DNA from: Bugula neritina
Lineage: Eukaryota > Animalia > Bryozoa
Assembly (NCBI GenBank): GCA_964035545.1
Contig: OZ037767.1
Coordinates: 8,876,581 to 8,940,580, forward strand
Reading direction: 5' to 3'
Length of the DNA: 64,000 bases
In this document: positions 1-64,000 of the stretch, one piece after another
How the letters are laid out: each line of letters opens with the position of its first letter
Position numbering within the stretch: the stretch's first letter is position 1
Position numbers and translations under genes: made by a program
The notes under the pieces: generated by a model
Seen by the model: the letters and a program-made list of their open reading frames with translations, nothing else
Told to the model about the DNA's origin: nothing
Database searches by the model: none

Positions 1-393
1 TGATCTTCAATATCAGATTGCTTGATTGTGCTATAAGGTAGCATCCTACTCGACCAGGTATGGCAGTATATAGTCTGATCCTCTGATACAGCTAATTAAA
101 ACTCATGACCTAGTTTTCTGCCAGCGATATGAATAGCCATTAGAAATCATTCTTTGAAGTTTTTTATCAAATAATTTGTGTCAAATGTGAATTCCAGTAC
201 TGGCCAGTCCCACATTTTCACTGTGTATAATGTAATTGGCAGTTACAACATATATGAACAACATTAGCTGTGAATGGCATTGGAATTTTAGCATATTTTA
301 GCATATAATTATAATCAGTATCTATAAATAGATCAGCTATCAAAGTAGCTTCCCTGGGAGTACAATTTTGGTACATGAGCTGCATTTATTAGG

Positions 394-620
394 GAGCAGC
401 CGTGGTCTAGGGGTTAGACTTTAGAGTGTTTGGCTTAGCAAACACGAAGTCATGTATTCTGACCCCATCGAAGGTCATTGATGATGTTTATAGGAAAATC
501 ATCCAGTCATAATAGCTACTGTGCCACATAAATGAATAAGTCTTAGCCCCACTTTAAAAAAACCCTTTTCGTCAGGGGTTTTCCAGGAATGGCGACTATG
601 AACTTGTTAGTTTTTCGTGA
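394..620 (+). mobile_element. tRNA-derived SINE, family A, copy 1
   Basis: A-box-like GTGGTCTAGGGGTTAG and a degenerate B-box. Aligns by eye over ~200 bp with 12824-13028 and, reversed, with 33622-33785. Confidence 0.7.
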
Positions 621-1690
621 GTGAGTTGCATTTATGGTGATTAGATATAAATTATAGCTTCATACTGTAGGTTAGTTTTATCGGAGAACTCTTATTACTT
701 TATGTATACACCAAGGAGAGCCTGCAGTCCGTGACAAACTTTGTTGGGCACAGAACATGTTACTATAAGTTGAGTCATAAAGGGAGATTCACCAAGAACA
801 GCTAGTACATAGTACATACATAAAGTGATAGCTTTTTATATGAACGCTTTCCACAGCTTTTCCCTTAAAGCTTGTATAACAAAAATGCTATAATATACAA
901 CAAAGCCAGTTTAAAATTTACTACAGCTAGAATGACAGCTATAAATATTTGAAGTTCTACTTCTAAAATTGGATAGGATTTGTTATGTGTGAACTTTATA
1001 TTTGAGAATGTCATCATAATGTGTATGCTAATTGTCAATGTCAAAATAATATCACATACTATAGATTATAAAACAGTGCTCCCTCCATCGCTCACAGACT
1101 TAATTCTTACAAAATTCCATGGATCACACAAAGGCTTGGGTGTCCATTTTTGGCTGAAGCACCATTGAAAATACGTAGTGACATAAGATTTTTGTGTGCT
1201 TATTTCAAAGCATGTAAAGCAATCATTATTAGAGAAAGTATTTGTTGTATGGCATGACCTGTGTTGATTTAATAGTAATTAAGTGGACTAATTGTCAAAT
1301 GTGTATAAATTGACAAGTTTAGATTAAATATAGAGTCAAATTCCTCAGAGAATATTTTTATAATAATTTGACAGTGTAGATAACAATGTCAAGCAGTTAT
1401 ATAACTCCACATATTTAAGATAGGCTATTTAGTCACCATAAATACAGCTCATGTACTTAAATCATACTCCCAGAGATATGCTACTTTGCTGGAATCTCTA
1501 GAGGTTATTCACGTGATGATGTGGTTCATTTGGTACCTGCATGTACTCTATGTAAACATAAACTTGTTGTCAACCAACTGCTATTTCGGTTTAATAGCAA
1601 ATATGCTTCCATTTATCTTTTTTTCTGTATCATAATATACAGCTATACATTGTGACTAGAAAATATTATTGCTGTATAGAGTTTCACTGT

Positions 1691-2213
1691 TGGGTTTCAC
1701 TAGCTGCTGGGTTTCACTAGCTGCTGGGTTTCACTAGCTGCTGGGTTTCACTAGCTGCTGGGTTTCGCTAGCTGCTGGGTTTCGCTAGCTGCTGGGTTTC
1801 GCTAGCTGCTGGGTTTCGCTAGCTGCTGGGTTTCGCTAGCTGCTGGGTTTCGCTAGCTGCTGGGTTTCGCTAGCTGCTGGGTTTCGCTAGCTGCTGGGTT
1901 TCGCTAGCTGCTGGGTTTCGCTAGCTGCTGGGTTTCGCTAGCTGCTGGGTTTCGCTAGCTGCTGGGTTTCGCTAGCTGCTGGGTTTCGCTAGCTGCTGGG
2001 TTTCGCTAGCTGCTGGGTTTCGCTAGCTGCTGGGTTTCGCTAGCTGCTGGGTTTCGCTAGCTGCTGGGTTTCGCTAGCTGCTGGGTTTCGCTAGCTGCTG
2101 GGTTTCGCTAGCTGCTGGGTTTCGCTAGCTGCTGGGTTTCGCTAGCTGCTGGGTTTCGCTAGCTGCTGGGTTTCGCTAGCTGCTGGGTTTCGCTAGCTGC
2201 TGGGTTTCGCTAG
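1691..2213. repeat. 17-bp minisatellite (TGGGTTTCRCTAGCTGC) x ~31
   Basis: Read directly; the first 4 units have CA, the rest CG. Confidence 0.97.
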
Positions 2214-2825
2214 TGAATTTGTGTGTCACAGTGTTGCATGGAGTAGTTCACTGGTTTTATATTTACTTATCTTATATATACTGCAAAACCTTTGATCTCC
2301 TGCTGACACACTAAATGTTTATGAAAAATTAATGACTATTTACAACAGAGATCTGAGAGTGGCTGTTTGAAAAAGCTGCAACTAAATCCAGTACACATCT
2401 GTCAGTTGGCTACATAACAGAACTTCATTGCCTATTAAATTACAAGCTGTTTAAAAACCACGCAAGTAAGCGCAGACGATGATGTATATAGCAGCAAATC
2501 AGTAGCAGGCAATCCATAAACCCAAGCTTTCTCATTCACAAAGCCTGGGGTAGCCATGCAGAGTGAACCAAGAGATGACTATGATATCTTTATAATTGCC
2601 TCTATCATCTACTCATTATATCTAGACTATGAAGTATAAACTGGTGCCCAAAAACAAAGTATCTTAATCAAGTTTAAAATAAACTTTAAAGTATTTTGTG
2701 AGGCTTTGATATGTGAGATATAATATATTCAACATCATACAAACCATAAGCTTTAAGGATAAATGTTATTTGCTGAGTTGCTCTTCCCAAAATTAAATTG
2801 CTTATGCATCCTGGAAATATCATAT

Positions 2826-2940
<115 letters not shown>

Positions 2941-3367
2941 ATGTATATATATGCGAGTGCGTGTGTATGTGTGTGCTTGATAATATTATTTACCCATGCG
3001 AACAGATACACATAATAAATAAAATGTGAACATATAAAGTATTACTCAGTTATTCAAGTGTTCCATTGAAGCTATGTGTGAATATAAGCATATATTTACA
3101 TGTATATGTCAGATAATATATTAGTGAAAGCTGTTGTTGGATTTATTACAATGAGTTCATGCCTCTCTGTTTAAAGAGTAAATTTAACACTTCAATTTTG
3201 AAAACAACTAACACACGTTGTTATTGGACACCATCTAAATTAAGGTCAAAGTTATCTTGTAGCATGAGTGACTATAATATGAGCCAATCACCTGTTACCT
3301 CATGATGCGTATAACTGATAAGGCAGTATTATATAACACTCAGTTTTAACGAGTTCAGGACAATAAC

Positions 3368-3416
3368 ATTAAGACCACCCAGTGTGTCAGCAAAGTTCAT
3401 CTGCAGACAATAAAAT
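3368..3416 (+). pseudogene. Relic of the last exon of a CYP paralog (LRPPSVSAKFICRQ*)
   Basis: ATTAAGACCACCCAGTGTGTCAGCAAAGTTCATCTGCAGACAATAAAAT nearly matches the 3' end of the CYP gene at ~21299-21347 (LRPPSVSAKFIRRQ*). Confidence 0.75.
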
Positions 3417-4607
3417 AAAAGAAACTGTTTTGAATAACAATATCTTTACTCAGCTCTGACAAGCTACCTGTACACATCAAACATAATTATTATTATGCTC
3501 AAATATAAATATTCAGTCATAAACAATGTATATAAATGATCAATGATAATTACTGCCAGCTAACAATTAGTTTTTGGTTTATATATTCCATACATGCATA
3601 TCATATCATAGAACATCATGCATATGGTGCTGTAACACAATAATCGCATATATACATTTTAACAAAAATTATACATCACGAAATATTAAAGTGTCTTTGG
3701 GTAAAATACAAAGAATCTTATTGTTTGAGGCAACAATTGATATGCTCTTGTGCTACTGCAAGCTCCTGTTTTCTTGCTTTCCCACATGTGAGAAGATAAC
3801 CCTAAACTAATCATAAGAAGTACAGCATCTAATGGAGGGATAACTCTCAATAAGCAATGTACAAATATTTATAGTGTTTAATATAATAATATTATTATTA
3901 TATGAAAGCATCAATCATAACGCATTACAAATAATCTATACCAGGGGTGTCCAACCTTTTCAAAGCAAGGGCTATTAAAATTGAATCTTGAATGTTTCCA
4001 AATTACTTTATTCCAAATTATCATGACTCATTACACAATTAAATAAAGTTCCAATAGTTACTTCAGGCTGCATCTTTTTAGCATGTATATAAATTTAAAA
4101 CATTTAAAAGTGGCTTTTCAACTCTAATTCACATATGTGTGCAATTAATAGTTTTATTTGTTTTGCCTACATAAATGTATAGGCTAGGAGCCTCATCCAG
4201 CTCTGGAGCTGCCTGTTGCATAGACAACCCTGATTTCTACTAACAGACCGAGTAAGTTTGCTTACATTCACGGGCTTTCCATGTACCGATCTCAAATCGA
4301 TCTCGCTAAGATCGATCTGAGAAATGTGCTCAGATCGATCGTTTTTCCATGAGAGTGTCAGATCGATCTCGCGAAGTTGCCTCCTCTTAAGTGAAGGATA
4401 CTTTAAAAGTATAATTTGTTCACCTATTTGAGTGATTAAAGCTACTACTGTTGAAAACAAGATGGTCTTAGTCTAAAATTCAATCCCAGCTATAAAGTGT
4501 ACGTAGCAAAGCTTTCAGTGTATGGTAATTTGGCCAATTTAAAATAATTAATTTTAATTTTTTAGCTTGACAGCTTATATAAAATTAATGGCTGTCTTGC
4601 AGAGTAT

Positions 4608-4913
4608 TGTGGTGGTTCGTGGAACTACCAGCAGCACAACATGTAGGGTCGCGTAATTGACCCGGAACAATGGATAGCCAATTAGCGTAGTTGATAGTTA
4701 GCAGCAATTGTAGTTTCCCGCTGCTAACTCAGTCGAAGCTAGAGTGTGAAATAGATTAGATGTGTAACTTGTTGGAAATAATGTATCGTGTTTTTATAAT
4801 GTATAGTTGTGTATAAAATATACTCGTTCACTCGACTTAGCCTGGTGCAGTTCTATACTAGATAAATAGACTCTCTGGATAGCATATCAACCCTAAATCT
4901 GAAAATCTTAACA
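4608..4913 (+). repeat. 5' LTR (306 bp)
   Basis: Starts TGTGG and ends TAACA. Identical to 11788-12093 except G4901 vs A12081. Inr-like TCAGTC at ~4729 and TATAAAA at 4812. Confidence 0.98.
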
Positions 4914-4914
4914 G

Positions 4915-4932
4915 TGGTGGCAGCGGTGGGAT
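4915..4932 (+). promoter_or_regulatory. Primer-binding site complementary to tRNA-Leu 3' end
   Basis: TGGTGGCAGCGGTGGGAT lies 1 nt after the LTR and is the reverse complement of the conserved metazoan tRNA-Leu 3' end ATCCCACCGCTGCCA-CCA. Confidence 0.9.
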
Positions 4933-4944
4933 AGTGCATCCAAG

Positions 4945-5904
4945 ATGGAGACTGAAAATGCTGAAACTCAACCACCGGCAATCGAAGGTGAGCGTAGAGA
5001 CAATGCTATAGAGACAATGCCTGTTAACCATGTAGTAGAAGAGCGAAGGGTTCCGCGAGAACTAGCTGAAGACCGCTACAGGTTAAAGGCGCCCACCTTC
5101 ACGGGTGAAGAGGAGGTGGAACAATTTATCCAAGAGTTTAGCGACGTAATGGACGTCGCTCAGTGGCCCCCTAGGGTGGCCCTGCTGAAGCTTAGAATGG
5201 CATTGATGGACAAAGCCAAGCCCTATGGGCTGGGCATAGACATTGATAATATCTTTGCTTCTCTGCGGGCCCGCTTTGGCCTCTCGGCTACAGATGCCAG
5301 GGCCCGATTACAGAGGTTGCGGCGTGATCCCCGCACCCCGCTGCGGGAGCATGCCGCCGCGGTCATGAAGCTGGCACAGATCGCGTACAGCGACTTGCCC
5401 CCAGTCAATCGCGAGAGGTACACCCTCGACGCTTTCATAGCATCTGTCGACGATCTGGGTCTCCACCACCAGTTTCTAGCTAGGGGAGTCACCACCGTTG
5501 AAGATGCTCTGACTGAGGGGGAAGCTTACCTCCTAGCTAACCAAATGCATAAAAGTCGCGGAAGCTCCCGCCAAGTGGAGATAGACCGCGCAGACACGGC
5601 CGCGGGACAAGGGGAGGAAACCCCCGCCGCGGCTGCCGTGTCCCAGTTAGCGACGGCATCAAAAGTCACTCAACTGACGGACATGCTAGCCAAGCTGATA
5701 GCAACACTGACACCACAAAACCCAGTGAGTACCGCCCCTGAGCCCATGCGGCCATCGGCGCCGCCACAGGGAGAAACAGTCAGTTTTTGCTGGGAGTGCG
5801 GAAATCAAGGACATTTCCGCCGATATTGTCCCTTCCTAAATCAGGGGTTAAACTACCGCGGCCCGCAGATGTTCCCACCTTCCGCGGGCCGACGAAACCT
5901 CTAG
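4945..5904 (+). CDS. gag: Gag (capsid + CCHC zinc knuckle), 319 aa, intact
   Basis: ATG in AAGATGG context just after the PBS; CWECGNQGHFRRYC knuckle. Confidence 0.93.
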   Translation: METENAETQPPAIEGERRDNAIETMPVNHVVEERRVPRELAEDRYRLKAPTFTGEEEVEQFIQEFSDVMDVAQWPPRVALLKLRMALMDKAKPYGLGIDIDNIFASLRARFGLSATDARARLQRLRRDPRTPLREHAAAVMKLAQIAYSDLPPVNRERYTLDAFIASVDDLGLHHQFLARGVTTVEDALTEGEAYLLANQMHKSRGSSRQVEIDRADTAAGQGEETPAAAAVSQLATASKVTQLTDMLAKLIATLTPQNPVSTAPEPMRPSAPPQGETVSFCWECGNQGHFRRYCPFLNQGLNYRGPQMFPPSAGRRNL

Positions 5905-7145
5905 GGAAGAAGAAACGCAGGTCACCCAGACGGGTACCGCGTACTGGCAACCAACAGTGGCAACAGCCACGACGGACCAGCAAGGGGCTTCGCCCCGCGG
6001 CTGCCTTTTCTATGCCCCTTCACAACAGATTCACAGGGCTACAAGTCCAAGAACCTGGATGGGAGCACACAAAGGTAGCTGAGAATCTAGCCTCGGCACC
6101 CCCGAGGCCTACCTATCACCGCCCCAAGAGACCTCCTTCGCGACCCAAAGCGAGGGAGGTACTCCCTGCGAGAGTAAGGCCTGAAGGGAGAGTTCAGGTG
6201 CAGCCCCATGGGAACAGCTATTTCTTGCCCGGTAAACTGGAAGGCAAAGCTGTTACTTTTCTCATTGATTCGGGCTGTACCACAAACCTCTTAAGCCGCC
6301 AACTCTTCGACACCCTCAGTGCTAGGGTCAGGGGCGAGATGGAAGCATACGAAGGGGAATACGGCACCCTAGCTGACGGGTCGTGCCTTCCCTTCTATGG
6401 TATAATTGAGCTGACGGGACGAGTCCGCGATCAAACGATCCAAGAGACGTTCATCGTCAGTCAGCTCAAGGAGGATGCTATCCTCGGGATGCCGTTCCTT
6501 AAACGGCACGGATGTCACATAGATTTTAGCAGATCTGCAATGATGATGTCCGGGCGGGAACTCGCCTGCGTCGACAAGTTCGGCTGCCCTTTAGTGGGAG
6601 GTGTGCAAGTGGTACGCAACCGTACCATACCAGGCCGCTCCCGGGCTACCATTCACTGCAGGGTGAATGGTAGCCGGATCTCTGGACTCGGGGTGGTTGA
6701 AGGCGCGCACGAAAAGATCCAACTTGCCAGCAGTCTGAATCAGCTGACTGAGCAAGGGGAGATCTTAGTGCAGTGCGTCAACCCCTTTACCGAGCCTATC
6801 AAGCTCCCGGCTGGGTCGATGCTGGGCCGTTTTCACTCTGTTCAAGAGGGAGACGTAGGCCCGTCGCTGGGTGATGCGACAGAGGCACTCCCTCGACACC
6901 CTATTCAGGGACGAGGGGCAGTCCCAACACATCTCCGGGAGTTATACGAGACGGCCAGTAACGGCTGCGCGAGTAACAGAGAGCGCCAGGCTATGGCCAA
7001 GTTACTACGCGACTACGGTGATGTGTTCAGCAGCGGAGAGCATGACGTGGGACTGACTGGAATTGTCAGACACGAAAGGGGCAGGGACAGTCCCTGTCCG
7101 GCAGCCCACACGCAGGCTGGGGCCGGAGAAAGAGAAGGAGGTTAG
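5787..7145 (+). CDS. pol: Pol N-terminal part: aspartic protease and PR-RT linker
   Basis: FLIDSGC catalytic motif and ILGMPFL motif. Protein similarity ends at VRHE (7076), where the frame breaks. Confidence 0.9.
   Translation: MLGVRKSRTFPPILSLPKSGVKLPRPADVPTFRGPTKPLGKKKRRSPRRVPRTGNQQWQQPRRTSKGLRPAAAFSMPLHNRFTGLQVQEPGWEHTKVAENLASAPPRPTYHRPKRPPSRPKAREVLPARVRPEGRVQVQPHGNSYFLPGKLEGKAVTFLIDSGCTTNLLSRQLFDTLSARVRGEMEAYEGEYGTLADGSCLPFYGIIELTGRVRDQTIQETFIVSQLKEDAILGMPFLKRHGCHIDFSRSAMMMSGRELACVDKFGCPLVGGVQVVRNRTIPGRSRATIHCRVNGSRISGLGVVEGAHEKIQLASSLNQLTEQGEILVQCVNPFTEPIKLPAGSMLGRFHSVQEGDVGPSLGDATEALPRHPIQGRGAVPTHLRELYETASNGCASNRERQAMAKLLRDYGDVFSSGEHDVGLTGIVRHERGRDSPCPAAHTQAGAGEREGG
5847..5908 (+). 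promoter_or_regulatory. Predicted -1 programmed ribosomal frameshift (gag to pol)
   Basis: Heptamer G TTA AAC in the gag frame (5847-5853), 5-nt spacer, 8-bp stem CGGCCCGC (5859-5866) / GCGGGCCG (5884-5891). The protease ORF is in the -1 frame. Confidence 0.75.
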
Positions 7146-10100
7146 CCGACAAGTACGGGATCTTCTGGACCGGGGACTGATAGAGCCCGCCCATAGTGCG
7201 TGGAGCTCGCCAGTCGTACTGGTCCGGAAGAAAGACGGCAGTTGGCGGTTCTGTGTGGACTACCGCAAACTCAATAGCGTAACCATACAGGACGCCTACC
7301 CTCTACCTCGTATTGACGAGTCATTGGACGCCCTAGCCGGCAGCAAGTACTTCAGTACGTTAGACTTGCTAAGCGGCTATTGGCAGGTTCCTCTGAGTCC
7401 CGACGCCCAAGAGAAAGCGGCGTTTATCACACGGGACGGTTTGTGGAAGTGGAAGGTGCTGCCCTCCGGGTTAACCTCCGCCCCAGCCACCTTCCAGAGG
7501 CTGATGGAACAAGTCCTTAGCGGACTCCATTGGAAGACACTGCTGGTCTACCTCGATGATGTCATCGTAATCTCTCCAGACTTCGAGACACATGTCAGTC
7601 GTCTGCAGGAGGTTTTCGAGAGACTCCGAGGTGCCGGTCTTAAGCTCAAACCTTCCAAGTGCGCTCTGTTGCAGCCGGAGGTCAAGTACCTGGGGCACGT
7701 TGTCGGTCGAAACGGCGTGGCAACGGATCCCGAAAAGGTACGGGCAGTAGAAGACTGGGTCACCCCCCAAGACTTGACCGGACTCCGGGCTTTCTTGGGG
7801 CTGGTAGGGTATTACAGGCAATACATACCAGACTTTGCGGGCATAGCCCAGCCGTTAAACCGGCTTACCGCAAAGGGAGTGACGTGGCAGTGGACCCCAA
7901 TCGAACAAGAAGCGTTCGACCGCCTCAAGGGCTGCCTCCTAACGGCGCCCATCTTGGCCTACCCAGACCCCACTCTGGAGTACATCCTAGACACGGACGC
8001 CAGTGACCAGAATGTTGGCGCTGTGCTGTCACAAGTGCAGGAAGGCCGAGAAGTAGTAGTAGCCTACTACAGCAAGTCTCTCTCTCCCGCTGAACGAAAT
8101 TACTGCACTACCCGCAAGGAACTGCTGGCAGTAATCAAGTCAGTGAAGCACTTCAGACCATACCTATATGGCAGGAAGTTCCGGCTGCGTACGGATCATG
8201 CCTCGCTGATCTGGTTGTGCAGGAGAGCAGAGCCCTCTAGTCAGGTCGCCCGGTGGCTCGAAATCCTAGCTGAATTCTCATACCGGATCGAACATCGACC
8301 GGGCAAGAGACACAGCAATGCGGATGGGTTGAGTCGCCGACCTGACGGAGGTTGCAAACAGTGTCTCAACATCGAGAGGAGGGACGGAGGTCCCCCACGA
8401 TGCGAGTTGGAGACGCTGGCTCATCACGGAGCACCGTTTGACTGGGATCAAGGTCAACTCAGGCAAAGAGTTGACGAGCCCCCGGAGGATGTGCAAAACC
8501 TCCGCGCCAACCCTGTACTGGCCGGTAATGTTCGAGAGCTGAAGAAGCTCCAAGAAGAGCTGCCTGGAGTCGTGGCAGACATATACCGGGCCAAACGGGA
8601 AGGGCGACGACCCAGCGAGGAACGCATAAGACAGGGATGCGCCGAGTTCCGGCTATACTGTCAGCGTTGGGACTCGCTGCGGATCGGGCAGGATGGGTTA
8701 CTAACCATCTCTCTAGCTGCCAGCGGCAGACACCCGGAAAGGAAGAGGGTAGTCTGCCCCACAGCCATCCGCCGTGAGTTGATTTGGGACACTCACAAGC
8801 AGGTCCACGCAGGGGTCAAGCGAGTGATGTCCAAATTACGACTCCGGTGGTATTGGCCGCAGATGGAGCGTGACGTCCGGCTCAGAGTCAAACAGTGTGA
8901 GATCTGCCAGGCCAGTAAGCATAGCCGCCCCCCTGGTGAAGCAGGACGGCGGAGGCTATATGCTGGCAGGCCCTGGCAAGTAGTCGCTGTAGACCTGGTC
9001 GGACCCATGCCCCTGACCCCCAGAGGCAATAATTGGATCCTAGTACTAACCGACCACTTTACTAGGTGGGCGGATGCTCTGGCTATCCCAGATGCATCAG
9101 CCCCAACAGTGGCCAGGGCACTAGACCAACATGTATTCTGTTATTTTGGGCTCCCCGAACAGATACACTCTGATCAAGGCGCTCAATTCCAGTCTCAACT
9201 GATGAGCGACCTTTGCCACCTCTGGGGAGTAAATCAGAGCAGGACCACCCCCTACCACCCTCAAGGTAACGGGGTGGTGGAGCGCAACAACCGGATGCTA
9301 GGTGATGCACTCCGGAGTCTCCTCCTTGGACGAGGTCAAGAGGAATGGGATACGGTGTTGCCGCAAGTCATGCGTGCATACCGTAGCACCCCACACACCA
9401 GTACTGGTGAGACCCCAAACCTCTTGATGCTCGGGAGGGAGACTCGTGTCCCTGACCATCTCACCTATCACGTTCCAGAGCAGGATAACTCAGTCCATGA
9501 GTATGCCAGTGAACTAGTGGAACGGATGAAGGCCGCACACGAGATACTGCGTCAACAGCAGTGGAAGGTGCGGCACGAAGATTCCGATGAACCACCCCTC
9601 TATCAAAGAGGAGATAAGGTGTGGATGGTCAATTACCGTAGGCGCCGCGGACAGGCTGATAAGCTGAAGCCTAAGTTCGTAGGCCCCTACGTGGTCGTCG
9701 AGGCTATGCCCAATCATACGTACAAGATTGAGCGCTCAGGACAGGTGTCTATCCAGAATGAGTCTCGCTTGAAACCATATTGGGCTAGCCCCGGCGGAGT
9801 GGGAGAAGCCCCCCCGTTGTTAGAGCCCAGGAGGCAGACAACAACGCGCGGGCGACGGCGGCATGGACCTGAATACGAAGTGGTCATACCGCGGGAAGAA
9901 AACTTGGTGAGAGAGGAGCGGCAGCTTTTGTCAACAGAAGCGTGTCCGCCACCGCCAAGTCTAATTCCATCACTTCCAGAAGCCGAGCCGGTTCCGGAAG
10001 TGCAAACCCCCACGGAGGGAGGGGCTCCATCCGGAGAACAAGAAGAGGTGACCGGGGACGGTGAAGTAGAGACGCCATTAGAGGCCCCTACTAACGAACC

Positions 10101-10179
10101 GGCAAGCGTGTCACCCCCCCCTAGAAAGGGGTCAGCGTACGAGGCAACCCCCCGCATACTTGAAAGACTTCGTATGTGA
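7063..10179 (+). CDS. pol: Pol: reverse transcriptase, RNase H, integrase
   Basis: WRFCVDYRKLN, YLDD, TDAS, HHCC zinc domain, D-D-E (VDLVGP, HSDQG, VERNNR), GPY motif. Out of frame with the protease. The true C-terminus appears to continue in the +1 frame to 10408. Confidence 0.95.
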   Translation: MSDTKGAGTVPVRQPTRRLGPEKEKEVSRQVRDLLDRGLIEPAHSAWSSPVVLVRKKDGSWRFCVDYRKLNSVTIQDAYPLPRIDESLDALAGSKYFSTLDLLSGYWQVPLSPDAQEKAAFITRDGLWKWKVLPSGLTSAPATFQRLMEQVLSGLHWKTLLVYLDDVIVISPDFETHVSRLQEVFERLRGAGLKLKPSKCALLQPEVKYLGHVVGRNGVATDPEKVRAVEDWVTPQDLTGLRAFLGLVGYYRQYIPDFAGIAQPLNRLTAKGVTWQWTPIEQEAFDRLKGCLLTAPILAYPDPTLEYILDTDASDQNVGAVLSQVQEGREVVVAYYSKSLSPAERNYCTTRKELLAVIKSVKHFRPYLYGRKFRLRTDHASLIWLCRRAEPSSQVARWLEILAEFSYRIEHRPGKRHSNADGLSRRPDGGCKQCLNIERRDGGPPRCELETLAHHGAPFDWDQGQLRQRVDEPPEDVQNLRANPVLAGNVRELKKLQEELPGVVADIYRAKREGRRPSEERIRQGCAEFRLYCQRWDSLRIGQDGLLTISLAASGRHPERKRVVCPTAIRRELIWDTHKQVHAGVKRVMSKLRLRWYWPQMERDVRLRVKQCEICQASKHSRPPGEAGRRRLYAGRPWQVVAVDLVGPMPLTPRGNNWILVLTDHFTRWADALAIPDASAPTVARALDQHVFCYFGLPEQIHSDQGAQFQSQLMSDLCHLWGVNQSRTTPYHPQGNGVVERNNRMLGDALRSLLLGRGQEEWDTVLPQVMRAYRSTPHTSTGETPNLLMLGRETRVPDHLTYHVPEQDNSVHEYASELVERMKAAHEILRQQQWKVRHEDSDEPPLYQRGDKVWMVNYRRRRGQADKLKPKFVGPYVVVEAMPNHTYKIERSGQVSIQNESRLKPYWASPGGVGEAPPLLEPRRQTTTRGRRRHGPEYEVVIPREENLVREERQLLSTEACPPPPSLIPSLPEAEPVPEVQTPTEGGAPSGEQEEVTGDGEVETPLEAPTNEPASVSPPPRKGSAYEATPRILERLRM

Positions 10180-10687
10180 CTGCGTTAAAAGCGGCACACA
10201 TGAAAGTCTAGGGGAAAACCGTACGAGAAAAGAATCGAGCAAATGTGGGAGTTGTCAACACCACGGAAATATCAACTTTTGTATCGGCGGAAATAGAAAC
10301 AAAATTCATCCGCCGGGTGCACAAAGTCTTAATCACGCACCCCAACCACGTTGCTCGATCTTTTCATACGCTGATGCAGTCAAGAGTAGACGTGTTTCTA
10401 AGCAGTAGTTCAAACCATTTCACATATTCAGTATGTCTTACGACAACAGATCGTGGGGTGAGTTAACTATATCTTAATACGAAACTAGATTGCATCGCTC
10501 AGCTCTGACTCACTGAGTCAATCGAGCTGGAGATAGGTTAGTGAAATACCGTAGTAAGAACTCAGTTTGACTTAGAGATTTTTATAATCTCATTGCAATA
10601 CGGTTCTATCTGACTATTCACTATCATTAATCTCTACGAGGTAACTGAATTAGGAGTTGCCAAGCTGTTCAAGCTGACAACACAGCA

Positions 10688-11509
10688 GTGTACTGTACTA
10701 ACACTGTTGAAACTTTTTCAGATTACACTCGACCCGCCACAACCAGGGTACGGGATAGAACACTTCCCGCTCCGTATCCGGAGGACTATGCTAGTGGTGA
10801 CCGGCCTGAGCCACTACGCCGCCGTTGGCGGTGGGTGTCTCCACAAACCGAAGAAGAAATAGAAACAGCCTGGGGGTCCAGAGGACGGACGAGATGCCAG
10901 ATCTGTGGTGAAGATTGCGCCTCTCACCGCTCCCTTAAACTACACGTCAATGCTCATCTCCTACTGACCTTCTGCCCCTGTGGGTACAATGATGTGTATC
11001 CCTACCCCGTCACCAGACACAGAGCGGCGGGCTGTTTCCCTGGAGAAAACTATGTGGTCGACGCTAAGCTGTACCCGGAGTTCCTCACGTATATACGACC
11101 TCTGGTAAAGAAGGCCATGCTATTAGCCGTTCTATCCTCGGGGTTCCAACGTGTGTTAGACAACGCCCGCCAACAATCCCCGCTGGTGTCTGACCGCCCT
11201 CCAATTACATACACCCCCGAGGAAACTACATATCCAGAAGAAGGAGAGATCTCCCCTACCCCGGCGAAGAGACGGACCAGGTCCCCCAGTCCACCCTTAC
11301 GCCGCAGACGAACACCGTCCCCAGACCCAGTACGACTAGCTACAGTAGAAGAACGCCTCCTACGATTACAAGAAGAGTTCACCCAGCTGGCGCCAGATCT
11401 ACTTAACACTACCACAGGACTCTTCCAGCTGAAGGGATCCGTATGCCGTATGAAACGGAAACTGCGTACATGCCAAGCCAAGCACCGGCGTGCCCAACAA
11501 GGACTCTAG
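10688..11509 (+). CDS. Retrotransposon ORF3: zinc-finger / basic SR-rich / coiled-coil accessory protein, probably expressed by splicing (exon starts at 10722)
   Basis: Open 273-codon frame with C-x2-C-x12-H-x3-H and C-x-C-x12-H-x4-C motifs (10895-11035), KRRTRSPSPPLRRRRTPSP, and a heptad-rich C-terminus. TACTAAC at 10696-10702 and TTTTTCAG acceptor ending at 10721. Confidence 0.8.
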   Translation: MYCTNTVETFSDYTRPATTRVRDRTLPAPYPEDYASGDRPEPLRRRWRWVSPQTEEEIETAWGSRGRTRCQICGEDCASHRSLKLHVNAHLLLTFCPCGYNDVYPYPVTRHRAAGCFPGENYVVDAKLYPEFLTYIRPLVKKAMLLAVLSSGFQRVLDNARQQSPLVSDRPPITYTPEETTYPEEGEISPTPAKRRTRSPSPPLRRRRTPSPDPVRLATVEERLLRLQEEFTQLAPDLLNTTTGLFQLKGSVCRMKRKLRTCQAKHRRAQQGL

Positions 11510-11776
11510 TATGCTACCCAGAATACTCCACATTTGGTGAGGAACCAAAATCGTGCAAATGCTTAACTGCTAGACAGGTTATTCCTTGTCTAATACCACA
11601 GCTAGCTAGTATTCCTCGTCTATCTACAGCTGGCCAATTGTATGCAACGGATCGTTATAACGACTCTGTCTATTATTATGTCTCTTCCTGTATATTATGT
11701 ATTATTTTTGTCCACTGATGTATGCAATTACTATTGAATGTTTTTTTTATATATATCAGAAAGATAGCTTTCTGCT

Positions 11777-11787
11777 GGTGGGGGCGG
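11777..11787 (+). promoter_or_regulatory. Polypurine tract
   Basis: GGTGGGGGCGG immediately before the 3' LTR. Confidence 0.75.
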
Positions 11788-12093
11788 TGTGGTGGTTCGT
11801 GGAACTACCAGCAGCACAACATGTAGGGTCGCGTAATTGACCCGGAACAATGGATAGCCAATTAGCGTAGTTGATAGTTAGCAGCAATTGTAGTTTCCCG
11901 CTGCTAACTCAGTCGAAGCTAGAGTGTGAAATAGATTAGATGTGTAACTTGTTGGAAATAATGTATCGTGTTTTTATAATGTATAGTTGTGTATAAAATA
12001 TACTCGTTCACTCGACTTAGCCTGGTGCAGTTCTATACTAGATAAATAGACTCTCTGGATAGCATATCAACCCTAAATCTAAAAATCTTAACA
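11788..12093 (+). repeat. 3' LTR (306 bp)
   Basis: 305/306 identical to the 5' LTR; followed by the GTAT TSD. Confidence 0.98.
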
Positions 12094-12823
12094 GTATTAA
12101 TAAACTTACAGGACTGTTAAGCTTAAAATTACAAAAAGATAGCTAATGAAACTAAGTTTTATTAGTCATTTAAATTCAATTTAAATTCTCCCATTTTTTT
12201 TACCTTCTACTGCATATAATTTAGTTTTCTTAATCATTGTATTGAAAGTCAAAGTTTTGGCATCTGAAAAGTTGGCCATCATAATTATTTAATACTTTGC
12301 TTAGTAATTATGAATAAGTTATCATTTTCATTAGCAGACGACATTGTAGCTCGCAGTCTTTTTCTACTTCTCAGATCGATCTGGCGTCTTTCCATGGTCT
12401 TATTGACATGAGATCGATCTGAGTTCGAGCTCTACAGACCGACCAGCTCGGATCGACCGAGATCGATCTTTGGCGTCTTTCCATGGATCGATCTCACTGA
12501 GATCGATCTGAGATCGGTCCATGGAAAGCCGGTGATTAACTGTAGTTAAAGGTACACAGGTCACGCCCTTTAAACATAAAGTCTTTAGTAGATCAAAGTA
12601 AAAGCTGTAAGGATTACAGATTTGTGTAAAGCTGTAACTATCATTACTGCTAATTCCCATTCTGGCAAGGCTAATATATACATAACAGAGCAAAGCTCCC
12701 TCACCTATTGAATCAGGTTTTAGACTTATAAAACACTTTATTACACAACTAGCAGATTAGAGTGATTTATTATAATAAAATATAAATTGAAATAATTTAT
12801 TATAAAATGGTATTTATGGGAAA

Positions 12824-13028
12824 TCTAGGGGTTAGAGCGTTTGCCTAGTAAACACAAAGGTCATGGGTTTGAGCCCTGGCAAAGGCCATTGGTGATGTTA
12901 GGAAGAGCATCCAGTCATAATTGCTCCTGTGCCTCATTTAAATAAGTCCTTAGCCCGATTTAACAAAAACCCTTTCTATCAGGGGTTTCTCACAGGGATA
13001 GCGACTATAAACTTGCGTGAGTTTTTTT
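12824..13028 (+). mobile_element. tRNA-derived SINE, family A, copy 2
   Basis: TCTAGGGGTTAGAGC, B-box-like GGGTTTGAGCCC, core TTAGGAAGAGCATCCAGTCATAATTGCTCC; matches the other copies. Confidence 0.75.
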
Positions 13029-14715
13029 AGCATAATATAACATCATAACTTAAGTGGTTTTCTCATTTATAAAAGAGTGTTTGTACACTTCATGTAAGTA
13101 ACCATAAAAATGTATTAGTATGCTATGGTCTAATCAGTAAGTTATGGGCATTTTAATATATTACTTATATATTTTCAGTACTGCAAATTGGAGTAAAGGA
13201 TTGATGATTAAAGTTATAATAAATCTATTAAAGTATGTAACTTCAACTATAACTTTTATATGTGCAAAACCATGCGCATAGTTTTGCAGATAGGCGTTAT
13301 AGTTGAAGTTACATAATTTTAACAACATTTCAGCATATGCTGAAATGCTGTTAAAATTATGAGACTTACTTGTTTTATATATACCAGAACATCAAGTTTG
13401 TCAAAAGTTTACAAAAATTGCACAGCATCCGGTAACATTTCAAAAGAAGGCCTTATTCTTTGAAAAAGTTATTTATAGGGATATAACATTGGAAACTGTC
13501 TAAGACCTGTTCAAAGAAGCTAAAATAACTGAAATGCATGGTTTAACAGAAATTTACACAAAAATAGACAATAACCAAGTTGTAAGAGTTATCTTTTCCA
13601 TAAATAGCTAATTTTTTGCTACCCTGGAACAAGAACTGTAACCTATATATTCACTGCAAATGCTGAAAGATGCCATCGCTCCATAATAAAATTATTGCAC
13701 CATTAATATAAATTGTGTTCTTAGTTACCAAGTTATTAAAATCATATTATTATCAATATCTAGTTGCTGCTAGGAAATCTATATAATATTAAGATAAGTT
13801 AGTATTGAGGGCAAATAAAAAAGAGTTTAATCATGAAATATAATGTTTCCAAATAGCCAAGAGCTTGTAAGATAATTCATAAACAATTTATCCTAAATAG
13901 ACAAAGTTGGTGGTTCAAAAACTAGTATCGATAAATTCCGAATTAACATGTAATAATTGTATTTTTATAGAACATTAATCAGCATTATGTCAAATAAAAC
14001 AGCAAATATGCTAATACTAACATTTAAATCTTATACATTTACATTTATAGGTTAACATGAATGTTTTGCATGTAAGAGATATAGCAATAGTAATGTATAA
14101 AATAATATGTTGATTGAATGATAATGAGAAATAGATATTTACTGGAAGATGGTGATAACACTCTTTTGATGAATAAATAGTGTTGACAAATCAATAGTCA
14201 TTTTTAACTTTTTTTCCTTGTTTTTGTCAAACAGTAAAAAAGAACTCAGATTCTGTTGCTGTGAAAAATATGCAGCATATTTATATGTCCTAGTTCAACG
14301 TAAAACTAAGTATTACAATAAATGCACCTCTACTTTTGGGAAGTATATAAAAATGCTTTTCAAAGTTGGTTATTCAAATATTGTTAATTGTTACTATATA
14401 TAAACTCTTAGTAGGAAATGAAAAACAAAGAGGGCTATTACAGAATTCTAAAGCTAAAAAACCTGCAGTCTGTAAAGCATCTTTTAGTGCATGTGCTGTA
14501 GCTATTGTGACTAACATGTGTGTACCAACTATGTATGTATAGTGCGTACACACACACACACACACGCACGCACGCACATCTATATATATGTATATGTGTA
14601 TATGTGTATAATTTGTGTTATGTGTTTTGAGCCTATGAGTACAAATATATACCTTTTGATTTTTTATATTGAATTTTTGTGCTTTAACTTATATGACAAG
14701 CTCAATATGTATATA

Positions 14716-14770
<55 letters not shown>

Positions 14771-14958
14771 TGGGCACCCTTTAACAATTTCAACCGTTCA
14801 GTGACACTATTCAAGGAAAGAGTTTTAATGTTACAGTGTAGTACCGGTATAGGCACTATTAATTTAGGTTCATCATTGATCAGTTAATTCATGCATGCAA
14901 CAGATTTGAGCCTATCGCTACACTAGCTAGCGTATGCAACTGATGGTATATGGTATTG

Positions 14959-14964
14959 TATAAA
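14959..14964 (+). promoter_or_regulatory. Candidate TATA box of the CYP gene
   Basis: TATAAA ~95 nt upstream of the ATG at 15054. Weak evidence in AT-rich DNA. Confidence 0.35.
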
Positions 14965-15053
14965 GGTCCATCAGCCTAACTTGCATGGTAGTTGTCAAAG
15001 AAACGCAGTAACTCCACATTAAGTTAAAAGAGTTGAAGTTTAGCGACAGCAGA

Positions 15054-18000
15054 ATGGTACTGGCTACCACACCTGTTTTAATTGCAATAGTGTTAGTGTT
15101 GCTGGGGTACTTGTTTCTCAAATGGCTAAAGGTATGTAGCCCAAATGTAACAAAATTTCACCAAAACATGAGTATTTGGCTTTACATAATTTTATAACGA
15201 ACTCGAGTACAAAATTCTGCATAGAAATGGAAGTTGATATTTATTATTCTTTGCAAGCTGTATATTGAAAAGCTTGTGCTATTAATGCATAGGTACCCTT
15301 TCATTTTTGTATTAAGTGAGGGCTGCTACGTTTTAGCAAATTTTGTAGTGTAATAAATGTTTCAAACAGAAATTACAGCAACAAAAAACATATTTTTAGC
15401 ATTTCATGGGTATCACTTTCCTGTTAAATAAAGTATATATGTAACATACACCTTCTCATATATTTTTGACGTTGCTTTCCAATAGTTTCAGTGTTTAAAT
15501 AAAGACTACCAACTGTTGAGATGCTATACATTATATTTCAAACAAATAACATTAACAGTTTTAATAATCAGTGTATATAAGTAATAGCTGATGTTACAAT
15601 TTTCAGGATCCACTGAGAAAGATACCTGGTCCAAGAGGGTTACCATTCATAGGTAACACATTATCTGTTGATCCAACAAGACTTCATATGATATTATATG
15701 ACTGGGCAGAGAAATATGGAGATATTATGAAGATTTCACTATTCAACACACCTATGGTGGTTGTTAACTCAACTGAACTGGCCTATGATGTTTTAGTGAA
15801 AACTGGTAAATATTATTACTTTTATGATGTGTTGTCATAACCAAATGCAACCTGCATTTGACAGAACGTTCTTTTTTCATAAAAACACATATTCTCACAA
15901 ATGTGTACCCAAAACAACGAAACTACAGTTAACTTGTTGAAACTCAAGGAACTCTACCTTGATTGCAACCATAACACATATTCATCTATGTTTATGTTGT
16001 TTGGAATCCCGAAGCCCCTGTGGTGTAATGGTTTAGCGTGCCTGCTTGCAAGCCAGAGGTCTGTGGTTCGGATCCCAGTGGGGGCAATTATTTTACAAGC
16101 TATTTCGGCCTTGTTTGGGAAAGTACTCTCAGAAGTTAAGTGGCGAGTAGAGCCCATAAACTGACAGAATACATGGGGGCCAACGCAGTTCCAGAGAGAA
16201 CTGGGTGGGATGTTGTTTGGAATCTTGAAGCCCCTGTGGTGTAATGACTTAGTGTGCTTGCTTGCAAGTCGGAGATCTGTGGTTCGAATCCTAGTGGAGG
16301 ACAATTATTTTATAGTTTGACAATATTTAATTTTAATTGAATCAACATAATAATTCTTGCTACATTGTGTCAGTTTTGTAATGTGTTGTCAATGTGTTGC
16401 TTTATGTAATAATTTAACTGCAAATATGTGCCAGATGAATACAAGCATGAAAATGTTAGCTGCACAATGAATACCAAAGTAATGTTTAAAATTGCTGTAT
16501 TTAATAATTATATAGGAGTGCTCATCATTAAGTTCGTGAAATTTTTCCTTACTGTTTAATGAATGGATAATCAACGAATAAAATATTCTTTAGCGCTATA
16601 GTATAATACCAAACGTGTCAGTTGAAAGCAATAAAAGCACAACAATGGTTTCATAAGATTTATCAGATATAATTTTATGAGACTATATGAATTAGGTAAA
16701 AGTTTATGAGTTATAAAGGGTAAAAATATTGAATGCTGCCAAATTTAAATATCAAACTAAAAGCTAAGCTATACTACGTAGTAATAATATAAAAAAATTA
16801 ATTAATAAATAGTAATTAACTAATTAATTAATTAATAAAAATATATGAGTAAGTTATTGGTGAACATGAATTAGGTGACGTACACTTAAGCAGAAATAAA
16901 TATTTTGCACTCAAGAATATGGATGTATAAAGTCTACTGTAGTTCTGTTTTTATAGCCATACATATGCAGATCTATACATAATTATATTTAATAAAGTAT
17001 CTCTGGCAGAGGTTGTAGTGTGTTGAGAATTTAGTGCACTGCTAAATGTGCTTGGGTACTTTTTTACTTTAATGTATAGCTGACTTTTTTCAAGTTTCCA
17101 TGCCTGTTTGCATAGAATAGCTATAGAGTTCTTTTGATAATGTGTTGGAAACTGGCTGGATGTTTATTATGTCTGTCTTAATATCTTAAAATCTGTCTTT
17201 GTAAAGCCAATAATATGTTTTGAATCTGCTAGAGGTGTGAAGTTCAGTTTAATTGGCATAGAACTGCTGTTGCCTTGTACATTAGGTCTGTTGGGCAGAG
17301 TCTATTGCTTTTACCAGCTGCAGCCTTTTACAATTCAACTTTTCACTTTTTTTGTTTCTTTTATCTTATTTATAAATTTAACAAAATCATGACTTATTTT
17401 AGGCACAGACTTTCAAGGAAGACCATTAGCTGCTAGGACAGAGAGGGTGATGGGTAAAGACCTGGCTTTCAGAGTAATTCTTTATAGTGTTGAGATTACT
17501 CAGTGGTACCTGCAGTTTAATGGTTAGCGTGCCTGCTTGCAATCCAGAGGTCTGCGGTTCAAATCTCAGACTGGGCAATTATTTTATAGTTTTAGAAGGT
17601 ATAATGAGTAGTCTATTAGGTTGAGTATTAATTTATTGCTAGAGAAACCAGTTTTGGTCAATTAAAGAATATGCTGAGACATTAAAACTGTCGAAGAATC
17701 TAGCTTATAGAAGAGAATGTATATAAATGTTTATGTCTTTTTAAATTACATGTACCAAGGTCCGATATATATACCTTATTCTATAAGTCTGCTAATCACT
17801 GCATCAACAGTATATTTTGGAAACTTATTTTGTAACAGCTAAGTGAACTCTTGAACAAATTTTTTTAGTCGATTGATGATCCTGGATATCAGCAAAGAAG
17901 ACACTACACCATTAAAGCAATCAAAGGGTATGGAGAAGAAGTGACTCACCTCGAGGATATAATACAAAGCATTACAATCACACTGATTGATGACATCACA

Positions 18001-21000
18001 AAACAGGATGGTCGACCTATGGATGTTGATCAGCTCTGTTATGGATTTCTCTGCTGTGTTATGGCTTCTTTGGTATGTTTAAAGTTTATTAAATACAATG
18101 TAGGTTAGAATAGCTAATTGAAATTGAATTAAAGTCATGTAATCAATGACGGGTTAGTGACTGTGATTGAAAGAAATATTATTCTTTTTAGCTGTATGGT
18201 GAAGAGTATGCCTATGATGATCCTGTGTGCCAGTCTATTAGCAGGATGACGAGAGACGTGTTGGAAGCAATAAATCTCGTGTCACGTGGGACTCTTTTAG
18301 ACAGTTTTCCTGTATTATTTAAGCAAAATTTCTTTCTCAAAGAAACCCAGAGGTAAATTCAGCAAACATGCAATTTCATAGATGAGTCACTTTACAAGAA
18401 AATTGCGGAGTATAAAGTGAGTTACAAATACATGTTGTATATCTATAATTTTGTTTAAATGCACTTACATTAGTGTTAGTGTTCATATATAAACAGCAAA
18501 CATATATAAATAAAAAAGTTGTTGCATGTACATATATAAAAAACAGTTTTATTAAGTAATTAACGTCACCAAATCATTGAGTATATCAACAAAATATATC
18601 ATAAAGATGAACAGCCAGGAACTTTTACATATTACTTCCCAATTCTGTTCCAACACTACAGTACAATAAAAAAAAATTTTCTGATGCGATTTTATCAGCA
18701 TCAACGTATAAGTTCAATAAAAAATTTATTTCATTATATTTTGCTTAGTTGCATATTATTGTACTTTTTCATAAAGAAACTTTAGAAGCAAAGTTAATTT
18801 GTTTGCCCGTTTTTGCAATATGTAAGCATAGCTGTGGTAGAGAGCACCAGGAGTGATGTACCCAATGTAAACAGTGTTCAGATGGATGCAGGTTTAACTT
18901 GGCTGTGGCCTTATTTACTAGTATAATGTAATACCAGATCATGTGTTGGACATTTAAATGGCATGGGTTTTGCAAACTCCCACTGTTGTAGAATTATTTT
19001 ATTGGATATTATGATGGTAGAATAGACTATTAAACATGTTATATTCAATTTACTACCTAATTATTATGGGATATCATTTACTATTCATATGACACTTGGT
19101 CTATATTTTTTATATATTCAATGATACATTATTTACTTTCTGAATCCATAGATTACCAGCTATGTATGCAATCAAAAGTTTATATTGCTATTATTTTAAA
19201 AGATAATTTGTCTAAATTGACATCATAATAGTGTCTTTTGTTTCGAAAGTTACTATTAAAATCTCAATTCATGTTTAATCATGCAGACGCTGTGATTACA
19301 AAGGCTACTTCTTGTCACTACAGGCTGAGTTTGATGAGAACTGTCTAAAAGGAGTGTTGGATCAGCTGATCTTAATTGAGAAACAGGAAGTTGGTACGGA
19401 TGACCCAGTTATGGATGATGATGCAATTTGGGGCATAATGTTGGACTTAGTTGTAGGGGGTATGCATACTTAAATTTAAGTTATTAGCATTACTATTGCT
19501 ATATCAGTTACCTACAGCTTTCACAGAAAGTGTAAGCCAACTAATATTTGTTTCTATTTGATAGTTTAAATTTGAATGGAAATTGCTGCTATAATTACAT
19601 AATGGCTAGCCTGTTTTTTAATTTTTGATTATGAAGTCTTGTGTTACACATATGTCAAGAGAACATGCAGATGTTCGGATCAGTGTGTTTTAACCAATTA
19701 AAGATATTAGTCCAGCAATTATGGTTTTATTACAAGCAGGGTACATGTAGATAATTTTGTGCCAAGTATATAAGCATTTGTAATACCATAGCTGGTAAAA
19801 ATGACGAAAATAGTATTTCCTTCAGGATCATTATTTTATAATTTAGCTTTATTAATATGATGCAACAAAAACATATCAATAGTTTCAACATAATGATATA
19901 ATACATTATATGTACATGTTTTGTAGGAATAGAGACTAGTCATTCTGTCCTCTGCCAGGCATTTCTTGATTTCCTTCATGAACCAGATTTACAGAAGAGA
20001 CTTCAAAGTGAGATTGACACTCAGTTTGACTCAACCCATGTCATCACGTTAAAAGACAGGTACTTAATGTTATTATTATATATTTTATATTTTGGCTTTT
20101 TGAAAAAAACAAGTTATGGGATTTCTCTACTAGTCGAGGTATAACAAAGATGACTGTTTTGTGGATTTACTTACAGGGCAAAGCTGCCGTTGCTACAGGC
20201 ATACATATATGAGAATCTCCGGTACAAGACAGTGACCCCTACGCTACTCCCGCATAGGACAATACGGGACACAAAGCTTGCTGGGTATGAGGTAATAAAT
20301 ATTGAAGGAGTTGAAAATAATAAATCCGTTTTACAAGCATCTATATATCATTCGAGCTTTAATTAGGAGATATATGTACCTATACTTTATAAGTACTACA
20401 CAACATATATGTAATTATCAAAACACACATGACTGATTTAAGACCTCTAAATTGGGAAATTCAAATTAGTTATCTTATTAAGTTGTTCTACGCCAAAATG
20501 ACCATTTAAATTTTTACAGCATATTCCATCAGTATTTCAACAAACTTTGTAGCTATACCTATTGGTGGCAACCAACTTGAGAAAATCTTGGGAGCAACTT
20601 TTTGTATGATCATTTGTTTATTGTCCAATGCTGCTTTAAAAGTCAAAATATTATTACCATGCATATGTCATAAAGAATTTAGTGTTTTAATTAGGCTCTT
20701 GCTTGAGTAGACTCTTGGCACATAAGTTTTTGTGTTTTTTCAACTGTATAAGAGTTTCACTACTTATGCAACTGCGTACATGCGTGGTGTTATGTGTATA
20801 ATATCATTATATAACTTTTTTCAGATTCCAGCTAATACAACTGTGTTGGTAAATGCTTTCTATACATCTCACAATCCGAGTGTTTATGAAGATCCATTTA
20901 CTATCAAACCAGAAAGATTCCTTGATGAACACGGAGCTGTTGTACCACCTGGTCATCCTGCTAGATATAAGTAAGTTTTCAGTAATTTATTAAACATAAA

Positions 21001-21344
21001 ATATTAAGCTACTGAATATTAGGCATTTTCATGAATATTAAAAAAACTATTCTATTTAGGCAAAAAAGCTATAAATCAATTTGAGCTGCATGAATGAAAA
21101 GAGTTAAAAAATTTCTAAACATATTTGTTGCAGTTCTATCGGCCTATCTTTTGGAAGCGGAAAAAAGAGCTGTTTTGGGAAGAATTTAGCCGAGACTAGA
21201 ATTTTTCTGTTTCTAGCTAATATTTTACAAAAGTTTACAGTCTCACCAGTTGGAGACCTGCCAGATAGAGATGTTAAAAACTACAAGTTGGTGATGGTAT
21301 TAAGACCACCCAGTGTTTCAGCAAAGTTTATCCGCAGACAGTAA
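15054..21344 (+). pseudogene. Microsomal cytochrome P450 (clan 2-like), 10 exons, 505 codons, with an in-frame TAA at codon 239
   Basis: GT-AG exons: 15054-15131, 15607-15805, 17403-17473, 17869-18072, 18192-18416, 19324-19459, 19927-20059, 20177-20291, 20825-20970, 21134-21344. Motifs: N-terminal TM helix, IPGPRGLPFIGN, I-helix GGIETS, ENLR, PERF, heme FGSGKKSCFG. Stop at 18354-18356. Confidence 0.9.
15994..16313 (+). repeat. Two tandem tRNA-like units (216-bp period) in CYP intron 2; third copy at ~17500-17590
   Basis: GCCCCTGTGGTGTAATGG...GGTTCGRATCC...GGGGGCA at 16014-16086 and 16230-16303, each followed by ATTATTTT. Anticodon and T stems are imperfect, so not called as tRNA genes. Confidence 0.75.
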
Positions 21345-22732
21345 AATATTTATACTAGATTGACTGGGGCATATATATGCTTAGTTACAGTATATTGCAG
21401 TATATTAGAATTACTAGTACAGCAGCTAAGCCTTTATTTACAGATGAAACTATAGAAGTGCCCATATATGAATAGTCAATCAGAACCAAAATAGAAATCA
21501 ATAATTCGTGGCAGTCACAGCATCAATTTCTATGCTTATATAAATTTACTATCTTCTTTTATAATTTAATGATCAGGCAAATTTGTAACAAAATATCTCC
21601 ATAAATAAAAAAAATATTTTTGAAAAAATCAACCGTCTAAAACTCTTTTGAGTATAACACAACAAATTGAACTGGGGTGTAGACAGAAAGTAGCTGCAGC
21701 AGCTGAGTTTGGGATAGTTATCTTTGCCACTACATACTCAAAATGCACCTTCAAACTATATATATTAGCTAGATGAAAAGCCAACAAGCCATCTACAAAA
21801 TTATAGTTAAATTCTGAGCTATTGTAGCAACCAAAATAATATTATCAGTGCATAATGGTTGTTGGAAAATGTTGAAATAAACTAATATCCTTGGTATAAC
21901 AAAACTAAGCATTTAGGAAAACACAACGCTTTTGCATAGTTTGTAATATACACTATAATATGTGCATGATTCATTATTATAGAAAATCTCTGAAACACAT
22001 AATTTATAAAATAACATACACCTTAGCTATCAGCATAGTCTATATACAGACTGCTTGGGACAAGATTGCGTCCTTCAACATTTTTGCTATGTATTAAATT
22101 TTGTGCACACAAATTCTGAAGTAATTTAAATTTTCTGATTAATTGATTTCACGTGACCTCTGGTTTTTACAACAGTACTATAAAACTATGAGTACTTCTT
22201 AAGCTGAGTTATATTGCCTGCTAACTTTAGCTGCTGCAATACACAGCCTAATCAGTGAGATTAAGTCTCAATGCATCTAAAGTGATCAGAAATCCTAAAA
22301 TAATTCAGAGCATGTTAGCAAAAAGCTTAATGAGAGCTATATGAAATAAAATTGTTTAGCAGACAACTTGTAAGTTGACTGCAAATGATAGCTAAGATGC
22401 ATGTGAATATATTATAATACTACATACATAAAGTTTTTCAGGGATTAAATAGATGGTGTTGAATAAATAAATGGTCATGTATATAGATCTAGGTAAGGCA
22501 TGTAAGCAAATGATTATGTAAATTATAAATAGATGATGTATATAGATAGAAGGTGATGTAGATAATAGGTTGTGTGTAATAAATTATAGATGTTTATGAA
22601 CAACTATTCATCAAGTTATACAATTCTTCATTCCTATTCTTAGGAGCTTGCCTTACAAGTCAAAGCACAAAAATTGAATATAAGAAATCAAGTAGCAGTA
22701 TATTTGCACATATAGGCTCAAAAGAGAAAATC

Positions 22733-22815
<83 letters not shown>

Positions 22816-22969
22816 TTCTATAATTAAAAATGAATCAAAAAAACTCAATATTTCGAAAAATAGAGTATTTATATTTGGTACTAATACAATTTTGGATATG
22901 AAAGTAAACTTAGATCGTCGATAAAATGAAGATCTAAGTTTACTTTTATATCCAAAATTGTATTAGTAC

Positions 22970-23059
<90 letters not shown>

Positions 23060-23065
<6 letters not shown>

Positions 23066-23260
23066 GATATATATAACATATATATACATATAATTATGTA
23101 TATATATAACATATATATACATATAATTATGTATATATATAACATATATATATACATATAATTATGTATATATATAACATATATATACATATAATGATGT
23201 ATATATATAACATATATATACATATAATGATATATAACATATATACACATATAATATACA
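23060..23260. repeat. AT-rich minisatellite (~31 bp)
   Basis: Repeats of TATATAACATATATATACATATAATTATGTA adjoining a (TA)n tract. Confidence 0.85.
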
Positions 23261-23471
23261 CATGTATTATGTATTATGTATATATCTAACATATACACAT
23301 CACATACATATATATATAATAATATACATATTATATTATATTATGTGTACCTGGGCGGTTTTCTAGTGTTTTTCAAAGAGTTTTCTTCTCTCTTTTAGGG
23401 TCACGTTTCTGCCTGGTTGAAGCCGGCTATTCAATATGATTGTACGCTATTACTATCACGTATCATTATAA

Positions 23472-23610
23472 AATTGTTGTTTAAGCAGCATCAAATTGGG
23501 GGTGAAGTTAGAGCTCTTAAGTTGAAAGTTGGGTTCCTATGTTTATATCTGAGAATCCTAAATTAAAATCGTCATTTACCCCCAACTTGGAGCTGCTTAT
23601 AAAACAATTC
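23472..23610. mobile_element. Small MITE-like inverted repeat
   Basis: TAAGCAGCATCAAATTGGGGGTGAA ... TTTACCCCCAACTTGGAGCTGCTTA. Confidence 0.55.
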
Positions 23611-24136
23611 ATCGGGTATGCTAAAATAATATTTAATATTACTTAGACAGTAACTTAGAGTTAGATAAGTTTAAGTTATAATTAATAATTATCTATTAAT
23701 AGATATTCACTTATCAATATTTATATTGGTATACAATAGCAGAATGACTATAAAAATAATATTAGTTTTACTCTAGATATGCGTTTCTAACTAATAACTA
23801 TAAGCTAAATTAAATAAAAAAACTCAAAGCGTTAATTTTAAAGTAAAAGTTAAACCAAACGCATTACCATCTGTCACCATGAGTTCATCATCATCATGTC
23901 ATCATGATCATTAATTTCACATTGACATTCATTCATTCGAAATCAATCACAATCACAATGAGTATAAAAATTACTATCAGTGTCACAATCACAATGGTTC
24001 ATCAAGTTCAACTGGAAGGGACCATCATGATCATCATCATGCATAATGCCTAAGGCTAATGGTGAAGTGATCACGATAATGAATGATCAATAACTATATG
24101 AATAACCATAATGAAAATCATAATGATAATTTATTT

Positions 24137-24860
24137 AGGTGTTACACCGCAATCACTATCAGTTTGCGGGTTCAACATACTCATATCAAATAAAATACTA
24201 AGTGCTAGAGGACAAATAGGTGTGATTAACCGAGCGCTCTACTTGCCCCTTCCCCACGAACGAGCTCGATTGATTACATACAAAGCTTTGTGTGTACCAC
24301 ACCTTGAGTATGCTAGCGCAGCTTGTGACCCAACCTGCAAGAAAGATATTTCTGGCTTAGAAAAGATACAAATGGATGCAGTGTGATTCATAGCCAATAT
24401 TAAAGGCCGCAAAGATTTCGAAAGTTCTATGAAAAAACTCTGCCTGCATCCCTTGAACAAAAAAAGAGAACCAGACATATTAATCTTCTTATGAAGATTC
24501 TGGCCAAAGAAAAACAACATCTGACTCTCAGCTCTGCCTATGATGATCTGCTGAACAAACCAATAATCAGCATTATACACTCTCCCATGCGATGGGAAAG
24601 TTCGGATCAGTGGGCGCTAACAGTACCAAGTACCTGAACAGTTTTCTCCCAAGGACTATCTGGGATCTGAAAATTGGTCACAATTAAAGCAATAATGCAG
24701 AGATCTCGACATAGACAGGATTAAGTTCCTGTTCAGTGAATACAGCCCAATCAGTACTAACTGTATGACTATTGACCAATGACTTTCCAACATACTACCT
24801 ATATGCAGTACACCCCTTCCTTCCTCTAGGGCGGTCCAGTATGATGATCACTTTGTGTAA
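24137..24860 (+). mobile_element. 5'-truncated, decayed non-LTR retrotransposon (CR1/L2-like ORF2 C-terminus plus 3' tail)
   Basis: YKALCVPHLEYASAACDP...LEKIQ and NSFLPRTI motifs typical of LINE RT C-termini; stops and frameshifts present. Confidence 0.8.
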
Positions 24861-26288
24861 GTTTGAGTAAGTCTGTTTTGTCCAAATTATTATTTTAATA
24901 ATTAAATTTATAGTTATATACCTACTAGGACTAAAACTAATAGTACTGCTAATAGTAATAACAAGAACTATTGAAAATGCAAATTAATATGTTAATGCAG
25001 ATCAAAGGAATTTATGACAAGATTAAATAACAAATAATTGATCTAAATTTATATAAATATACATAATATATTTCGATTATTTTCAAATAAATTGCACATA
25101 AAATATTGTACCAAAATAAAAAATAGCGTCCATGTGAGAAGCGTTCATGTGAGAAGCGTGTAACTGGGAAGAGTCTATCTAAAAGGACACTGTACTTCTG
25201 ATCGCTCTTACTGATACTCTAAGTTTAATATTGATTTTTATTTAAAAGTCAAAAACAAAAAGCCAGAAAGAAAACTAAATTGGTAATTGTAAATGTAAAT
25301 GATGTAATAAAGCCACCAGCGGGCTGGTATCCTTGTTTCCAAGTCAGTTAGACATTCGTTTTAAATACAAACAGCATTCACACTTGGTTTACGGTACTCA
25401 TCGAGTTTTGCTTTTATCTTTTCATAGTTATGTCTAAGTCAAAGGTTCATGTAAAGGAGTTGTAGATCAGGTTTATCCTTCTTTATGTCTAGATCATAGC
25501 AAAAGGGCTGTCTTTACTTTGCTTTCACCATTGTCTTGATGCTGCAACGAAGAAAAATTCAAAATCCCTCTTTCTTATACATTACGTCCCCATGCTTCAC
25601 ATTATGCAAATGGATTTTCTATTCGATACATAGGGACAGTATCAATCAAATAAAACTACAATCATTAGTTATTGCTACCATCAATTCATATGTATGAGCA
25701 TCCCGTACGAATCCATTCGAAGCATGAGAACATAGTGATAGACTTTCCATTCTATTCATCTGGTAATGGTTTAGGTGCTAGAAGTTGTTCTATTGTATGA
25801 TGTTTATTGTACAACTAAACCTAAACTCAGGGCACCATGTTTATGTGTTAATCTATGTATGTAAATTGAGCTTTATAAATAGACATGGTTGTAGCTCGTT
25901 AGCTCGTTAGCATGAAGAAAATTCACATGCATGCTTTTATGTCAACAACCACATACTTCGAAATTGTAAAAGGATAAGCATATAATAATCAGTTAGAAAG
26001 AGTTTATTAATTAAATCACAAGTGTGCAAGCAATATTGATAATTTATCAGAATGTGCATAACTACATATGTGGATGTATGTGTGTTCGTGCTCGGGCATG
26101 CATTATTTAAGATTATTTTTCGTTTTTTTTATGCAGAGAATGAGCCAATGATTATTTTGCCCATGGAATCATAGCTCAATATTGGTTTAGTTGGCTGCTG
26201 TTGAATAGTATGGAGCAATGTAGGATACCGAGATTAAAGTCTGAGAAGCTTTTGCTTCAACATATTTTTTACATTTGAAGTTGTAGAA

Positions 26289-38502
<12,214 letters not shown>

Positions 38503-39353
38503 AGAGTGCAATTGGAATGAGACATATTTTTAATTTCTGTGGCATTGCTAGATATTATGACTATTTATTTTTATGATGACTAGTTGCTAGTTTTATATAT
38601 AATGTGCCATAGTGATATAACCTAGTTAGACATACACAATTTGCAATCTCTTGGAATAAATGTTAGTAGAATGCTATACTAATCTGCATGGTGCTATGAG
38701 GGTATGACATTAGTATCACCTACACTTCGAACATGTCTGTCAGTCATTCAATTTTAGAAATCACTATTATATTTGGATGTTAGTCCTACGTTATGTAGCA
38801 AGATACTTGCATGGCTGTTCATAAATGTTTATGCTTTAGGTGTTAATTGTATTTATTTTTAATTTTGGTAATTTGTAATTTTGAATTGATTCAACCATTC
38901 TTCATCATTTGTAGCACTTGCTTTATTTTAAATGCTTTAACATTTTTAATGCGGTGTTTTTTCTTCTTTTTGGTTGAATAAAGTATTCAGGAGAATAGTT
39001 GTAGATTAGCATGTTTAGTTGATAAGTTGTTTATGAGAACTGCTAAATATTGAGGTACTATAGCCTAGTTCTTCATTCCACCATCATGTGTTATTTTCTC
39101 TTCTTCCCACGTTTGTGGTAGCTTAGCATACGATCTAAAGAGCATATTATATTTCTTGTAGGACAGTTTGTGTCCATGCATGTAATTATATATATACAAG
39201 TATATAGAAACTTGCTACAGGTTAATAATGTCTTACTTTATTTAAAAGATTCGTGATGACTTTTACTATGCCTTTGTTCATACCACAATTGAACAAAATA
39301 TAAAGTGATTCATTATTTAGTTTGACTGCTAGTCAAGATATATTAATGGATTA

Positions 39354-39458
<105 letters not shown>

Positions 39459-41555
39459 GGTAGGATTGGTCATACTATATGCACATTCATCCTTATAAAA
39501 ATGCAATTGCAATATCCTCTAGTGGAGATACCAATTGAAATCTCTTCTAGGGAGATTGGCAATTCTCCTAGCAAATATGCCAAATCAGCCTAGGAGAGAT
39601 GCTAATTGCGATCTCTCCTAGTGGGATTGGCAATTCTCCTAGCAAATATGCCAAATCAGCCTAGGAGAGATGCTAATTGCAATATCTCCCTAGTATAGAT
39701 GCCAACCAATCAGAGACAACTTCAAACTTTCACATGAAATAATTATGAACATCATATAATTAAAACCTGGCAGGAGCACAGAGATTGAACATATAGGTTA
39801 TACAACTGCAAATGTTCATACTTGATAGAACATAGCAATCAATATGGTTATAGCTTTGATAATCACTGTAACTGGGATTTTTTGTTTGGAAAATTGCTTA
39901 TTTACCAGCAGAGATAGCAATTGGCTTTTTCTAAAGGGAATTGTTAATTAGAGGTTTTCCTAGTAGGATTGGCCATGCTAGTAGTCACTATATGCACATT
40001 CATCCTTATAAATATCTAATTGGAATCTCCTCTAGTGGAGATACTAATCGCAATCTCTCCTAGTGGGATTGGCAATTCTCCTAGCAAATATGCCAAATCA
40101 GCCTAGGAGAGATGCTAATTGCAATCTCTCCTAGTGGAATTGGCAATCCCCCTAGCAAATATGCCAAATCAGCCTAGGAGAGATGCTAATTGCAATCTCT
40201 CCTAGTATAGATGCCAACCAGTCAGGGACAAATTCAAACTTTCACATGAAATAATTATGAACATCATATAATTAAAACCTGGCAGGAGTACAGAGTTTGA
40301 ACATATAGGTTATACAACTGCAAATGTTCATACTTGATAGAGCATAGCAATCAATATGGTTATAGCTTAAATAATCACTGTAACTGGGATTTTTTGTTTG
40401 GAGAAGTGCTTATTTTACCAGCAGAGATAGCAATTGGCTTTTTCTAAAGGGAATTGTTAATTAGAGGTTTTCCTAGTAGGATTGGTCATACTATATGCAC
40501 ATTCATCCTTATAAAAATGCAAGTGCAATATCCTCTAGTGGAGACACCAATTAAAATCTCTCCTAGGGAGATTGGCAATTCTCCTAGCAAATATGCCAAA
40601 TCAGCCTAGGAGAGATGCTAATTGCGATCTCTCCTAGTGGGATTGGCAATTCTCCTAGCAAATATGCCAAATCAGCCTAGGAGAGATGCTAATTGCAATA
40701 TCTCCCTAGTATAGATGCCAACCAATCAGAGACAACTTCAAACTTTCACATGAAATAATTATGAACATCATATAATTAAAACCTGGCAGGAGCACAGAGA
40801 TTGAACATATAGGTTATACAACTGCAAATGTTCATACTTGATAGAACATAGCAATCAATATGGTTATAGCTTTGATAATCACTGTAACTGGGATTTTTTG
40901 TTTGGAAAATTGCTTATTTACCAGCAGAGATAGCAATTGGCTTTTTCTAAAGGGAATTGTTAATTAGAGGTTTTCCTAGTAGGATTGGCCATGCTAGTAG
41001 TCACTATATGCACATTCATCCTTATAAATATCTAATTGGAATCTCCTCTAGTGGAGATACCAATCGCAATCTCTCCTAGTGGGATTGGCAATTCTCCTAG
41101 CAAATATGCCAAATCAGCCTAGGAGAGATGCTAATTGCAATCTCTCCTAGGAGGATTGGCAATTCTCCTAGCAAATATGCCAAATCAGCCTAGGAGAGAT
41201 GCTAATTGCAATCTCTCCTAGTGGGATTAGCAATTCTCCTAGCAAATATGCCAAATCAGCCTAGGAGAGATGCTAATTGCAATCTCTCCTAGTGGGATTG
41301 GCAATCCTCCTAGCAAATAAGCAAAATCAGCTTAGAAGAGATGCTAATTGCAATCTACCCTAGTGGGATTGGCAATTCTTCTAGCAAATATGCCAAATTT
41401 GCCTAGGAGAGATGCTAATTTGAATGTTTCCTAGTGAAGATGTCAATTGCAATCTCTCCTAGAATAGCTATCAACTAGTTAGAAACAACTTCAAACTTTC
41501 ACATGAAATAATTGCGAACATCATATAATGAAAACCTGGCAGGAGCACAGAACTT
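39459..41555. repeat. Hierarchical satellite: 71-bp subrepeats within 513/503-bp monomers forming a 1016-bp dimer
   Basis: Anchor GCACATTCATCCTTATAAA at 39481, 39994, 40497 and 41010; 71-bp period seen at 41101 and 41172. Confidence 0.9.
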
Positions 41556-41890
41556 AGTCTAGAGTTTTGTGACATGAAGTCAGCAGTTTGACAAGAGAGT
41601 CTGATAATGTATTCAACATTTCTGCCAGCAACAATGTAGATTGAGTCACTCCTAAACTACCAGGTGATTGTAACACACAGCAACAGCTCTGCTACAGAAA
41701 ATCTATATTGCAAGCTTATAAAATCTAAAACTCATGAGCAGATTTAGCGACATGAGTTTCGGCTAGGTCTGTATAACTACACCTATGTGGTATAATTTTC
41801 TTTCATCACAAGTCCGACTTAAACTAAAATCATCATTTTAGCCTAAGATTTCTTTAAATAAAAGGGGCTGATTGAAGGTAAAAAACTCAC

Positions 41891-42380
41891 GTCCCGCTGT
41901 TGTACTTAGCGAATACTTTCCCCCAGGATAACCCATCTGTAGCCAGTCTATTGGCCACCTGACTTTTGATCCCCTCCAGGACTGTACCCATGGGCTGGAT
42001 GTACTTGATAAGATCAGGGTTGGAGTTGCCTATCGTAGTCTCCATGCTAGTCTAAAAACCAACTGAAAGCGTTGGAATAGTATGGGGAGGGGGGGTAACA
42101 AATCATTAGATCTAGTTTATGATGTATGATCTCAAGCTAACGATCGACAAAGCGAAGATATACATATGTGAAATATGAAACTATACAAGCTAAATGAGAT
42201 AAAGCTGTACGACTCACACCACGTGATGTCATACTCGCACCACGTGATGTCATACTCGCAACACATGATGTTATACTCACAATGTTACTTCCCAGCAGGT
42301 AGAAATCGTCCCCAGACATCAAAGATTCGGGTACGATGAGAACAACATTTCATTTCCTGGGATTAGCGGGGAGTTAGGAG
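41891..42380 (-). pseudogene. PLBD2: Orphan two-exon fragment of a phospholipase B-like 2 gene
   Basis: Exon 42380-42281 reads PNSPLIPGNEMLFSSYP, then a 1-nt frameshift, then SLMSGDDFYLLGSNI. Exon 42051-41891 reads TSMETTIGNSNPDLIKYIQPMGTVLEGIKSQVANRLATDGLSWGKVFAKYNSGT. GT-AG borders are intact. Recognised from the PLBD motifs FSSYPG, DDFY, ETT, ANRLA and NSGT. Confidence 0.88.
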
Positions 42381-42559
42381 CTACAGTATACATGGCATAT
42401 TATATTGTGTATTATATTGTGTATAATATACTGTGCAATATATACTGTTTACTATATCGCATAGTATTATGCGTATAATATATTGTGCAATATATTGTAT
42501 AGCATATTATGCAATATGTTACAAAAATGTTATAACAAGAATTAAACTGCATGCCATAT

Positions 42560-45500
42560 TAGTCTGGCAGAACTGGGGGTTAGGTTCGCAATCTCGGATA
42601 AAGTTTTTTTCTCTCTTGATTATTTATCTTGAGGGTCCAGGTAAATGTTTCCAGGTGGGTGTGGACCCACCACCCTTGAGCATTTCGAGAAATCCAAGAT
42701 GGCCGCCAATTATGGAAAAATCGTCATCTAATAGGCATAAAGTCTATATTATGTTGCAAAAACAAAAGTATTTTGATGATTCAAATAGATGTGCATTTTT
42801 GGAATGAATATGTGCCATGCCAGTGCAAAATTAATCAAAGTTAAGAGCCAAGAGACATGTTGTTCAGCTCAAAAATTGGAATTGCTTCAATAAAACATCA
42901 CATATAGTGCAAAGAAATGATACAAGGTTTTTAAGTAATTGTTTGGACAGATATATTGCTTATTAACAGTGAATAGAAAGTGAAAAAGAGATACAGAGGC
43001 ATATTGCTCAGCTAAAGTTAAAATGGAACATATATATATATAACCATACAGATGTGACAAACTTTAGCTCATGTTCATATTAAACACCTTTCTCATTTTT
43101 TTCTATCATTAGAATTTGTTAGAAATGTTAGTTCATAGCAGCACACTCCTGTTACTGCTTCACAAGGGCAGAACTCTGTGCATGGGATAGATGTACTAAA
43201 ATAGCCATATCTCCTTGTTTTGCATGATTGTTGGCTTCCACAGGAGCATTTAATGAATTTGGGCCATTTTACTTTATTTAGCATGCATCAGCAGATTATG
43301 ATCAAAAATTTTAAAGTTTGCTCAAAATTCATGAAAACTTACTATATAGAGTAATAGAATTTGCTAATTATAACTATGCATAGCAAAAAAACTGGGAAGA
43401 GGTCTTGCAACATTTAAGCGCGGCGTCATGTCATACGAGCTAAATATATATTTGTGAACCATCACGGTCTATATAATATCTCAATGTACTAATAAATTAG
43501 GAAAAAAACATAGAAAATCATGCATAATTGGAAAAGCCTTAATTACTCAGTTTATTTGTTAAAATTTTAATAGTTTGAGGCAAAAATCTATATACAATAG
43601 CAGCTAAATTGTAAAAAATCGCCAAAAACTAGAATCATTGAGTGTACACCAAATTAAGTAAAATGATCTACTTCATAATACTGTCTGGTGTAAGCACAAC
43701 ATCATTTCCGACTCTTTTTGGGAAAAGAGATTCTATTAGATCCCTAATTTTCACCTACCAATGTTCTAGTAGGTTTAATGCCGCAGTTTCATATGGCTTC
43801 TGGAAGTGTGCTCTGGTGACATTGTCCAATAGCTTTATCTGTAGGAGGCAAAGTACATAAGTTAAAGGCACATCGCAAATAGCATTGCTGACCTTGGTTT
43901 TCTAAGCTTTTTGTCTTGTAGATGTCATGGAAGAGCACTTTGCATAAGGGTAGCAACATAGCATAAACCTGGTAGCTTGTATGAATAGTCATCCTGAAAA
44001 GAAGCCCTAGTGTCACCAAATTACACTTTCTTCTACCAAGACATTTAGTATGACTCCCTTTCCAATATTTCAAATTGTCCATTATAGGGATTTGTCTCAA
44101 ACTTTCTCACCTAGTGTGCTGTGGTCTAGGATGGGTGGCGATTTTGCAGGGCACCAAGTGCTATCAGAGAGTGTCATCTGATTCTGTCGTCAAAATCTTT
44201 ATCTGAAAGGCCACATTTCAGTATTTCATCCTTCATTAGATCCATTAACCTTTTCTTTAGCCTCCCTCTCTTTCTCTGTATCTTCATCTCAGCCACCATT
44301 ATAATATCTTTTTCCTATCCCTTCTGCGCACATGTCCATACCATTGAAGAGGTTTCCTCCTCATGCCTATTGCGATGGTTTTTATTTTGGCCTCCTCTCT
44401 TATATTATCACATGTTACATGGTCTTCCCACTCTAAATTGTAAATGTGTCGAAGCATCCTCATCTCAGTTGCACTTATCTTGTCTTCTTGTCTTTGAGTC
44501 AGTGGCCATGTCTGATATCCATACATCAGTGTAGTTTTTATTGCCATCTTGGATAACAGAACCTCCAGCTTGGTGGAAGTTTTCTTATCTTCTTGTCGCG
44601 GACTGTTCTGAAAACTCAATTTTCACGGATTTTTTTAAAATTGACTTGATCTTAGTTTTTCTTATTTTCCCTGTTTCCTTGAATGTAAAAGGTGGCAATG
44701 CTGCAAGTTTATGAGCCATTAAAGAGTCCGCATCCAAATTCTTGGTCTGCTTGAGTAAAATGGTTCGGGCATATATGACTTCAGTATCATACACAGTGGT
44801 ATTAAAAACCTTAATATGCCTTTGAGATGATACCATTGTCTTCACTTAAGATATACAAGGATTTATTTAACCCCTTCGACTAATTCACTTTAAATTCTTG
44901 TATAGATGCTTTACCTATAACAAAAATATTGTCAATAATAATTGCTGAATAACTGATGACTTTCTCAGCTGTTTCAATATTGACAAGAGCAGCTGGGTGG
45001 CATTCTTCTTTGAGTAGGACATTGCAGAGTTCAATCTTCCTTTTGACAAACCTTCTGTTCCTTGAATCAGATTAGATTCTTGATTGCATCTCTTCCTTAT
45101 GAGTAGTGGAAGCATTTATTTCAGACTCATCTCTGATGTCACTGAGGCCTTACTGTATCTTGTTGCATGCAGAATTGCTATACACCCACACCTTGACAAT
45201 TTCAGTTTTATTGGTGATGCCAATGGTTCCCCCTTGCTGTGGCCAAATCTCACGAAGGTCACCTCAATGGTCATGTTTGACCAGATGCCGTTGAGCTGGC
45301 CGAGTTTATGATGCATTGTGTGGTTACCAGCCACGAATTCAATCCTTACATCTTGTGGCATGATCTACATGCTATACAGATATAAATACGTTTCCTCTTC
45401 CATTGCTAGATGTAAGGCCCAGTCTCCTTCTCTATCAGCTATGATGTGGGTGTTGATAGTAAAAATTGGTCTAATAAAGCACATGACCCACAGTTTTGCT

Positions 45501-46666
45501 GTTTTTGAGCTCTCTGAAATTTTAGTCAACATCTTTTCAAAGTTCTCCATGCTAGTGATTACACTTTCATCAAAGACTGGCTTCAACAGTTCTCCCACCA
45601 ATATTCTCAGGCCCAGTACATTCTGGGAAAACTTTTTTTATTTAGCATTTTGGGGAAACTGCCAAAAGTAGAATTAAATACTTTTACCAAATCCGTTTCA
45701 ACCATTAGTGTTCACTGTGTTCACTGAACATAGGTCATTAAAGTGGAGAAATTAGTTGTAAACTTTTATGAAAGGAGGTTGGTATGAAAAAGGTAGGGAA
45801 CCACTGTTCTAATGGACGTATTACTTCCCCCAGCATAAAATAGATTCTTATTCATAAAAAAACTGTTTACAAATGTTTTTAGAAAAAAAGTCATATGTGC
45901 TGATTGTAGAAGGAGTTTTTAAAAGCAAAAATGTCAATATTTAGATAAATGATGTGTCAATAATAAAGCAATTAAATTATGTTAAGAAGTCATGGTGTTG
46001 TGTTATTAAGGTTGTTGGCTCCTTTTTCTAACTTTAAAAAACATGGCTAAAGTTTTAAAACTGAAAATAACTTTTAAATTGGCAGCTCAACAAACTTTTT
46101 TGATAGGCATGCTAGTTTGAAATAAATTGCTATATTTAGCACACATGACAATGGCGTTGCATTTCAATTTTGCAGAACCCTTTTCAGCTTTATTTGTTGG
46201 ACATATTTGTAATCAGCATATAAAATCACCCCATACAGTAAATTTTCATGAATTTAGAACAAACTGATGCAGAGATGCAAGGAAATTATAAACACGGCAA
46301 GGCTAGGTTAATCTTAAAAAAAATGAATGATTAAGGCTTAGCTTAGTTACCCTTGCATGGGAATCATTTGCCTATTACTCAATAATACACATGATAAAGG
46401 CACATACACCTTTATTATATTAATTTCTAAAGATTTCAAAGCATTGGAACCTTAAATTTAGCCTCGGTGGGTAGATACATTTGAATTATAAAGAATCGTC
46501 TAGTGCCTAGCGGCCATCTTGAATTTCTCAAAACGCTCAAGGGTAAGAAGTCCACACCCACCTGGAAACATTTACCTAGACCCTATATTTGAATAATCAG
46601 AAGAGAAAAAAACTTTATCCGGGAGTGCGAACCTAAGTCAAAAATTGGTGTTTTTCTGCCAGACTA
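42560..46666 (-). mobile_element. Decayed Academ-like DNA transposon (~4.1 kb)
   Basis: ~150-bp TIRs (42560-42707 and 46510-46666) with TAG...CTA ends and a TAT 3-bp TSD. Minus-strand transposase remnants: ADREGDWALHL, GIWSNMTIEVTFVRFGH, LPPTDKA, and a Cys-rich C-terminus KCSCGSQQSCKTRR...PCTEFCPC. Confidence 0.8.
44100..44590 (-). mobile_element. RTE-clade LINE 3' fragment inserted in the DNA transposon
   Basis: LMYGYQTW...EMRMLR...LQWYGHVRR, followed by an RKRGR...MD motif, typical of RTE ORF C-termini. Confidence 0.8.
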
Positions 46667-48467
46667 TATTATTTCAATGTCGCACTTCATTAGCACTGGG
46701 ATTGATCTACCAGCCAGTTTTATAAAGGTTTTCATTTCTACTATACAGCAACTGTTTTGCAACAACTTACTTAACAAAATGTTTAGGTGGCAGTACCATA
46801 ATGTAGATATTTTTTCTTTTGAATGTAATGTATAGAGTTTCAACTTTTACTTATAATAAACGCAACTTTAGACTTATTTTGCCTCAATTAATGCTATTAA
46901 AAGTGTAGTTTCTATTCCATAATATCTTAGTTGAAATCTGTCAGGTCAGGTGAACAGAATTTTTTTGCAAGATCATTTAATACAAATCGCATATAGCCTA
47001 ATATGCTTTCATTTTTTCTTGATAGCTCTTTCATTGTCGAAACCTATTCAATTAGTCTTCAATGCATAGTTTGAATGTTGCTTTATTGTAAAAAGTATTC
47101 AGAAAGTGTAAAAGGCTGCAATGTTGAAAAGTGGGTTGCATGTTAGTCACCACTAGGCATGTGATGTGATAATAAGTATTCTTGTGTCAACTACAAAACA
47201 AGTATAGGTATATATACATATTGCTATAATGATCACATGCCTCTGTTCTATTATGTATATATAACAAAAGAAGCAAACTTTCTGCATAATAGAATTCCTT
47301 TAAATGTATGCCACTATAATATTATACTAACAAAGGCTATATATGACCATATGCATAATATAGCTAAGCGTATACTACTAACTACATCAATAATTTTAGG
47401 TAGTACTATTGATTTCTTTCTACTACTCATCAACATGGCTGATAAAATGCAACTAGCTGAAGAAAAATCATATTGAAACCAAGGAATTCAAGTTATATTG
47501 AGACAAGCAAAATTTGGGATACCACGTTTCTCAGCAGATTTTAATATTTTTAAATGTAACCAATAGTTATAATTCAGTGTAGAGATAATAAATGGATGTT
47601 TGCAGATCTTTCATAGCAGCACTATAGACAAACACAATAAAAAAATCCTACCAGCACAAAACTGATTGATGTAGCCCTACTGTTGGTTTATAGAAATTAA
47701 AAGATCAAGTTGAATATAAGAAAATATTATCAGTTCACTTGTATCATGTACACTGATCAAGGGTATAATTAGATTAAAATTTAAATGTATTATTTTCATA
47801 TATGATATGTTGTTTTTGCAAAAAGCTTTTAGTAAAATGATGACTTTGTATATTATTGTAGTTTTTATTTATATGGTAGCCTATGGCACATCGTGTATTA
47901 CAACCCACTATATTTACGATACTATAAGATTCAGCATCAGTATAAGGTGCTTATTTTCCTTTAAATTAAAGCAACTCTATAAAAGTTCAGAATAGCAATC
48001 AACTTGTTGATCTTTAAGCATAAAGCTTTCACCCACATTTACTCACTTATAAGAATGATTCTGCTGACAAGTTGCTGCAAACCTAATTTGTATGAAAACA
48101 TTATCTATAGTTGCTTTAGAACGTCACGGGAGGGGGGGGGGGCTAAAACACGTTGAGTAGTACAATATACTACCAGTTCATTATAATTATTTTATAGAAA
48201 TGAAGCAAACTACATAGAACATTTGAGTGTTAAATCATTATAAAACTATCTAATAATTGATAAAACAATATAGGGTGTTTAACTTGCAGCCAAATAATTT
48301 TAAAAATTTCTTCAGAGCAACTAAACCCAACTAAACTTGCAATCAAATAATAGTGATATGTTGCTTGTGTCAATAGTGTGTAGTGAACAAAATGGTCTCC
48401 AGAAGTGTCGAGGAATAGAATGTAGCAAATCAAGCTGAGGAAAGACACTTTTTGTAATGAGAAACAT

Positions 48468-51400
48468 TTACGAAACCTTTGCCCAGGGCAAGTGAGGATG
48501 GTTCTCGACTTTTTCCCTAAAAAAATATCAAGCTAATAGTTAACAAACTTGCATGACATAGTAAAAAATTGTAGATATTTGAAGAATTTCACCTAATTCA
48601 CCAAGAGCTCATTTTTCTGACAATTTTCTTACTATGCAAGTTACACTCTCAGCAACAAATTATTAAGCTGGACTCAGTAGATGAAAATATTATGTTGAAA
48701 TTAAATCATTGTTCTGTAAAACTAACTGCTTGTTCCAGTGATCACTAGTATTTCTCAGAAAATAGAAAGAATGAACCAGCGAATCAGAGTAGACTGCTTA
48801 CTAACAGTTTCAGTGACACTAGTATAACATAGGTTTGGACCTCAGTATAACAACCAAATGAAATTTAGCTGCATGCTGAAAGGAAGAAACAATATTAACT
48901 GCATATTTATGACATATTTAGATTTCTAACTTTCAACCAACTTCATAATGACAATGTGACTGGTAAGTGCATAGAAAAAGTAGAAAAAAACTCACCCTCG
49001 GAAAAATGATGCAAATGTGAATAGCCTCTCTTCTCTGTTAATTGATTTAATCTCTTCCATTTCTGCATCACTCAGCTCAAAGTCAAACAACTAAACAAAA
49101 CACAAAATACTTGTCAACAACTGTATACACTCTCACTACAGCACAGCTAAATATTGAATTATTACTGCATTCTATGGTGAATATACATGCCATAGTCCTT
49201 TACTTCGTAAATGTTAGTAGAGACCAGTCTGTTTGTCTTCATAACATTTTTAGACTGCATGCACTGCCCAGTTCCAGTTATAGGTAAAAAATGTGCTACT
49301 TATAAAGTAATGTTTTTTGCACTTTCTGTATGTCTAACTTGTAGAATAAAATAAAATTTTATATTATCTATATTGTCAAACATAATCATGATACATAATC
49401 ATCCATAACTATAATAGCATAAGTCACAGAGTGGTAACTTGGTTCAAGGAGAGAGGGACTTCAGTTTTACACTACATATAGTACGGAGTATTGAAAACCC
49501 TCCCTTATAACGTATCACCTCACCTGAAGATTTGATATAATTCTATCTCTGTTTACACTCTTTGGGAGAACTATAATATTTCTCTGTATCAGATACTTCA
49601 TCAGAATCTGAGCTGGTGTTTTCTTTAACTTCTCAGCCAACTTCACAACTACTGGATCTTCAAGCAGCACATCACTAGTTTTAGAGCCTCTGCAACAAAG
49701 TATAGGAATTCAACTGTAAAATAAAGCTAGGGTCACCTGGAGTGAAAATTAGTGTGCAAAACCTTGTGCGAGAGTTACCTGTCAAATGCATAAATAGTTG
49801 CCAGTTAAAGCTAAACTCAAATGACCCAGTGTATTTGTCAATAACTTTACTATTCTTTTATAAATTATTCCGTTTTGAGATTTCACTAGTTATTCTCAAT
49901 TGAGAGGAAAAAATTGAAAAATTAGGCTCTTTAAGAAGCAATCAGCCAATTAGATCAATTTTGATTTCAGGAAATTCACAGAAAACAGCTTTTCGTTCAA
50001 TTGTGTCAATTGTTCCAAATTCGTCTGATGTGGCCCTAAGTTATCGAAAATGCTGGAGACTCAAAATACAGAGTTTTTAGAGATTTTCTAATTTTCAAGA
50101 AGTAATAATCACAATTTCTCCTGCTATTGGTGTAATGTTGATTAGCATGCTACTTTCACTACCACAACTAGCTTTACAGCTTACACACTCTTCAGGTACC
50201 CAGTGTTCACTATGAACAGTAGAATTCACTATGATACATGGCAGTAAGCCAAATAAGACAGATCTTTTTGTGAAAGTGTGTAAGTGTGTGTGAGAGAAAT
50301 AAAAAGAGATTCTTTACTCACACACATGTAGAATGGATAAGGTATTATTTGAATTACCTGATGGCAGCAGAACCTGGCGATCCTATTGGTCCGTATGCTG
50401 AAAGAGTCATTCCCTTTGACTGACAAAACTCTGCCAGTTCATGCTGAGGGAACCAGGCATGACACTCTACCTGTAAACCAACAACTCTATATTTTATGCT
50501 ACAGGATCAGTTATACAGGTTTCTCTTACCCTATTCAGTGTACTGACAGCAGTTGATTATGGTGACTGTATCAATTACCTGATTATTCGTAGGTTTGATC
50601 CTGGCAGCGTCCCAAACTCTCTTTACCTGCTCAATGTTGAAGTTTGATACGCCAAGAGCTTTCACTAAACCAGCATCTACTAACTTTTCCATCTCCTGAA
50701 CAAATAGCAGTTCCATATTAACACAGGCAGTGTTCATGAAAATATTTATACTATATTGTAATAAAAGATATATTACATTCATCACATTTAAAAAATAACG
50801 TGGGCTTGCTCTGTTATACAGTCACGGTCCAATATCCAACATAATACTTTTTTTCCAAAATGTGACTGCATATTGTCGAAACAAAATGGCATTGACACTC
50901 AATTTTTTGACGCAATGTCTAATGTTTCGTCAAAGTGTCCCCGAGCTTTATTCTCTGACTATATCAGGTTTACTGTTTCAATTAGAATTATAACCATCAA
51001 CACCATTTTGTCAACCTTTGTATTTGTTTGGTAGTTTGAAGAGTGGTTGTGATAAGAGAAGTAAGTAAGATTCAATCAACAACCTCCGCTAAGTCACTTA
51101 GGAGTAGTTTATTAAAGCCTTATCAGTCAACCATAGCTATATTATACTGTTTAAACAGTTTTAATATTTGAAACTGGTTTCCAAATTATGTCCCAGTCTT
51201 ATCAGTTATGATACTTTAGTTTTTCTCAACCGATTTAAGCAGCTAGAGTAATGAGGGCTCAAGTAGATAACATTATATCAACTGCACTGCATTTGTTTTA
51301 AAACAGAGCGTTTACAAAACTTTCAAATGATTAGCTGAAACATGCAAACCTGGTCACTGCCTATTAAGTCATCACAAAAGAAAAATTTCCAAGAGTGACT

Positions 51401-53245
51401 TTTTACTTAATGCAAGGCAATTCGACCAAATTGAATTTTTGTTTGAAAATTGTGGAGTATAAATGCACCTTAATACAATTTTGTTAAATAGTATTTAGAC
51501 ATAGTGTTCCCTGCAATGACTGAGTGATAGATAATATTCATATACTTACCTTGTACGTATCTAGGTAGTCAACATCTGAGAGCATTGGTTCACCCTTTTC
51601 ACTGAAAGGGAGAAATGCAGGGGGCGTGTCATCCAATTTACTATCCTACAGAAATATTTGAAAGATACCAATTCTTTCTCAATTTACATTCCAAAAACAA
51701 AAGTGTTGTTATTGCAGCTGAATAAGGAATATGTTGCCATTGATAGGATTACGTCGCCGATAGAAATACATTTCAATATCATTCCATTTACTTGAAATAA
51801 ATTCAACAGATTTTCAGTGATGACAGAAAACCCGGCTGGGTTTTCATAATGTATGTACTTCAGTCACATATAACTTGATTGATTATGCTTCTAGTGGAAC
51901 TGACAGTCAAATGCATAACTAAATTATATAACGGACATGACTGTGACTCAAACACATACTTTTATTATTTTAAAAATTTCTCCAATATTTAACTACTGTA
52001 ATAATAACTTCATGATGCATAAGCATGCAATGTTGAAGAGTAAATAAAGCTGATTAACTCACTTCAAAGGCAATAGGAAAATGTATGAGAAGTAGATCAA
52101 TATAACTCGTCTTCAGCAACTTCAGTGAAAGTTCAGTTTGTTGTCTCACCCTGTGAGGTAGAGCAGCTGCACCTGTAATCTGGTTGCACATTTAATAAAA
52201 TTAGTTTTAACAAATGACTATTCAAAATGTAGCTTCTTGCACATTCATTTGACAATTATTAAAATCATTTACTGTTACGACAATCTTGATCTCAGCTTTT
52301 GTTTGCAGAATAGTCAATAACTGAATATTTTCTAGAATTTAACTTACTCATTATAGTTTAATGTTGAACTTTGTTTTGATTGTACAACTAATGAAACTAA
52401 CATAACTTTAGTCCCTACACATCAAAAACAACAAATTTATTTACAATTCAATACCTTTGTTGTAATAAATAATTCTTCTCTGGTAACTTTGCCTGCTTTG
52501 ATCATCTCTTCCAAGGCTTCACCTATTTCTCCCTCATTGAAATAGCCTCTGGCCGTATCAATGTGTTTGTAACCAGCCTCAATGGCTATTTTTACAGCTT
52601 CTTTAACTTCTCCAGATTTTGACTGAATAAAAAAAATCTTAATTTATTTTCAGTCTTTTAAAACATTCCTTCTGTTTTATTCCTTCACATAACCCACTTT
52701 AATACCCATTGGTCAAGATTGGAAGTTTTGTTCGTGAGTAATACCTTCTCATTCTGTCTTCAACTGGTATATTAAGTAAGCAGACTTTTGAATTTAGTTG
52801 AAACACTAAAACATTGTTAGCTACTAACTTTAATTCGTTGACAAAATGAAAGCCAAAAAAACTGGATCCTCTAAATATAAGTATAATTATGAATCACAAC
52901 AAAAATGCACTAATTATGCAATAACAATAATATACTTATTTGTTTAAATCTCATAGTTATCATTGATTATTATTAATAAACATATTTATAATAACCATAA
53001 TATTAATCATATTGATATTCTGTAAGTGTATTCATAATGATAATCCTAATGATTGTCATAATCATTATGATTATAATATTTATAATATTAATAATAAAAC
53101 GAATATCAATACTAATAGGTACAGCTTATTTTCTATTTTAAATCTATTTCATTTATATAACAGTAATTACCTGCCAAGTTCCTAAGCCGACAATAGGCAT
53201 AGGCTTGCCTGAAAGCATTGGCAAAGTTGTTTTTCCAGCAGACAT
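48468..53245 (-). CDS. Aldo-keto reductase (AKR1-like), 9 exons, ~331 aa, intact
   Basis: Exons: 53245-53171, 52622-52455, 52179-52063, 51645-51550, 50695-50579, 50470-50358, 49689-49524, 49090-48996, 48516-48468. Motifs [30 protein letters not shown] (catalytic D-Y-K-H), LGVSNF, NQVECH, LPKSV. Confidence 0.95.
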
Positions 53246-53339
53246 TGTGATAGGCAGTAACTGTAAAATCCGAATGGTCGGTCTGATTAGAATTCAGTTC
53301 AGCGTGGTTTGTTTAACCTTTAACCTTCGAAGTCACTTA

Positions 53340-53530
53340 GACCTTTAGTTTAGATTGGCGAGAAATGATATAAATCACGCCCACTTAACGTTTCTGCGCC
53401 AATCAAGTACTATTTCTACCCTCTACTCTCTACTACAAACAGCGCCGTGCATGTTCTTATCCCTGGTAAAACCCGGCCACGCATTTCACAGATAAACCGC
53501 TTGTTGGACAAGCACCTTTGATTGGCTGAC
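53340..53530. promoter_or_regulatory. Candidate promoter upstream of AKR, possibly bidirectional
   Basis: Locally CpG-richer; three CCAAT boxes (ATTGG 53354, CCAAT 53399, ATTGG 53521) and a CACGCCC GC-box-like motif at ~53376. Confidence 0.5.
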
Positions 53531-56500
53531 TTTTACTTTGTATTTGGCCTTTTGGTTGCAAATGTAAGCATGTAACTATGTATCTATTATTTTATTTTTG
53601 CAGTAACAAACCAAAGGATTAGCTCAATTTTGAATATACAACTGGTCAAGTCTCCTAGTTTTAGTATAAAAAAGTTTGAAAGCCACTTAATTCTCCAAAA
53701 ATTGATTGTTGGTTGAATCCTACTTGTGATTGCTAATCACAACATCTGCTTTAAAAACAGGCTAATCTATTTGCATGGTCAACCAAAATCATTCTTAGAG
53801 TTTAATAAATGGCTTATAAGCAAAGCGATTGGTATAACTGAAAAATCGATAATAATATGCTGCATTTATATTATAATACATGTGTGTTGGTATGTGTTTA
53901 GGTGTATGAATGTATATGTGTGTCTGTGTGTTTGTGTGCATGTGTGTGAACTTAAAATAGATTTTCAAAAACAACGTTTAAATTGTTCTATGAAGCAAGA
54001 GTTGAGACCATATGTTGGAGTTGTCTTTTCAATTAGTTTAGTGGCTGGTATATAGAACGCCTATGCAGTGTATTAGCCTGTCCTTATCAGCTAAGCATGT
54101 TTTATTATGAAAAGTGAGATTTGCCCCTGCATGGGAGTTGTGTTTTCTACCTGCCATTGTAGTTAGCAACTAGCTTGTATAATATTATAAGGTGTCCATT
54201 TAATGTATAGCCTGTTCTCACACTAGCTGAAATATCTACTAAGGAGAAATTGTTCAAGTAAATCAACAAGAGTCGTCTTCCCATTTTTTGTTTCCTTTTC
54301 ACAAGGGCAGCAACTATCTCTAATGATTGTAACCTATTCTGTGTGCAGTTGCCTATAATTAAAAATATTTTATTAACGAAATATTACTGACTTACATAAT
54401 AATGTAATTGAAAGTATGAAAACCCGTAAACAGTAAATAATTATATTTTGTTGATTAATTATTAAAGTAGCAGAGCATCTTATTTTCTAAACAAATTATT
54501 AAATTTTATTAAGCAAATCACTTATTATAAAACTACATAAGTAGCATGATCTTACTAGGCATGACTAATACACCTAAGGCTGAAATTCTGACTTTTAAGA
54601 AGCAAATTTGAACTACAGAAATAAGTTAAAACATCAATTTAAGAAGAATGGCTGTGCTAAGGTGTGAGTCACTTTCAGTTGCACACATCAGAATACTACG
54701 GGACCGGGGATCATCAGCTGAGCCCAATCAAGTGCTGTAAGCTACAAGTAATTCATCAGATATAACCCAAGATCCAATAGGAAGCTACCACTACTCTGTC
54801 AACAAGGAACTGATGTAGAGGTGAATGAAACTTTGCAACTCAAAAAAGTAGCCAGGCAAGGTAATAAAGATACCAGCACAACATATACAGTTGACACACA
54901 TATTATATATACAGATAACATATATCTAGGCCTATAGGATGTTTTTGCTTTTAATATAACGTAAAACTATGTTGGTAGCACTGGCACTAGTACTTGGTAC
55001 TAGCAGCTGTTGTTTGTTGATTCAAGACTTTCCTGATTAGGCTGATAAATATTTAATTCAGATAACAAGTGGTACTGCGCTATATTATACTAATACTATG
55101 GTATATTGAGACCATTAGCCTGGTGTGAATACAACTAGATGTATGGTCGTTTGAAGCTAGTTCTTGAGTAACAATGAAGCAATAGAAGAAAAGACGCTAT
55201 ACTGCAGTGCCACCAGTAATGTTACTACAGGAATGATACTAGCTGACAAACGCTTCAGTAAGACATCCTGAAGAGATTCCGTCTTATATCAATATTACCA
55301 GGTGGGTGCTTTTCTTACCTTATATACCTTCTTGACACTAATGGCTCACCTGTCTATACCTGCAGTGTTGAAGTTTGTAGGGGCTTGGAACTTTCTCCAA
55401 TTGAAACTCTTTCAAAAATATTTGTCACTATAACATAAATAAGTTTGTTTTTAATTCTGCTACGAAATCATAAATGCATAAATTATAAATGCAACTGACA
55501 AGGAAGTTTATGTATTTTCATGTAAAATAAATTTGTTTTGACCTCTGACAACATACTTGTGAAAGTATGATGTATCAAAATATGACAGTATCAATTAGTT
55601 GAAAAATAATATACATTTCCATATGTGGTGATGGGTTATCAATTTAATATATGCATACCCTTGCACATTCACTCAGAAGAGACTCCAGTAAAAATCGTTT
55701 TAACAAAACATTGGTAGCGATTTTAACAGGAAATTTATTCGGGGAGGGGGGAATTCTTATTTTTAGATAACAGATGCTGGAACAGAATTGTTATAGCTGC
55801 AAGATAGTCACACAATAGTAAGAGAATGGGTAGATGAGTGTGTAAGCTGCTCTAGTGAGCTGATCAAATGATGTCATGAGATACCCATATGACACTTACT
55901 GGCAAGGCATCAACTATAGCAACCTTTAGCATGCTTGAATTTGCTAATATTCTAAAAATTGCCTGTAGCTCAAACTAAAAGACATATAAATTGATGCATA
56001 AGATAAAATCAAACTAAAACATTATGTGATATAATTTTGCACTGAAAATCTCACCTATGTCCTATTCTAGTATAGCATTATAGTATTTATATATATCATG
56101 TTATAATGTCATATTAAAATATTACAAAAATATAATAGTATATTATAGAAAAGATATTTCTGTAGGAATCACCATGTGCGAGTCTCATAAGCTTTAAATT
56201 AGCTTATAATATAAAGAAAAAGGCATTGAAACCATCTTATTACGTAACCGAGATTCAATAGAGCTGCTGGTGGAAACGATTCATTCATTCAAAGTGTTGA
56301 GATATATTACAATTTGAAAAGACTGTGTAGTTGATATATTCAGTTGAGTTAGAATATTCAGCAAAAGCACTGCTGTTTAACATTAGAAAAACTCAAATAC
56401 CTCAAATCTTTTGTTAAAACTTATTTGCCAAGAAGGTCTTTTTTCTGCTAAAATTACAACCTCATGTGAACTGAAAAAAACTGATCAGCTCAATTTCACT

Positions 56501-57115
56501 AATAGATAAACATATGCAGTACTTGTGCTATTTAAACTTCTCCAAAACTGTCAAATGTTGACTGCATTGGCTACTTAATTCATCTACTGCCTGTTTTATG
56601 AGCAGAGCAGTGCTTTATTTTGTCATCGTTTGAACTGGCCAATGGTACTAGGTCTATCATAAGTTTGTTTTTTTAGTTTACTACTCTATAAAAGCGCAGT
56701 TGTTGCCTTTGCATAAATACTGGCACCATCACTAAATTATACTGAAAAGGCTAGCTAAAAAAAAATCTTTTCAAAGATTGGTAATAACTCTGCCTCTTAA
56801 TTGTTTGAGTCAAGTTTGGTATATCTCAAATAATGTGGTTTTTGCCGAATTTACTATCAGACAATCAAAGCTCATCAATACTCATATATTTTAAGTTGTT
56901 TGTGGCAGCTATATTACACTGTAAGCCATAAGGTAGAGAGTGTTAAACCATACAACACATGTTTAAAATTTTACTTTAGTTATAAATTTGTTTCTTTATT
57001 TTCTATAAACATAAACAACTATTAATAGATATTTAGAAAAAACTCACTTGCACAACTGCATGTAGATAGCAAAAACACGAGAACTTTTGATATATTTTAG
57101 AAAAAAAAACACTAA

Positions 57116-61548
<4,433 letters not shown>

Positions 61549-61804
61549 TGTTCTTTTTTATTTTTTTAAATTGGCTTTTTCCTTTTCTTGCTATAAAATA
61601 TATTAATTAGCTGTCAGTAGAATATAAAGAGGTAGAGTTATGAGTGATTTTGGATCAAATTTATAATATATATTCTAAAACTTTGGTCTAAAAATGTAAA
61701 TTAACAGATTTACTATAAGAAGCATTTTATGATTTTAAAATGAGGCTTATACATATATATTGCAAATATATGTCTACTTTCAAGTCTGTACTATATATCA
61801 ATGC

Positions 61805-61900
61805 ATGTATATAATATATATGTGCACACTTAAATAATATATATGTGCACACGTATATAATATATATGTGCACACGTATATAATATATATGTGCATACGT
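61805..61900. repeat. 23-bp tandem repeat x ~4
   Basis: TATAATATATATGTGCACACGTA units. Confidence 0.85.
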
Positions 61901-64000
61901 GTATGATTTTTACATTTAGCAAGTTTCATTTCATTACAACAAAAGTAATGTAAACAAACTTATGCAACGAATTTTAACTTTTCACAACCGTATAATATTA
62001 TACCACAACTAAATAATGTAAAATATATTTCTTAAATTTTCCTTATATGCTATATGCTTTCCACAGTTATAAATTGTAATATCTACATAGTAACTGTAAG
62101 TGTCAGTAATGAACAAAATACACTCATTTGTACAAAATTATTTTATATTCAACAAGTTGAAACACTGTATAGTGTATTATACTGGTTGACTACTCGACAG
62201 ATTATACATGTATGTGTATTCATACCAATATATAATGTAAATTAGGCATGCAATGATATATACCTTATATATAGCTTGTACTTCTGCAACTAGTGTTTTG
62301 ATTGAATATCATGTGGTTGCCTTCATTGATTTTCAGCCATTTGTGCAATAAAATTATTTAACTTTTATCATTGACTCTCCTGTATCTTCTAAAGGTGTGT
62401 GCTCATTCATAACATAGTCATCTTTGGTGGTAACAAGTGTTGAAATTGTTCTATATGATATCACTGCAACCATGTGTTACTTAATAAGATAAAAAGTTCC
62501 AAAAATCATTTAAACCATTTTTATATGTATTTTCACAAAACCAGTGCCATTTTAGCTGACATGTAGTACATGACACATTTTATCAAGTTCTCTCATAAAG
62601 CTAGGCTAATTTATGAGCATGACCACCCAAGTAGAAAGGTTGGAACTCCAAGCTTTATTATGAAATATGTAATGACTATCAATTCATCAAAACCAACCAT
62701 ACTGAATTAAAACAAATATTATGCAGTATCAATAGCAACTTCTTATCCAGTGGAATAATATAATAGCATAAGCAATTTATATATGTATGCATATAGAAAT
62801 CAATTTCTTTAAAACAACAGGTCATTTGCCTGATTGCAGTCACTGACAGCTCTAAATGCTATAATAATCCACTTACAGTCTGCTGCATAAACTACCTCAT
62901 ATATCCTCAGCAATTAAAAGGAGCATTGAAAGTGTTATTTACTTTTCTATTCTCCTGAAGCTACTCATTAAAGAAAATGTATGCATAGTGTCAGAGCACT
63001 GGAATATCTTAACATGACCAGCTCTCCTGGCTAGATTAGGTTGCAGTAGGTGAACTGCTGCTATAAACGCTGTCAACTTTAAACATTCATGGTTATAGAT
63101 AAGGCCCAATAATAGCAGGTTGAAAGTTAGTTACCTATGCAAAATTATTTTTAGCTATTATTATGTACATCAATTACTGATCTAGTATAGTAGCCATATC
63201 AGTGGTAGTTGCATAGTAGTCATTTAATTCAACCCAATGGAATAACTGCAAAATTATATATTCGGGATATGATTCAATTCTTTGTTATTTTAGAAATAAA
63301 AATGATTAGCCTTTGTTTTAATAATACATGCAGTCGGTTTTTATCAAGTAGTTATTGGCATTTTCAAAAGTTTCATTATAATTAAAAATTAAAATATTTA
63401 CAAAATTACTTTTATTAACTTTAGATCTCTGAGTAAGATTTTGGTAATTACTGCTTTGACTTGTACTGGCTTTTGTAAAATATTATTACATCAAGCACAC
63501 CACATGAACGACATGCCGCGATTCTTATTTTAGAGTGCAGTTTGGCACCTAGCATTATACTATGTATATATATTGTGTATATTGTGTGTATACTGTATAT
63601 ACTATGTGTATACTGTTTATACTGCGCATCATGTGTGTATGATGTGTATAGTATCTTTAGGCTATGCGTGCTCACCTATAAACTCCTAGTTGTGTCTATG
63701 GCTACCAATAGCAGCTACTGTAAATATTACTTTTAGTAAAGTCGCTGTCACAAGAAATGCTTTTACAACATGAAGTTTCAATATGGAACCAGCTATTTAT
63801 CTTTGCCATCTTTAAGCTCTCTCCTATGTTTTCGTTTATTGTATTAGGCTGTTGTGTATAAACAGCTAAGTAGCCATTGCAATATTCATCTACATGTTGA
63901 CCAACTTACATCTTTGCAGTCAGTGCGGCCTTATTTGCTGATCACTTTATAGAATATAGTATTGATGCTTGGATTATCACATATTATTTATATATTTAAA

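Follow-up and report, generated by a model that had tools for sequence, protein, structure and literature searches.

Evidence for a gag-leader splice that would express a two-finger, non-envelope ORF3 protein from a Ty3/gypsy retrotransposon of the bryozoan Bugula neritina

Background

The closest described counterpart of the protein considered here is CERV, which is encoded by Cer1, a Ty3/gypsy element of C. elegans. In the part of the published account that was available (PMC10309623), CERV is a non-envelope protein made from a spliced RNA, has its N-terminus in common with Gag, and is needed for the export of unspliced Cer1 RNA; it comprises 517 aa encoded by five exons, combines a G-protein-like domain with a loop of the C4 type, and lacks obvious homologs beyond nematodes. 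In the idefix subclade of the Drosophila errantiviruses, env is a third ORF that is spliced to a Gag peptide (10.1101/2023.08.03.551782, excerpt). Non-envelope ORF3s occupy the env slot in LTR elements of bdelloid rotifers (PMC5408684, excerpt), as do additional ORFs in plant LTR elements (PMC7264820, excerpt), and an auxiliary role has been proposed for both, while the small ORFs of MDG1 are unspliced according to the available text (10.1101/2025.03.14.642691). Retention and export of unspliced RNA by LTR elements with strong splice sites are represented by few invertebrate cases, of which CERV is one.

The element analyzed here lies in a 64,000-nt stretch of Bugula neritina DNA (the window). 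An earlier note on this DNA had proposed that a third ORF (ORF3) of the element is expressed from a spliced subgenomic RNA in the manner of gypsy env. Splicing is indeed a known strategy for expressing an ORF3, but the nearer precedents are the env of the idefix subclade and CERV. The ORF3 product resembles CERV, as far as the latter is described in the available text (PMC10309623), in its probable origin from a spliced RNA, in the start that it shares with Gag, and in having a Cys-rich finger together with a region of coiled-coil character, but it differs in having one intron, 276 aa, a C2H2 plus a C2HC finger, and an exon 2 located after pol; the two are set apart by description and are apparently unrelated. 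With the idefix env, judging from the same excerpt, it shares a third ORF located after pol and joined to a Gag peptide by splicing, but the idefix ORF encodes an F-type envelope glycoprotein, whereas a soluble zinc-finger protein is encoded here. In the available portions of the rotifer and plant accounts (PMC5408684, PMC7264820), the extra ORFs encode GDSL-like, DEDDy-like or membrane proteins, in contrast to the zinc-finger ORF3 of this element, and a gag-leader splice is absent from both; the word "finger" does not occur in the available text of the rotifer paper (PMC5408684). The portions available of PMC13524379, PMC8220671, PMC13326412 and PMC7197481 contained nothing on such a zinc-finger ORF3 protein.

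That a gag peptide can be joined to an ORF3 by splicing is already known, and the two-finger protein family, which was undescribed in the literature searched (subscription journals, Repbase and preprint supplements lay outside it), is the new part within that literature. The family provides a second, apparently unrelated candidate beside CERV, with an exact junction and a candidate RNA target.

Results and discussion

Features of the element

The splice signals and ORF3 are carried by a young Ty3/gypsy element (Table 1). Its assignment to Ty3/gypsy is based on LTRs with TG...CA ends and a target duplication, and on a pol with the order protease, RT, RNase H, integrase; the RT was nearest to the Ty3 RT in a comparison among solved structures (E 1e-93). 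The pol of this copy is frameshifted, with the protease frame running to 7145 and the RT frame starting at 7057. The primer-binding site is presumably of the tRNA-Leu type. A spacer of 470 nt separates pol from the ORF3 frame. Readthrough from pol into ORF3 was ruled out, since the ORF3 frame is interrupted by six stops within 10180-10721. The DNA flanking the element resembles animal DNA.

Table 1. Positions in the window of the element, its genes, the predicted splice signals and the features of the ORF3 product.
Feature	Position	Strand	Remarks
LTR retrotransposon, Ty3/gypsy	4608-12093	+	carries splice signals and ORF3
Target duplication GTAT	4604-4607 and 12094-12097		4 bp; bounds both LTRs
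5' LTR	4608..4913	+	306 bp, TG...CA; single mismatch to 3' LTR
Primer-binding site	4915..4932	+	upstream of donor, retained in spliced RNA
gag	4945..5904	+	319 aa, single zinc knuckle
Coding exon 1	4945..4987	+	gag ATG at 4945; 43 nt = 14 codons + 1 base
Splice donor AAG|GTGAGC	4985..4993 (cut 4987/4988)	+	phase 1; reads E-G-E in gag
Predicted intron	4988..10721	+	5734 nt; most of gag, whole pol
pol (protease, RT, RNase H, integrase)	5742..10179	+	
Strongest-folding RNA window	6633..6782	+	z -6.7; 0/200 shuffles; best of 98 windows
Branch point TACTAAC	10696..10702	+	20 nt to acceptor
Pyrimidine tract and acceptor CTTTTTCAG	10713..10721	+	ends at 10721
Coding exon 2 (ORF3)	10722..11509	+	261 whole codons, then stop TAG 11507-11509
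Finger 1, C-x2-C-x12-H-x3-H (C2H2)	10895..10957	+	
Finger 2, C-x-C-x12-H-x4-C (atypical C2HC)	10973..11035	+	
C-terminal helix	11327..11503	+	59 residues; coiled-coil-like, basic end
Polypurine tract	11777..11787	+	downstream of acceptor, retained in spliced RNA
3' LTR	11788..12093	+	306 bp, TG...CA

Splice signals and the predicted mRNA

ORF3 had been reported to have no ATG near its start, which was borne out by the finding that its earliest in-frame ATG is located at 11117, 130 codons before its end and past both fingers; a GTG is present at 10688. The TTTTTCAG acceptor (10721) opens the ORF3 frame in phase 1, as base 10722 occupies the second place in its ORF3 codon; the coordinates and phase 1 cut proposed for the donor (4987/4988) were likewise confirmed. 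Both the length of the intron and that of the spliced product (14 + 1 + 261 = 276 aa) were recomputed and agreed with the earlier values. Among 429 GT sites in the element, the donor is the sole one that matches eight of nine consensus positions. Donor and acceptor would match in phase by chance in one of three cases.

The branch point is present as had been described, but it is less special than had been implied, since TACTAAC is found four times within the element and 14 times on the window's + strand. The perfect heptamer was found in three of the 52 branch-plus-YAG candidates of the element, two of which are located in the integrase (8716 and 9065), and of these three candidates, the acceptor at 10721 alone combines a T5 tract with a branch distance of 20 nt. 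Taken from the sequence alone, the case for splicing would be good, not decisive.

A joined gag leader/ORF3 protein in a relative

Relatives of ORF3 were collected by a search with exon 2, which yielded 72 among 1403 candidates, and by a profile search, which yielded 140 among 7987, 120 of them listed. One of these relatives, P0024, carries the join that had been predicted from the window. Its first 14 residues are identical to the N-terminus of the gag protein P0126 (14/14), and its leader is identical at 13 of 14 residues to eight more from a separate list of 120 gag proteins. The leader is followed by D-H-T-R, the start of ORF3 exon 2, with the junction at the predicted residue on both sides. 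P0024, known as a protein alone, is 54% identical to this copy, and the joined form was seen in 1 of the 134 ORF3 proteins examined.

The acceptor position is spanned by 34 of the 134 ORF3 proteins, this copy included, and all of these except P0024 (33/34) continue into intron-side sequence, which indicates that the gene caller ignores introns. Therefore, P0024 is most simply a contiguous spliced form, that is, a transcript or, given that it sits on a 5320-nt contig, which is shorter than the unspliced span of 6565 nt in this copy, a reverse-transcribed DNA copy. Gene callers mis-start such ORFs, and the spliced form can turn up among assembled contigs.

If the signals had arisen by chance, P0024 would have to be the product of a random deletion, a template switch or an assembly chimera. 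P0024 is a single record, at the protein level only, TACTAAC is followed by a YAG twice more in the integrase, and no junction was found in the contigs of two sequencing runs, the RNA run of which covers neither site. However, the junction had been predicted blind, ahead of P0024, and a random in-frame gag/ORF3 fusion would fall on both predicted codons in approximately 1 of 319 x 273 cases (by arithmetic). A chance origin is therefore considered very improbable, and the splice 4987/10722 is likely, with high confidence, to be real.

Conservation at the donor and the acceptor

The earlier note had named conservation of the signals in family members as a check. The residues at the donor and at the acceptor are kept in the family, in a comparison of proteins rather than DNA. 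A search for the DNA of the relatives gave one locus in metagenome contigs, an unrelated host finger gene (L001), and no match in the viral contigs or genome contigs scanned.

From the 120 gag relatives listed, 66 whose N-terminus was judged intact on visual inspection were aligned with this gag. The E-G-E at the donor ends gag leaders mostly of 10 or 14 residues. Its last E is found in all 67 gag rows and is one of five invariant columns, while the leader is otherwise variable; nine other Glu-rich columns of gag contain E in 50/62 to 65/67 rows. The residue of the split codon is G in 59, S in five, R in one and D in two of the 67 rows, and the G-to-S/R pattern is the same as that in other Gly columns of the alignment. 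On the acceptor side, the split codon is preceded by S (30/33) or L (3/33), both of which can encode YA|G, and the next residue is D or G. Both the join in P0024 and this protein-level conservation support the reading of ORF3 as a spliced product.

Alternatively, ORF3 might bypass the gag leader and rely on an internal promoter or some other leader, starting at its own ATG in relatives and at the GTG at 10688 in this copy. An in-frame Met is located three codons upstream of the acceptor in 22 of 33 ORF3 proteins, and 28 of 34 rows have another 18 residues downstream of it, at position 18 of exon 2, this copy not being among them; because Mets flank the acceptor position, many relatives could start without splicing, and the spacer between pol and the ORF3 frame is consistent with such a start. 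However, the upstream Met is replaced by T or I in 11 of the 33 proteins, including this copy, and the sample is biased to Met since gene callers start there. Leaderless expression, which would also leave P0024 and the invariant E of gag unexplained, is thus regarded as unlikely.

RNA data and folding of the predicted intron

The element was found, as contigs, in two sequencing runs, one of which (X1) is an RNA run (share 0.18). The 4987/10722 joint was not among the two joints found at 95% in the contigs of the two runs, nor among 15 of the 54 joints at 85%; neither the donor nor the acceptor is covered in the RNA run. The depth of X1 was zero in the acceptor bin and almost zero in the donor bin, and its low-depth pol pieces may derive from DNA.

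In comparison with shuffled sequences (24 shuffles each), 9 of 38 windows of the predicted intron folded with z < -3, as did 0 of 7 windows of exon 2 and 0 of 36 windows of host DNA. The strongest-folding window of the intron (Table 1) is a candidate for a cis-acting element of the unspliced RNA, as modeled from one sequence.

The ORF3 protein family

The zinc-finger character that had been assigned to the ORF3 product was confirmed, but the protein was found to contain two fingers plus a long helix, not one finger. ORF3 represents an unnamed protein family with a C2H2 finger, a C2HC finger and a coiled-coil-like helix; a helical segment and then a proline-rich linker lie between the fingers and the C-terminal helix. 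A HMMER scan with the family retrieved 110 cluster representatives at E <= 0.001. Among 45 near and distant members, four of the finger ligands are invariant (45/45) and the remaining four are conserved in 38/43 to 44/45. Finger 1 has the canonical spacing of C2H2 proteins (PF00096; HIC2, SALL, ZBTB) and ligands conserved as C 42/44, C 44/45, H 45/45 and H 45/45, and the family profile matches C2H2 proteins, such as HIC2 (E 3.5e-6).

In Pfam, finger 1 scored 13.3 bits against PF00096, below the cut-off of 25.2, and no family was above its cut-off for this copy or for the best matches of 42 aligned members; the module formed by finger 2 and its flanking W...T...I / F-C-x-C-G / V-D residues matched no Pfam family. 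The AlphaFold models of the protein were weak (pLDDT 61.9 and 56.4). With these low-confidence models, Foldseek found nothing at E <= 0.001 in the PDB and viral structures, and VIA-align found generic long helices alone, with Z < 5. No match to CERV or Rev was obtained by the Pfam, profile, Foldseek or VIA-align searches, the models being of low confidence. Most relatives lack the RS-like basic repeat that this copy carries, and no conserved export signal was established in the family.

The location of ORF3 in the env slot raises the question of whether it encodes an env or fusogen. In its position and splicing it is like the env of insect gypsy elements in the available excerpt (10.1101/2023.08.03.551782), and it is, as in errantivirus-type env, a spliced third ORF, as indicated by the in-phase signals and the join in P0024. 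However, neither a signal peptide, nor a transmembrane anchor, nor homology to fusion proteins was found: this copy contains no signal-peptide-like or transmembrane stretch (hydropathy maximum 1.24; values above 1.6 in 3 of 42 family members), Pfam and the viral structures gave no env match, and the protein carries zinc fingers. Identity as an env or fusogen was rejected on these grounds, above all because of the missing transmembrane stretch, and is considered extremely improbable.

Possible functions of the spliced product

It is probable that the element produces a spliced RNA and that ORF3 encodes an accessory, non-envelope regulator. The LTR transcript would either be kept whole, as the source of gag, pol and the genome, or be spliced once, with the loss of 4988-10721, after which the gag ATG would open ORF3 and give the 276-aa two-finger, coiled-coil-like protein. 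Since removal of the intron discards pol, the broken pol of this copy would be irrelevant to ORF3.

With respect to the function of this regulator, a CERV/Rev-like nuclear role on the RNA of the element is suggested tentatively, by analogy. As in CERV/Rev-like factors, the protein would be made from a spliced element RNA that shares the start of gag, to which both the signals and P0024 point. In this model, the target of the fingers would be the structured part of the genomic RNA that is confined to the intron, and their binding would help that RNA to evade splicing and exit the nucleus.

C2H2 fingers bind DNA more often, and a role of the ORF3 protein as a DNA-binding activator or anti-silencing factor ranks next. 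In this case the splice would be real and the protein, instead of handling RNA, would activate the LTR, counter silencing or tether integration. Finger 1 is a canonical C2H2 finger, the top profile and structural matches (the latter not significant) were all DNA-binding finger proteins, and related domains are present in annotated bryozoan proteins. However, a single canonical finger is generally insufficient for specific DNA binding. In addition, a strong donor and acceptor demand a means of keeping the genomic RNA unspliced, to judge from the available text on Cer1 (PMC10309623). A DNA-binding function is accordingly rated as possible but rather unlikely.

The spliced RNA could also be reverse-copied, because the primer-binding site and the polypurine tract are retained in it. 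Copying in trans would yield a mini-copy, computed as 1752 bp from LTR to LTR, and P0024 would most simply be such a mini-copy of a spliced RNA. A broader reading, which is speculative and rather doubtful, is that a gypsy lineage without env, in marine invertebrates, made an independent transition to a "complex" organization, with a single splice that places the two-finger protein after the start of gag, Rev-like export of the structured unspliced genome, a mini-element, and exchange of a module with bryozoan hosts. Under this broader reading, the 1.75-kb mini-element of spliced RNA would itself retrotranspose, and the two-finger module would have been transferred between the elements and genes of bryozoan hosts. 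Distant forms of the ORF3 domains occur in annotated bryozoan proteins, and the named members among 30 looked-up proteins were from bryozoans only, namely Watersipora subatra and Bugula neritina.

Predicted RNA structure and additional splice-like signals in the predicted intron

Window folding gave the predicted intron, taken over its full length, more structure than its shuffled versions. In the protease-RT interval, one segment was predicted to form a highly stable RNA fold (z of -6.7 against shuffles; -5.1 for its minus strand) that includes a long perfect hairpin. A predicted 9-bp hairpin was also located at the TACTAAC branch point, which falls partly within the hairpin loop and partly next to it; this arrangement could modulate splicing.

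Two additional sites combining TACTAAC with a YAG were present in pol. The first is in phase 1 relative to the pol frame and is located immediately upstream of the integrase zinc domain, with a branch distance of only 12 nt; it probably arose by chance.

Coordinates of features in and around the element
Feature	Position	Strand
Inverted arms	about 4269-4380; about 12360-12536	
Stable fold	6633-6782	+
Long perfect hairpin	near 6643-6674	
Pol frameshift	7057-7145	
TACTAAC + YAG, first site	8699-8716	
TACTAAC + YAG, second site	9044-9065	
Branch-point hairpin	10683-10710	
Exon	about 29690-29900	+

Integrity, relatives and surroundings of the element

A frameshift breaks pol despite the single-base difference between the two LTRs. 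Because contigs of other copies differ from the window element there, the break is likely to be peculiar either to this copy or to its assembly.

The two-finger module was also found in three annotated bryozoan proteins recovered as ORF3 relatives, P0269, P0316 and P0360 (XP_067940964.1, XP_067944745.1 and KAF6040923.1); XP_067940964.1 contains two copies. They may be genes of the host, copies that have been domesticated, or elements not yet recognised as such.

GATCGATC-rich inverted arms stand some distance either side of the element, and resemble a MITE into which the element may have inserted. Elsewhere in the window is an exon which we take to read like animal phosphofructokinase.

Follow-up and report, generated by a model that had tools for sequence, protein, structure and literature searches.

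Standard diagrams of LTR retrotransposons show gag and pol and add no gene beyond env. A complete Ty3/Gypsy element of Bugula neritina carries, between pol and its 3′ LTR, a third open frame (ORF3) that an initial interpretation made from the letters alone, the sequence-only reading, had taken to be a non-Env gene for a protein with zinc fingers and a coiled coil. The question raised by this locus is whether ORF3 is a gene and, if it is, what its product might do for the element. The element occupies 4608–12093 of the window (the whole 64,000-nt stretch of DNA analysed), and its parts are on the forward strand. It is flanked by a 4-bp target-site duplication (4604–4607, repeated at 12094–12097) and bounded by two 306-nt LTRs with TG...CA ends (4608–4913 and 11788–12093) that share all but a single position. 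The primer-binding site (PBS, 4915–4932) resembles the 3′ end of what we take to be tRNA-Leu, and the polypurine tract (PPT) is at 11777–11787. The gag gene (4945–5904) includes a CCHC knuckle motif, with a Pfam zf-CCHC match below the cut-off (E 0.15), and is overlapped in a different frame by the aspartyl protease frame (5742–7145, identified by Pfam). The reverse transcriptase, the RNase H and the integrase (pol, 7057–10179, also identified by Pfam) follow in the Ty3/Gypsy order. The TG...CA LTRs, target-site duplication, PBS, PPT and PR-RT-RH-IN order all identify the carrier as a Ty3/Gypsy element, and this element is young. Here pol is interrupted where protease gives way to reverse transcriptase (7040–7145, with a frame change near 7080), and near 10114 it is out of frame relative to some sibling contigs, although the LTRs differ by only 1 base. 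This copy may have been moved in trans.

An intact third frame had been reported between pol and the PPT and 3′ LTR, and an open frame is indeed located there, extending from 10649 to a stop codon at 11507–11509 (286 codons), while the alternative frames across 10724–11506 contain 9 and 10 stops. The start that had been assigned to it, at 10688, did not hold. That codon is GTG, and the first in-frame ATG (11117) lies downstream of both fingers, so ORF3 as drawn is not translatable from its own start. Initiation at GTG 10688 was rejected because the reading frame 5′ of the splice acceptor predicted below is not preserved among relatives. The ORF3 coding exon most likely begins at 10722 and continues to 11509 (261 codons and the stop).

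A predicted branch point, pyrimidine run and AG acceptor (10696–10721, junction 10721|10722) immediately precede this exon. The TACTAAC at 10696 is perfect, and its A is 20 nt before the AG at 10720–10721, which is the first YAG downstream and forms a phase 1 acceptor. TACTAAC occurs 14 times on the forward strand of the window, and simple arithmetic gives a chance of about 0.7% for an occurrence in a 30-nt slot. The predicted donor (4988–4993) is the best-scoring GT of the element under a simple consensus score, located 43 nt after the gag ATG and also in phase 1, and the predicted first coding exon (4945–4987) would supply the gag ATG, the first 14 codons and one base. Joining the two would produce a 276-residue protein. 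A weaker candidate is a micro-exon at 10433–10463 (ATG 10433, phase-1 donor 10458, in frame with ORF3) that would give 270 residues; a loose end in two contigs from DNA run X2 suggests that some copies may lack the G of the donor at 10458, a weak hint against it. G+C content is 38% in 10458–10721 compared with 56% in ORF3. In 18 of 20 regex rows of relatives the junction is preceded by Ser or Leu, residues that a YAG acceptor allows, and the translation upstream of the junction changes frame between sub-lineages, which fits the end of an intron. RNA run X1, which is too shallow for this purpose (20 short contigs, share 0.18), contained no gag-ORF3 joint and a single 219-nt ORF3 contig that is possibly DNA. 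Joints listed in X2 were set aside because unidentified letters separate the parts. From these signals, ORF3 is likely to be expressed from a spliced gag-ORF3 mRNA.

Selection was assessed among sibling copies in X2, where contigs span the whole element and include many diverged copies (5990 contigs). Sites within 10380–11530 were scored as varying if they differed in at least 15% of the X2 depth, and the count excludes two rows (one synonymous, one nonsynonymous) that appear in the RNA contig alone. In the ORF3 coding exon 19 sites vary, and 14 of these are synonymous where 5.95 are expected when identical substitution types are placed at random (p=1.8e-4), noting that the sites were picked by support, that the events are non-independent and that X2 may be the window's own source. 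The pol control, made up of 19 pol sites from the 40 rows listed, likewise has 14 synonymous sites. When the 19 ORF3 sites are read in the remaining two frames, the residue is kept at 5 and 2 of them. The single indel listed in the region is in its non-coding part, with none listed in ORF3. Where random disruption in sibling elements and a dN/dS near 1 would have spoken against the gene, a synonymous excess was found, and ORF3 is under purifying selection, like pol. It is almost certainly a functional gene.

The ORF3 product is composed of a core domain of 129 residues (10796–11182), which is conserved and predicted to fold compactly, followed by a linker and a long helix. Finger 1 (10895–10957) has the C2H2 motif first reported for it, C-x2-C-x12-H-x3-H, and includes the conserved Leu of the classical pattern; its zinc site is predicted from pattern and model. 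For finger 2 (10973–11035), a C2HC-type motif is present as described, but it is C-x-C-x12-H-x4-C, with a CxC spacing and a 5-residue linker from finger 1, and the pair does not constitute a classical Kruppel array. The Pfam C2H2 match in this ORF3 alone is below the cut-off (E 0.13), and support comes only at the family level, where Pfam zf-C2H2_4 is matched at E≤0.1 by 16 of 37 members. A basic/Ser-Pro tract (11267–11323) lies in the linker, which is predicted to be disordered, and the terminal helix (11336–11506), a predicted coiled coil, has the expected heptad pattern at 11336–11464 and a basic tail. A second copy of the ORF3 domain was not found in the window.

The C-terminal 207 residues of ORF3 match 74 clusters at 50% identity, 37 of them at E≤1e-10, and a profile search identified 104 proteins (90% identity level, the window's own included) among 7993 candidates scored. 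A search seeded with the most distant matches added just one generic zinc-finger protein, P0171, which is out of all counts. The relatives form a close group (47–88% identity) and several distant groups near 30%, and the named ones all belong to two bryozoans, Watersipora subatra and Bugula neritina. Many of the database relatives are truncated or frameshifted, and those missing the finger patterns include visibly decayed copies. Nevertheless, the zinc ligands are conserved down to about 25–30% identity. Among 106 proteins covering both fingers, finger 1 is kept in 79, finger 2 in 91 and both are whole in 71, with the 5-residue linker in 69 of those 71. Of 47 full-length tails, 45 carry the heptad pattern, by a test whose shuffled control is lenient because shuffling spreads the linker prolines. 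The basic tract, which had been read as an SR-rich and NLS-like feature, is present in this ORF3 but is not a family trait, being confined to this sub-lineage. A basic patch is in the linker of 1 of 44 close relatives, compared with the helix tail in 39 of the 44, and 30 of 32 distant relatives have one somewhere behind the domain. Assignment as an SR/RS-domain protein was rejected, as the alignment includes no conserved RS-dipeptide tract.

In the model of full ORF3, a confidently predicted domain is joined by a disordered linker to a helix of 59 residues. Modelled alone, the 129-residue core has a pLDDT of 95 and a pTM of 0.87, with the fingers embedded among five further helices. Neither the full nor the core model has a Foldseek match in PDB or BFVD at E≤0.001. 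The weak PDB matches obtained by Foldseek and by sequence are all to DNA-binding C2H2 fingers, those from Foldseek being single fingers, and no whole-domain match to DNA-bound finger arrays was found in the fold search (best E 0.54). In PDB the family profile matches the fingers of SALL3/SALL4 best, at E 6e-7 for two short stretches taken together. In the ESM Atlas the top three clusters for the core are unnamed (0.95–0.96) and are followed by generic C2H2 clusters, which serves as a lead only. Finger 1 of the family has Ser/Thr at −1, Arg at +2 (58/78) and +5 (61/78), Leu at +4 (76/78) and Leu/Val at the hydrophobic position +6 (66/78). The interfinger linker is hydrophobic, with TGEKP never among the commonest linkers, and the core has a positive net charge (median +3 and +5). 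A Kruppel tandem DNA-binding array was rejected on the basis of the 5-residue hydrophobic linker and position +6. The predicted packing of the fingers, the Arg residues at +2 and +5 and the hydrophobic +6 position point instead to a packed domain with a basic face.

The position occupied by ORF3 is that of env in errantiviruses, where Env is expressed from a spliced subgenomic mRNA. The sequence-only reading had excluded Env because ORF3 appeared to have neither signal peptide nor transmembrane anchor. This agrees with the maximum Kyte-Doolittle value over 19-residue windows, 1.24, which indicates that ORF3 has no membrane anchor, and a value above 1.6 is reached in just 4 of 106 relatives. 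Searches of Pfam, PDB and BFVD revealed no homologous fusion protein, whether F, gB or another. The product of ORF3 is not an Env protein. Bryozoan errantiviruses are described as having a gB-type Env and a gag-env-pol order, and the available part of that survey of env-carrying metazoan elements reports only gB-type Env in bryozoans and includes neither 'zinc finger' nor 'C2H2' (PMC13524379).

Complex retroviruses encode Rev/Rex/Rec and Tat/Tax/Tas, which are small, basic, oligomerising nuclear regulators made from spliced mRNAs. ORF3 has no sequence or fold match to regulators of the Rev/Rex/Tat type (BFVD best E 0.55), and its tail includes no clear leucine-rich export signal, with NES-like patterns found only inside the folded domain. 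Rev is also described in the available part of the paper on CERV, the product of a non-Env ORF located, like ORF3, after pol and before the 3′ LTR, of the Ty3/Gypsy element Cer1 of Caenorhabditis elegans (PMC10309623). In the portion of that source available, CERV is translated from a spliced gag-ORF3 mRNA that begins with gag-frame exons, has a Cys loop, a zipper and an NLS, and is required for export of the genomic RNA (PMC10309623). Such an mRNA is predicted for ORF3, and the two proteins share a Cys-rich putative zinc site, a zipper or coiled coil, a basic NLS candidate and Ser-Pro phosphorylation sites. However, by its description in the same portion, CERV is 517 aa long and combines a C4-type loop with H, M and G-protein-like domains, compared with about 276 aa, C2H2 and C2HC fingers and a C-terminal coiled coil for ORF3, and it is stated to have no obvious homology outside nematodes (PMC10309623). 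The domain make-up of CERV has no counterpart in the ORF3 model, which consists of a zinc-finger domain and one long helix and has no G-protein fold match. The function of CERV has been demonstrated, according to the available text (PMC10309623), whereas we infer that of ORF3.

Other elements have comparable genes. LTR retrotransposons of bdelloid rotifers have family-specific non-Env ORF3s in the env slot that are typically spliced, some with coiled coils, but these encode GDSL esterases, DEDDy exonucleases and transmembrane or coiled-coil proteins, and 'zinc finger' is absent from the part of the text available (PMC5408684). The extra ORFs of plant Tekay and Athila elements are conserved and have predicted NLSs, helices and disorder, but they are often 5′ or antisense, and the available sections report no C2H2 domain in them (PMC11728184). 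In a review of host-element coexistence, Env is the sole third ORF named in the part available (PMC13269885). The sequence-only reading had recognised no described family, and no described ORF was matched in Pfam, PDB, BFVD or the open literature, where no description of an ORF3 with C2H2 fingers and a coiled coil was found; Repbase, GyDB, Dfam, subscription journals and supplements may hold one. By these searches ORF3 belongs to an undescribed protein family in an already known kind of slot. The proposal of a 'complex' LTR retrotransposon stands for its non-Env third gene but was overstated as new, given the prior description of CERV in Cer1 (PMC10309623, in part).

Genomic context is available for few of the relatives. 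DNA loci were not returned from viral contigs (three alignments), metagenome contigs (ORF3 alignment and pol) or prokaryote genomes, and the context rests on four proteins. P0045 continues into sequence like the PPT and LTR start of the element described here (none of 200 shuffles scores as high, and it is the top-scoring tail of those tested). P0041 has a 56% match to the pol tail of this element in the same frame as its zinc domain, and in P0083 and P0115 a motif resembling the pol tail, assigned by a regex match, lies about 290–305 open codons upstream of the domain. These traces suggest that some distant members also sit in Gypsy elements, and in some relatives the domain may be fused to Pol. 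A weak search found no fusion of 969–2765 residues among 7982 candidates.

On analogy, the reading that we favour, tentatively and short of calling it probable, is that the ORF3 protein pairs with itself and acts in the nucleus to regulate the unspliced RNA of its element. If gag and ORF3 are spliced together, the genomic RNA holds a 5.7-kb intron and needs a route out of the nucleus. The spliced ORF3 mRNA would be made first, as for Cer1 CERV and Rev. Its protein would pair via the C-terminal coiled coil and bind the intron-containing genomic RNA with the basic face of the zinc domain, licensing export or survival of that RNA and so switching the element to Gag-Pol synthesis and packaging. 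Counted against this are the basic linker tract in only 1 of 44 close relatives, the lack of a clear export signal and the weak PDB matches to DNA-binding fingers, and the three relatives in frame with a pol tail point to another use. The same finger matches, with SALL3/SALL4 as the best for the profile, would suit a protein that binds LTR DNA of the element as a dimer, either a transactivator or an anti-silencer, for which foamy-virus Tas and VANDAL VANC are models. VANDAL is mentioned in the available part of PMC11728184. C2H2 fingers most often bind DNA, an Arg is conserved on helix 1 of a core with net positive charge, and pairing through a coiled coil would turn a short site into one twice as long. 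However, Leu/Val at +6, the hydrophobic linker, the predicted packing of the fingers into one globule and the absence of an array-like match in the fold search make such a factor possible but unlikely.

Packed fingers and conserved hydrophobic positions would also suit a protein-binding adaptor, blocking a host defence or chromatin complex without contacting the element's nucleic acid, and the host-like tandem relatives in bryozoans could be a mimicked or captured partner. No partner or fold match was found, and the conserved Arg suits nucleic acid better, leaving this adaptor improbable. We give equally little credence to an integrase-linked targeting or tethering module, similar to the chromodomain of chromoviruses, that is Pol-fused in some lineages and was split off here as a spliced gene. 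It would account for the open frames from pol-tail motif into domain in P0083 and P0115, the arrangement of P0041 and the fact that pol tail and ORF3 belong to the same frame class in the window; but six stops separate them there, the search for fusions was negative if weak, the motif in P0083 and P0115 is a regex match, and an overlapping separate ORF would look alike. The decay of many database relatives could suggest a neutral passenger, either a piece of host DNA picked up by the element or a frame that is open by chance. A synonymous excess equal to that of pol, which refutes this, together with the ligands kept at about 25–30% identity and the lack of listed ORF3 indels among siblings, makes a passenger extremely improbable.

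Three relatives, P0025/P0076, P0046 and P0057/P0078, carry the core domain twice in tandem and resemble host genes; two of the three are annotated in bryozoan genomes and are candidate domesticated or donor host genes. The bryozoan set includes XP_067940963/4 of W. subatra and KAF6040923 and KAF6037488 of B. neritina, uncharacterised proteins whose homology to the core domain is genuine. A terminal tail resembling a coiled coil, as in ORF3, is present in KAF6037488 and in the Watersipora protein, but, unlike ORF3, three proteins of this set, all unstudied gene models, hold the domain in the host-like tandem form. In a tree of 44 domains (thinned from 106) the tandem host-like copies group together (support 85/93); the tree is unrooted with an unresolved backbone and cannot give the direction of transfer between element and host. 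No match of the kind expected for a recent host-gene capture emerged. Given host-like tandem relatives in two bryozoans, ORF3 may have been captured from a host.

Cer1 is the one element turned up by these searches in which a regulator encoded in the env slot has been tested. A further, unrelated family in that slot, with pol-like selection and dozens of divergent lineages, would demonstrate that Gypsy elements evolved accessory regulators on repeated occasions. The ORF3 core is a small, well-predicted domain for testing export of intron-containing RNA or escape from silencing, and the family may exemplify an exchange of zinc fingers between elements and the genes of their hosts. A broader scenario, speculative and on balance doubtful, is that of a widespread, undescribed bryozoan lineage of 'complex' Gypsy elements with a spliced gag-ORF3 zinc-finger regulator, an independent invention of the Rev/CERV switch, whose domain would be Pol-fused in sister lineages, exchanged between elements and hosts and surviving as tandem-domain host genes.

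Both flanks of the element (4170–4472 and 12380–12520) contain similar short GATC-rich repeats that share the peptide 'SQIDLSEID' in reverse frames, and the insertion may therefore lie inside a copy of another repeat or between two of them. Two short frames (24102–24616 and 44302–44622) resemble by eye the reverse transcriptase tails of non-LTR retrotransposons, and a Pfam search of the two gave no match. Around the element, the window consists of AT-rich DNA of animal type with ordinary host-gene exons, including phosphofructokinase exons at 29624–35249 (Pfam PFK) and exon matches to an aldo-keto reductase at 50534–50821 (reverse strand) and a galactose-3-O-sulfotransferase at 57878–58234 (forward strand). 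A tandem array with a 17-bp unit is located at 1568–2315 (about 30 overlapping copies, 98%), and a 91-nt repeat present three times, at 15994–16300 and 17485–17575, appears by eye to be tRNA-derived and SINE-like.
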